A DNA stretch of 32,000 bases, taken from positions 1 through 32,000 of the forward strand of contig CAZECW010000003.1 in NCBI GenBank assembly GCA_964510585.1. Direction: 5' to 3'. Source of the DNA: an uncultured archaeon (lineage in GTDB: Archaea > Asgardarchaeota > Jordiarchaeia > Jordiarchaeales > Jordiarchaeaceae). Within the stretch, counting starts at the first letter, position 1. Each line of letters starts with the position of its first letter. The notes under the pieces were generated by a model. The model was not told the DNA's origin. It searched no databases and saw only the letters and a program-made list of their open reading frames with translations. The position numbers and the translations under genes were made by a program. This document shows positions 1 through 32,000 of the stretch, piece after piece.

Positions 1-2
1 CG

Positions 3-614
3 TCTGCTACGGACTCCTCTGGCCACTGTGTGTTGTCCTGGCTGGTTCCCTCCGGCTTGGCTCCCGGAGTGTACAGCTTCTATCTGAGGTTTGAGGGCAA
101 CCAAACTTACGGGTCGGCGGAGAGCGTGTTCAACGTGACCACTCTCCCCAGAGATCTTAAAATTGTTTCGGTGATTTTGAACGCAACTTTTGTGAAGCCG
201 AATGAGCTGATTTATGTGGTTGTAGAGATTTCAAGTAGTGATCCTCTTGTTTCGGTTAGAATTGACGGCTTTTTATTAGAAAAAGCTAGTGAAACAAGTT
301 GGATTGGAGCCATTAATGCTTCTTCTCAGCCTGGGAGACATGTATTGTCTGTAGTTGTTTATTATAATGGTGTTGAGTGTATTAACGATTCGGCTACATA
401 CTATGTGGGTGAAGAAAAGGAATTGGGTGCTCCTTTATGGCCCCTTTTATTACTTCTTACTAATGGCCAGGAATTCCTCAGCGGGGGACTAACTGTTATT
501 GTTCCCCTTTCCCTTATGGCCATATTTTCTGCTGGGCTTGCTTTGAAAAGAAGGAACCGCCAACCAGGTTTTTCCAGAGACTACACTATAGACGTAGACT
601 TGGATTCACCCTAA
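3..614 (+). CDS. C-terminal part of a large secreted/cell-surface protein (Ig-like beta domains plus C-terminal membrane anchor); 5' end lies outside the window
   Basis: Frame is open from base 3 (SATDSSGHCVLSW...). Beta-strand-rich sequence with N-x-S/T sequons (NQT, NVT, NAT, NAS, NDS), then a hydrophobic helix (GGLTVIVPLSLMAIFSAGLAL) followed by basic KRRNR. Confidence 0.7.
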   Translation, partial: SATDSSGHCVLSWLVPSGLAPGVYSFYLRFEGNQTYGSAESVFNVTTLPRDLKIVSVILNATFVKPNELIYVVVEISSSDPLVSVRIDGFLLEKASETSWIGAINASSQPGRHVLSVVVYYNGVECINDSATYYVGEEKELGAPLWPLLLLLTNGQEFLSGGLTVIVPLSLMAIFSAGLALKRRNRQPGFSRDYTIDVDLDSP

Positions 615-984
615 AAAATATGTAAATGGTACACTAGGAGTAGGTTAGAAATATTTATCCGATTTTTAACAATTAAATCCACATATTCTTCTTAGACAAT
701 TTTGAACGTGTTTTCTATATACAGAAATACTACAATTAGAATAGCTGAGTTCAAAATGGTTTGTTTCAAATTCACTAAGCGATATTAAAAAGCGATTCAA
801 AAAAGACTCAAAAGGGTAAAAACGTAAAGTAAAATTATTTCAGCGGGCTGCCAATTTTTGAAACTTTGCCCCCATCGGGCAAGGTTACCCACTTTCCCAA
901 AGGAAATCTTGCCTTCTGAATATAATAATTCTAGGCCTAATCGTACATTCATTCCTCTAATACCTATCCCCAAAAGGTTTTCGT

Positions 985-1743
985 TTACTGTGCTGTGGAG
1001 CCACCGTCGATTACCAAGATGGACCCTGTTGTAAAGGAAGATTCCTCTGAGGCTAGAAATAGTGCCGCGTAGGCTATTTCTATGGGTTTTCCTAGGCGCC
1101 CTAAGGGTATTTCTTTGATTACTTCTTGTGTTCTCTCATTTTTTTGTTTTTCACCTATCCAGCGTTTGAGCAGGGGGGTTTCTGTGGCTCCGGGGCAAAT
1201 GCAGTTTACCCTGATTCCGTAGGGGGCGCATTGTAGAGCCAGTGAGCGTGTTAATGCTATTACCCCTCCTTTTGAGGCTGAGTATGCTGGGTGGCTGGGG
1301 GTGCCTACTAATCCCAGTTCGGAAGCTGTGTTTATTATGGAGCCCCCTGTCCTCATCATGTGGGGAATGGCATATTTGCAGCACAAGAATATGCTTTTCA
1401 AATTCACTTCGATTAATTTGTCCCAATCCTCCTCACAGGTTTCCCATAGTGGCCCTTCTGGTCCCTCTATTCCTGCGTTGTTAAATAGAACGTCAAGTTT
1501 TTCGAATGTATTTATACATTTGTCAATCATTCTTTTAACTTCCTCAGCCTTAGAGACATCAACAGCTACTTGAACCGCGGTTCCTCCCTTCTTTGAAATC
1601 TGTTCAACCACCTTTTTCCCCAAATTTGGTTCAATGTCTGCAACCACAACTTTGGCTCCTTCCCCAGCAAAAAGCCTAGCTGTGGCTTGACCTATACCTG
1701 AACCCGCACCAGTAATTATGGCTACTTTATCCTTCAATCGCAT
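985..1743 (-). CDS. Short-chain dehydrogenase/reductase (classical SDR, FabG/3-oxoacyl-ACP reductase-like)
   Basis: TGAGSGIG Rossmann motif, NNAG, catalytic YSASK, NCICPG, GSILVIDGG; 252 aa. Confidence 0.93.
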   Translation of the reverse strand: MRLKDKVAIITGAGSGIGQATARLFAGEGAKVVVADIEPNLGKKVVEQISKKGGTAVQVAVDVSKAEEVKRMIDKCINTFEKLDVLFNNAGIEGPEGPLWETCEEDWDKLIEVNLKSIFLCCKYAIPHMMRTGGSIINTASELGLVGTPSHPAYSASKGGVIALTRSLALQCAPYGIRVNCICPGATETPLLKRWIGEKQKNERTQEVIKEIPLGRLGKPIEIAYAALFLASEESSFTTGSILVIDGGSTAQ

Positions 1744-1769
1744 ATAGTCCCAACTCCAAAACGTACATC

Positions 1770-1783
1770 ATAAAAAGGTTTCC
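1770..1783 (-). promoter_or_regulatory. Putative BRE-TATA promoter of the SDR gene
   Basis: Minus strand reads GGAAACC-TTTTTAT about 27 nt upstream of the ATG at 1743. The same AAACC-(T/A-rich TATA) arrangement recurs upstream of pckA and top6B. Confidence 0.5.
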
Positions 1784-2152
1784 AACCAATTTTGGAGAGA
1801 CTTAAACAAATAAATAATAAGTTATGTCAGAATTATTTAAAATAATTGTCACCAAAACGGGTTGTAATTCCTTCCACGACTAAAACTCGTGAGCTTCCTT
1901 GCGACAATTTGTGAAAAATGAGGTAGTTTACCCTAAGCGTCTACTATTATGGAGTGTTGCCTCTTTGTAGCTTTTCCAAACTTCTATACCTTAAATTATC
2001 ACTTTCCCCTCTTTTAAGCTGATTTTAGGACTTAAACCGACACATTTATACACTTTATAATCCTCCACACAATAAGAGGCTTCAAGTTAACAGTACCAAA
2101 ATGAAGGGATACTAGTACTAAATTTTTTTTCTAAAAATTTCCGAATAGTTTT

Positions 2153-2186
2153 AATTCACAAATACATAAACTTATAGTTGTGATTT
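2153..2186. promoter_or_regulatory. Imperfect palindrome (candidate operator) between the TATA-like box and start codon of the glycosylase gene
   Basis: AATTCACAA (2153-2161) / TTGTGATTT (2178-2186), with an inner ATAA-AC-TTAT (2166-2175). A TTTTAATT element lies about 32 nt upstream of ATG 2188. Confidence 0.3.
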
Positions 2187-2187
2187 T

Positions 2188-2517
2188 ATGCGAATCTGGG
2201 ATATCCCCCCGGAAAAATTGTGTAACAAGCATTTGTTAGGGGAGCATAGGGAGCTTCATGCCATTTGGGAGATTTTAACGCAGGATAAAAAAGGTTATTC
2301 CCGGCATCCGGAAACGTTGAGGTGGAAGGGTAAATTAAAGAGTTTGTATTTGAGACACGAAAAGCTTATCGGTGAGATGGAAAAAAGAGGATACAAGCAC
2401 AATAGCCCTCTACAAATAGAATTAGCAACTGGAGATGAAGTACAAACCGAGTATGTGACTCCTATTAAGGATCAAATTAGAATCCTGAAAAGTAAGAAAT
2501 GTGGATGCAAAGTTTAG
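2188..2517 (+). CDS. Pyrimidine-dimer DNA glycosylase / T4 endonuclease V family protein
   Basis: MRIW...HLLGEHRELH aligns with T4 EndoV MTRIN...HLMAEYRELP. Also HP..xRW and RH..L..EM.KRGY motifs; 109 aa. Confidence 0.85.
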   Translation: MRIWDIPPEKLCNKHLLGEHRELHAIWEILTQDKKGYSRHPETLRWKGKLKSLYLRHEKLIGEMEKRGYKHNSPLQIELATGDEVQTEYVTPIKDQIRILKSKKCGCKV

Positions 2518-2647
2518 CAAAACAAAAATCAGTTCTTCCACCCGTAGTATATGTTCTGGGAGCTTAAGATCACTAAAAGTACTCGTCGATATATTCCAAG
2601 GTTTGTAAAGATGCTGTAACTTTCTGTTTTGAATGGGGTTGATGGTA

Positions 2648-3718
2648 ATGCCCAGTTTAAAATTGTCTAAAAAAACTTCAAAAATGGTTGGTCTGCCTCC
2701 AGGAACTCCCGTGTATATTGGGGATAAAGTTGTAGGCGAAGTGAAAATTAGGCTTATGGACTATGATGAAACGCACTTTCAGGAAAAGGAAGTGAAAAAT
2801 ATTGAGGAGTGTTTTCCTTTTAAAGAAACGCCAACCATAACTTGGATAAATATAGACGGTGTTCATCAAGGAGATATTATAGAAAAAATTGGAAAACAAT
2901 TTGACATACATCCCCTCATTTTAGAAGATATTATGAACACCGAGCAACGCCCCAAAATAGAGGATTTCGAAAAATACCTTTTCATCGTTTTAAAAATGCT
3001 CTACACCAACAATAAAAATGGTGAAATCCAATCAGAACAAGTTAGTTTGGTTGTGGGCCCAAACTATGTTATATCCTTCCAAGAGAAGGAAGGAGATGTC
3101 TTTGACCCTATAAGGGAAAGAATTAGAACCGGTAAGGGACGCGTAAGAAGGATGGGGCCTGACTACTTGGCCTATGCTCTAATAGACGCCATTGTGGACA
3201 ACTATTTTGTGGTTTTAGAAAAAGTAGGGGAAAAAATCGAAGATGTAGAAGAACTACTCATATTGGAGCCCTCCCCACAAGTTTTAAAAGAAATCCACCG
3301 TCTGAAAAGGAAGCTACTGTTCTTACGCAAATCCGTTTGGCCTCTGAGGGAAGTTATTAATATTCTGGAAAGGGGTGAATGCTCCCTGGTTAAAAAAGCA
3401 ACGATAATCTTTCTTAGAGACGTTTATGACCACACTATCCAAGTGATTGAAACCATCGAGGTCTATAGAGAAATGCTTTCCGAAATGATTGACGCCTACC
3501 TCTCAAGCATAAGCAACAAAACCAATGAGATTGTCAAAGTGTTAACAATTATCGCCACAATTTTTATACCCTTAACCTTCATTGCCAGCATCTACGGTAT
3601 GAACTTCACATGGATGCCGGAAATCGAATGGCCCGAAGGATACCACATGGTTCTCGTCGTAATGGCCATTATCGGAATTATGATGATTGTCTATTTCCGG
3701 AGAAAAAAATGGATATAA
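2648..3718 (+). CDS. corA: Magnesium/cobalt transporter CorA (alternative ATGs at 2633 and 2642)
   Basis: GLPPG N-terminus, HPLILEDI..QRPKIE, two C-terminal TM helices with the YGMNF signature and MPE loop. Confidence 0.95.
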   Translation: MPSLKLSKKTSKMVGLPPGTPVYIGDKVVGEVKIRLMDYDETHFQEKEVKNIEECFPFKETPTITWINIDGVHQGDIIEKIGKQFDIHPLILEDIMNTEQRPKIEDFEKYLFIVLKMLYTNNKNGEIQSEQVSLVVGPNYVISFQEKEGDVFDPIRERIRTGKGRVRRMGPDYLAYALIDAIVDNYFVVLEKVGEKIEDVEELLILEPSPQVLKEIHRLKRKLLFLRKSVWPLREVINILERGECSLVKKATIIFLRDVYDHTIQVIETIEVYREMLSEMIDAYLSSISNKTNEIVKVLTIIATIFIPLTFIASIYGMNFTWMPEIEWPEGYHMVLVVMAIIGIMMIVYFRRKKWI

Positions 3719-3947
3719 AAAGAAAAGAATACTTATCCCCTCTAAATAAGTATAATCCTTTTTTAAGCTACAGAAAGGAAAGCATTTTGGGAAGGATTTT
3801 CCGTTATATTGCGCCATTATACCCTTAAATAACTTCTAAAGGGCAGAAGCTAAAGCTCATATCATATTGACAACAAAAACTTCAACCGCTAAAATAAGCT
3901 TACTAGATTTGTTGGATAGACAAAAAAAGAGAAGAGGGGAAGTGTAA

Positions 3948-5630
3948 TCACGCAGTCCTTGGGATGGCTAGCTTTCCGAGAAGAAGTTCCCTTGCAGTTT
4001 CAAATGCGGCCATGTGGTCGAAGACAGCTTTTCCTTTAACTTCCTTAGCCTTTCTTAGTAGATTTTCCTCGACTTGTCTTTTTAGCGCACCAATAGCCAG
4101 TGAGCCAATGCCGTAAACTCCGGGTTTCAACTCCTTCTTGTCATCGTTTCTGTCAAGCCCACCTATTCCCAGGGGAGGGACGGCGTTAACGTCGAGGAGC
4201 AATTTTTTCGGTTTGAGGCTTTCTACGTCTTCTCTGCTGAGGAGTTGTACACCTGCCTTTGCAACAGAGAATACCATGTCAGCGTCCTGCACTATTTCCA
4301 TTATTTGCTCCTTGTTTGGAGCGAATATTCCTTTGATTTCTACACCAAACTTTTCGTTTAGATCCGAGGCTACCGTTTTCACATATTGTACACTGGCACC
4401 AGACCAGGTTTCCACCATGTAAACTTTGCAGCCAAGCTTTGCTGCTAATACGCAGGCGAATCTTCCTACCGGTCCTGTTCCCCCTAGAACTGCAACTTTC
4501 ATTTTTTCAATATTGCCCAGATTAAGGGTAACCACGGCTTCTTCAGCTTTTGCTACCAGTGCTGAGGCGGTGGTGCAAGCTCCTCTTGGATCAAAAATTA
4601 TTGGCACTTCGAAGGGCGGCACCAAGGATTTAACGGCTTTCTCGAATATTTCCTGGGCTTGATTCACATTGCTTCCACCGACAAAGATTGCGGTGTATTT
4701 TGCGCCTTTAGGTCCTCGGGAGAATATTATGTCTTGTACCAGTCTTTGAGCGTCTTCAGGCTTTACTCCACCCAGAGGAATGACCACATCGAAACCCGCG
4801 TCGTAAGCCATATTCATGTCAAATGGACTTGCATGCTGGTCAGTATCTAAGAAGTATAATATGTGTTGTCTCTGCTCCTTCTTCTTCACAACTATGGGTA
4901 TTATTTCAACATGGTTAGATTCTAGAAGGTTAGATAGTTCAGTGCTTTCCTCTTTGCTATTTATTTCCTTTTTTGCTTTAACCACGACTAAATCTACATC
5001 TAGATCGGTGCAGAGCTTGGATATTCCGTCTGCGTGACGTGGGTCACATATGAGCATGCCGGTGACATTTTTCTTTTTGATTTCTCTTGCCTGATTTAGG
5101 ACGCCACTCATTATCCACGCTTCGCGAACCCTAAATTTTATGTCGTCTTCAATTTCCTTCAAGTTTTGTTCAAAGTATTGAGCCAAAGTAGCCAGTTTTA
5201 GGAAGTTTTCATCATTCTTTTTTGCTTCTGGATTTTTGGCTAGGACTTTCGTAATCTGTTCAATTAGAATGTTTCTTAGTTCCTGTTTTCTGCTCATTGT
5301 GGACCAGATGTAGTCGCGGGCGTTATCTGCAATGTCCACATAGCTGTAAGGGATTCCATGTTTTTTAAAAACATCCACTAGAGGATTATCGTATAGAAAC
5401 TCTTCAATGCTTCTCATCCCCCTCTCCTCAAGGCAAAAGTCGGGTTTGTACTCTTCGACCATCTTGTTTATGAATTCCCTGTACTCCTTGGACATTATTC
5501 TCAGTTCTGAGAAAAAGTCTTTAGGAGGATTGAATGGTTCTAGCAGGTACCAGTCGATTCCGTATTCGCTTTCAACCATAACCAACCTTAGTTTCTGTCC
5601 CTTCAGTGGCTCTAACTCTAAAACTTCCAT
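3948..5630 (-). CDS. Fusion: N-terminal uncharacterised ~220-250 aa domain plus C-terminal NAD(P)-dependent methylene-H4MPT dehydrogenase (MtdB/MtdA family)
   Basis: From residue 256: SPFDMNMAYDAGFD, QDIIFSRGP, AIFVGG, DPRGACTT, LGGTGPVG, DVNAVPPLGI, GIGSLAIG, matching MtdB-family motifs (SPFDVNMAIDAGF, QDSIFSR, DVNAVPP). GGAGG RBS precedes the ATG. Confidence 0.88.
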   Translation of the reverse strand: MEVLELEPLKGQKLRLVMVESEYGIDWYLLEPFNPPKDFFSELRIMSKEYREFINKMVEEYKPDFCLEERGMRSIEEFLYDNPLVDVFKKHGIPYSYVDIADNARDYIWSTMSRKQELRNILIEQITKVLAKNPEAKKNDENFLKLATLAQYFEQNLKEIEDDIKFRVREAWIMSGVLNQAREIKKKNVTGMLICDPRHADGISKLCTDLDVDLVVVKAKKEINSKEESTELSNLLESNHVEIIPIVVKKKEQRQHILYFLDTDQHASPFDMNMAYDAGFDVVIPLGGVKPEDAQRLVQDIIFSRGPKGAKYTAIFVGGSNVNQAQEIFEKAVKSLVPPFEVPIIFDPRGACTTASALVAKAEEAVVTLNLGNIEKMKVAVLGGTGPVGRFACVLAAKLGCKVYMVETWSGASVQYVKTVASDLNEKFGVEIKGIFAPNKEQIMEIVQDADMVFSVAKAGVQLLSREDVESLKPKKLLLDVNAVPPLGIGGLDRNDDKKELKPGVYGIGSLAIGALKRQVEENLLRKAKEVKGKAVFDHMAAFETARELLLGKLAIPRTA

Positions 5631-5661
5631 TATTCGCCCTCCAAAATAATTTTTTAGTTTT

Positions 5662-6306
5662 TTAGTGTACCAATTCAGTTTGCCTCACACTGGTAGCTGA
5701 TCTCATCGGCAGAACTACCAAGTCTGTTTCGCTCATTTGTTTTGCTAATTCATTGAATAGATTGGATGGGGTGATGTGTATGCAGGTTACTTCTTTTTCA
5801 GGCACTTCGCTGGCCAGGTCGATTAATTGTTTTATTATCCACCTGGCGGTTATCACAGTGTTCATGTATTCCTCTTTTCCGTCTGCTTCCTTCTCGTAGA
5901 ATTCTATTAGGGATTTCAGGTTTTGTGCCTTGTAGGTGCTCGCGTTTTTAGGGTTCTCAGAGAGGAATCTTTCCAATTCTTCCTTTAATTCTTCTATTTT
6001 TTCTCTTAGGTCATCTATTTCCTGTTCCAAATATAGTCGGGCGTTTTGGGGTATTCCTAATCTGAAGAGTGGAACCCCTAACTCTCTGAATTCTTCCGTA
6101 TTCACGCTCTGACCGTTAACGCCAAACATGCAATCTTTGTCTGCAGTGATAAAGTCGGGATGATAGGTTAGAATAACGTTTAGTAAGGAGTTATCGGCCT
6201 GTTCGGTGAAGCAATCAGAATTTTTGGAAGCCTGGGAATTTCCTTCTTCATACAATACCACCGTGAGGATTTTCCCACGCAATTTTTTAATTTCCAATTC
6301 TTCCAT
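5662..6306 (-). CDS. Uncharacterised protein, stand-alone paralog of the N-terminal domain of the downstream Mtd fusion, with a coiled-coil insert
   Basis: GGAGG RBS before ATG 6306 (MEELEIKK). 31 nt gap to the next co-oriented gene. Aligns colinearly with residues 1-217 of ORF 3948-5630. Confidence 0.8.
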   Translation of the reverse strand: MEELEIKKLRGKILTVVLYEEGNSQASKNSDCFTEQADNSLLNVILTYHPDFITADKDCMFGVNGQSVNTEEFRELGVPLFRLGIPQNARLYLEQEIDDLREKIEELKEELERFLSENPKNASTYKAQNLKSLIEFYEKEADGKEEYMNTVITARWIIKQLIDLASEVPEKEVTCIHITPSNLFNELAKQMSETDLVVLPMRSATSVRQTELVH

Positions 6307-6394
6307 CTTTTTCCTTCCTCCATTTATTCTCTGGTTAAACAATAGAAGGATGTTAGGATTTAAAACTAATCTTAACTTGTCTTTTCTGAATTAT

Positions 6395-6410
6395 GACAAT
6401 TTTAATTGTC
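6395..6410. promoter_or_regulatory. Palindromic operator candidate 1 (GACAA-N6-TTGTC)
   Basis: GACAATT-TT-AATTGTC. Lies about 30 nt upstream of a minus-strand TTTTAAAT box (6358-6365) serving the leftward operon. Confidence 0.65.
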
Positions 6411-6549
6411 TTGAAAATTGTTGTATAGTTTGAATAAAAAGAGGAAAATTCATTTTTTTTGACAATTAAATTTTATTCCAAAAATTGTCTGGCAAGTCAA
6501 TTTTATTAATCCAGTTACGATAGCCATTAAGACAATAAGAATGATGTAT

Positions 6550-6569
6550 TTGACAAATATAATTGTCAA
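6550..6569. promoter_or_regulatory. Palindromic operator candidate 2 (TTGACAA-N6-TTGTCAA)
   Basis: TTGACAA-ATATAA-TTGTCAA. Lies just upstream of GAAAA-TTTTTATTAA (6581-6595), the BRE/TATA candidate for the rightward operon. Confidence 0.65.
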
Positions 6570-6620
6570 TTTTAATTTACGAAAATTTTTATTAACCAAT
6601 AAACTCTCCTTGATAAATTG

Positions 6621-9167
6621 GTGAAAAAATATAACGCAGTGACACAGATGGACTTATATAATGTTTTAGGCCACCCTCTCAGAAGAAAAATCCTCCTATT
6701 ATTAGAAAAAGAGGGTTACATGCAGTACTCAGATCTTCTCAAGGAGCTCAACATTGAAACAACGGGACAGTTGAATTTTCACCTCACAAAGCTGGGGAAC
6801 CTAATTACCAAAGAGGGAAAGGCTTACAAGCTCTCGGAAGAAGGAAAAACGGTCATCAAAATAATGGAGTTAAATGAGAAGATTCTCTCAGGTGAAGAGA
6901 TAGAAAGAATCGAGTCTCGAAAAACTGAGTTAAGCCGCGTGGGGATACTTATCTGTACCTGTGGTTCAGAGATTGAGCAGTCAATTAGTGTTGAGGCTTT
7001 GAAGAACCGTGTGTCTCGCATAAATAATGTGGTGTCCGTTGCGGTTTTTGATAATCTTTGTCAGGAGAAGAATCAGAAGAAGATTCAGAAATGGTTTAAG
7101 GACAATTTCATAAATAAGGTGGTTATTGCTGCCTGCAGTCCTCGTACGCACTCTCATATATTTAACCGCATATTTGAGAATCTTATACCCATAACAAACA
7201 TTGATTTTGCTAATATTAGGGAGCAATTATGCTGGGTGAATTCTAAAAAGCCTGTTGAAGCCTTGGAAAAAGCGGGGTTACTCATTGAGGCTGCTGTGGA
7301 GAGGGTTATCCTTCAAAGAGAGATTAAAACCAAAACTGTTGAGGTTCAAAAAAGCGTGGCTGTTATTGGTGGGGGCATTGCGGGTATGAATTTGGCTTTA
7401 AAGTTGGCGGAGGCCGGGTTGAAAGTTTATCTTATTGAAAAGTCGCCTACTCTGGGGGGGAAGGTTGCAAGGTGGAGCAAGATTGAGGGCGTCCTAGACT
7501 GCGCATCCTGTTTCCTCTCGGAACAGATTCTGTATTTGGTGCAGGAGAAAAATATTGAGATTCTCACCAATACTGAAATTCTATCCGTTTCTGGAAATGC
7601 GGGGAACTTCACCATTGAATTGGTTCGCAAGCCACGTTACGTGGATGAAAATAAGTGTACTGGTTGTAAACGGTGTATGAGTATATGCACTATTACTAAG
7701 AAAAACGAGTATGAGTACGGTTTGGATGAGAGGAAGCTAATCTACATTCCCTTTGTTCAGGCCTATCCTTATGCGGCGACCATAGATGAGGAGGATATTG
7801 AGAAATGTAGAGAATGCCGGGTCTGTGAAAGAGCCTGTCTAAATAAAGCCATAAATCTGGATCAGAAGCCTACAACAATGACCATAAAGGTTGGGGCAAA
7901 AGTTCTGGCAATTGGCTCCGACCTTTACCAAGACTTAAAGCTTTATAATCATAACCCGCGTTGGGACATCGTCACCTCTGCGGAGTTTGAGAGAATTCTT
8001 GCCTCTGACGGTCCCACACAGGGCAATCTTGTAAAACTTTCTGATGGCAAGGCGCCGCAAAAAATTGTAATTATTCAGGGTGTGGGCGATTACAGTCTTA
8101 GTTCCGATTACTGTTACATACTGTCCAGAAAGTATCTAGAAGCGATTCGGGAGAAGCTTCCCAGCTGCGAAGTTAAAGTTTTTATAGAGAACAGTAAGAG
8201 CGCTGCAAATAGGTTGGCACTCGCTAACCTGCCGGAAACTGTTCATACTGGCAAAGTATTAGGGATAAAAGTGGAGGGCGAAAGGAAAGTGATAAGTACT
8301 GAGAGGGGAGACTTTGAATCAGACATGGTTATTCTAAACATAGGTATGGTTCCAAGTAGGGAGCTGGCTGAGCTTCGCAAAACTTTGGATTTCGCTTTTG
8401 ATGATAAGGGTTTTATGTCCAAAGAGACACTGAGCTCAGGGATTTTTGGGTGTGGGACTGTTACCGGGCCTAAAGATTATCACACGGCTATAGCGGAATC
8501 TAATGAAGTAGCTCTTCAAATAATTTCTCTATTATCAAGGGATTATTTACTTGCAGACATTAGCGGTATAGATATTGACTATGATAAGTGTGGTTTATGC
8601 GGTTTGTGTATGTCTGTCTGCCCCTTTAACGCTATATCCTGTGAAGACGACAGGATTACCATTGACGATTTCAAGTGTAAGGGCTGCGGAGTCTGCGTAA
8701 GCATTTGCCCCACAAAGGCATTGGAGATGAATGTGATAACAAGAGAAAAGATTCTCAGATCCATAGAAGTTTATAGCAAGTATAGCCACAAACCCAAAAT
8801 TATGGCTTTTTGCTGTGAGCATTGCGGGTATGCGGCGGCGGATGAGGCGGGCCTAAGGAAAATACAGTACCATCCCAATATTTTCGTTGAAATGGTTCCC
8901 TGTACTGGTAGAGTGGACACCGAGTTTATTTTAAAGGCGTTGGAAAAAGGATTCGATGGGGTGCTAGTTGTAGGGTGTAAGTATGGCTCATGCAGGTACA
9001 TAGATGGAATCAACAAGTTGGAGAAAAAAATCAAAATACTGAAAGATGTGGGAATTCCCCAAATAGAGGATAGACTGGTTCTTTCATCGCTAAACGCGGT
9101 GGAAGGCTACAGGTTCGCAGAGATAGTGAACCTAATGCAGAATAAATTGTCGGAGATGATGATGTGA
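6621..9167 (+). CDS. hdrA: Winged-HTH :: HdrA-like flavoprotein :: MvhD triple fusion (start GTG 6621, or TTG 6618 / ATG 6648)
   Basis: Residues ~10-85 are an ArsR-like wHTH (LGHPLRRKILLLL...GQLNFHL..L...Y.LSEEG). HdrA motifs: ICTCG, AACSP, NIREQ, IGGGIAG, DCASC, EFER...GP, GPKD. Four CxxCxxCxxxC motifs. C-terminal MvhD motifs: FCCxxCGYAAAD, PCTGRVD, GCxxGSCRY. Confidence 0.9.
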   Translation: MKKYNAVTQMDLYNVLGHPLRRKILLLLEKEGYMQYSDLLKELNIETTGQLNFHLTKLGNLITKEGKAYKLSEEGKTVIKIMELNEKILSGEEIERIESRKTELSRVGILICTCGSEIEQSISVEALKNRVSRINNVVSVAVFDNLCQEKNQKKIQKWFKDNFINKVVIAACSPRTHSHIFNRIFENLIPITNIDFANIREQLCWVNSKKPVEALEKAGLLIEAAVERVILQREIKTKTVEVQKSVAVIGGGIAGMNLALKLAEAGLKVYLIEKSPTLGGKVARWSKIEGVLDCASCFLSEQILYLVQEKNIEILTNTEILSVSGNAGNFTIELVRKPRYVDENKCTGCKRCMSICTITKKNEYEYGLDERKLIYIPFVQAYPYAATIDEEDIEKCRECRVCERACLNKAINLDQKPTTMTIKVGAKVLAIGSDLYQDLKLYNHNPRWDIVTSAEFERILASDGPTQGNLVKLSDGKAPQKIVIIQGVGDYSLSSDYCYILSRKYLEAIREKLPSCEVKVFIENSKSAANRLALANLPETVHTGKVLGIKVEGERKVISTERGDFESDMVILNIGMVPSRELAELRKTLDFAFDDKGFMSKETLSSGIFGCGTVTGPKDYHTAIAESNEVALQIISLLSRDYLLADISGIDIDYDKCGLCGLCMSVCPFNAISCEDDRITIDDFKCKGCGVCVSICPTKALEMNVITREKILRSIEVYSKYSHKPKIMAFCCEHCGYAAADEAGLRKIQYHPNIFVEMVPCTGRVDTEFILKALEKGFDGVLVVGCKYGSCRYIDGINKLEKKIKILKDVGIPQIEDRLVLSSLNAVEGYRFAEIVNLMQNKLSEMMM

Positions 9168-9922
9168 AACTAAAATTTTCAGCAATCTCCCTTAACTCTT
9201 GCAACGGTTGCATCTCCACCCTTACCTGTCTAGATGTTTTCCTCAACCTTGTAAAATCCGCGGAAATAGTATACTTCCCCTTTGTTGAGGACTCCTACCC
9301 CGCCACAATAAAGGAAGACGAAGAACTAAAATATTCTGACGTTACCCTTGTTGAGGGATGTGTTACCCAGAAGGATGAAGAAATATTACTGAAAAAGCTG
9401 CGAAAAGCATCCAAAAAAATAATTGCACTCGGCGCCTGCGCTATGTTTGGGGGGATAGAAAGCCTATCACAGAATGCTCGAAGGGACCCTCTCTCTAAAA
9501 TCATAGAAATCGATGGATGTATACCGGGTTGCCCCCCACCTGAAAATGTTCTGGGAGCATCTATACTTTCACTAATTGAGGGCAGGAATCTTCCCGAAGC
9601 AAGCAGGAATCTCTGTGCAGTTTGCGATTTGAGGCCCAAACTGGAAAAATTCAAAACAATCCGTATAGAGAAATTACAACCCCAAAAGTTTCCCACCAGC
9701 TGTTTCCTCGACGAAAACGTGCTCTGTTTAGGTCCGGTGACCCGTGAAGGATGCGATGCAAAGTGTATCAAAGTGGGGCTGCCCTGTGAGGGGTGTATGG
9801 GGCCTCCCAACGGTTTAGACTATACTGCTAATGTAATCAACTTCCTCTCAACACTGGAATTATCAGAAAAGTTGAGAACTTATGAAGGAATTATTTTTAG
9901 GCTTCGCCGCCCAAGGACGTGA
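9164..9922 (+). CDS. mvhG: [NiFe]-hydrogenase small subunit, MvhG/VhuG-like (group 3c-type)
   Basis: SCNGC, VEGC, LGACA, PGCPP, plus distal CAVC..CFL..CLGPVT..GC...C...PCEGCMGP. GTG start overlaps the hdrA stop by 4 nt (GTGA). Confidence 0.88.
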   Translation: MKLKFSAISLNSCNGCISTLTCLDVFLNLVKSAEIVYFPFVEDSYPATIKEDEELKYSDVTLVEGCVTQKDEEILLKKLRKASKKIIALGACAMFGGIESLSQNARRDPLSKIIEIDGCIPGCPPPENVLGASILSLIEGRNLPEASRNLCAVCDLRPKLEKFKTIRIEKLQPQKFPTSCFLDENVLCLGPVTREGCDAKCIKVGLPCEGCMGPPNGLDYTANVINFLSTLELSEKLRTYEGIIFRLRRPRT

Positions 9923-9928
9923 AATGGA

Positions 9929-11260
9929 ATGAAGAAAATTATTGAACCGGTTACAAGAATTGAGGGACACGGGAAAATAACAGTATACCTTAATGATAAG
10001 GAAGTCTCCAACGCTAATTTTGACATGTATCTACCTCGAGGATTCGAAAAAATTTTAGTGGGAAAATTGGTGGAAGATGTTCCCAGAATCACATCCCGAA
10101 TATGTGGACTCTGCTCCTCAGCACACGCAATAGCAGCCTGCAAAGCATTGGAAAAAATATATGACGTTACCCCATCTAAATCCTCCATTCTTATGAGAAA
10201 ACTCCTCCTTGCCGGAGAGCTTATAAGATCCCATGCATTGCACTTCTTTTACTTTGCACTTCCCGACCTAAAAGCATTGATAGAAAATGATTATGAAAGG
10301 TATAGTGTCCAACAGTTCTCAAAAATAGAAACAGACCTAGTTGAAAAATTGTTCAGAGTAATTAGAATTGGAAATGAGCTCCTAGACCGCATTGGGGGAA
10401 GGGTACCCCACCCAGTAACCAGCGTAGTGGGCGGAATCTCTAAAAAATTAACAGAAAAAGAAGTGGTAGGACTACAGTCTAACCTTAGAAGAGGCGCCAG
10501 CACAGTGAGAGGAATAATAGAGAAACTATTAGAGTACATGGGTAAGATTGGTGAGCCGCAAGAATTCTTCAACATGGACGAAACAGCATTTATGGCACTA
10601 AATGAAGGCGGCAACTTCAACCTATATGAAGGAAAACTCCGCATCACCAAAGAAAAAAAGATTCTGGCAGACTTCGAACCAGAACAATACACCAAATACA
10701 TAGAAATTGAGAAAAAATCACAGGGAATCCAAATTAAACTTAACGGAGAAAAGCTAGTATTAACCGGGCCCATGGCCAGAAACCAAATAATCGAGAGATA
10801 CGGGGCCTACGAAGTACACAGCTTGATGGAAGAAGTGCCCACCAGCTGGAAGGAAAGCCTTCTTTACTCAAACTTTCTCAGACTCATAGAAATACTTGCC
10901 TCGATATACGATGCAATACTCATACTCAACGAGCCAGAACTAATGGAAGAACGAGAACTTCCCCAACTCAACAAAATCGCCACACCAATAGGCATCGGAG
11001 TGGTAGAAGCACCCAGAGGAACACTAATACACCAGTACAAAGTAAACACTAAAAACACAGTTGAATCAGCAACCATCATCACCCCCACAGAACTCAACCT
11101 CCCCACCATCAACCAAAAATTACTAGAAACATGCAGAGACAGCTACCAAAACACACAAAACATAGAGAAACTAAAAGAAAACGCAAAAAGAGTCATAAGA
11201 ACATTCGACCCCTGCGTCTCATGCGCAACCCACCTAATCGTCAAAATAATCCACCAATAA
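9929..11260 (+). CDS. mvhA: [NiFe]-hydrogenase large subunit, MvhA-like
   Basis: EPVTRIEGHG, PRGFE, L1 RICGLC, EAPRGTLIH, L2 DPCVSCATH followed by an 8-aa extension. Confidence 0.9.
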   Translation: MKKIIEPVTRIEGHGKITVYLNDKEVSNANFDMYLPRGFEKILVGKLVEDVPRITSRICGLCSSAHAIAACKALEKIYDVTPSKSSILMRKLLLAGELIRSHALHFFYFALPDLKALIENDYERYSVQQFSKIETDLVEKLFRVIRIGNELLDRIGGRVPHPVTSVVGGISKKLTEKEVVGLQSNLRRGASTVRGIIEKLLEYMGKIGEPQEFFNMDETAFMALNEGGNFNLYEGKLRITKEKKILADFEPEQYTKYIEIEKKSQGIQIKLNGEKLVLTGPMARNQIIERYGAYEVHSLMEEVPTSWKESLLYSNFLRLIEILASIYDAILILNEPELMEERELPQLNKIATPIGIGVVEAPRGTLIHQYKVNTKNTVESATIITPTELNLPTINQKLLETCRDSYQNTQNIEKLKENAKRVIRTFDPCVSCATHLIVKIIHQ

Positions 11261-11555
11261 AATAACCACAGAAAGATTTCATCTCAAACAATGACACCTC
11301 AAAACACTTTTAAGATGGAAAAAATAAAAATTCAAGCATCCAAGACGGACACCAGCACCTCCAAGGCTTATGCAGCTTTATGCGTAACAGTATGGAGAGA
11401 GCTTGAGGTCCTCGGTAAAATACGCTATTTGGTCTATAACGAAGTGAAATTCAAATTCAACACAAGCCTACATCGAACAAAATATTACATAATTAGTTAT
11501 TTCGATATTGTCTTTTATACAAAGGTTTATTTTTTATTTCCACGAAAAGAAGGTT

Positions 11556-13892
11556 ATGATAACGAATCCTGATGAGTATTTGTTGAGGAGTGATAAGTGG
11601 TTCGTAGGTGGAGGAACCGCTGCTTTATGGGCTCCCTGTTTCCCGCTACATCTCGATACCTTAGGGTTTTGGGATTATGGCTACTACCTAGATCAGAAAC
11701 TTCCACACATATTCACGATAACCGTGTTAGATGAGCAGTTAAATCCTATAAACTTTAACGTAATTGAGCGAGTTTGGAGACCAAGCAGTCTCTCTCAGAA
11801 GTTCGTGGCTGAAGACCTTAGCATTGAGGAGAACAAACTTCTAACACCTACCAATGTGTTTGTTTCCCAAATGGATGTAGTAAACAATGGGAACAAGGAT
11901 AAGCGTTATCACTTCATAATGTGGACAAAGCTGGATCGTAGACCCCCGAAACTAATGCCCATCAGATTAACTTACCCATTTGACTATGAAGGACTGACCT
12001 ATACTAATCCTAAAATTATAAATAATACTGCTGTTTTTTCTCAGGAGGAGCTACATACAAACAGTGAATGCAATTACCAAGTGTGGTACGCCCTGGGAGC
12101 AAAGGAAAAACTGGATTCTTACACCATAAATTTAAGTGAAAATTTCCACATCAGCCTGGGCTCTCTAGAAGACCGACCACTATGGATAGTTACCCCCTTC
12201 CCAGAGAAGATTTCTGATGGAAAATTTAAGAATGAGGATATTCCTGAAAAACCTTTTAGCGAGTTTGGTAGCATCTATGTGGGCCTCCATTACACCATTG
12301 ACCTGCAGCCAGAGTTCCACAAATATACTTGGTTTGCTTGCAGCGTGTCCCATGATAAGGACAAGTGTTTAAATAATCTTAAAGAACTTCAAGACAAGGA
12401 TCCTCTTAAATTAAGCCGGCAGAACTGGAAAGATTTTTTCAACAGTGTACCAAGCTTCGAGTGCTCAGACCCTTATATCACCAAATATTATTGGTACCGC
12501 TGGTACGGTTTAAAACTAAACATGATAAATGTTGGCGAAAATAACCACAAGTATCCTATCATATATGAGGGGATAGGGGAGAGAGATGGAGGCTGGTTCC
12601 GACACCATATTTCATACAGTGCCCAGTGTCACATGATTGAGTGCTCCTGGATGCATGAACCCTTAGTGGCGAAGGGTTCATTGCTTGGACTTCTATCAAA
12701 TATCCATAAAAACGGAGCAATACCTGGGGGAGTGGGTTTCAAGGGAAAAACAGATGACTGGTTCATCTATCATGCAAATTATGCAAAGGGAATTTTACAA
12801 ATATACCAGATACACCCCGATATTCAATTTTTTGAACAGATTTATCAGCCTCTCGCCAAGTACGCTAAATATTTCGACAGGCAGCGAGACCAGGAGAATA
12901 GTAGTCTTTACGATGTAACTCAGCAGTACGAAACTGGTCAAGAGTATAATGCACGCTACCTGTTTGCCGAAGAAAATGCTGATAGGGATGTTACGTTTAG
13001 GCTAAAAGGTATCGACGCTACAACTTATATTTACGAGTTAAAGAAACTCTTAGCGTTTATGGCGCAGGCGCTGGGGAAAAAGGAGGAGAGTGAAAGGTGG
13101 GCTGTTGAGGCTAAAAAAATTAAGGAGAATATTTTAAAGTTTATGTGGAATCCGGAGGAACAGTTCTTCTTTGATGTGAAACCAGAAACCTTTGAACCTT
13201 CAAATGTCAAGGCAGCAGTTTGTTTCTATCCCTTTATGACCGATATAGTGGATTCTAAGCACTTAGGCGCTATATACAAACATCTCTTAAATCCAGAAGA
13301 GTTTTGGACTTCCTATCCGGTGGCCACACTTGGCAAAGACCATCCTCTTTTTAATCCTGAGGCCGAATGGAAGGGAATTCGAAAATACTGTCCTTGGAAT
13401 GGCCGAGTCTGGCCTATGACCAACAGCCACATATGTGACGTTCTGGCACGAACCGCTTACCACATAGATAACTCTCTTAAAAGCAAGACGGCCCAATTTC
13501 TAAACAAATTTATTCGAATGATGTTCTTCCAAGAGAATCCAGAATTACCAAATTGCTATGAGCACTACAATCCCTTTACAGGTTACCCCAGCAGCTACAG
13601 GGGCGTTGACGACTATATGCATTCCTGGATTGTTGATTTAATCATAAAATATATAGTGGGGTTCCAGCCTCAAACGGAAAACGAGGTGGTTCTCGACCCA
13701 CTACCATTCGACCTTGAATACTTCACCCTCAACAACTTGCTCTATAAGGGACACAAAATAAAAGTCACATGGAGAAGGAAAAAAATTGACAAAGAAAAAG
13801 AAGGATTCTGCCTCTACATTGACAATAGACTAGTAGCTAAGAAAACACAACTTGAAAAAATTAGATTAAAATTAAATAATCAAAAACAATAG
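11556..13892 (+). CDS. Glycoside hydrolase with (alpha/alpha)6 barrel, GH63/MGH1-like (trehalase/mannosylglycerate hydrolase clan)
   Basis: YETGQEYNARY (compare GH63 ESGxDNSPR), YPF, EEFWTSYPVAT, WNGRVWP, YEHYNP. Probable start is ATG 11556. Confidence 0.75.
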   Translation: MITNPDEYLLRSDKWFVGGGTAALWAPCFPLHLDTLGFWDYGYYLDQKLPHIFTITVLDEQLNPINFNVIERVWRPSSLSQKFVAEDLSIEENKLLTPTNVFVSQMDVVNNGNKDKRYHFIMWTKLDRRPPKLMPIRLTYPFDYEGLTYTNPKIINNTAVFSQEELHTNSECNYQVWYALGAKEKLDSYTINLSENFHISLGSLEDRPLWIVTPFPEKISDGKFKNEDIPEKPFSEFGSIYVGLHYTIDLQPEFHKYTWFACSVSHDKDKCLNNLKELQDKDPLKLSRQNWKDFFNSVPSFECSDPYITKYYWYRWYGLKLNMINVGENNHKYPIIYEGIGERDGGWFRHHISYSAQCHMIECSWMHEPLVAKGSLLGLLSNIHKNGAIPGGVGFKGKTDDWFIYHANYAKGILQIYQIHPDIQFFEQIYQPLAKYAKYFDRQRDQENSSLYDVTQQYETGQEYNARYLFAEENADRDVTFRLKGIDATTYIYELKKLLAFMAQALGKKEESERWAVEAKKIKENILKFMWNPEEQFFFDVKPETFEPSNVKAAVCFYPFMTDIVDSKHLGAIYKHLLNPEEFWTSYPVATLGKDHPLFNPEAEWKGIRKYCPWNGRVWPMTNSHICDVLARTAYHIDNSLKSKTAQFLNKFIRMMFFQENPELPNCYEHYNPFTGYPSSYRGVDDYMHSWIVDLIIKYIVGFQPQTENEVVLDPLPFDLEYFTLNNLLYKGHKIKVTWRRKKIDKEKEGFCLYIDNRLVAKKTQLEKIRLKLNNQKQ

Positions 13893-13959
13893 ACAAACTT
13901 ATTCTTCCTCATTCCCAATAGTTTTTAAGAATCTTAACTGGAGAAAAGGGGGGGTTCAC

Positions 13960-14075
13960 TCTTTTTTGATGGTTAGTGGCTTGGTTTTCAAAGGTCGGTG
14001 GGTTGTTGATGCTTATTTTTTTTCGTTTTGCTTTTTTTCATTTTTTTGGGTTCTTGTCTATTTTTCCCTATTTTT
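13960..14075 (+). terminator. Oligo-T-rich tract between the convergent GH and pckA genes (probable archaeal terminator region)
   Basis: Multiple T5-T9 runs downstream of the GH stop at 13892; no credible ORF. Confidence 0.35.
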
Positions 14076-14080
14076 TGTTT

Positions 14081-16786
14081 TTATGTTGGGAAGGCTGTTT
14101 TTATTTCTTCGTAGAGTTCGGGGAAGCTGTTTAACCATTCTTTTCTTTCTTTTTTGAGTTGTTGAACCATTTCTTCTATTTGCTCAATGCTGTACCACCT
14201 TTCTAGTTTAAATTTTTCCATGTCTACGCCTTCCACCTCTTTGGGCACTAATGTGCCGAAGTATGGTTCGGGTATCCACTCTATGTTGTTTCTGGCTATG
14301 CCTCGGATTATGGAGGCCATTTCTTTTATCTGGATTCGTTCCACTTTTCTCTTAATTATGCTTATTCCTTCTTCATTTACTTCTCTAAGTTCTCCCACTC
14401 CACCGGTGTTTATAAGGTAGCACTGCACCTTGTCTCCCAGTCCTTTTAGTATTTCGTAGAACCTGTTTCCCTCTTGGCCTTTGCTTCCCACTATGAAGGG
14501 ATTTGTTCCTACTTCGCGTACTGACTGTCCTGCTCTTTTGGGGTCGCTTCCCGAACTTTCAATTGATTCTCCAAGCATGAATGCGGCTGCGGCTTGTTCA
14601 ATGGTTAGTTTGGATGCTATTGGTACTACGGTGTTTCTTCTGGTAATCATTAGGACTATTAGTCCGTCGACGTCTTTTAGGGGAGGGAGGTTAACTGAGG
14701 GGCTTTTGTACTTTCCAAAGTCGTCTCTCTGCATTATTCCGCGTCCGTTGCCTGTGAGTATGTCGCTTTCAAATAGCACGTTTCCCTTGTAGTCCACCAT
14801 AACGTTTTCCAGTATAGCGCTGGGTTTGGTCACCGCATTGTAGATTAGGGGCTGTATTTCTGGGTTTAGGTCTTCTGTTTTTAGGTAGAATCCTCTCTCG
14901 GTTCCTAGGGCTGAGCCGTCTGGTCTTAGTGCTACGAAGTCGTCTTGTACTATTTCGATTCCCTCACCATCTGCTTCGTTAAGGTCGTGGGTGTGGCAGC
15001 TGTGGGTGGTTTTACCTGTTGCGGTGAGTCCGAATATTAGCGTATTGTACGTTTTTATTTTTCCCGTTTTGGCATCTCTTGCTCTTATGATTTTTGCTCC
15101 GGCGTGTAATCCGAGCATTCCCTGCTGTTTGGCGAACCACATGGCCATTCTCAAGAAGCCCTTTTTAGCCTCGCCGTAATAGTCGGTTCCCAGAATGAAT
15201 GTTACTCCAATTTCTGGAAATACTATTATTTGTCGGTCCTTTTCCTGCCATTCTGGAATGTAAACTATGTATAGGTGGGGGCCGTTATAGTTTTCTTTTG
15301 GGTCGAATAGTGTTTGGTTGACCATGTGGGCCAGCCTAATCATTTCTCCCCTGTGTACGGAGACGTAGAGGGTGCATCTGGGTGTGAAGTAGGGGTTATC
15401 TCCCATGGTGCGGTCAGTGCACACAAATGGTGCGCTCTTAATGTATTGGAGGACGTCGCTCATTGTTTTGGGTAGGTTTTTCATAAGTTCCTTCTGTTTG
15501 GGGCTCATCTCGTATTGGACTACTTCTGGGCTTCCCACGATTATGGTTAGGCCTGCGCTTCTGTTTTTCACGGTGGAGACGAAATTATAGTTGTTGAACT
15601 TTGTTTTGGTGCCATAGGCTTCCGCCATCTCCCTGATTTTTTGTTCTGATAGGTGTTTAACATTGCTTCTATTGTAGAGCTTTTCCACGGCTTGCCTTAT
15701 TTCGTTTAGGTCTATTTGGGAGATGATTTCGTCAATTTCGGCTTTTGCCCTCTCCTTTTCTTCTATTAATGGTTCGAGATATTCTTTGGTGGTAATTATT
15801 CTTCTTACTTCCTTTTGCATTTCCAAAAGGGGATGGGCTAAATTCAGGTAGTATACCGCTGCGAATTTGAAAATATTCTTGTAAAATTCAATTTCAAGCT
15901 TTTCTCGCTTACTGCTCCGTACCATTAGGTAGGGATTGAAGAATGGCTGCTGGGAATGTGTGAGAATCTTTATGGCTTCCTGTGGGGTGAGACGCTTAGC
16001 AATTCTTGGATCCTTGCGATAATTTACAAGTAGAAAAATGAGCTTAATACGGGTGGTGTCCACATATTTTTCATTTCCACCTATCCACCAAGGGTCGAGC
16101 ATAAAGTGGTTATTTTCCTTTTTGCTTTTTTCGTATAGTGCCTGGAGTCTTGGATAAATTTTTATGAGTTCTTTTTTTAGGAAGAATTTTCTCTCAGAGA
16201 CCGATGTAGATATGCGCCCCTTTTCTCCACCAAGTTGCTCCACATATATTATGTCGTCTGAGTGTATTCTGGCTCTATCCATCTCTAAAAGGAGGAATGC
16301 ATTTGTGCTGACTCCCCGCCCAGTTTCACCCATGAAGGCTACGCCCTCACCATTAATGTCTACCAGACTACCCCTCAGAAAGTTTAATCTCTCCTGTTCC
16401 TCGCAGACATCAGCAACAATCCCTAGGGCTAATGCCCGAACAAATTCATAGTTTCCAATATTGAATACTATTCCTGTTTTGGTTTCAGAGTTGTAATATA
16501 TTCCGGGAGGCTCGTCGTAAAGTCCAGTAGCTGCATATATTACTCCGTGGGGGCGAAGGTTGCGGTCTATGGCTGCGGGGAACCAGTTTTCTCTCCAAAA
16601 ATCATCTAAATGGGGTTCGTTGGTTCTCAATTGAATTATGTAGCCGTTTATGTTTGCGTTCCAAACGTAAATAGAATCGTAACCCATATGCCTCTCTGCT
16701 TTTTGAACCAATTCTTCCCTTTTCTCACGAGAGATTCCTACGTCGATAACGCCTTTCTTTCCGGGAACCTGCTCCATTTCAACCAT
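14081..16786 (-). CDS. pckA: ATP-dependent phosphoenolpyruvate carboxykinase with an extra N-terminal PEPCK/HprK-like P-loop domain (~901 aa)
   Basis: C-terminal ~560 aa carry YYGEAKKG, LHAG, FGLTATGKTT, VQDD, ERGFYLKT, ENV, NGRG, NPF, YLINTG. N-terminal ~340 aa carry LRGSLVDINGEGVAFMGETGRGVST...IHSDD. GAGGAG RBS is 8 nt before ATG 16786. Confidence 0.88.
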   Translation of the reverse strand: MVEMEQVPGKKGVIDVGISREKREELVQKAERHMGYDSIYVWNANINGYIIQLRTNEPHLDDFWRENWFPAAIDRNLRPHGVIYAATGLYDEPPGIYYNSETKTGIVFNIGNYEFVRALALGIVADVCEEQERLNFLRGSLVDINGEGVAFMGETGRGVSTNAFLLLEMDRARIHSDDIIYVEQLGGEKGRISTSVSERKFFLKKELIKIYPRLQALYEKSKKENNHFMLDPWWIGGNEKYVDTTRIKLIFLLVNYRKDPRIAKRLTPQEAIKILTHSQQPFFNPYLMVRSSKREKLEIEFYKNIFKFAAVYYLNLAHPLLEMQKEVRRIITTKEYLEPLIEEKERAKAEIDEIISQIDLNEIRQAVEKLYNRSNVKHLSEQKIREMAEAYGTKTKFNNYNFVSTVKNRSAGLTIIVGSPEVVQYEMSPKQKELMKNLPKTMSDVLQYIKSAPFVCTDRTMGDNPYFTPRCTLYVSVHRGEMIRLAHMVNQTLFDPKENYNGPHLYIVYIPEWQEKDRQIIVFPEIGVTFILGTDYYGEAKKGFLRMAMWFAKQQGMLGLHAGAKIIRARDAKTGKIKTYNTLIFGLTATGKTTHSCHTHDLNEADGEGIEIVQDDFVALRPDGSALGTERGFYLKTEDLNPEIQPLIYNAVTKPSAILENVMVDYKGNVLFESDILTGNGRGIMQRDDFGKYKSPSVNLPPLKDVDGLIVLMITRRNTVVPIASKLTIEQAAAAFMLGESIESSGSDPKRAGQSVREVGTNPFIVGSKGQEGNRFYEILKGLGDKVQCYLINTGGVGELREVNEEGISIIKRKVERIQIKEMASIIRGIARNNIEWIPEPYFGTLVPKEVEGVDMEKFKLERWYSIEQIEEMVQQLKKERKEWLNSFPELYEEIKTAFPT

Positions 16787-16862
16787 TCTCATTACTCCTC
16801 GGACAGGACATCCTAGCCCACAAGTCAATACGTTTTTTTTCAGATACCAAGTTAACTACACC

Positions 16863-16877
16863 TTTTTATAGGTTTTC
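16863..16877 (-). promoter_or_regulatory. Putative BRE-TATA promoter of pckA
   Basis: Minus strand reads GAAAACC-TATAAAAA. Confidence 0.5.
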
Positions 16878-17195
16878 ATTGTATGGCTGTTAGGGTCTCG
16901 AAGGTAGGCATTTATTTGTTAAAAATGATTCTAATTTACCGCCATTTTTATCTTTTTATGTTAAAATTAAGGTTTCGGGTATTATTTTTATACTTCTTTG
17001 TTCAATTCTAATATTGCCCTTGCAAAATTTTTCCAGTGACCCTAAAGGAATGATGCTGGAAGAGCCGTATGACCATTTTTGGGATGATTTGCAAAAAGGG
17101 CACCCCCGACAGAGGTTTTTACCCATCAAAAATTCTTCAAAAATAAACTCTGCCCAGAAAGGTAACCATTCTTCATATATTTATTGCTGTTAATT

Positions 17196-18332
17196 TTAAT
17201 GGTTTATTCTGGCTGTGTTTTGTGGGAATAATTTTTCTGATATGTGTTTTGTGAGTATGTCCAAGTTTTTTCCCGTTTTTGCGGAAATTGGAATTATTCT
17301 ATTTTCATTTTCGGGGCCTAGCATATCCCTCGTAATTTCTAATACCTGTTCAAGGTTGTCTGTGTTTGTTTCGTCTATTTTGTTTAGCACTATGGTGATT
17401 TTCTGTCTCTGAACAGAGATTGCTTCTAGTACTTTTAATCCTTCACTTAGCTTTAGAGCCACTATTTCGGGGGGTTCGTTGGCTGGAAGTAAAAATATTA
17501 GGAGATCAGCGTACTGGAAGTCAATAAGATTTATTTCAAAGGAGGTCAAAAGACGAGGATCCAAATCAATTACGAAACCAATTGTGTCGACAAATAGAAC
17601 GTTCTCGTTTTCTAGCCATTTCTTATATTTTGCAGAGAGAGTGGTGAAGGGCATCCCACTCACTGGCTTATCGGCTCCCGTGAGCCGGTTAAAAAGGGTG
17701 GTCTTGCCCGAATTATAGTAGCCGCCTATAGTGACTATTTTGGCTCCCTCCTCCTTCCTCCTAGTTACCTGTAATTTTTTTTCTTGGAGCATTCGGTCAA
17801 TTTCCCTCTTAATGGAGGCCTCCCTCTTTGTAAAGGATTTCAGGACACTGTGCATAGCATATTCTCCCCCACTCATTAGAAAGGCGTGTTCCTCCTTGTA
17901 CTTTTTTGAAACTATCACTTTGCGCAGGGGAATCTCCTTTCTCATTCTTGCCAGCTTAATCTGCAGTAGTGATAAACTGTCCGAAGCGTTAAGCTCAAAG
18001 ATTTCAAGAGTCAAGTCGTACCTGTCCATAACATTTGCTTCTAACTCTCTAGATAGGTTCAAAAACTGGATGGAGGAAAGCCTATTGTAAACTATGAAAT
18101 TGTCAATATCTCGAGATTTCATAAGCTCCTTTATCTCCTGCACCTTCCCCCTCCCAAAGAGAGTACTGCTCGAGGGCTTTTTTGCCTGAACCACCTCCTC
18201 AACTACTTCGTATCCCGCGCTTGTTGCAAGCTTCTTTAACTCATCCAGCTTTACACGGAACAAGAAATGGTCGTGGAAATCAGTCTTCAGCATACCGACG
18301 CAAGCACGCCTGTTAAAAATTCTCTTTTCCAA
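17196..18332 (-). CDS. hflX: Ribosome-associated GTPase HflX (divergent archaeal type)
   Basis: G.GKVQEI and DR..L.LEIF N-domain motifs. G1 GYYNSGKTT, G2 PFTTL, G3 DTIGF, G4 NKID, G5 SAK. TTG start. Confidence 0.9.
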   Translation of the reverse strand: MEKRIFNRRACVGMLKTDFHDHFLFRVKLDELKKLATSAGYEVVEEVVQAKKPSSSTLFGRGKVQEIKELMKSRDIDNFIVYNRLSSIQFLNLSRELEANVMDRYDLTLEIFELNASDSLSLLQIKLARMRKEIPLRKVIVSKKYKEEHAFLMSGGEYAMHSVLKSFTKREASIKREIDRMLQEKKLQVTRRKEEGAKIVTIGGYYNSGKTTLFNRLTGADKPVSGMPFTTLSAKYKKWLENENVLFVDTIGFVIDLDPRLLTSFEINLIDFQYADLLIFLLPANEPPEIVALKLSEGLKVLEAISVQRQKITIVLNKIDETNTDNLEQVLEITRDMLGPENENRIIPISAKTGKNLDILTKHISEKLFPQNTARINH

Positions 18333-19096
18333 TTACTCGCCCTCTAAAAAATTTCTTGAAAGTTTCATGGAGGAAAGAAAACTGAATTTTCGCTGCCCTA
18401 ACACACAGTGAAAATATCTTAATCAATTTTTTCCATACCGTATATCCTCTGAAACTCGAGGAATTCTTGGCACAGTTAGAAATAAAAGAAAACATATTGC
18501 TTTTTTGTTCCAACAGGAGAAGCAGGAGCGAAATTTGTTGTGGGCTTAAAAAGAAGGATGGCAAATTGAATCTCTCCAAACGGCTGCAAGGAGAAATAAG
18601 TGTTATAACGCAGAGATGCTCATAGCAGTATTTCTCACTTACCCGAATTCATAAAAAAGGTTCCCACCACCACTCCAGCCGCCAGAAACACCGTTGAGAC
18701 TCATTTATGTGACCATTTCTCCAAAAACGACACTCAAAAAGTTTTACCGTGAGGCTACAATCTTTTCGGACACTCAGTTCGAGGGGAAATCTGGAAATTA
18801 CTGTTAAAAGTGTCCATAGACAATAATCTGCCTATTGTTCAAGGAAGGGAGTCTGTGGATTCCAGAAAATATGGCGGAAATTTTCCTTGAAAAATGGGGG
18901 AGAGGCTTCCTTGGAAAATCATATGCAGATAAGTGGATATACTAAATATTCGGGATTCCCAACCGAACAGAAAATAGAGCTTGAGAAGTTAACTTTATGC
19001 AAAAATTAACCTCTCACTACCATCCATTTTTTTGCTCTTTTTTCCTCACAAAAATTAATATTTCGCTAAACATTTTTTAAAATGGAGGCCGTTCTT

Positions 19097-19819
19097 ATGC
19101 GTGTAGCAATTTTTTCTGATATTCATTCTAACCTCTATGCACTTGAGAAGGTCTTAGAGTCTATCGAACGTGAGAGTGTAGACTTGATGCTTTGCGGCGG
19201 GGATCTGGTTGGTTATGGGCCGTTTCCTAACGAGGTTATTAATGTCTTGAGGGAGCGAAAAATACCTACATTGATGGGTAATTACGATGATGGAGTAGGA
19301 TTTAATAGAGATGACTGTGGTTGCGCCTATCGTAGTCGGAGGGAAGCTGAACTGGGAGAAATTTCACTAAAATGGACTATTTCTAAGGTTACCGAGGAAA
19401 ACAAATCTTTTCTAAGAAATCTTCTGGGAAACACATATTACTCTTGGAGTGGTATGAGGATTCTCCATGTTCATGGAAGCCCCCGAAGAATAAATGAGTA
19501 CCTGTATGAGGACAGACCAGAAAAAAACTTGCTCAGAATGCTTGAACCACTAAAAATAGATCTTTTAGTATGTGGCCACACCCACATACCCTATCACAGG
19601 ATAGTTGGGAAGATTCATATTGTAAACACTGGTAGCGTGGGAAAACCTAAGGACGGTGACCCCAGAGCCTGCTACGTACTATTGGAAATAGAAGATGGAC
19701 TCACTGTCCATTTCAAAAGAGTTCCCTACGATATAGATGGAACTATCCAAGCAATAAAAAGTGTGGGTCTTCCCAGAGAATTTGCTGAGGACCTTTACTC
19801 TGCCACTTTTACACATTAA
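19097..19819 (+). CDS. Calcineurin-like metallophosphoesterase (YfcE/MJ0912-like) with a CGCAY motif
   Basis: SDIHSN, GDLVGYG, GNYD, HGSP, GHTH, NTGSVG. GGAGG RBS before ATG 19097. Confidence 0.92.
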   Translation: MRVAIFSDIHSNLYALEKVLESIERESVDLMLCGGDLVGYGPFPNEVINVLRERKIPTLMGNYDDGVGFNRDDCGCAYRSRREAELGEISLKWTISKVTEENKSFLRNLLGNTYYSWSGMRILHVHGSPRRINEYLYEDRPEKNLLRMLEPLKIDLLVCGHTHIPYHRIVGKIHIVNTGSVGKPKDGDPRACYVLLEIEDGLTVHFKRVPYDIDGTIQAIKSVGLPREFAEDLYSATFTH

Positions 19820-19852
19820 AGAGTCTAACTTTCTCACTTTTCCTAGACGCCC

Positions 19853-20059
19853 TTAAATGTGGTCTTTGTAATACTCGATGAATGTTTTTAATGACCGGTC
19901 ATATGTTCTTTCCAACTCTGGTGGAAAAAGACAGCCCGGAAGTTCGCCTCTTTTCCAATGATTACGTAAACATTCGCAGCACTTGCCCCTTTTACTGCAA
20001 GAAGTATAAGTGCATTTACAATTTCTCAGATTTTCTTCAATACTACACTCTGTTTTCAT
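19853..20059 (-). CDS. Small Cys-rich protein (DUF6485-like)
   Basis: 68 aa with C...N...C.CTY..C...GKCCECL..H....ELPGC.FP...E.TYDRS, a pattern I recognise as DUF6485. Confidence 0.75.
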   Translation of the reverse strand: MKTECSIEENLRNCKCTYTSCSKRGKCCECLRNHWKRGELPGCLFPPELERTYDRSLKTFIEYYKDHI

Positions 20060-20328
20060 TTCACAAACCCCAAAAAGCATTGGAAGTCAAAGATTCAACA
20101 AGCCCTTAAAAAATATTCCCTCATACACACAAGTTGCAGAATTTATTTTTATTACTTTTCACATCTATCTCGGAGAATTCTTTGCAAGTTTATCTTTTCA
20201 GTTTGAAAAATTTTCAAAACTCCAAATAAAAGCATCACAAAATCTAAATTACGAGGCAAAACAGGAAAGGAAATAGCTTAATTTTTGGTGGATTCCGCAT
20301 GTTAGAATATTTAACGAATCTGTAGTTG

Positions 20329-21849
20329 TTATCTTCCAGTAAGTATTAGTGAGATTAAATGTGTGATGTCTAAACCCCAGCCTAGTACGTGGGAGAATCC
20401 TAGTAGTAGGATTATTCCGATGAAGAGGCTCACAAGTGTGATGGGCACTCCAAGTTTCATGAATTCACTCCAAGAGACATGGTAGCCTTCCTTTTCTAGG
20501 GCTGTTATTCCAATCAGGTTCGGCAGGCCCCCTATGGGTGTTAGGCTGGCTCCAATGTTTGCTCCATACACTAGTGACCATATCACAAGGTTTTCGTTTA
20601 TCAGAGCGGATGTGGATAGGCTGGGTGTCACATATAGTAGTGCTGTGGTTACAGAAATGTTATCTAGAATTCCCGACATCGTGGCGCAGAATACACTGAC
20701 CAGGCTTGCGGTTCCCGGAACATTGGAAAATATGAGGCCTCCCAGACTGTTTCCCATATTTTCTAGAACCTTTGTTCTATCTACACCTCCCACTATGATG
20801 AATATTCCAATGAAGAAGAATATGAGGCTCCAGTCCACTTCCTTCAGGGTTTTCTCTGGATCCTCGCCACTCACAAATAGGAAGGCAAAAGCAAATATGA
20901 GGGACACCACGTAGAAGGGTATGGTCAGCAGACCTGCTATGACGAATCCCGCTACAGTTGCTGAAAGCAGAATAGCTAAGCGGCGGAATATTTTTGGGTT
21001 TCTCATTAGCATCCTTTCATCGAAGGATAAAAGTTCTTCCTTTGTTTCTAGGTATCCTTCTTTGTCTTTGGGAATTTGGAATGCTTTCTTGAAGTGGCGA
21101 AATATGAAAAATATAGCCACAACTGTGCAGATAGCTGCGAAGGGTAAACCCAGCACCAGAAAAGTGGGGTAAGAGAGGAAACGTGTGGGATCCAAGTTAT
21201 AGTGGCCAGAGACTAGGATGTTAACGAAGCTACCTATAATTGTGGAGGCGCTAGCCGCGTTGACAACAAAGATTGTTCCAAGTATGTAAGGAACCGGGTC
21301 TAGATCCAGTACCCTAACTATCTGAAAGATAAGAACACTTACTATGATGAAGCATGGGTCACAGTTTAAAAGCATAGTTAGAACGAATGTTAATGCCCAT
21401 ATGTAAATGAAGAGTTTTCTTATGTCTCCTTTGCTAAACTTCACCACCTTAATTATGATGTACTCGAAGAGTCCCGAGCGGCTGGCAACCGTAGTAATAA
21501 TAACTATAGAAATAATTATGAGCAGAGTAGACCAGTTCACAAACTCTTTATATACATCATCATAGGAAAACAGTAGTTCATGGCTTACCAGCCCTCCCGA
21601 GACATAATATGTAAAGTAGGGAACCCAAGAATAGAGCGCTGAGAAAACACCACCAGCTATGAGCGTAGCCACAGCTCCCCCTAGGGCTGCTATAGTTCTG
21701 TGGAGGCGTTCAGTTGCAATCAAAGCAAAAGTTACGATAAGTATACTAGTGAAAACTACCTGAGCGGAAACAGGCGGCTGGATAAACCATTGAGCCCACT
21801 CGGGAATAAGAGAAGCTTCCAAGGATTCCAAGCCAAACATATTCTTCAA
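20329..21849 (-). CDS. ArsB/NhaD (SLC13/CitM, P-protein-like) ion-transporter superfamily permease
   Basis: About 12-13 hydrophobic segments. Motifs: RSGLFEY, LLNCD, NAASASTIIG..VNI, EVDWSLIFFFIGIFIIVGG, SGILDN, GANIGASLTPIGGLPNL. GGAGG RBS before TTG. Confidence 0.88.
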   Translation of the reverse strand: MKNMFGLESLEASLIPEWAQWFIQPPVSAQVVFTSILIVTFALIATERLHRTIAALGGAVATLIAGGVFSALYSWVPYFTYYVSGGLVSHELLFSYDDVYKEFVNWSTLLIIISIVIITTVASRSGLFEYIIIKVVKFSKGDIRKLFIYIWALTFVLTMLLNCDPCFIIVSVLIFQIVRVLDLDPVPYILGTIFVVNAASASTIIGSFVNILVSGHYNLDPTRFLSYPTFLVLGLPFAAICTVVAIFFIFRHFKKAFQIPKDKEGYLETKEELLSFDERMLMRNPKIFRRLAILLSATVAGFVIAGLLTIPFYVVSLIFAFAFLFVSGEDPEKTLKEVDWSLIFFFIGIFIIVGGVDRTKVLENMGNSLGGLIFSNVPGTASLVSVFCATMSGILDNISVTTALLYVTPSLSTSALINENLVIWSLVYGANIGASLTPIGGLPNLIGITALEKEGYHVSWSEFMKLGVPITLVSLFIGIILLLGFSHVLGWGLDITHLISLILTGR

Positions 21850-22430
21850 TCATTCCTCCTTGAGAGGATATACTTCTCACTAGAAAATCGAAGAACCAAA
21901 CCCACAAACCATCATTGTTATGATAGAGATTATTATGAAGGTTTCTCTTAAATGTAATGGTTACTCGAAATCCAAATTATTTCTATCTTAGCCATAAACT
22001 TTTATATAACCTTATCTAAATTTTGACACTCCTACGACTCGGAATCGGGGGCCTTCTCGCCAACAGTTTTGTAAGCCGCATCATGTAAATAGAAGACTTC
22101 AAAGGAAATATTCAGCTAGTCGGACCAAACTACTTCTTCAAGGGAACCTTCATCTTCTTCCAAACAGCACCAATAAGAGTAACTGAAGCCTCAAAAAAAC
22201 TAGGTTCCCACCTGATTAACGCAATCCTAAACCTCATTTTTTTCTACTGGTGCTAATCCTGATTTCTTGGCCTCGGAAAGTTTTCATATTATTGTTTTTG
22301 CAGCGTCTATCCATAGCGCACGAAAAAAATATTGCAATTAGAAATCACTTATACCTAACAATTAAAAAGTTGTCAAAGGGTTTTATGTCCTCAAGGGGAT
22401 ATGCTGGTTCCTGTCATCATTTAAACATAT

Positions 22431-23267
22431 TTATTCTTCTAGTTCTATACCTGTTTCCCTTTTTTCTTCTTCGCCCTTTATTCTTTTCAGGGCCCAGGCT
22501 GCCTTCTTTTGCACCCTCCAGTCAGAGTCCTTTAAAACTCTAGTTAGGGGTTCCACTGCTGTGGGCTCCCTCATTTCTCCTAGAGCCCAAACAGCCTTGT
22601 AGCGTATTTCCCCCTTTTCTGTAAGGACCTCTACTAGAGCTTTTGCAGCTCTGGGGTCTCCTATGGCTCTCAGGGCGTCTATGGTTTTTATGACAACTTC
22701 TTTGTCCTTATCTTTTAGTTTTTTTGTTAGGGGTATAACTGCTTCGGGATCCTTTATCTCTCCCAAAGCCCAGGCTGCGGTGCTGCGTACCTGCCAGTCC
22801 CTATCTCCAAGAGCTTTTATCAGGGCACCCACTGCTTCATTGCTTTTTATTTCCCCAAGGGCACGTGCAGCGTTTCTGCGCACCGCAAAGTTTTTGTCCT
22901 TAAGTGCCCGAGTTAAGGCTTTTACTCCTTTAGGATGCTTGATCCACCCAATGGCCAGGGCTGCGGTGCTGCGTACCTGCCAGTCCTTATCTTTTAGCTT
23001 GGTGGTTAGCGCGTAAATGGCTCGGGGGTCCCCAATTTCTCCAAGGGCTTCTATTATAGGTAAACTAGACTGGCCTTTACTAATTGTTAGTGCCTCTATT
23101 AGGGGTTTAACTGCGGGCTCGCCCATTTTTACTAGAAACTCGAAGAAGCTGGAACTAATTTTATCATTTTCATCCGAAAGTATTTTTATCATTCTGTCCA
23201 ATGCTTCCTTTTCGCCCTTCTGACACTCCTCCACAATACTTCCAAAGTTATCCTGCTCATTTAACAT
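22431..23267 (-). CDS. HEAT/PBS-lyase-like repeat protein (~7 repeats of 31 aa)
   Basis: Repeated AL..L.D.D..VR..AA.ALG.I.D..AV..L units. Confidence 0.92.
   Translation of the reverse strand: MLNEQDNFGSIVEECQKGEKEALDRMIKILSDENDKISSSFFEFLVKMGEPAVKPLIEALTISKGQSSLPIIEALGEIGDPRAIYALTTKLKDKDWQVRSTAALAIGWIKHPKGVKALTRALKDKNFAVRRNAARALGEIKSNEAVGALIKALGDRDWQVRSTAAWALGEIKDPEAVIPLTKKLKDKDKEVVIKTIDALRAIGDPRAAKALVEVLTEKGEIRYKAVWALGEMREPTAVEPLTRVLKDSDWRVQKKAAWALKRIKGEEEKRETGIELEE
22773..22986. repeat. Exact 28-bp direct repeat inside the HEAT gene (22773-22800 and 22959-22986)
   Basis: GGCTGCGGTGCTGCGTACCTGCCAGTCC occurs twice, 186 bp (two HEAT units) apart. It encodes DWQVRSTAA. Confidence 0.9.
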
Positions 23268-23492
23268 CTTTTTTCCGACTTCCCAAAAAACGCCCTTGAG
23301 ATATTATAAATAATCACTCTTTAATAAATCTGTTTGAGTATGGGAATAATTTGCAGAAAAAGGTAGACACTTGTAGAGCAGCTTTTTATAGAAACCTGAA
23401 ATTTTTCTGAAAAGGATGGGTGACATTTGTGTTGCGCTGAATTGTTAAAAAGAAGACTTTTTGGGAACTTAGGATGGAGGGCGGTGAACTTT

Positions 23493-24686
23493 TTAGATCC
23501 AGTCTCCAGTTGAGAGTTTTTGGGGCAGGTAGGTTTCAGTTAGGTACTCGAATCCGTGGCTGCTTAGAGCTTGGATTTCCGCTTTTCTTTTAAGTTCTAT
23601 CATTAGTTTGAGGTCGTTGGCCCACTCCTCATTCTTTTGAACGAAGGGTTCCTTCAGCATCTCCTTGGCGCGCTTAATGTCTTTGTCCGTCATCTTAAGC
23701 CAGCACTCCTTAGGAATCTTATACTTGTCTAGGTCTCTACTTAAGACTCCCAGAAGCTTTAATTCGGGGGTTGCTAGAAACGGAGACTCGTAGCTGAGGC
23801 GCTTGCTGCCTCTAAGGTAGACGCTGTAGATGTAGGAACCGTAGGGGTCACTATCCATCAGGGCGAATGCAGGAATCTTTAGTGTTTTAACTATTTTTCT
23901 CAGGAAGCTTCTCGTAGCTATATCCGCGGAGCCCTTGCCAGTAATTATGATGCAGGGATACTGGTTCCACCACTTTGCTTCACTGAGTCGAATTAGAGCT
24001 GCGTCCTTCTCCACCACCAGAATAAATTCCGCATCACTTTCCACGATTTCGATTTTATCAAGGAAGGGTGTGATGGACCAGCCACCGCTTCCCAATTTTG
24101 TGAGATCTATTGTATCACCACTATCCCTTATGACTAGCCTGCCAATAGCCATACCTTTCGCGCTTGCCACTATGTGAGTGGAGTCACGAGTTGTGTTGAG
24201 CAGTGGTGGAATATCATCTATTATTTTGTCACTATTAATTTGATCCTTGAAGAGGTTAACATCGTTGTAGAAGATTTCACGCTTCGTGGCATGAATATCC
24301 TTTTCCAACAGAGTGTGTATTAGTTCCAGCACTCTCATGGTTCTTGCCATATCAGAAGATGTAGCTAGGCTTAAAAGGGCTCTGGCGCTTTTACCCTCTC
24401 CCAAAAGCAACAGGTCGCTATCCTCATCATAAATTATGTTGTCTCCCCCCCTCTGGGGAATGTAGATTACTGGGGGCTCCCCTTCCTCCAATTGCAAAAG
24501 TAGCTGGCGTGCTGCTTCATGAATTTTTTGATGAACCTTATCCGTGGGTAGCTCTTCCACAATCACCGCCCTGCTGGGCGGCTTAAACTTAGGTTTGCCC
24601 TTGTGCCTCATTTTTTCCTTCAACTCAATCACTTTTGCCAGATTCACCGAAGTTTTTGGTTGTTTGACAACTTTCTCCTTCGGCAA
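23493..24686 (-). CDS. top6A: DNA topoisomerase VI subunit A (Spo11 family)
   Basis: TKREIFY catalytic Tyr motif, TOPRIM VVEKDA, GKG, DSDPYG, KAEIQAL. TTG start with GGAGG RBS. Confidence 0.95.
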   Translation of the reverse strand: MPKEKVVKQPKTSVNLAKVIELKEKMRHKGKPKFKPPSRAVIVEELPTDKVHQKIHEAARQLLLQLEEGEPPVIYIPQRGGDNIIYDEDSDLLLLGEGKSARALLSLATSSDMARTMRVLELIHTLLEKDIHATKREIFYNDVNLFKDQINSDKIIDDIPPLLNTTRDSTHIVASAKGMAIGRLVIRDSGDTIDLTKLGSGGWSITPFLDKIEIVESDAEFILVVEKDAALIRLSEAKWWNQYPCIIITGKGSADIATRSFLRKIVKTLKIPAFALMDSDPYGSYIYSVYLRGSKRLSYESPFLATPELKLLGVLSRDLDKYKIPKECWLKMTDKDIKRAKEMLKEPFVQKNEEWANDLKLMIELKRKAEIQALSSHGFEYLTETYLPQKLSTGDWI

Positions 24687-24708
24687 CTATTTTTCCCTCC
24701 TCGCTGCC

Positions 24709-26679
24709 TTAAGTTTTAGCCATCTGGGTTAAACTCTCGGTTGGAATGGTTTCAGGCACAGCTTCAGGCTTAGCTTCAGGCTTGGTTTCAAGTTTGGTTT
24801 CGAGTTTAGGTATACTTTTGTCTAAGGTCTCAGTTTTTATTTTTTCTCCGGACCTTTTTGTTTTTGTTTTAGGTTTGTGTTGTTTTCTTTCTTGTTGTAT
24901 TGTTTTTCTTTCGGTTGAGAGTATCATTTCTTCAATATTTTTGTATAGTTCTTCATATGTAGGTTTGACCTTTAGTTCAGAGTCGGTTTCCTCTATTGTT
25001 GCTAGAGACTTGGCAAAAACTTTGGCGTGCTCTAGTAGTGTTTGTGCCCTTTGCCTTTTTCTGGTCTCAATTTCTCCCTTCACTATGTGTGCCTTTAGTT
25101 TTCTTCCCAGCTCTTCTAGAGCCAGCTTGATTTCTTTAACCAGAATATCGTCTGCGGCTAGAGCTTGTTTGCTTTGGGCCTTGAACATTACGTGGACGAA
25201 GGGTCCGCTTACGTTAACAAAGAGCTTCACGGGGCCCTTGGGCAGCCCGTTATCTCCTCTATCTATCTTGTAGTTTTTCCAGTTTACGCTACTAGCGGCC
25301 TTCCATATTGCGCAGTCCGAGTTGTCTCTAAGTTTTGGTGTGCGGTTCGTGAATCTATATAAAACGCCGCTTCCTGAATCGTTTAGTGCGGGATTATTTG
25401 GGTCGTAGGCGATTGCGGCCTCCACTACGAAGGCTAAGCCTTTACTACTTGTAGGGGGACGGGTGGTGGCCTCCACAAACTCCGCGTTAAAATGTTTCTT
25501 TATAACCTCTTGGAGCACCTCTTTTCCAACGGGGACAACAGTGTCCACGGGGGGTGAGGGATATTTCATACTTATGAAGGCCTTGTAAAGTGCATTTATT
25601 TGTTCATCACTGAGCTTCTTTACCTGTGTGTTGGGGCTCAACTTGTACCTGAGGTCTTTATTAGCATTTTCAATTATGTCCTTTGCCCTCTTACTACCTA
25701 TTCTGCAGAAGGATTTTGTGAGAAAGTCAATTAGTTTGTTGTGCTTTGTGTTTCTAATCAAATCTTGAAAGTCACCTATGCTGGTGGACTCCGGGTGGGG
25801 TTCTGTGTATACAGGCTCTGGGGGAAACTGGTTTACGCGTCTGGGGTAAATGGCCACATCGCCATTTGGATCCACAAAAATGATTGTTACATGGCTGTTT
25901 AGAAGCGCGGTTTGGCGTACGTACTCATCAGCATAGCTTCTAACATATTTTACATTGAGATAGGAGAGTTGCACATAGGTTCCATGCTTAAAAGGAACTT
26001 GGATACCCGTGGGTGGAACACTATACTTTTTAGTGTTTTCTCCAGTAGTGTAAAAAACTGAGGTTTCGCCCCTCCTCTCCTTAATGTGTTTGCTAACCAC
26101 GATGATGGGTTTGCCCGTGGTGTTTTGGGCATCGCTAAAAGCACTGGGTGCTCCAAAGCCTTGGCTGCCTCTAGTCTGCTTCAACTTTTCAGCCTTACTA
26201 GAGGCTAAATATATTCCATACTTTTCAAGATCCACGGGCCGCATTCCAACGCCATTGTCGAAGGCTTCAAAAGAATACATTTCAATGTCGCTGCCCTGAA
26301 TATCGTCGGGCAAAATTTCGGGTTTTTCAACCCTCTGAATTATAATGAGGGCGAGTGGCTCATCATTTATTATGGTTTTTAGAGGTTCAAGCAACTCCTT
26401 TAACCTAGCAGAAATATCTGTGACCTTAACGCGAGCCCCATTCAGGTTTAGAGGTTTAACACTATATTCTATTTGGGGGCTTTGCGGTCTCAAATTATTG
26501 AAGGCCTTGTATTTCCAATGGGCTGTTTCAATCGCATCAAGGGCATTGTCCAAAAATTCCGCCACGTATTGGGTGTGCTTGTGCCTCTCTATAGAGAAAC
26601 CCACTAGTTGGGTTCTTTTCCTCATGAATTGGGCAATGCTTCCTTCCTTTATGACACCTTTTGAAGAGGAATCCGTCAT
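24709..26679 (-). CDS. top6B: DNA topoisomerase VI subunit B
   Basis: GHKL motifs EFLDNALDA, DNGVGM, QTRGSQGFG, HGT. H2TH region RIGSKRA, transducer RFTNRTP and SKQALA. Co-oriented with top6A. Confidence 0.93.
   Translation of the reverse strand: MTDSSSKGVIKEGSIAQFMRKRTQLVGFSIERHKHTQYVAEFLDNALDAIETAHWKYKAFNNLRPQSPQIEYSVKPLNLNGARVKVTDISARLKELLEPLKTIINDEPLALIIIQRVEKPEILPDDIQGSDIEMYSFEAFDNGVGMRPVDLEKYGIYLASSKAEKLKQTRGSQGFGAPSAFSDAQNTTGKPIIVVSKHIKERRGETSVFYTTGENTKKYSVPPTGIQVPFKHGTYVQLSYLNVKYVRSYADEYVRQTALLNSHVTIIFVDPNGDVAIYPRRVNQFPPEPVYTEPHPESTSIGDFQDLIRNTKHNKLIDFLTKSFCRIGSKRAKDIIENANKDLRYKLSPNTQVKKLSDEQINALYKAFISMKYPSPPVDTVVPVGKEVLQEVIKKHFNAEFVEATTRPPTSSKGLAFVVEAAIAYDPNNPALNDSGSGVLYRFTNRTPKLRDNSDCAIWKAASSVNWKNYKIDRGDNGLPKGPVKLFVNVSGPFVHVMFKAQSKQALAADDILVKEIKLALEELGRKLKAHIVKGEIETRKRQRAQTLLEHAKVFAKSLATIEETDSELKVKPTYEELYKNIEEMILSTERKTIQQERKQHKPKTKTKRSGEKIKTETLDKSIPKLETKLETKPEAKPEAVPETIPTESLTQMAKT
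24749..24808. repeat. Degenerate 5 x 12-bp tandem repeat in the top6B C-terminal tail
   Basis: gtttcaggcaca/gcttcaggctta/gcttcaggcttg/gtttcaagtttg/gtttcgagttta, encoding KLET-KLET-KPEA-KPEA-VPET. Confidence 0.75.
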
Positions 26680-26736
26680 TCAATTTTCATCCCCAGTGAT
26701 TTTACAGGTTTAAGGCAAATGCAGCGTCATTCCTAA

Positions 26737-26777
26737 CATAATAAACCCATTTTAATATAAAAAGGGTTTGTATTATG
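26737..26777 (-). promoter_or_regulatory. top6B promoter (AAACCC-TTTTTATA) embedded in an imperfect inverted repeat
   Basis: CATAATAAACCC-A-TTTT-AATAT-AAAA-A-GGGTTT-GT-ATTATG. Confidence 0.5.
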
Positions 26778-27175
26778 CGAATTTTACAATAAATATGCCT
26801 AGTGATTGATAAGTTCACAAACTTAAAAACATTTTTACAAATTTTCGCCTTCAAATCAGTAACACTCTCAATACTGCTTTGCCCCCACGCACAATCCTAC
26901 ATCAGCCGCTAAACAAAATAAAAGATACCAACACTTATTAATTTAACCTATAAAAAACAAAGTAACCCCTTTAACTCACCAAAATTTAAAATAAAAAACA
27001 AATTAAATAAAATAATAAATAAACATAAAAACAAATTATTAACAAAAATTCCCCTTGAAAAAGAATTTAAACCCCAGAAAAGTCCCACCCAAACAGAAAT
27101 CACCATAACATGTCAAAAAATAGAAGGTTTCAATAATAAATTATTTAACCAAAAAAAGGGTGCCTACTCGTTACC

Positions 27176-28396
27176 TCACTTTTTGAAAACGTCATCCAGC
27201 CAATCAAATATAACCTGGTACATTAGGCTCCTATTATTAACTTGACAGTGCCCATCGGCGCCCTCCTCCGCTGTGAAAACTCGAAGAATCTTCGGACACA
27301 AAAGTCTCTCATGAAACTCTCTTGCCTGTTTCACCGCTTCCCCTCCCTCCCCCACACTAACCAAACTAAGAGTAGGACACTTAATTCTGCCCTCCAATCC
27401 CTCAATGGTGAACTTTTCTATCCTCTCAAAGAATTCCCAGGGAGTGTTAGCTCCCATAGGGCGGAGAAAATTTTCTACAGTCGCCCGAAACATGGGGTTT
27501 TTGCTAGCTACCCCCTGAATGAGTTCGTTCAACTCGGAAGGCGAAAATTTTTCTATGGAGAAAGGTAGCGCCCCCAAAACCAAGCGGCGAAAATTAACTA
27601 TGGGCGCATTAGCTATCAATGCTCTAATACGCTTCTCAAACGCAGCCGCCCTTGGAGCAAGATAACCCCCAAAGCTAAAACCAATCAGCGCCAAACGATT
27701 ACCATCTATCTCTGGCCTACTCAGGGAATAATCTACCACAGCCCCCACAGGCTTTTCATAATCCGGCCTAAAAACCAGACTGGGATCTCTGTGTAAAACT
27801 CCCCGCTGCCCTGGGCCCTCAAAAATTAAAGCATTGTAACCTCTCTGCTGGGCTGCGGCTCCAATGAAGAAGTAAAGTTCCTCCCCTGTGCTATCATATC
27901 CTCCCATAACAATGAGTGTGGGACGCTTACCACCGCCACCAGTAGTGAGGAAGTAGCCAGGTAACTTTCTGTCCTCAAATGGAATCTCCAGAACTTCTAT
28001 GGGTGGTTCGAATAAAGGTGCAGCGCGTTGAAAACAGGATTTGCTCTTTTCCCACAATTCTTGGTGCTGCTTAGTGTTCCAAGGAGCATAAAACTCAGCA
28101 GCCCTATAGTAGTTGGATGCCCGCAGAAAATTGTTCCTAGCACTAAAACGGCGCCCCTGTGCTAGAGCCTCTTCACCCCAACCCTCAACACGAGCTGCAA
28201 CCTCGCTCCACGCCCTAACCCAACTCTCGGGATCCCCATCATTTGTATGTTCCGCGGCGTAAAAGCATTCGCCGAACTCCGCGCCCCCAAAAGGGTGTGT
28301 TAAGGCTCGGATGAACTGGAAATTCATTTCCGGACTCTTGAAGGGTAGTTTTTCAGAAGCCATCGAAATAACTTTAACACCTTCCACCACAACCAT
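27176..28396 (-). CDS. Alpha/beta-hydrolase (2,6-dihydropseudooxynicotine hydrolase/FrsA-like); alternative start ATG 28363
   Basis: RASNYYRAAEF, IPFE...LPGYF, GGYDS..EE, EGPGQ, nucleophile GFSFGG, E.GADGHCQ. Confidence 0.88.
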   Translation of the reverse strand: MVVVEGVKVISMASEKLPFKSPEMNFQFIRALTHPFGGAEFGECFYAAEHTNDGDPESWVRAWSEVAARVEGWGEEALAQGRRFSARNNFLRASNYYRAAEFYAPWNTKQHQELWEKSKSCFQRAAPLFEPPIEVLEIPFEDRKLPGYFLTTGGGGKRPTLIVMGGYDSTGEELYFFIGAAAQQRGYNALIFEGPGQRGVLHRDPSLVFRPDYEKPVGAVVDYSLSRPEIDGNRLALIGFSFGGYLAPRAAAFEKRIRALIANAPIVNFRRLVLGALPFSIEKFSPSELNELIQGVASKNPMFRATVENFLRPMGANTPWEFFERIEKFTIEGLEGRIKCPTLSLVSVGEGGEAVKQAREFHERLLCPKILRVFTAEEGADGHCQVNNRSLMYQVIFDWLDDVFKK

Positions 28397-28615
28397 CTCC
28401 CATCATTACCCACATATGATAAAGATTTTTCAGCCCGCAAATATTTTTGTTTTTACAAAACTTTTATGGGTGTTGCATACTTCTTATTTTTTTAATTTTT
28501 TATGGTTTTTGGTGGATCTTTTGCAGCTTTACAGTGTTATTTTGAAAAGTTTTCAGCACACCAAATAAACAGGTTAGAAAAAGTAAAATATACAACATGA
28601 CACCACATCAAAAAA

Positions 28616-29437
28616 TTATTGAATTAGTTGGGTCATTATCATAGCCACTCCCAATACAATAAATATTATTCCCACGATTTTTGCCAGGGTTTCCTCCGTA
28701 GCCCTATTAGCGTAGATGGCGCCCACCCTGCCGCCAAGGATTGTGCCCACTCCCACGATAACTGCAATTATGAGATTTATGTTTCCATTAAGACTGTATC
28801 CTATGGCTCCGGAGGCTGCCGTTATAGCCATAATTAGGGTTGAGGTTCCTATCGCCTTATGTATGGGGTATTTTAGAACAAAAATTAGGACTAGGAGAAA
28901 CATTACTCCCCCACCTGCTCCCAGAATCCCGCTCACTATACCAATTATGAAACCTATGAGAAGAGTAACTGCAATTTTCTTTTTCTCTAATGAAACAATA
29001 ACCTCCACGGAGGTTTCGCCTTCACTTTTTATTTTTCCCGAAGCTCCCGAAAAAAGTCTCAGCCTCTTCCTTACCTCTCTTCTCCATAAGCCGACCCCGC
29101 TAAGGATGAGAAATATTGAAAAAACACCGCCCAGCTCAAACTCTGGAATGTTAGCCGCAATAATGCTACCTAACTGTGCACCAAGCACTGCCCCCAAAGC
29201 CAGCCAAACGCCAGATTTCAAATCCACATTTTTATTCCGGTAATATGTGTAAGAAACCACTATTGATGCAATCACATCAACCGCAAGGCTGGTGCCAATT
29301 GCCACATGAACAGGCAAGTCCAAGGTCATAGTTAGTGCAGGAACCACAATAAGTACACCACTCGCACCCATCAAGCCAGTAACGGCACCCGAGCAAAGAC
29401 CTATCAGCACCGAGATGAGAATCGACAGCCAGTCCAT
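28616..29437 (-). CDS. TauE/SafE family (sulfite exporter-like) membrane protein
   Basis: Duplicated G...GL.GASG.LIVVP / G..SGILGAGGG motifs, each followed by AIGTSL/AIGTST; about 8 TM helices. Confidence 0.9.
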   Translation of the reverse strand: MDWLSILISVLIGLCSGAVTGLMGASGVLIVVPALTMTLDLPVHVAIGTSLAVDVIASIVVSYTYYRNKNVDLKSGVWLALGAVLGAQLGSIIAANIPEFELGGVFSIFLILSGVGLWRREVRKRLRLFSGASGKIKSEGETSVEVIVSLEKKKIAVTLLIGFIIGIVSGILGAGGGVMFLLVLIFVLKYPIHKAIGTSTLIMAITAASGAIGYSLNGNINLIIAVIVGVGTILGGRVGAIYANRATEETLAKIVGIIFIVLGVAMIMTQLIQ

Positions 29438-29715
29438 GAACCTCACCGAAAACACTTCAAGCATTAAAAAACTAACTTGTTAACTCTCTAAATCAGGCAT
29501 TTTTCTATAAAATTGTTTCGTCTAGAAAATATTTTCAAATTATAAACAAAATTTAAGTGATTAAAAATACTAAAAAATAAAATCGACGACCTTTTTGACA
29601 CGTATTATTCAACTTAATTGTTCTTTTTATTCACTTCGATTTATTGGACTTTCCTCATCTTTCCTCACAATATCCCTCTTTTCCCCAATTTTCATTTTCT
29701 ATTTAACGCATCTGT

Positions 29716-30465
29716 TCACCCATAAATTTGCGTCATACGGAATAAATGAGCCAAAAGGGAAAAGTCAGCTGAGAGTACCAGATAGGGAATGATATATAAC
29801 ACTGGGCTAATAATGCCAGTCAAGAAAAGTAAGCCACCCACTATTAGCGCAATGGATGTACTGCGAGCTTTATCGGGATCATAGGTGACCCATTCTGCGG
29901 ATCTGAGGGAAAATGCAAAGAGTATAAGAGTCGCTAGGAGAATGATGCTTGAAAAAACGGTGGGTTGAGCCATAAGTAAACCTATATTAGTGCTAAATGG
30001 GGCGCCGATTTGAGCGAAATAAATCATCAGGAGTCCAATGTTAACAGCAAACCCCTTTAAGCCTGTCAAACTTGAAAACATAACAAGTGAAATGATTAAA
30101 GCACTAAACAAACCCAAAATCAATGCAACCCTGAGTATTCTGAGTGGTTCCAACCTATAAAAACCATATAGGCCTATACCAACTAAGACAATGGCGGCAG
30201 CAATCAAAAAATAGTGAATTCCACCTATTATTATGATACGGTTCGATCCCAAGTATAATTGATAGAAGGGGTAAAAAATAACAAGGGGGCTCCTCTCAAC
30301 TGGGGGAAGATGGGGAGGCTCTGGAATAAAAAAGGTCACAACTTGCACCATAAAATAGTCACCAAGATTAAGCAAATCATAGAGAGCCCAAACCCAGAAA
30401 AAACCACTGATAGCGCCTATAATCCCCACAAAACTTCCAAAGACACCCAATCCTAATTTATCCAA
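29716..30465 (-). CDS. Uncharacterised polytopic membrane protein (~6-7 TM)
   Basis: GGAGGAG RBS 5 nt before TTG 30465. Alternating hydrophobic segments; no recognised motif. Confidence 0.7.
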   Translation of the reverse strand: MDKLGLGVFGSFVGIIGAISGFFWVWALYDLLNLGDYFMVQVVTFFIPEPPHLPPVERSPLVIFYPFYQLYLGSNRIIIIGGIHYFLIAAAIVLVGIGLYGFYRLEPLRILRVALILGLFSALIISLVMFSSLTGLKGFAVNIGLLMIYFAQIGAPFSTNIGLLMAQPTVFSSIILLATLILFAFSLRSAEWVTYDPDKARSTSIALIVGGLLFLTGIISPVLYIIPYLVLSADFSLLAHLFRMTQIYG

Positions 30466-30609
30466 TCTCTCTCCTCCAGCCAATTGAAATATGTTCAACT
30501 TAAAAAAATAAAGAGATTGATTATAAATTAATTACGGTAGCAACTATTCCTTTTCTACCACTGCAATCTCAATTACAACTTAATCAACACTGTTATTCCC
30601 CCTTTTTTC

Positions 30610-31827
30610 TCAAATTTTAAACAAGTCCACTATGTCCAAAACTGGTATGCCCTCTTTTTCTGCCACTAAGCGCAGGTTGTTCTCACAGAAGGGGCACACA
30701 GTCACAATATAATCTACTCCCACCTCTTTTGCGTCCTCCACCCTCACCCGCGCAATTTTTTCAGCGAGATTCGGGAACGCTGATTTTACCCCTCCACCCG
30801 CTCCACAGCACCAAGCAGCGGTTCGATTACGTTTCATCTCAATAAACTCTAAGCCGGGCACCTTTTTTATTATTTCGCGAGGCGGCTCATAAAAATCGCA
30901 GTGACGACCAAGGTGGCAAGGATCATGATAGGTTACTTTCCTATTTTTGAAATCCTCCCTAAATTCCAGCTTCCCCTCCGCCAGTAGTCGATTTAGAATT
31001 TCGGTTATGTGAACCACCTTGAAGGGCAACTCTTTTCCGTAAATATCGGGATAGTCTTTTTTGAGGGTCCGATAGCATCCTGCACAGTGAACAACCACCT
31101 CTTTTGCACCAGCGTCTTGTAACGCCTTTATATTATGTAAGGCAAGCTCCTCTGCCAGGCTACGCATACCCGTTCTAAGCGCTACTGAGCCGCAGCAGTA
31201 CTCTTCAGGATGTATCAAAGCAGGCCGCACCCCCGCAGAGAGCAGTAGCTTTATAGTTTTTCGGATGATTTCTGGTTGCCTGTAAGGTTCGGTGCACCCC
31301 ATAAAGAACACAAGCTCGCCCCTAGACGGCAAATCAACCCCCTCCGGCATCCAGACAATCCTATCCTTATGCAGTTCCATGTAGGGATTATGCTCCTTTT
31401 TGCACCACTCCAAAATTTCCCTGTGTCGAGTCATAGGCCCGTAACCCGCATCAACCAAGTCAGCCCTCAACGCCTCGTAAATCTTGGTGTGATCCAAATA
31501 TTTTCCTATGCTAAGGTTAATATTTGGATCCATAGATTGGTGGCATGTTGCGTGGCAGTCTCCACACGTAGTGCACTGGTATATAACGTTGGCTAATTCC
31601 TGGCTGAGCTTCAGTCTTCCCTCGATGAGCCCGCGCACTATCTGCATTTTTCCACGTGCAAAGAAGGGCTCGAAACCTGGAGTGTGTTCCAGCACTGGGC
31701 AAACCTTGTATCTGCCAACAGTGTATCTCACCGCAATGCGGCAGTCACCGCAGGCAATGCAGCCATATAAGATGTCTCCTAGTTTTTTGAGGTGTCTCAG
31801 TTTCCCGATTTCTTGAGTATTAGTCAT
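30610..31827 (-). CDS. HdrD/GlcF/GlpC-like Fe-S oxidoreductase (2x[4Fe-4S] plus two CCG domains)
   Basis: CIACGDC..CP, CTTCGDCHATC, FMGC, CCGS, HCAGC, YHDPCHLGR, CCGAGGG, VCPFC. Confidence 0.92.
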   Translation of the reverse strand: MTNTQEIGKLRHLKKLGDILYGCIACGDCRIAVRYTVGRYKVCPVLEHTPGFEPFFARGKMQIVRGLIEGRLKLSQELANVIYQCTTCGDCHATCHQSMDPNINLSIGKYLDHTKIYEALRADLVDAGYGPMTRHREILEWCKKEHNPYMELHKDRIVWMPEGVDLPSRGELVFFMGCTEPYRQPEIIRKTIKLLLSAGVRPALIHPEEYCCGSVALRTGMRSLAEELALHNIKALQDAGAKEVVVHCAGCYRTLKKDYPDIYGKELPFKVVHITEILNRLLAEGKLEFREDFKNRKVTYHDPCHLGRHCDFYEPPREIIKKVPGLEFIEMKRNRTAAWCCGAGGGVKSAFPNLAEKIARVRVEDAKEVGVDYIVTVCPFCENNLRLVAEKEGIPVLDIVDLFKI

Positions 31828-31828
31828 T

Positions 31829-31999
31829 TTACTCCTCCTCTGCGCTGTAGAAGTGGAATTTTCCCGGACTCAAAAGAAAATTGGGGTCAAGGGTTCTCTT
31901 CACATCTTTAAAGAATTTGGTAAACTTGGGTGGAAAGGCATTTGCCTCCATTATGGCTTGACTTATGACTTCTCCCAGCCAGTAGTGTACTCCACCATA
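31829..31999 (-). CDS. C-terminal end of a FAD-linked oxidase/dehydrogenase (GlcD/D-lactate dehydrogenase-like); 5' part lies outside the window and it is absent from the ORF track
   Basis: My translation: YGGVHYWLGEVISQAIMEANAFPPKFTKFFKDVKRTLDPNFLLSPGKFHFYSAEEE*. K..LDP..L.PGK is the FAD-oxidase C-terminal signature. The stop is 1 nt from the ATG of the Fe-S gene, and the EEE codons provide the RBS. Confidence 0.75.
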   Translation of the reverse strand, partial: YGGVHYWLGEVISQAIMEANAFPPKFTKFFKDVKRTLDPNFLLSPGKFHFYSAEEE

Positions 32000-32000
32000 T

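Follow-up and report, generated by a model that had tools for sequence, protein, structure and literature searches.

A winged helix-turn-helix domain fused to an HdrA-MvhD hydrogenase subunit, and a conserved candidate operator shared with an MtdA-like gene in Asgard archaea

Why should the flavin- and Fe-S-carrying subunit of a hydrogenase module bear a domain of DNA-binding type? The question is raised by a 32,000-nt stretch of DNA from an uncultured archaeon (hereafter the window), in which a winged helix-turn-helix (wHTH), an HdrA flavoprotein and MvhD share one reading frame, upstream of [NiFe] hydrogenase genes and divergent from a unit for a dehydrogenase-like protein (Table 1). MvhAGD-HdrABC is the electron-bifurcating complex of hydrogenotrophic methanogens. 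Our search of the literature found no paper describing a wHTH-HdrA-MvhD fusion.

Table 1. Features of the locus, in window coordinates
Feature	Position	Strand	Remarks
Mtd fusion: unknown N-domain, Mpt_N and Rossmann domains	3948..5630	-	second gene of divergent unit
Uncharacterised 214-aa protein	5662..6306	-	first gene of divergent unit
Distal candidate operator, TGACAA-TTTTAA-TTGTCT	6394..6411	.	88-105 nt upstream of ATG (6306) of divergent operon
Extra GACAAT/ATTGTC half-sites between candidate operators	6459-6467, 6484-6490, 6527-6533	.	within 6459..6533
Proximal candidate operator, TGACAA-ATATAA-TTGTCA	6551..6568	.	80-97 nt upstream of hdrA ATG
Fusion ORF	6618-9167	+	wHTH, linker, HdrA flavoprotein and MvhD in one reading frame
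ArsR/SmtB-type winged HTH	6648..6887	+	residues 1-80 of 839-aa protein; PF24038 match
Flexible linker, wHTH to HdrA N-terminal domain	6888..6935	+	from full-length model and conservation
HdrA-like flavoprotein core	6936..8783	+	alignment to PDB 8rvu, 5odc, E 1e-114
MvhD ([2Fe-2S]) domain and stop codon	8784..9167	+	fused at HdrA C-terminus; PF02662
mvhG-like [NiFe] small subunit	9164..9922	+	PF01058, VhuG model
mvhA-like [NiFe] large subunit	9929..11260	+	PF00374, VhuA model, 192 bits

A preliminary description of the locus placed the start of the fusion near position 6648, and homologues bear this out. All of them open with MD(I/L)YS.L.HP, and a close relative has an in-frame stop immediately 5' of the homologous start; judged from these comparisons, the true start is therefore ATG 6648, giving a product of 839 aa. 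Two independent metagenome contigs, X3 (6557-7209) and X2 (6712-7190), match the window letter for letter, without frameshift, and in contig X7 (6308-7353), from a related strain with ~4.5% substitutions, indels are confined to intergenic DNA; no stop or frameshift separates the domains in any of these contigs, and the in-frame fusion first described stands. The HTH+HdrA+MvhD architecture is kept in more than 100 Asgard homologues (38-100% identity). PF24038, HdrA and MvhD occur together in 120 of the 120 best homologues, full-length matches come from five Asgard families, and matches spanning the HTH-HdrA junction form only 6 clusters among 1.84 billion representatives. On this comparative evidence, the fusion is real and ancient.

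The N-terminal domain matches PF24038/DUF7347 (44.5 bits, cut-off 27.6) and, in profile searches, an A. fulgidus ArsR-like protein (1y0u, E 7e-6) and PagR (0.008); some homologues additionally match PF12840 and PF13412. Its AF2 model (pLDDT 89) has helices at 3-7, 10-22, 27-33, 39-52 and 64-81 and strands at 53-56 and 59-62, with TTGQLNFHLTKL as recognition helix, residues 53-62 as wing and the C-terminal helix 64-80 as predicted dimer helix. Foldseek neighbours are ArsR, CadC, SmtB, HlyU, YodB and QsrR (TM 0.55-0.71 for the top matches). Residues R12, K14, T39, G40, N43, H45, L46, K48 and K55 are invariant or nearly so; helix-3 residues, whose loss in homologues would have counted against the initial reading, are retained, the recognition helix being near-invariant. 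Identity across homologues is 0.60 for the wHTH versus 0.54-0.57 for the catalytic domains, and its conservation indicates purifying selection as strong as that on the latter. The domain is basic across homologues (median net charge +5, pI 9.6), and the K/R residues of its recognition helix and wing are conserved; that of the present genome is less basic than most (net +1). Residues 1-96 contain no Cys and the homologue alignment shows no conserved metal-type ligand cluster; going by its sequence, the domain is devoid of the metal/thiol sensing site (a3N or a5 Cys/His) of classical ArsR sensors.

A homodimer model of the wHTH, as proposed in the preliminary description, scored 0.43 (best control 0.04). 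Among proteins of solved structure, 20 of 30 homodimers come up to this mark, as does 1 of 23 single chains. The interface of the model (residues 1-13 and 68-80) is of the ArsR type, and the score may therefore reflect likeness to solved ArsR dimers. Contacts agree by at least 84% between runs, and partner pLDDT is at least 81. In the full-length model, linker residues 83-93 have pLDDT below 50 and the wHTH does not pack against the HdrA core; the linker is also the least conserved of all segments (0.44). By sequence and model alike, the wHTH is a genuine ArsR-like domain of DNA-binding type on a flexible tether.

The remainder of the protein is HdrA2-like (NF040770, 582 bits, residues 107-847 of ORF 6618-9167) and ends in the MvhD/FlpD part (PF02662, 114.5 bits; E 6e-24 to PDB MvhD chains). 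It contains an N-domain [4Fe-4S] site, a GGGIAG FAD site that aligns to 8rvu within a thioredoxin-reductase-like core (PF07992), an inserted ferredoxin domain and a C-terminal ferredoxin domain, with invariant cysteines C103, C105, C138 and C163; C337-C347 and C387-C397; C648-C658 and C677-C687. A further 4-Cys motif of the thioredoxin-reductase domain (~8073-8147), which we take to be cluster HA4 from its position and the 5ODC paper, has one of its four Cys left both in the present genome and across clades f1 and f9, and is kept in f12, f7 and f16. The role of HA4 is to feed the high-potential electron towards HdrBC (PMC13580544).

The GTG start of mvhG overlaps the hdrA stop by 4 nt (GTGA), i.e. 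the two are translationally coupled, and the mvhA-like product carries both Ni-Fe motifs (RICGLC and DPCVSCATH). Together with the domain matches, these features uphold the earlier claim of complete [NiFe] small and large subunits in the hdrA operon. Both genes lie downstream of the fusion gene in 42 of 42 fetched loci. Motifs and domain matches point to a group-3c-type module (MvhA, MvhG and HdrA-fused MvhD), with VhuA, VhuG and VhuD as best-matching NCBIfam models. All NCBIfam scores of the locus fall far short of the equivalog cut-offs (582 vs 1100 for NF040770; 192 vs 800 for VhuA). No CCG/HdrB gene is present in the operon or in any of the 42 loci examined; hdrB/hdrC are thus absent next to the operon, as first reported, and ~35 CCG genes lie elsewhere in the genome, one of them at 30610-31827. 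FrhB-like or canonical HdrA genes are part of the unit in some loci.

On the divergent side, the 214-aa protein is paralogous to the N-domain of the Mtd-fusion product (BLASTP 22% identity, E 3e-9), and families f1 and f9 keep its gene as a divergent neighbour. The Mtd-fusion gene follows after a 31-nt gap and has a GGAGGG ribosome-binding site. Its product matches PF09176 (105 bits), residues 256-556 match PDB 6tlk, 6tge and 1lu9 (E 1e-38 to 1e-39), and the extra 255-aa N-domain is foreign to the MtdA/MtdB family, a combination that points to an MtdA/MtdB-like NAD(P)-dependent methylene-H4MPT dehydrogenase with an added N-domain. The facing operon with an MtdB-like dehydrogenase is thus present as claimed, its closest structures being those of MtdA (6tlk, 1lu9). 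The arrangement had also been called a divergon: this holds for the present locus but is lineage-specific, as in two clades (f12, f7) the Mtd-fusion gene lies 3' of mvhA on the same strand, with its own candidate operator.

The intergenic region was reported to hold two perfect palindromes, which we confirm (GACAA-N6-TTGTC, at 6395-6410 and 6552-6567). What is new is that, by comparison across relatives, they belong to a conserved candidate operator, TGAYAA-N6-TTRTCA. This sequence has a single exact occurrence in the 3.78-Mb genome (6551-6568), and with a matrix trained on other genomes, without the own locus, the window sites rank first and second genome-wide (26.1 bits for the proximal, 21.7 for the distal), the third-best site scoring 14.8 bits. 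The distal site is conserved in relatives at 97% and 86% identity, as are two of the three intervening half-sites in the 86%-identity relative.

Among relatives, the candidate operator lies upstream of the fusion operon in 36 of 41 assessable loci. Within 300 nt upstream, an exact site occurs in 17 of 29 loci (shuffles, 0.01) and one with at most one mismatch in 22 of 29 (shuffles, 0.43). Clades fetched once the motif had been defined have it in 8 of 8 cases (shuffles, 0.04) which, like the leave-own-locus-out matrix, mitigates the facts that the motif was defined after part of the data had been viewed and that related genomes are non-independent. Across 43 distinct operator sequences, the arms are fixed and the spacer is free. 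The 16.8 kb of upstream DNA contain 48 sites, versus 10 in the remaining 186 kb of the loci, and those 10 lie mostly ahead of the Mtd-fusion gene in loci where that gene follows mvhA (7 of the 8 loci from f12 and f7). The preliminary description had envisaged control of H4MPT-C1 genes, which proves too wide: besides the own operon, the site is found only at the Mtd-fusion unit. Five Loki-like genomes carry 3-8 exact sites each, 1-2 of them at the fusion gene; the four other exact sites inspected all fall within ORFs. In family f16 (five loci), the wHTH is kept and the site is degenerate (TGTAAA-N6-TTATCA). The neighbourhoods of the fetched loci share no further conserved gene for a DNA-binding protein.

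This comparative picture is the hallmark of an enzyme-regulator that governs its own genes and, in addition, an H4MPT C1 gene. A repressor-type domain in the subunit and a matching conserved site at both its own operon and the partner gene therefore make autoregulation very probable, and we strongly infer from the sequence comparisons that the wHTH binds the predicted operator. On balance, we consider it likely that the central flavin/Fe-S subunit of the hydrogenase module doubles as an autoregulating transcription factor, acting also on the Mtd-fusion unit. The ArsR/SmtB-type wHTH would hang from a flexible linker of ~15 residues, dimerise via its first and last helices and bind the 18-bp palindrome, one copy of which lies ahead of its own operon (wHTH-hdrA-mvhD, mvhG, mvhA) and a second ahead of the unit for the MtdA-like dehydrogenase with its unknown domain. 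With binding at both sites, the subunit would control a regulon of two units, its own among them, and the H2 module would be coupled to a single C1 step in the H4MPT branch of the Wood-Ljungdahl pathway. Operator occupancy may, as in PutA and RbkR, follow the state of the enzyme, whether FAD/Fe-S redox fed by H2 or ferredoxin, or MvhAG assembly. Only tentatively do we suggest that Mvh-HdrA is a one-component H2/redox-to-transcription transducer, in which the state of FAD and Fe-S in the HdrA dimer would be governed by electrons from H2 or ferredoxin, the two tethered wHTHs would move accordingly, and the hydrogenase operon and the C1 dehydrogenase gene would be switched directly.

The locus resembles several known systems in part. 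It shares with MvhAGD-HdrABC of methanogens (PDB 5ODC, 8RVU, 7BKB) and with Methanosarcina HdrA2 (an HdrA-MvhD fusion, NF040770) the HdrA core, the FAD site, the N-domain cluster, the conserved flavin-proximal Cys pair, the two ferredoxin domains, and MvhD, MvhG and MvhA with a complete Ni-Fe site; unlike them, it has an N-terminal wHTH, no adjacent hdrBC and, in the present clade, no HA4 cluster, and an MtdA-like partner gene takes the place of the heterodisulfide-reducing module of MvhAGD-HdrABC. PutA of E. coli/Salmonella is a flavoenzyme that regulates its own gene through an N-terminal DNA-binding domain and operators in the divergent putA-putP region, its flavin redox state switching the protein between DNA and catalysis. 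The present fusion is likewise a flavoenzyme with an N-terminal domain of DNA-binding type and, here, sites in a divergent control region, whereas PutA is a bacterial, membrane-associated protein that acts on proline, has a ribbon-helix-helix as its DNA-binding domain and shows no homology to it. HoxBC/HupUV with HoxJ-HoxA, and SurR of Pyrococcus, tie H2 or redox state to hydrogenase gene transcription, but HoxBC signals via a separate kinase and response regulator and SurR is a wHTH protein of its own, switched through a CxxC motif, while the DNA-binding-type domain is here fused to the enzyme. Like ArsR/SmtB repressors (A. fulgidus 1Y0U, PagR 2ZKZ, CadC 1U2W, SmtB), the wHTH has the fold order a1-a2-a3-aR-b1-b2-a5, a predicted a1/a5 dimer, an inverted-repeat candidate operator and proposed autoregulation; those repressors are however stand-alone proteins of ~100 aa with metal/thiol sites, whereas the "effector domain" would here be a 740-aa redox enzyme. 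Finally, RbkR is an archaeal riboflavin kinase joined to a wHTH-like domain, whose operators at its own and pathway genes were first found by comparative genomics, as here, and in its case validated afterwards, and whose DNA binding is tuned by substrate and product (PMC5397151); unlike a subunit of a multi-cofactor redox complex, this kinase is small and soluble and responds to small-molecule effectors.

Against a regulatory role stand the degenerate site of f16, the low charge of the present wHTH, its lack of a sensor Cys/metal site and the precedent of BamF (class II benzoyl-CoA reductase), a component of a related HdrA-type complex in which a wHTH motif is not a DNA binder but a protein-protein interface with BamI (bioRxiv 10.64898/2026.04.10.717634). 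The candidate operator might instead serve a regulator encoded elsewhere. Following BamF, the wHTH might be a docking arm that recruits a partner to hydrogenase-HdrA, such as the Mtd-fusion protein or the paralogous 214-aa protein, with an unlinked factor binding the palindrome; these two proteins are conserved partners with an uncharacterised domain, and the only slightly positive charge is also consistent with docking. We regard this as unlikely: it leaves unexplained why a genome-unique ArsR-type palindrome always accompanies the ArsR-domain gene, over 38-100% identity and three gene layouts, the K/R of recognition helix and wing are the best-conserved part of the domain, the modelled wHTH is unpacked from the core on a disordered linker, and no further regulator gene is conserved nearby.

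Another possibility is that the whole MvhAG/HdrA-MvhD module serves chiefly to sense H2 or redox state, as a one-component equivalent of the regulatory hydrogenases, instead of acting as a metabolic enzyme. Loss of the HdrBC-directed 4-Cys cluster in the present clade, the lack of adjacent hdrBC, a regulon confined to a single locus and the faster divergence across clades of hydrogenase subunits (27-49% identity) than of HdrA (38-58%) would fit such a role. It nevertheless appears quite improbable, as every other cofactor site is intact, among them both ferredoxin domains, through which electrons usually reach ferredoxin, the lost cluster is kept in other clades, FrhB-like or canonical HdrA genes in some units suggest real electron flow, and group 3c hydrogenase/hdrA genes, with paralogues pooled, are among the most transcribed metabolic genes in Asgard metatranscriptomes (PMC11291895). 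An artefactual junction, due to mis-assembly or a mis-called start, together with palindromes that arose by chance in AT-rich intergenic DNA, has practically no probability left: the intergenic DNA does have 27% GC and the loose one-mismatch pattern is not enriched in the window (3 vs 1.15 expected), but the first is refuted by conservation in homologues, the relative's in-frame stop and independent contigs without frameshift, and the second by upstream enrichment, held-out clades, the genome-unique exact site, matrix ranks and the Mtd-gene sites.

Models of Asgard physiology, and of the syntrophy in eukaryogenesis, give a central place to H2 metabolism and the Wood-Ljungdahl pathway, yet to our knowledge almost nothing is known about the regulation of either in Asgard archaea. 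The locus supplies a probable regulator domain, an 18-bp candidate operator and a minimal predicted regulon (hydrogenase operon and MtdA-like gene), conserved in several Asgard lineages, and regulation of H2/C1 coupling is therefore testable in vitro and in the few cultures. The conserved link to the Mtd fusion and the lost HdrBC-directed cluster suggest a "group 3c/HdrA" module without classical heterodisulfide-linked bifurcation, which would affect metabolic reconstructions that annotate it as MvhADG-HdrABC. If autoregulation by the HdrA subunit is true, this would be the first hydrogenase-complex subunit known to have its own DNA-binding domain, and the "trigger enzyme" principle of PutA and RbkR would extend to multi-cofactor redox complexes; if the subunit also acts as a transducer, it would provide direct enzyme-to-DNA hydrogen sensing, conserved in several Asgard lineages.

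The fusion gene of the window and the genes facing it form two divergent transcription units (see table). All homologues of the fusion protein, in which a winged HTH (wHTH) is joined to HdrA, begin with MD(I/L)YS.L.HP, and in one close relative this start is directly preceded by an in-frame stop. The real start is thus ATG 6648. Gene calls bear out the preliminary description, which had an in-frame fusion of wHTH, HdrA and MvhD followed by mvhG and mvhA. The divergent operon encoding an Mtd-like dehydrogenase is likewise present, as the last 300 residues of the 560-aa Mtd-fusion protein match solved MtdA enzymes (E ~1e-38). Over its first 250 residues, this 560-aa protein is paralogous to the 214-aa one. 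An uncharacterised domain of ~220 aa thus occurs twice, free-standing and at the Mtd-fusion N-terminus (22% identity, E 3e-9), each of the two proteins being a conserved partner of the hydrogenase operon; a weak Atlas match to TraB/GumN (score 0.79, against a guide value of 0.9) is the sole fold lead for this domain. An Rfam scan of 6150-6750 returned no match, so no known riboswitch or sRNA is found in the intergenic region. Directly 3' of mvhA lies a 93-aa ORF without Pfam match, whose sole NCBIfam match is marginal (E 0.0046).

Features of the wHTH-HdrA locus and other window features discussed in the text
Feature	Position	Strand	Remarks
wHTH-HdrA ORF	from 6648	+	839 aa; in order, DUF7347/ArsR-like winged HTH, short linker, HdrA2-like flavoprotein, MvhD domain
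Thioredoxin-reductase-domain 4-Cys motif	8073-8147		within HdrA; reduced to 1 Cys
mvhG-like small subunit		+	next after wHTH-HdrA ORF; GTG and hdrA stop overlap by 4 nt
mvhA-like large subunit		+	6-nt gap after mvhG; both Ni-Fe motifs present
214-aa protein	5662-6306	-	ATG 6306; no known family; free-standing ~220-aa domain
560-aa Mtd-fusion protein	3948-5630	-	31 nt after 214-aa gene, GGAGGG ribosome-binding site in gap; second ~220-aa domain at 4866-5630
Distal operator	6394-6411		perfect palindrome 6395-6410
Proximal operator	6551-6568		perfect palindrome 6552-6567
93-aa ORF	11291-11572		partly overlaps start of next gene
GH63/MGH1-like glycoside hydrolase	11508-13892		
CCG-domain gene	30610-31827		HdrB/HdrD-type

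The wHTH-HdrA fusion is genuine. Across the junction, the window is matched without any difference by contigs of two other studies, and in a contig of a related strain (~4.5% substitutions), from a run labelled 'metatranscriptomic' but probably DNA, indels are confined to intergenic DNA; no frameshift separates HTH from HdrA in these other contigs. The locus DNA was found again in hot-spring metagenomes, and the closest named homologues belong to Candidatus Jordarchaeum. The full combination (PF24038 + HdrA + MvhD) is present in each of the 120 best database homologues (54-100% identity), with Lokiarchaeota, Helarchaeota, Thorarchaeota, Hermodarchaeota, Hodarchaeota and Odinarchaeota among their source names. 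Among 200 genomes of the phylum, full-length matches fall into five families, down to 37-40% identity. The family is compact: of 1.84 billion cluster representatives, no more than six clusters give a match that spans the wHTH/HdrA junction. The module is patchy even within the genus: one complete single-contig genome of the genus, G038, lacks a full-length match (the best, at 37% identity, begins at residue 105), and its HdrA paralogues are all wHTH-less. In several such wHTH-less paralogues of the genus (e.g. G038:C1:6039-8360, G082:C584 and G064:C99), 3-4 TGA codons lie in frame, as would fit the selenocysteine HdrA reported for Asgard archaea; no in-frame TGA occurs in the wHTH-type gene of the window. 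Close relatives of the wHTH are also found in three proteins of 310-441 aa and unrelated lengths (P0154, P0164 and P0269), where the domain is internal (~residues 160-240) rather than N-terminal.

Several lines of evidence point to a DNA-binding type of domain. A profile of residues 1-96 matches the A. fulgidus ArsR-like protein 1Y0U (E 7e-6) and PagR. AlphaFold predicts a confident a1-a2-a3-aR-wing-a5 fold (pLDDT 89), the structural neighbours of which are DNA-binding wHTH regulators throughout (ArsR, CadC, SmtB, HlyU, YodB and QsrR); in the full-length model (pLDDT 85.9), residues 83-93, which join the wHTH to the HdrA N-domain, fall below 50. The degree of conservation of the wHTH is no lower than that of the catalytic domains (mean identity 0.60 vs 0.54-0.57). 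Homologues largely keep the recognition-helix residues, whose loss would have spoken against a regulator: the helix, T-G-x-L-N-F/Y-H-L-K-K-L, is near-invariant, K/R residues are conserved in both helix and wing, and the domain has a median net charge of +5. The predicted two-copy model uses the classical ArsR a1/a5 interface, with at least 84% of contacts common to runs and partner pLDDT of at least 81. Its score is 0.43, against 0.04 for the best control; among solved structures, 20 of 30 homodimers and 1 of 23 single-chain proteins attain this mark. The model speaks to resemblance with known ArsR dimers rather than to binding.

The twin palindromes noticed between the two units are both perfect, and in relatives at 97% and 86% protein identity their arms are kept while the spacers have changed. 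Of 29 loci, 17 have an exact match to the generalised motif, TGAYAA-N6-TTRTCA, no further than 300 nt upstream of the orthologous gene (0.01 in shuffles), and 22 have a match when one mismatch is allowed (0.43 in shuffles). As the motif was derived from these 29 loci, we fetched two more distant clades, f12 (40% identity) and f7 (38%); a site with at most one mismatch was present in all eight of their loci, 44-143 nt upstream (0.04 in shuffles). Four apparent exceptions carry two exact sites ~1.3 kb upstream, before a same-strand FrhB-like gene that precedes hdrA. This FrhB/FdhB-like gene (L010:4120-5265, also in L011, L022 and L025), found in a subset of Loki-like genomes between the operators and wHTH-hdrA, has PF04432, PF04422 and a 2x[4Fe-4S] motif, and is apparently the first gene of the operon. 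Overall, the site is present in 36 of 41 assessable loci; the five others all belong to family f16, where only a degenerate TGTAAA-N6-TTATCA is seen; the helix of f16 has changes as well. The sites comprise 43 distinct sequences and are enriched upstream, with 48 in 16.8 kb of upstream DNA vs 10 in the remaining 186 kb of the loci.

Each operator of the window lies ~90 nt from the ATG of its own unit; in f12 the distance is 44-70 nt. TATA candidates are ambiguous in this AT-rich DNA, the window sites lying ~20-35 nt upstream of them. DNA looping between the operators was dropped because their spacing (157 bp here, ~15 helical turns) is not kept elsewhere (119-234 bp).

The site is also specific genome-wide. 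The exact motif occurs once in the 3.78-Mb genome, at the proximal operator, and a weight matrix built from other genomes only places the two window sites at ranks 1 (6550, 26.1 bits) and 2 (6393, 21.7 bits). Rank 3 (14.8 bits) falls within an open frame of 147 aa, and no other site in the genome exceeds 15 bits, which gives no sign of a wider regulon. In five Loki-like genomes, exact sites number 3-8 per genome, and the wHTH-HdrA gene accounts for 1-2 of these; four others, inspected in two genomes, are all inside ORFs.

The mvhG and mvhA genes follow wHTH-HdrA in all 42 loci. The Mtd-fusion gene is divergent and upstream in families f1 and f9 (~18 of 30 loci); in f12 and f7 it lies on the same strand, downstream of mvhA, with a palindrome of its own ~100 nt upstream of its start in 7 of 8 loci. 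The hdrA and Mtd-fusion units thus have this operator in common in either layout. Loci with a different neighbour, be it a canonical HdrA paralogue or an Lrp-type gene, also keep the site at the wHTH-hdrA promoter. In L012, L014, L018 and L020 (upstream 1-1000, gene on +), a canonical HdrA paralogue without wHTH takes the place of the Mtd-fusion unit as divergent neighbour, and the palindrome is present.

The enzyme has an invariant FAD motif and invariant MvhD ligands, and the same holds for both ferredoxin domains, the Cys of the N-domain cluster and the flavin-proximal Cys pair. Of the 4-Cys motif, a single Cys is left here and in f1 and f9 (Jord- and Loki-like clades), whereas f12, f7 and f16 keep the motif. 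As three other wHTH-HdrA clades retain it, its loss is derived and does not track the wHTH. By position, the lost motif would be HA4, with residues assigned after the 5ODC work. Through the HA4 cluster, the high-potential electron moves from FAD on to HdrB (PMC13580544). The claim that hdrB and hdrC are missing beside the operon is upheld, none adjoining it in any locus. Because of this and of the reduced 4-Cys motif, classical heterodisulfide-linked bifurcation by the module is unlikely; the Mtd-fusion protein and its paralogue would be candidates for the place of HdrBC. The relevant segment of HdrA shows no second GxGxxG, and NAD(P) binding as a substitute for the lost cluster was rejected. 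The genome has ~35 CCG-domain genes, one of them in the window, an unusually large potential partner set for its several HdrA paralogues.

The main alternative is that the wHTH is a docking module and that another factor occupies the operator. Such a role has been shown for the wHTH of BamF in an HdrA-type complex, but it leaves the constant co-occurrence of domain and site unexplained. Binding of the palindrome by the fused wHTH is the simplest account of an ArsR-type domain under strong selection and a genome-unique ArsR-type palindrome that constantly accompanies both the gene for this domain and its partner gene. We thus consider it fairly probable that an enzyme subunit autoregulates a two-unit regulon. 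Operator occupancy could plausibly depend on how the enzyme is assembled or on its redox state, by analogy with PutA. RbkR provides a second analogue for state-dependent occupancy (PMC5397151). Full-text literature searches gave no mention of an HTH on Asgard HdrA, and papers on HdrA fusions, Asgard selenoproteins, methanogen Hdr complexes and Freyarchaeia/Atabeyarchaeia hydrogenases take such genes as ordinary HdrA/group 3c. Enzyme-fused regulators are a known principle, which this locus would extend to a hydrogenase/HdrA complex.

Follow-up and report, generated by a model that had tools for sequence, protein, structure and literature searches.

Results

Organisation of the locus

In the window, that is the whole stretch of 32,000 nucleotides analysed, two open reading frames follow each other on the minus strand with 31 nt between them (5631-5661). 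The first (5662-6306) encodes a free protein with a predicted TIKI/TraB-like alpha/beta core and a helical hairpin. Its length, 214 residues, was counted from the ATG common to all orthologs, and the longest open reading frame opens at a TTG at position 6342. The second gene (3948-5630) encodes a fused protein of 560 residues, in which an N-terminal domain (residues 1-220, positions 4971-5630) is joined by a Lys/Glu-rich linker (residues 221-255, 4866-4970) to a complete domain of MtdA/B type, predicted to be an NAD(P)-dependent methylene-H4MPT dehydrogenase, with a GTGPVG nucleotide loop (residues 256-560 and the stop codon, 3948-4865). The linker is of low confidence in the model of the fused protein, with pLDDT below 50 at residues 223-229 and 238-255. 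Positions 4866-6306 correspond exactly to residues 1-255 of the fused protein plus the free gene. The same tandem order of free and fused genes, with short spacers, is seen at other Asgard loci. The fused N-terminal domain is referred to as class A, and the free protein as class B.

A divergent promoter region (6307-6617) separates the pair from a plus-strand operon (6618-11260) encoding a wHTH(DUF7347)-HdrA-MvhD fusion (6618-9167), an MvhG-like small subunit (9164-9922) and an MvhA-like [NiFe] large subunit (9929-11260). The promoter region contains two GACAA-N6-TTGTC palindromes, at 6395-6410 and 6552-6567, which are the only two in the window, where 0.04 would be expected by chance.

The C-terminal part of the fused protein matches Pfam Mpt_N (PF09176) at residues 269-348 (E 2e-30, 105 bits against a cut-off of 27), together with a Rossmann domain. 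It aligns to residues 3-286 of the 287 residues of the solved MtdA 1lu9 (E 2e-38), so that characterised MtdA lacks an N-terminal extension of this kind, as the first-pass annotation of the sequence had stated.

The free and fused copies are paralogs

That annotation had also described one uncharacterised domain present twice, stand-alone and fused to the dehydrogenase. A significant BLASTP match between the free protein and fused residues 1-260 (E 2e-9, 22% identity), extending over 231 colinear columns and covering both proteins nearly end to end, agrees with this description. The motif pairs that it listed were all found again in the BLASTP alignment and in an alignment of 19 sequences (A1), and the central hairpin that it placed in both copies is predicted as helices 102-132 and 141-183 in the fused protein and 87-117 and 125-166 in the free protein. 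When the 3.78-Mb genome was searched with the family profile exactly two matches were obtained (E 3e-74 and 6e-57), and these are the two genes described here. On these sequence comparisons, the free protein and fused residues 1-255 are paralogs.

The domain itself has no match in Pfam or NCBIfam for any of 62 members, orthologs of the free protein (64-92% identity) are annotated merely as hypothetical, and no description of the N-terminal domain was found in the literature on MtdB with Asgard, Lokiarchaeota or Bathyarchaeia. The family is archaeal, previously undescribed and unnamed.

Predicted fold and kinship of the domain

AlphaFold models of the fused and free copies (pLDDT 81) have the same topology, an alpha/beta core and a helical hairpin of about 80 residues. 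The class A strands are predicted at residues 13-20, 65-69, 95-98, 188-195 and 213-217, and the central parallel beta-sheet flanked by helices that is looked for in the TraB/TIKI/ChaN superfamily is present in the prediction. Foldseek searches of the AlphaFold DB matched both models to TraB, GumN and ChaN-Tiki clusters, and nearly all named matches of these two separately built models belong to this one superfamily. A shape search of the Atlas gave TraB/GumN as the first named family other than that of the domain itself (TM 0.48/0.50, 150 residues), and in structural alignments ChaN could be aligned over 147 residues as against 99-121 for methyltransferases. Foldseek gave no match in the PDB at E ≤0.001, a sequence-profile search of the PDB returned chance-level matches to IP3 3-kinase and nothing more, and helical-hairpin matches drowned the result of an all-against-all structural search made with the model of the free protein.

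At the sequence level, five motifs are colinear between the domain and Asgard TraB proteins with near-identical spacing. Pro and Glu are 6 residues apart in either, both contain His-x-x-Gly, and Arg and His are separated by 30 residues in the domain and by 28 in Asgard TraB. The genome also carries a separate canonical TraB gene. An hhalign comparison with seven Asgard TraB proteins gave P 0.0039 at a probability of just 8.6%, and the language-model neighbour score (0.80-0.81) is a lead at most. The TraB/TIKI/ChaN/EreA fold proposed in the first-pass annotation is thus favoured by the AlphaFold DB clusters and the colinear motifs, whereas sequence profiles lend it little (hhalign at 8.6%, no Pfam match). 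Most likely, the domain is a remote and remodelled branch of the TIKI/TraB/ChaN superfamily with an inserted hairpin of about 80 residues.

Conserved residues in the two classes

TIKI enzymes are defined by a 2His/2Glu site and a conserved basic residue (PMC6254334). At the corresponding positions class A has a site rich in carboxylates: strand 1 is followed by Glu-x-Glu, strand 2 by Glu-Glu, strand 3 by Asp and strand 4 by His-x-x-Gly, and there is also an invariant Arg. In the sampled lineages E69, Y107, R169 and W172 are invariant, and E20, E22, E68, R73, D99, H199 and G202 are conserved in at least 90% of sequences. Conservation in class A peaks at charged or polar residues located at the C-terminal strand ends rather than in the hairpin. 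E69 sits six residues past a conserved Pro, as in TraB, and R169 is paired with the TraB Arg by hhalign. The position of the His after strand 1, invariant in the strand-1 motif of TraB proteins from the same phylum, is taken by Glu in at least 90% of class A sequences (V-E20-S-E22). Because the first catalytic His of the TIKI enzymes is a Glu here, hydrolase activity is uncertain.

In class B, including the free copy studied here, position 199 is Leu, Ile or Met in place of His, and position 169 is mostly Arg or Lys but Thr in this copy. Position 69 is Asp in class B, and is acidic in 60 of the 62 family members. The free copy thereby lacks the His199, Arg169, Asp99 and Glu68 of class A and keeps an acid at 69. 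The earlier proposal that the fused copy retains Glu, Arg and His, all three being lost from the stand-alone copy, is supported in part: the fused copy has all three, and the free copy lacks the His, the Arg and Glu68 and has Asp at position 69.

Distribution of the fusion and of the free partner

Fused proteins of this kind occur widely among Asgard archaea and Bathyarchaeia. A full-length fusion was found in 149 of 400 Asgard genomes, and relatives collected with the full-length alignment A6 are encoded at 583 loci. The best 80 of these 583 all carry the full-length fusion, 41 being from Bathyarchaeia and the others including Thor, Hermod, Hod, Odin, Jord and one Kor MAG. Among 114 representative clusters, Mpt_N was present in every long member tested. 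Three independent arrangements of the domain and MtdB exist: fused; split into separate genes, the break falling at the linker, as in some Loki genera (L049); and reversed, with MtdB first, then the domain, and a second free copy downstream (P0060/L017). In Bathyarchaeia, Asgard archaea and some other archaeal MAGs, the methylene-H4MPT dehydrogenase of NAD(P) type has the class A domain as a constitutive component. The first-pass annotation had considered that the fusion might be confined to this assembly, which it is not, and an artefact of assembly or gene calling in this genome, for which no support was found, is practically excluded. It is refuted by the distribution, since the same open frame of 550-580 residues recurs in hundreds of independent assemblies, closed genomes included.

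Class B forms one clade (support 100/99), with the present copy on a long branch. Among the best 80 of the 583 loci it was seen in Asgard loci only. In most Loki, Hermod, Hod, Odin and Jord loci its gene immediately precedes the fused one, and it adjoined the fused gene at none of the 41 Bathyarchaeia loci. Prediction of a complex between class A (residues 1-225) and the free protein gave a score of 0.00, obtained from separate alignments and with no control pairs, which speaks neither for nor against binding.

Across Asgards the hydrogenase operon keeps synteny with the MtdB module; it adjoins the module in 12 of the 25 loci with long flanks, either divergently or co-directionally in one operon. 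Within this genus the module and the hydrogenase are present or absent together: the module and the wHTH-HdrA ortholog occur together in four genomes, and both are missing from two near-complete ones, one of them closed. No hydrogenase adjoins the fused gene at the Bathyarchaeia loci. Since the bathyarchaeal fused protein adjoins neither class B nor a hydrogenase, neither of these is required for the core function.

The genome also encodes the H4MPT enzymes Mch and F420-dependent Mtd, whose genes lie close to each other, as well as FolD, so that the genomic setting favours neither H4MPT nor H4F as the substrate of the fused enzyme; Fhs was looked for in this genome and not found. According to Loh et al. 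(PMC7886697), the methylene-H4MPT dehydrogenase found in termite-gut Bathyarchaeia is similar to the NADH-type enzyme of bacteria.

Discussion

In the best reading of these results, the domain would provide a second functional site on MtdB and have a pseudoenzyme as its partner, the whole being linked to the metabolism of H2 and NAD(P)H. Class A would be a site of hydrolase or ligand-binding type acting in cis with the dehydrogenase, and class B a non-catalytic partner probably pairing with class A through the hairpins. In Asgards the whole module would work together, and be co-regulated, with the wHTH-HdrA-MvhD/MvhG/MvhA hydrogenase, so that the interconversion of methylene- and methenyl-H4MPT would be tied through NAD(P)H to uptake or release of H2. 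HdrA modules are physically or genetically coupled to enzymes of C1 pathways in other organisms. Paralogy, domain architecture, distribution, conservation of residues and synteny are shown by the data above, while we infer the kinship with the superfamily, the activity of the site, the heteromer and the coupling to the hydrogenase. Taken as a whole, a remodelled member of the TIKI/TraB/ChaN superfamily forming a second site on MtdB, with a class B partner and a link to the hydrogenase, is somewhat better than an even bet.

The strongest competitor, although clearly less probable, is a purely structural domain with neither catalysis nor ligand, the hairpin of which would oligomerise MtdB or dock HdrA-Mvh while the free paralog serves as a second scaffold subunit. 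Such a role would suit the long antiparallel helical hairpin kept in both classes, the retention of the fold by class B despite its missing His, and the synteny with HdrA-Mvh in Asgards. It is at odds with the location of the top-conserved class A residues, which as charged and polar residues at strand ends lie away from the hairpin, and with their conservation in Bathyarchaeia, which have neither a hydrogenase nor a class B gene next to the fused gene. A rather unlikely variant is that it is the TIKI-like module that fits an NAD(P)-dependent MtdB of bacterial type into the Wood-Ljungdahl pathway of archaea, either by a new activity on the C1 carrier or as an adaptor to HdrA-Mvh aided by the His-less paralog. 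With the catalytic option the enzyme would be bifunctional, the added activity being for instance that of a methenyl- or formyl-H4MPT hydrolase, and with the adaptor option H2 and methenyl/methylene-H4MPT would be coupled in one regulated complex. About as unlikely is that the domain is unrelated to TIKI/TraB/ChaN, being a generic three-layer alpha/beta fold with a convergent or chance likeness in its motifs. The convergence of the named matches of both models on one superfamily, the spacing of the five colinear motifs and the longer alignment to ChaN than to methyltransferases all argue against it.

Least probable of these, and quite improbable, is a bifunctional enzyme like FolD, in which the N-terminal domain would act as a methenyl-H4MPT cyclohydrolase or formyl-H4MPT deformylase with water activated by Glu and His. 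Enzymes for successive steps of a pathway are often fused, the domain goes with MtdB whether fused, split or reversed, the residues of the site are conserved, and sites of the TIKI/Ere type activate a water molecule that attacks a carbon of carbonyl type (PMC6254334). The domain lacks the first His of the TIKI site, however, and with canonical Mch, F420-dependent Mtd and FolD all encoded the genome has no obvious missing reaction. No cyclohydrolase activity is therefore required of the domain, and we reject the idea that it is a needed stand-in for a missing cyclohydrolase.

Genome annotations call these Asgard and Bathyarchaeia proteins plain MtdB or Mtd, and yet nearly half of such an annotated MtdB is a conserved unnamed domain with an enzyme-like putative site. 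In Asgards a degenerate paralog of the domain comes in addition, as does a genetic link with a hydrogenase of HdrA-Mvh type. Should a catalytic role or hydrogenase coupling prove true, current models of how carbon and electrons flow in Asgards and Bathyarchaeia, which feed syntrophy-based scenarios of eukaryogenesis, would need revision, including for the thermodynamically awkward reduction of methenyl-H4MPT driven by NAD(P)H. The family also offers a clean candidate pair of enzyme and pseudoenzyme for study.

Comparison with known systems

The MtdA/MtdB enzymes of methylotrophic bacteria (1lu9, 6tlk) align end to end with the C-terminal 305 residues of the fused protein (E 2e-38 to 8e-40), and Mpt_N and the nucleotide-binding loop are present in both. 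The bacterial enzymes have 287-303 residues and no N-terminal domain, whereas here 255 extra residues come first and a paralog of them is encoded upstream.

TraB/PrgY/GumN proteins (PF01963), including Asgard TraB, have the same predicted alpha/beta core and the same order of motifs: the strand-1 motif comes first, strand 2 is followed by Pro-Asp-x-x-x-x-Glu and strand 3 by Val-Asp, and strand 4 has an Arg in the helix that precedes it and His-x-x-Gly behind it. Among named families they match best in structure in the Atlas, and they come up again in the AlphaFold DB. They differ in that the His of their GT-x-H is Glu here and the helical hairpin replaces the TraB insert, and unlike TraB the domain has no Pfam match and is always associated with MtdB. 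ChaN (2g5g, PF04187) is a haem-binding, non-catalytic, periplasmic protein, whereas the domain here is cytosolic and fused to a dehydrogenase. In the wider superfamily (TIKI, RRSP, erythromycin esterases) the strand-1 His stands in GT-x-H in TraB and E-x-H in RRSP, and the late His in G-x-G-H-x-x-G. The position of the second His, H3902 in RRSP, is Glu in the domain, the basic residue (RRSP R4001, E-R-D in TraB) has its counterpart in R169, and a protease or esterase context is lacking.

FolD is a precedent for a C1-carrier dehydrogenase with a second, hydrolytic activity on one polypeptide, although it has a single active-site cleft and an unrelated arrangement. Homologues of HdrA, MvhD, MvhG and MvhA from the electron-bifurcating MvhADG-HdrABC hydrogenase of methanogens are encoded next door; in contrast to that system, HdrB and HdrC are not encoded alongside, a wHTH forms the N-terminus of HdrA, and the enzyme linked to HdrA, a dehydrogenase of NAD(P) type, has no redox cofactor itself. 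A module acting as an adaptor would be functionally analogous to Hmd, or to Frh together with Mtd, in methanogens.

A duplicated domain adjoining MtdB

Two paralogous open reading frames lie on the minus strand with a spacing of 31 nt: P0002, a free paralog of 214 aa as counted from the ATG common to all orthologs (5662-6306), and P0001, a fused protein of 560 aa (3948-5630). When P0002 was compared with residues 1-260 of P0001 by BLASTP the two aligned over 231 colinear columns (22% identity, E 2e-9). The first-pass annotation had proposed that one domain occurs twice here, and its motif pairs were all recovered in an alignment of 19 sequences. A family profile run against the 3.78-Mb genome itself matched at exactly two places, P0001 and P0002, and the proposal thus holds at the coordinates it gave (4866-6306). 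The domain is real, widespread and unannotated: no match was found in Pfam or NCBIfam at the sequence level, free orthologs of P0002 are annotated solely as hypothetical, and no description of the N-terminal domain or its paralog was found in the searchable literature.

The C-terminal part of P0001 contains Pfam Mpt_N (105 bits) and a Rossmann domain, and matches solved MtdA from end to end (1lu9 residues 3-286, E 2e-38; 6tlk, E 8e-40). P0001 is the sole Mpt_N protein encoded in the genome, which also encodes Mch, F420-dependent Mtd and FolD. The F420-Mtd and Mch genes are located less than 3 kb apart (contig C58, 21850-25426), so that a canonical Mtd/Mch pair exists alongside the fused MtdB of NAD(P) type. 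Elsewhere in the window, a 915-aa protein (14081-16828, minus strand) has PEPCK_ATP confined to residues 385-870, and approximately 380 N-terminal residues without a Pfam match.

Distribution and gene arrangements

The fusion is not confined to this assembly, a concern raised in the first-pass annotation. Of 400 Asgard species represented by whole genomes, 149 have the family, with up to 5-7 copies each. A scan of GTDB species genomes gave 583 loci that encode a relative; the top 80 have the fusion at full length. Among these 80, 41 are from Bathyarchaeia and the rest from Promethearchaeota, Thor-, Hermod-, Hod-, Odin- and Jordarchaeia, together with one Korarchaeia-labelled and one "Methanobacteriota" MAG. 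In word-indexed searches P0001-like 560-aa orthologs were found in Jordarchaeia/Freyarchaeia MAGs (70-92% identity) and relatives in Promethearchaeota (32-38%). An exhaustive profile search gave 114 representative clusters, and Mpt_N was present in every long family member tested. The methylene-H4MPT dehydrogenase of termite-gut Bathyarchaeia has been described as nearer to its NADH-dependent bacterial homolog (Loh et al., PMC7886697).

The family is conserved and its association with MtdB is obligate. Besides the fusion there is a split form, seen in a Loki genus (L049) as three ORFs for a 209-aa paralog of the P0002 type (class B), a 243-aa domain of the P0001 type (class A) and MtdB, and a reversed form, P0060, in which MtdB comes first and the domain occupies residues 321-488; downstream of P0060 lies a second, free-standing copy (183 aa), confirmed by hhalign (E 3e-22). 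Three independent arrangements therefore link the domain to MtdB. In L049 (8495-10905) the break falls inside the linker, with an overlap of 17 nt between the ORFs; class A and MtdB are encoded separately in many genomes from two Loki genera (open frames, 241-253 aa).

Several loci deserve separate mention. In one Loki genus (L042; G148:C8:261313-266146) a duplicated array of B, fused, B, free class A and second fused genes places five family members within 5 kb, all adjoining one HdrA-MvhG-MvhA operon. After the reversed fusion and the 183-aa copy in L017 (4384-8731 on a contig of GCA_030596445.1) come an NfnAB-like pair (DHODB_Fe-S_bind and Fer4_20/Pyr_redox_2) and then genes for a URO-D-type methyltransferase homolog and an HdrD-like CCG protein, neighbours that again point to a possible tie between the module and NADPH/ferredoxin redox balancing. 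An Asgard-type class B gene, fused MtdB gene and divergent HdrA gene also occur in L059 (DATKTP010000251.1), labelled as the bacterium Candidatus Deferrimicrobium, for which mis-binning is more likely than transfer. Finally, a 152,819-bp contig (L032; Logan SRR26786787) encodes at 8001-9665 a full-length fusion, P0054, with all site residues kept and a long branch. The ORFs of this contig are small and unidirectional. They include thymidylate synthase, OMP decarboxylase, RNA ligase, a Tad4-like protein, HD phosphohydrolase and phosphoribosyltransferase, several of them with matches in PHROGs, and class B is absent. The contig could represent a large archaeal virus or a mobile element, with the fusion as an auxiliary gene of C1 or nucleotide metabolism.

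Two classes of the domain

In an alignment of 62 sequences the family divides cleanly into two classes. Class A domains occur in fusions or as free proteins of about 230-265 aa. E69, Y107, R169 and W172 (P0001 numbering) are invariant, and E20, E22, E68, G71, R73, D99, H199 and G202 are at least 90% conserved; this conservation extends to sequences that group with Bathyarchaeia loci in the tree. The polar residue set is enzyme-like and conserved across the sampled archaeal lineages. Class B proteins are free, about 200-220 aa long, and have Ile/Val68, Asp69, Asp99, Tyr107, Arg/Lys169 and Trp172, with Leu, Ile or Met at position 199. They form a single clade (support 100/99, maximum-likelihood tree), and among the 80 best-matching loci these His-less proteins occur in Asgard loci only. 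Divergence has gone further in P0002 and its Jordarchaeial orthologs (Ala68, Asp69, Gly99, Thr169, Leu199; branch length 1.5). The suggested contrast between an active fused copy and a degenerate stand-alone copy was largely right. R169 and H199 are kept in class A and replaced in P0002.

Linkage to HdrA-Mvh hydrogenase

In the window, the module is divergent from genes for a wHTH(DUF7347)-HdrA-MvhD fusion, MvhG and MvhA. The HdrA-MvhD fusion (6618-9167, plus strand) has its N-terminal winged-HTH at residues 12-82, and HdrB/HdrC are not adjacent. Two perfect GACAA-N6-TTGTC palindromes (6395-6410 and 6552-6567) are located in the shared divergent promoter, with no others in the 32-kb window (0.04 expected by chance).

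Linkage to HdrA-Mvh hydrogenase is a feature of Asgards. Distant Asgards whose N-domains are 35-41% identical to that of P0001 (L031, L033, L042, L043, L049, L050 and L052 among them) repeat the divergent layout, class B lying immediately upstream of the fused gene, and there too an HTH-bearing HdrA adjoins the MtdB module. In Thor-type and some other lineages (L038, L039, L054, L107, L113-L115, L120) HdrA, MvhG, MvhA and the fused gene lie on one strand without class B, and in other Loki genera the pair is a few kb away from different HdrA-like genes. Neither class B nor HdrA-MvhD was found in the 2.5-kb flanks of any of 41 Bathyarchaeia loci, two of which gave a weak MvhG-like match.

Within this genus the module and the wHTH-HdrA unit co-vary. 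G000, G118, G119 and G121 have the module and a wHTH-HdrA ortholog (86-97% identity); the closed, 100% complete G117 and the 97% complete G120 are without the module, and their best HdrA match is an HTH-less paralog with 37% identity. The HdrA paralogs of these module-less genomes are exclusively of the HTH-less selenocysteine type (in-frame TGA), with no wHTH-HdrA ortholog.

Proposed role

Class A would provide a putative functional site, of hydrolase or ligand-binding type, acting with the dehydrogenase; class B would be a non-catalytic partner pairing via the hairpins, and NAD(P)H might be exchanged between module and hydrogenase. At about -390 mV the methenyl/methylene-H4MPT couple is more negative than NAD(P) (-320 mV), so that reduction driven by NAD(P)H runs uphill and oxidation is easy. 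In either direction, a coupled hydrogenase producing or consuming NAD(P)H and ferredoxin would be physiologically sensible.

In chemical terms the domain could plausibly add a second activity in the manner of FolD, as cyclohydrolase or deformylase, but with Mch, F420-Mtd and FolD all encoded in the genome there is no need for one. A purely structural role of the domain is a serious rival to the putative functional site of class A.

Comparison with the TIKI/TraB/ChaN superfamily

AlphaFold2 models of the two domains (pLDDT 81.4 and 80.6) share a topology in which five strands alternate with helices and strand 3 is followed by an inserted helical hairpin some 80 residues long. No PDB match was found with Foldseek. 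Against AlphaFold DB clusters, both models matched their own cluster first and then, with E from 1.7e-5 to about 1e-2 and probability 0.9-1.0, a series of clusters named TraB family, TraB/GumN family and Haem-binding uptake Tiki superfamily ChaN. The earlier guess of a TraB/TIKI/ChaN/EreA fold was largely right. TraB/GumN was also the first named family outside the domain's own in an ESM Atlas shape search (TM 0.48/0.50, 150 residues, rmsd 3.7).

An alignment was built of seven bona fide Asgard TraB proteins, including one encoded in this genome. Compared with these by hhalign, the domain matched weakly, but R169...H199 fell exactly on TraB E-R-D...G-A-G-H (P 0.0039, probability 8.6%), and K-P-D-F-C-L-E-E was paired with P-D-V-V-A-V-E-L-D (E 0.08). 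The Pro-to-Glu distance is six residues in both, His-x-x-Gly is common to both, and Arg and His are 30 residues apart in the domain as against 28 in TraB. The domain is probably homologous to this superfamily.

The defining features of the TIKI superfamily are a core built on a parallel sheet, a site of 2His/2Glu type and a conserved basic residue, as mutagenesis of RRSP has shown (PMC6254334). Class A maps onto RRSP with E20, E69, R169 and H199 at the positions of E3900, E3930, R4001 and H4030. E22 falls on H3902, and one TIKI-site His is thus replaced by Glu; the domain is probably a variant, not a canonical member, of a known superfamily.

Follow-up and report, generated by a model that had tools for sequence, protein, structure and literature searches.

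The closest functional parallels to the system analyzed here are probably the bifunctional enzyme-regulators of the PutA, RbkR and BirA class. PutA of enteric bacteria is a proline-utilisation flavoenzyme that also acts as the repressor of the divergent putA-putP control region. MsvR of methanogens is a stand-alone protein with an HTH and a V4R domain that recognizes TTCG-N7-9-CGAA boxes and is not an enzyme subunit, and SurR carries a CxxC disulfide switch and exerts an effect that depends on the position of its site. SurR, a stand-alone winged helix-turn-helix (wHTH) protein of Thermococcales, regulates hydrogenase operons and its own gene, both activating and repressing, and binds GTT-n3-AAC (PMC7289023). 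RbkR is an archaeal fusion of a riboflavin kinase with a wHTH domain that has a small regulon and operators predicted by comparative genomics in front of its own gene and of genes of its pathway; CTP and FMN modulate its binding to DNA, which was validated by EMSA and a DNA crystal structure (PMC5397151).

The stretch of DNA analyzed here (the window, 32,000 nucleotides from an uncultured archaeon, GCA_964510585.1 CAZECW010000003.1:1-32000) contains a divergent promoter region with two palindromes of the form GACAA-N6-TTGTC next to a gene for a fused wHTH-HdrA-MvhD protein. We estimate at about 72% the probability that these palindromes are operators of this fusion protein and, jointly, that the regulon is small and local, consisting of the hydrogenase operon that includes the fusion gene and the operon of an unnamed protein and an MtdB-like protein. 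Like PutA, the fusion is a flavin redox enzyme with an N-terminal DNA-binding domain and is associated with several operators in a long divergent intergenic region, with its own and the facing gene under control, which in the present case is a prediction. PutA, however, is bacterial, contains a ribbon-helix-helix domain, recognizes GTTGCA sites and associates with the membrane upon FAD reduction, whereas the predicted regulator described here combines an ArsR-type winged helix with an HdrA-MvhD hydrogenase module and faces archaeal TATA/BRE promoters. With RbkR it shares the fusion of an archaeal enzyme to a wHTH-like domain and predicted operators upstream of its own gene, but it is an 839-aa iron-sulfur flavoprotein as opposed to a small kinase, its motif is different, and the support for its operators comes from comparative genomics. 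In contrast to SurR, the domain contains no cysteine, is fused to an enzyme and is linked to a different motif. The ArsR/SmtB repressors, such as CadC, SrnR, HlyU and PagR, resemble it in the predicted fold and in having palindromic operators at their own promoters; the differences are that the domain belongs to the DUF7347 family and is fused to a large enzyme, and that the palindrome has a 6-6-6 layout in contrast to the classical 12-2-12 ArsR operator. As with MsvR, a redox-related archaeal regulator would be divergent from the operon that it controls, with shared intergenic sites affecting both promoters.

The organism is a hot-spring Asgard archaeon (Ca. Jordarchaeia): the topoisomerase VI genes establish its archaeal identity, and the locus is 98% and 90% identical to loci of MAGs named Ca. 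Jordarchaeia and Ca. Jordarchaeum madagascariense, respectively; a search for SSU rRNA in the assembled genome produced none. The single 839-aa frame encompasses the DUF7347 winged helix, the FAD and Fe-S (ferredoxin) domains of HdrA, and MvhD. Its ATG at 6648 agrees with the orthologs and with the public 839-aa gene call, and the candidate starts TTG (6618) and GTG (6621) were discarded, given that the G002 ortholog either has them out of frame or lacks them and that the public call uses ATG 6648. The protein is publicly annotated only as 'hydrogenase iron-sulfur subunit' or 'FAD-dependent oxidoreductase', neither DUF7347 nor an HTH-HdrA fusion was the subject of any paper found in a literature search, and the paper on Atabeyarchaeia does not mention such a fusion. 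Thus, the protein has not been previously recognized as a regulator in the papers found or in public annotation. The features of the locus are collected in Table 1, where G000 is the genome of the window, and G004, G002 and G001 are the other Jordarchaeum genomes with this locus.

Table 1. Predicted regulatory elements and genes of the divergent locus, in window coordinates.
Feature	Position	Strand	Remarks
Site 1 (distal operator, predicted), TGACAA-N6-TTGTCt	6394..6411	.	exact, unique; kept in G004, G002 and G001 with changed spacer
Site 2 (proximal operator, predicted), TGACAA-N6-TTGTCA	6551..6568	.	centre at -88 from the hdrA start codon
Auxiliary half-site TTGTC	6377..6381	.	between site 1 and the - strand TATA; kept in three Jordarchaeum species
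Half-site GACAATT	6461..6467	.	mid-intergenic; genus-conserved as TTGACAATTA
Half-site AATTGTC	6483..6489	.	present in G000 and G004, lost in G002
Auxiliary half-site GACAA	6531..6535	.	21 bp (two turns) upstream of the left arm of site 2; genus-conserved
Predicted TATA box TTTTAAAT of the unnamed-protein/MtdB-like operon	6358..6365	-	invariant in the genus alignment
BRE/TATA-like element GAAAAT + TTTTATTA	6581..6594	+	12 nt downstream of site 2; candidate hdrA-operon promoter in the genus
wHTH(DUF7347)-HdrA-MvhD fusion gene, 839 aa, ATG 6648	6648..9167	+	proposed binder; wHTH at ~6648-6890
mvhG-like [NiFe]-hydrogenase subunit gene	9164-9922	+	Oxidored_q6; co-directional with the fusion gene
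mvhA-like [NiFe]-hydrogenase subunit gene	9929-11260	+	NiFeSe_Hases; co-directional with the fusion gene
Divergent operon, unnamed-protein and MtdB-like genes	3948..6306	-	orthologous pairs face HTH-hdrA in other lineages
Unnamed 214-aa protein gene	5662-6306	-	divergent operon
Gene for a 560-aa protein: same N-terminal domain as the 214-aa protein plus MtdB-like (Mpt_N) part	3948-5630	-	

The GACAA-N6-TTGTC core of site 1 is GACAATTTTAATTGTC (6395-6410), and site 2 is the palindrome TTGACAAATATAATTGTCAA (6550-6569) with the core at 6552-6567; the centres, 6402.5 and 6559.5, are 157 bp or 14.95 turns apart. These coordinates were re-checked on the window, and all positions of palindromes and half-sites as well as the centre distance given in an earlier reading of the sequence by itself (the sequence-only reading) turned out to be correct. 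The same reading had spotted no full motif elsewhere in the window, and indeed the exact pattern occurs there only twice, compared to 0.04 expected, with two or more copies in none of the 100 shuffles; in the 3.78-Mb genome, the exact pattern again is found twice, both times at this locus, so the motif does not follow the AT-rich background frequency, a caveat of that reading. Spacers of other lengths yield 0-4 copies each genome-wide. The words GACAA and TTGTC occur 8 times within 193 bp (0.30 expected), which is the densest 200-bp window of the genome, and site 2 is the only perfect match in the genome to the 18-mer TGACAA-N6-TTGTCA. The degenerate motif has 13 copies, mostly in coding regions and not enriched. 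A wider regulon in this genome was rejected because the additional one-mismatch and degenerate matches are mostly coding and no more frequent than those with other spacers. Only two other degenerate matches are intergenic (C27:42380 and C145:3690). The first of these, tTGATAAAAATGTTTATCg (locus L127:1581-1596), lies in a divergent intergenic region between genes for a B12-binding corrinoid protein and an unknown 176-aa ORF and may be either an extra target or a chance match.

Within Jordarchaeum, both arms of both palindromes are kept in G004 (97% protein identity) and G002 (86%), the spacers are altered, and the two palindromes persist while the rest of the intergenic region has diverged. Despite small indels between the sites, their spacing is 157, 158 and 157 bp in G000, G004 and G002, respectively. 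The half-sites at 6377, 6461 and 6531 are kept in both of the other species that carry the locus, unlike the one at 6483 which is probably not essential given its loss in G002. In G004, the exact palindrome is found only at the two equivalent sites; in G001, one copy is at the equivalent locus, where the contig breaks off right after site 1, and one further, unrelated copy has a GC spacer. Two additional intergenic exact copies of GACAA-N6-TTGTC with AT-rich spacers are present in G002 (C409:1422 and C415:7553; loci L034 and L035). One of these extra copies separates the genes for an epimerase and an aspartokinase-like protein and is accompanied by a half-site GACAATTAG, and the other one is about 100 bp upstream of a proteasome alpha-subunit gene. 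In two further Jordarchaeum species, represented by genomes G003 and G005, neither the fusion gene nor the MtdB-like gene is present, and there is no exact GACAA-N6-TTGTC copy with an AT spacer; the absence of both genes suggests that the divergon is gained or lost as a unit.

Among the strain variants listed for hot-spring runs other than that of the window, 6562 A>G falls in the spacer of site 2, 6467 T>C affects the outer T of GACAATT, and 6482 A>T is immediately next to AATTGTC; no listed variant hits the 5-bp arms. A block GTCAATTTTAYTAATC at 6495-6510, between half-sites, is common to all three Jordarchaeum species and resembles the site 1 word GACAATTTTA without being a full site. In a contig of run X7 (labelled metatranscriptomic), the flanks of both palindromes match, and the 138 nt between them (6410-6549) are replaced by 139 unrelated letters, which fits a relative similar to G002 with the spacing preserved.

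An ortholog of the wHTH-HdrA-MvhD protein, of about 850 aa, is encoded in approximately 100 of the 400 Asgard genomes (E < 1e-28 for the N-terminal domain match). For comparison, 87 upstream regions of 500 bp from non-Jordarchaeum Asgard lineages were analyzed. The pattern GAYAA-N6-TTRTC occurs 61 times in 49 of these regions, which span at least 16 genera and 6 families, whereas any other spacer length between 0 and 14 yields 0-3 occurrences, and everted and direct arrangements yield 0-4; the motif is thus conserved upstream of orthologous loci, as the sequence-only reading required of a genuine operator. The ortholog loci are phylogenetically related, so these locus counts overstate independence. 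The flanking T and A, which were not used for ascertainment, are 81% conserved, yielding the consensus TGAYAA-N6-TTRTCA; with one mismatch allowed, it has 92 matches in 54 regions versus 0-10 for other spacers. The usual arrangement includes a distal and a proximal site. About one third of the orthologous 500-bp upstream regions lack a site; in some of these cases, the site is instead found further upstream of a co-transcribed gene, which does not apply to family f16 and parts of families f24 and f29, where there is no site or only the core. In the first 27 distant orthologs, an enrichment analysis of k-mers missed the motif, as one genus with sites further upstream dominated this set.

These counts bear directly on the possibility that the palindromes are not regulator sites at all but rather basal promoter words, AT-rich repeats or a leader-RNA hairpin. 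The region is AT-rich, the spacers are also AT-rich and sometimes TATA-like, and site 2 could be part of a leader if transcription starts upstream. Nevertheless, this explanation is very improbable: the strict N6 spacing, compared to the 0-3 occurrences at other spacings in the same AT-rich sequences, excludes an effect of composition, the motif is absent from the other promoters of the genome, and separate canonical TATA boxes flank the sites. The hairpin variant was rejected given that the arms do not covary, with 26 complementary and 34 non-complementary Y/R combinations (30/30 expected) and no compensatory changes; an Rfam scan of 6250-6700 found no match either. The independent variation of the half-sites, seen in the aligned sequences, argues for protein contacts, for which it is expected, and against a hairpin. 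A bacterial -35 box, suggested by the word TTGACA, was dismissed because the organism is an archaeon.

The distribution of the motif across genomes with different gene orders is informative with respect to the identity of the binder. Whole-genome scans of other genomes give 0-7 exact 18-mers each. Of the four exact sites in G203 (3.3 Mb), three are at two operons and the fourth is inside a coding region. In particular, two sites 168 bp apart precede an FrhB-like gene located upstream of HTH-hdrA, and the third is upstream of an unnamed-protein/MtdB-like pair that is 9 kb away and not divergent from hdrA, with an equal arrangement of half-site and TATA at this separate MtdB-like operon. In G202, two of the three sites are at the locus and the 168-bp pair is repeated, and in G166 the divergon is organized as in the window. 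The motif stays with HTH-hdrA where the divergent neighbour changes. Conversely, in the two genomes checked that encode an MtdB-like protein but no fusion (G021 and G006), the motif is missing from the 1.4 kb in front of the MtdB-like gene. Together with the sites in G203, this absence indicates that the motif follows the fusion gene, with the MtdB-like operon being a second conserved target.

In genus g10 (L129 = G203:C1:2063500-2068000; L135), the FrhB-like gene that precedes HTH-hdrA is co-directional with it, the gene divergent from this pair is HdrA-like and occupies two frames, of 101 aa and 472 aa, and the separate unnamed-protein/MtdB-like operon has a ferredoxin/CCG (HdrD-like) gene facing it. 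In the fusion-less locus L138 of G021, a word TATATAC / TATATACT is repeated about 30-250 nt upstream of the MtdB-like gene and may be the site of a different regulator.

The palindromes could alternatively be operators of a different, unlinked transcription factor, with the fused winged helix being involved in protein-protein contacts or having some other role. The link between the domain and the DNA comes from genome comparison, winged helices can mediate protein contacts, and some families of orthologs, such as f16, possess the fusion without a recognizable site. However, this possibility appears unlikely because the motif tracks the fusion gene as opposed to the partner operon, persisting next to new divergent neighbours and missing upstream of the MtdB-like genes of the two fusion-less genomes, because the recognition helix is almost invariant, and because a local regulon is typical of a cis-encoded autoregulator. 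The sequence-only reading had taken the adjacent HTH-HdrA protein as the most parsimonious binder, and comparative genomics, which shows the motif recurring with the fusion and essentially confined to the regulon, lends support to this choice. Being unique in the genome and conserved across the phylum where HdrA carries a DNA-binding domain, the palindromes are most likely the sites at which the enzyme acts on its own genes and on the neighbouring C1-metabolism operon.

The properties of the domain itself are compatible with its role as the candidate binder. The fusion protein carries the only DUF7347 domain of the genome above the cut-off (49.5 bits, cut-off 27.6), and no other DNA-binding domain turned up in those neighbouring genes that were covered by the Pfam scans. 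In the AlphaFold2 (AF2) model, the N-terminal 85 residues fold confidently, with pLDDT of about 90 over residues 11-80, and the succession of elements (H3-7, H10-22, H27-34, H39-52, E53-56, E59-62 and H64-81) reproduces the ArsR/SmtB topology alpha1-alpha2-alpha3-alphaR-beta1-beta2-alpha5. The top Foldseek matches are all of the ArsR/SmtB/HxlR type, including YodB (E ~1e-3, TM 0.5-0.76). At the sequence level, the scores for Pfam HTH_20 (18.8 bits) and HTH_5 (16.4 bits) are below the respective cut-offs of 27 and 22, the best PDB match, the ArsR-like protein 1y0u of A. fulgidus, is weak (E 0.011), and a look-up of residues 11-260 in the ESM Atlas gave no usable match. The orthologs are 49-83% identical in the domain, and the predicted recognition helix TTGQLNFHLxK is almost invariant, in parallel with the invariant half-site. 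In alignment A1, residue 47 of the recognition helix is Thr in Jordarchaeum and Lys in all other orthologs; the Jordarchaeum sites contain only GACAA, and the other lineages mix GACAA and GATAA. These two observations may reflect a difference in specificity.

HdrA enzymes are dimeric, ArsR-type domains dimerise, and the sites are two-fold symmetric; prediction of a homodimer of two copies of wHTH residues 1-90 scored 0.38, for a mark of 0.42, and counts neither for nor against a dimer. No cysteine precedes residue 103 in the ATG-start protein, which excludes a SurR-like thiol switch in the wHTH. Neither the CxxC in the DNA-binding domain nor the GTT-n3-AAC operator of SurR is found here, the motif being TGAYAA-N6-TTRTCA. 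No metal-site residues were identified in the wHTH, which has no obvious sensor of its own and is joined to the first Fe-S motif of HdrA by a stretch of about 15 residues for which the prediction is poor. Rex regulators consist of a wHTH followed by a Rossmann NAD(H) domain and bind the operator TTGTGAA-N4-TTCACAA; the Rex family is not represented among the Pfam matches, and both the half-site and the spacer are different.

The position of the sites relative to the promoters differs between the two sides of the intergenic region. From site 1, the predicted minus-strand TATA box is 28 nt further on, and this distance is conserved across the phylum; with TTTTAAAT at 6358-6365, the centre of the site is about 41 bp upstream of the TATA centre. 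Orthologous regions contain a TTTAnATT box 28-31 nt beyond the distal palindrome in the direction of the divergent gene, such that the palindrome-to-TATA architecture of site 1 is found in about 25 other Asgard loci, followed by a Shine-Dalgarno sequence and ATG about 70 nt after the TATA-type box. Just before this TATA, the orthologs carry a TTGTCA-like half-site, cTTGTCAaa, in the orientation opposite to that of 6377. On the hdrA side, many lineages have the proximal site centred between -82 and -94 relative to the start codon, and a TTRTCA-like half-site is often located 21 bp from the proximal palindrome. A perfect TTTAWATA is present within 16 nt upstream of 16 of the 38 unique proximal sites (none in the control window), and a match of at least 7 of 8 positions upstream of 22 (4 in the control window). 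In Jordarchaeum, the box upstream of site 2 is degenerate, with 4-6 of 8 positions, and the GAAAAT + TTTTATTA element is 100% conserved in G000, G004 and G002 amid diverged sequence but is not found at the equivalent place in other lineages.

The location between TATA and the transcription start is the classical position of archaeal repressors. Given that the proximal site occupies this position in most lineages, autorepression at the proximal site most likely is the ancestral mode, judging from the comparison of orthologs; autorepression at site 2 in this genus would be an extrapolation because the geometry differs from the majority pattern. The sequence-only reading had placed each palindrome just upstream of a TATA-like box. 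This description holds for site 1 throughout the phylum and applies to site 2 within the genus, thanks to the BRE/TATA-like element 12 nt away, but does not extend to most other lineages, in which the canonical TATA is directly upstream of the site.

That reading also suggested that the twin sites, located on one face of the DNA, could act by looping or as activator sites upstream of both TATA boxes. The 157-bp distance of about 15 turns is arithmetically correct and is maintained in the three Jordarchaeum species despite indels, genus g10 has a spacing of 168 bp or 16.0 turns, and in Jordarchaeum both sites are upstream of conserved TATA-like elements. In other lineages, however, the spacings are 96, 119, 133, 143, 146, 168, 184, 234 and 267 bp, including 119 (11.3 turns), 133 (12.7), 143 (13.6) and 184 (17.5), and show no significant periodicity (Rayleigh p ~0.1, for non-independent data). 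Helical phasing as a conserved constraint was rejected given this range, and accordingly phasing and looping are not supported; what is fixed instead is the distance between each site and its own promoter, and even promoters separated by 9 kb both retain sites. Activation is not supported either given that the equivalent proximal site is mostly between TATA and the start. Looping or dual activation therefore seems an even less probable alternative than an unlinked factor, and the arrangement across genomes indicates that each site is positioned relative to its own promoter.

Under the preferred reading, in which the palindromes are operators of the fused protein, the ArsR/SmtB-type domain would bind TGAYAA-N6-TTRTCA, with a dimer presumably contacting the two half-sites independently. 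Site 1 and the half-site at 6377 would be upstream of the BRE/TATA of the minus-strand promoter, at about -67 from the predicted start, from where the regulator could either recruit or block TFB/TBP. Site 2 would correspond to the proximal site, which most lineages have between a canonical TATA and the hdrA start, and occupancy of the proximal site would block RNA polymerase, resulting in autorepression. As in trigger enzymes, catalytic and DNA-binding domains are present in one polypeptide, and a specific operator is predicted, by comparative genomics, at its own and functionally linked genes. On a more speculative note, the redox or assembly state of the flavin/iron-sulfur enzyme may modulate its binding to DNA. 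It should be noted that an abundant enzyme subunit would be an odd regulator for two or three sites unless its binding is switched.

We tentatively generalize this scheme to Asgard archaea, as a possibility that we consider to be short of even odds: a group-3c-type HdrA-MvhD subunit would itself be a transcription factor, the redox or assembly state of which (reflecting H2 supply and acceptor load) gates operator binding, and would repress its own operon from a position between TATA and the start and control the MtdB-like C1 operon from upstream of BRE/TATA. To our knowledge, the regulation of genes is almost uncharted in the Asgard archaea, the prokaryotes most closely related to eukaryotes. 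Hydrogen metabolism is central to the current syntrophy models for these organisms. The analysis adds a phylum-wide operator definition, a predicted regulon of two operons, the geometry of the promoters and the evidence against phasing. The combination of a defined operator, a candidate binder embedded in a hydrogenase and a regulon of two operons makes for a directly testable circuit. If the proposed scheme is valid, an enzyme-embedded H2/redox sensor would link hydrogen metabolism to the methyl branch of carbon fixation, and redox-gated DNA binding, if confirmed, would make this the first HdrA-type enzyme with a demonstrated role as a sensor-regulator.

The fusion protein also has numerous matches in these genomes. 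When used as a query, it produces 27 matching stretches in G000 and 20-30 in most of the close relatives, and many of these are HdrA-like genes with in-frame TGA codons that presumably encode selenocysteine.

Follow-up and report, generated by a model that had tools for sequence, protein, structure and literature searches.

An HdrA fused to a winged helix in Asgard archaea has lost the HA4 cluster ligands and may serve as a hydrogenase-wired transcription factor

Within the window, a 32,000-nucleotide stretch of DNA from an uncultured archaeon of the Asgardarchaeota, one gene encodes a winged helix, a full HdrA and an MvhD domain as a single protein, with mvhG and mvhA next downstream. Its product is, on sequence grounds, homologous to type Ia HdrA and lacks the HA4 ligands expected of a bifurcating HdrA. 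We consider it probable, at about 60%, that this fusion acts as a non-bifurcating one-component transcription factor, wired to a hydrogenase and sensing H2 or redox state, in which the high-potential exit for electrons became dispensable. A fuller proposal, to which we give even odds, holds that a [NiFe]-hydrogenase-HdrA complex of Asgard archaea and some Bathyarchaeia has reused the conformational gate of bifurcation as a DNA-binding one-component H2 sensor, a switch for mtd and hydrogenase genes, and subsequently shed the high-potential branch as redundant.

The fusion gene (6648–9167, plus strand) encodes 839 residues from the ATG at 6648, a Met at whose equivalent the homologues start. The frame is open from a TTG at 6618 and runs to 9167 as a single frame without interruption; residue numbers are those of P0001, counted from that TTG. 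The closest named homologues (87–89%) are labelled Jordarchaeum or Jordarchaeaceae. From the N terminus, and all on the plus strand, the gene encodes a winged helix-turn-helix of ArsR/HxlR-like fold (6648–6863; DUF7347, Pfam E 3.6e-13) with the recognition-helix motif TGQLNFH, an N-terminal HdrA domain whose cluster ligands C113, C115, C148 and C173 (6954–7136) are invariant in 121 of 121 homologues, a flavin-binding segment (7368–7511) with the FAD P-loop GGGIAG, the family-specific W286, K288 and the C295/C298 pair, an inserted 2x[4Fe-4S] ferredoxin domain (7635–7853) with eight invariant Cys, a C-terminal 2x[4Fe-4S] ferredoxin domain (8565–8732) recognized by profile match and conservation, and a fused MvhD [2Fe-2S] domain (8790–9158; FlpD E 3.8e-33) with invariant C733, C736, C762, C787 and C792. 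The preliminary description had held that the flavin-site Lys and Glu, GGGIAG, the N-terminal cluster Cys and the ferredoxin motifs are retained, and conservation agrees: K505, E458, GGGIxG, the four N-terminal ligands, C295/C298 and the five MvhD Cys are invariant in the 121 homologues. Of the 16 ferredoxin Cys, 15 are likewise invariant and one is present in 120 of 121.

Identity to canonical HdrA is only 30–34%, and the best NCBIfam match, NF040770 (HdrA2), scores 582 bits, below its curated cut-off of 1100. The AlphaFold model (pLDDT 84) retains the HdrA fold; the predicted structure compares to 8RWN with a VIA Z of 45.5 and an rmsd of 2.7 Å over 399 residues, and motif and predicted fold together indicate a thioredoxin-reductase-like FAD core with GGGxxG. 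The fusion shares with the HdrA of the MvhAGD-HdrABC and Elp-Hdr complexes (5ODC, 8RWN; PMC12350162, PMC13580544) the fold, the FAD-site Lys and Glu, the CxxC, the N-terminal cluster, four ferredoxin clusters and an input through MvhD, MvhG and MvhA. It differs from them in lacking the HA4 ligands, in the erosion of two adjoining segments, in its N-terminal winged helix, and in an operon that has no HdrBC and is preceded by a palindrome. The C-terminal MvhD fusion recalls type Ia HdrA and HdrA2 of Methanosarcina acetivorans (PMC12054007); unlike HdrA2, the fusion has neither HA4 nor B2C2 partners, is paired with a NiFe hydrogenase and bears a winged helix-turn-helix.

Nucleotides 8076–8132, within the uninterrupted ORF, translate to QGVGDYSLSSDYCYILSRK. 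Counting along the pairwise alignment of the fusion protein with 5ODC HdrA, the source of all 5ODC numbering used here, places the HA4 positions at Cys386, Cys399, Cys403 and Cys404, which we take to be the cluster ligands of the 2017 structure. The register at this site was set by deep relatives whose C-x6-C-x3-CC-x4-K motif has no gaps, and the four positions in the window protein are G488, S495, C499 and Y500, with K505 kept. That one Cys of the four is left, as first proposed, is borne out by the 5ODC alignment and by this register, in which the survivor is C499, the equivalent of Cys403. At the flavin site, Lys409, Glu356 and Lys187 correspond to K505, E458 (7989–7991; 121 of 121 homologues) and K288, and Cys194/197 to C295/C298. 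Pairwise phmmer aligned C499 with Cys399 instead.

HA4 has been described as the high-potential route by which electrons leave FAD for HdrB (PMC12350162, PMC13580544), which supports the earlier view of the Fe-S cluster beside the flavin as an electron exit from FAD; the BamE preprint gives the same exit role to the cluster in the BamE TrxR domain (10.64898/2026.04.10.717634), and the role of the CxxC pair equivalent to C295/C298 is described in PMC13580544. Lys409 and Glu356 at flavin N5 serve as a criterion for bifurcating HdrA (PMC12054007, PMC13514486). The segments neighbouring HA4 are eroded or shortened, as the preliminary description had also noticed. The D.R..G..E.Y segment (8184–8252), present in canonical HdrA, is replaced in the window protein and absent from all HTH-fused members, and a clean deletion has removed the eight residues EAHPKLRP at a junction (K602/E603, 8421–8426) that is identical in all 41 HTH-fused rows, four-Cys members included; both losses, with Trp at 286, are common to all fused proteins. 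We infer that these segments correspond to the HdrC docking surface and that bifurcation has been lost in the fusion protein.

The absence of HdrBC, to which the preliminary description appealed, stands at the locus and fails genome-wide. None of the 63 fusion loci contains an HdrB homologue, one contains an HdrC-like gene and three have an HdrD-like CCG gene after mvhA. Elsewhere in the same genome, contig C20 carries a canonical cluster in which mvhA-mvhG-mvhD-hdrA is divergent from hdrC-hdrB and the HA4 motif is intact; the genome holds 13 canonical HA4 motifs in all, several further HdrC-like and CCG genes, and many HdrB/C/D genes in trans. Canonical paralogues are available to carry out bifurcation, and given the C20 cluster the fused copy is free of the canonical job.

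The fused family occurs in at least 117 of 400 Asgard genomes, a lower bound with two candidates scored per genome, and also in Bathyarchaeia. The suggestion that Cys loss co-occurs with the HTH fusion holds in one direction only: a shortened motif with all four Cys persists in 15 of 62 fused proteins, representatives P0122–P0124 and P0126 being both fused and four-Cys, and a strict pairing of the two traits was rejected since such proteins exist. An apparent HTH-less, Cys-less HdrA family around P0218 was likewise discarded, four Cys being present in all 109 relatives found, as was P0266, which has a variant motif. In trees built with the HTH and HA4 columns removed, the HTH-fused family is monophyletic (support 100/100); inside it the Cys-less members form one group of modest support (81/85), with one or two losses. 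For the careful tree, 15 near-duplicates among the family rows were omitted, together with most canonical rows. Because the erosion is found in all fused proteins and the Cys-less group lies inside the fused clade, the sequences indicate that the Cys were lost after the fusion had arisen and the two neighbouring segments had eroded.

A palindrome, TTGACAA-N6-TTGTCAA (6550–6569), is separated by about 11 bp from a BRE/TATA-like element downstream of it (6581–6594) and is the sole perfect match in the 3.78-Mb genome; a distal copy with one mismatch (6393–6412), facing the divergent operon, is conserved in loci L001 and L002. Both fall within the divergent intergenic region. The probable targets on its far side, both on the minus strand, are a 214-aa gene (5662–6306), by locus comparison a stand-alone copy of the Mtd-fused domain, and a gene for methylene-H4MPT dehydrogenase (3948–5630; Mpt_N profile match) with an extra N-terminal domain. 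The mtd cluster is found in 40 of 63 loci, and the operator precedes it also where it sits downstream of mvhA. With at most one mismatch, WTGAYAA-N6-TTRTCAW is present in 42 of 63 upstream regions of 400 bp, against 2–5 for other spacers and 0–1 for shuffles, the motif having been defined after the first loci were inspected and the genomes compared being related. Eight more loci have an inserted frhB-like gene, and there the palindrome lies 1.3–1.5 kb further upstream, where the operon now begins; a close palindrome is absent in L045–L052, L058, L059 and the Bathyarchaeia locus L095. A search of the genome for a wider regulon found none, spacer 6 showing no genome-wide enrichment and the perfect site occurring at the fusion locus only. 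Phylum-wide, perfect motifs number 0–7 per genome and the spacer-7 background is similar, so only the position of the motif beside the operon is informative. Its conservation there points to a palindromic operator near the fusion's own promoter.

In the four-Cys lineages (37–40% identity) 8 of 11 loci have the palindrome ahead of the fusion and 10 of 11 have it ahead of the downstream mtd, so the putative regulation predates the Cys loss. Since four-Cys members share both HTH and operator, loss of HA4 is not needed for regulation, and it may be neutral decay.

We envisage a sensor in which H2-derived electrons would reach the FAD via MvhA, MvhG, MvhD and C295/C298. With neither HA4 nor a docked HdrBC there would be no high-potential exit, and the flavin and clusters would equilibrate with the H2 or ferredoxin poise with no bifurcating turnover; the Lys and Glu may persist through shaping the FAD site and would here be no sign of bifurcation. 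In the AlphaFold model a low-confidence linker, taken to be flexible, ties the winged helix to the N-terminal domain. Solved HdrA complexes place that domain in a mobile arm whose rotation accompanies the redox cycle (PMC12350162, PMC13580544), and the position of the arm could therefore set DNA binding. With the winged helix tethered in this way, a change of redox state would shift the two helices within a dimer and alter binding to WTGAYAA-N6-TTRTCAW, the likely targets being the fusion's own operon and the mtd operon. A predicted complex of two winged-helix domains scored 0.40, the mark being 0.42, and was given no weight for or against.

Downstream of the fusion, mvhG (hydrogenase small subunit, 9164–9922; profile match, cluster Cys conserved across loci) and mvhA ([NiFe] large subunit, 9929–11260; RxCGxCxxxH and DPCxxCxxH motifs intact) follow on the plus strand, and the order fusion-mvhG-mvhA recurs, with mvhA in 60 of 63 loci. 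An MvhA with the L1 and L2 Cys motifs, an MvhG and an MvhD are features of a group 3c [NiFe] hydrogenase (Mvh), and the locus has all of them; the best NCBIfam matches of the subunits are VhuA and VhuG, far under the equivalog cut-offs. The window MvhA keeps both His and an 8-residue tail. No cleavable tail is found in 36 MvhA partners, which terminate at the His of DPCxxCxxH, and in most Lokiarchaeia-type partners Gln replaces the L1 His. A missing cleavable tail is a trait of H2-sensing hydrogenases and also of some group 4 enzymes. By the conservation of these sequences, strong purifying selection acts on the input wire (NiFe site, MvhG clusters, MvhD, CxxC and FAD-site residues) and on the low-potential clusters. 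The intact electron-transfer and hydrogenase catalytic motifs fit a working enzyme equally well.

Such an enzyme is the main rival to the sensor, and the two readings are not fully exclusive. A working non-bifurcating hydrogenase, passing electrons from H2 to ferredoxin, or to F420 via an FrhB-like partner, would be mainly metabolic and would also regulate its own operon and mtd, as a trigger enzyme does; we rate this a serious candidate of distinctly lower probability. Its partners conserve the NiFe ligands, the Glu of RxEGH, the Arg of APRG and all Fe-S motifs, hydrogenase maturation genes are present in the genome, an frhB-like gene is inserted into the operon in several Lokiarchaeia-type loci, and an HdrD-like CCG gene follows mvhA in the three loci mentioned above. 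The maturation tail and L1 His, however, are lost in many partners, no conserved acceptor gene adjoins the operon across the 63 loci, and the same genome has a canonical Mvh-Hdr. Moreover, the published scheme frees the low-potential electron only after the first has left via HA4 (PMC12350162, PMC13580544).

We think it improbable that the winged helix is a protein-docking domain and that another transcription factor reads the palindrome. There is a precedent in BamF, whose winged helix is a protein interface (10.64898/2026.04.10.717634), and the fold matches are weak by E-value: for the winged-helix model (pLDDT 93) the nearest PDB folds are ArsR, YodB and HxlR regulators at TM no higher than 0.79 and E of 2.4e-3 or above. 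Yet T49, G50, L52, N53, F54 and H55 of the recognition helix are kept in 120 of 121 homologues, and no close paralogue of the fused HTH was found elsewhere in the genome. Palindrome and fusion are also gained or lost together within genera: the same-genus genomes G117 and G120 have neither the fusion, the mtd match nor the perfect site, and G115 has the mtd fusion, no HTH-HdrA and no site before mtd. The near-invariant recognition helix and the conserved operator give independent support to the sensory role that the preliminary description had proposed.

Less credible still, and in our judgement very unlikely, is the persistence of bifurcation with HA4 rebuilt or bypassed and HdrBC or HdrD recruited from elsewhere. 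The equivalents of Lys409, Glu356 and Lys187 are kept, the genome offers its many HdrB/C/D genes in trans, and the Cys404 position is Asp or Glu in 34 of the 44 Cys-less members in register. That is the sole position with a bias, however; the other three are hypervariable, and 31 of these members have no Cys, 11 have one and two have two, at inconsistent positions (counts taken from genome loci rather than from the 121 database homologues). No conserved alternative ligand set was found among family members, and the conserved C517 begins the next strand, which from secondary structure would put it at the helix's far end relative to the HA4 site. Because the Cys are few, their positions vary and the bias is at the last position only, a rebuilt cluster is unlikely. 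The neighbouring surface segments are deleted, and the HA4 site evolves faster than any other part of the protein, with pN of 0.28 against 0.02–0.11 in the cofactor domains and a mean identity of 44% against 64–77% for the other cofactor domains.

The data on selection and distribution already rule out a decaying paralogue or an assembly error: the low identity to canonical HdrA and one truncated member (L047) would suit decay, but dN/dS is 0.03–0.05 (0.033–0.046 for the whole gene, 0.04 for the HTH) and internal stops are nearly absent across 117 genomes, and gap-free, independent contigs across the HA4 site in related strains (two hot-spring samples, one study), with an identical motif in close homologues, exclude an assembly error.

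Several known systems approach parts of this arrangement. sHdrA, regarded as non-bifurcating, is the mirror image of the fusion protein, for it keeps the cluster and has the Lys and Glu changed. The HdrA-like core of the fusion resembles that of sHdrA from Hyphomicrobium denitrificans (6TJR) with Z 33.9. Sensory hydrogenases of group 2b (HoxBC/HupUV) and the group C [FeFe]-PAS enzymes likewise tie a hydrogenase to gene control, and many fusion-side MvhA partners are similar in lacking a cleavable tail. The H2 sensors of group 2b signal via a histidine kinase, and PutA, BirA and RbkR are trigger enzymes in which an enzyme and a DNA-binding domain are fused and nearby genes controlled. We know of no trigger enzyme of this kind built on an electron-bifurcating hydrogenase module, and the present fusion can be likened to a sensory hydrogenase joined with a trigger enzyme. 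Its loci do not pair HupUV-type subunits with a kinase: the subunits match Vhu/Mvh models, and no histidine kinase is among the annotated recurrent neighbours. Group C [FeFe] hydrogenases signal through a PAS fusion (PMC11216029); unlike the H2-sensing hydrogenases, ours is a group 3c-like enzyme with its own DNA-binding domain on the HdrA flavoprotein. HdrR of Methanosarcina barkeri is likewise an archaeal winged-helix regulator with a palindrome before an hdr operon but, unlike the fusion, is a separate protein controlling hdrBCA for which fusion to HdrA or a hydrogenase is not reported (PMC11218639). In the literature covered, which left most subscription papers aside, we found no description of a wHTH-HdrA-MvhD fusion.

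Judged by the fused family, Lys409 and Glu356 are not sufficient as a sequence marker of bifurcation (PMC12054007). The four-Cys and Cys-less members provide a natural matched pair for studying how the HdrA flavin behaves when its high-potential exit is missing. How H2 is sensed for the control of C1 genes in archaea is poorly known; if the sensor reading is true, some of the Asgard 'group 3c hydrogenases' that have been counted as energy enzymes would be regulators.

The loss of the Cys residues that ligate HA4, the [4Fe-4S] cluster next to the FAD of HdrA, is also seen in HdrA sequences that carry no HTH domain. P0218, an HTH-less HdrA unrelated to the wHTH-HdrA-MvhD fusion (gene at 672-2615 on a Logan SRR20820740 contig), has none of the HA4 Cys and no D.R..G segment and retains the Lys/Glu pair, and its gene is followed downstream by mvhD, tusA and genes encoding a PAS histidine kinase and a response regulator. 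Relatives of P0218 possess the HA4 Cys. P0233 provides another example of an HTH-less HdrA that has lost them.

The fusion itself is present as two divergent copies in the Asgard genome G304 (C257, C88), and the G279 copy (L047) ends abruptly near residue 615. Its operon also varies. In several Lokiarchaeia-type genomes, it opens with an inserted frhB-like gene for F420 binding (L062:4695-5810 and similar loci), and these operons adjoin a second HdrA/MvhD/FrhB cluster in which HA4 is intact. The mvhA of the Borrarchaeum-like family (L048-L051) encodes the motifs KxCGFC and DPCISC(S/T)SV and lacks the final His; no close match to the putative operator was found at these loci. At L069-L078, L083 and L089-L092, an extra operator copy lies ~5.1-5.3 kb upstream of the fusion, beyond the mtd operon and then a cdc48 gene.

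The extra N-terminal domain of Mtd, which has no name (window 3948-6306, minus strand; L054:2-5019), occurs in both stand-alone and Mtd-fused forms. Many Lokiarchaeia-type loci have it split from Mtd, and L054, L056 and L057 carry tandem duplicates of it. Elsewhere in the window, both on the minus strand, are a CCG-domain (HdrD-like) gene (30610-31827), 19 kb from the operon, and a PEP carboxykinase (14081-16828) with ~370 additional N-terminal residues and a weak HPr-kinase match.

Finally, two HdrA paralogues of the Jordiarchaeaceae genome (C150:27318-29210 and C76:13352-15250) are each split by one in-frame stop codon close to the CxxC pair, and comparable matches in relatives contain a single TGA. 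A selenocysteine-containing HdrA has been reported in Freyarchaeia (PMC11291895), and the in-frame stops are consistent with such a selenocysteine HdrA.
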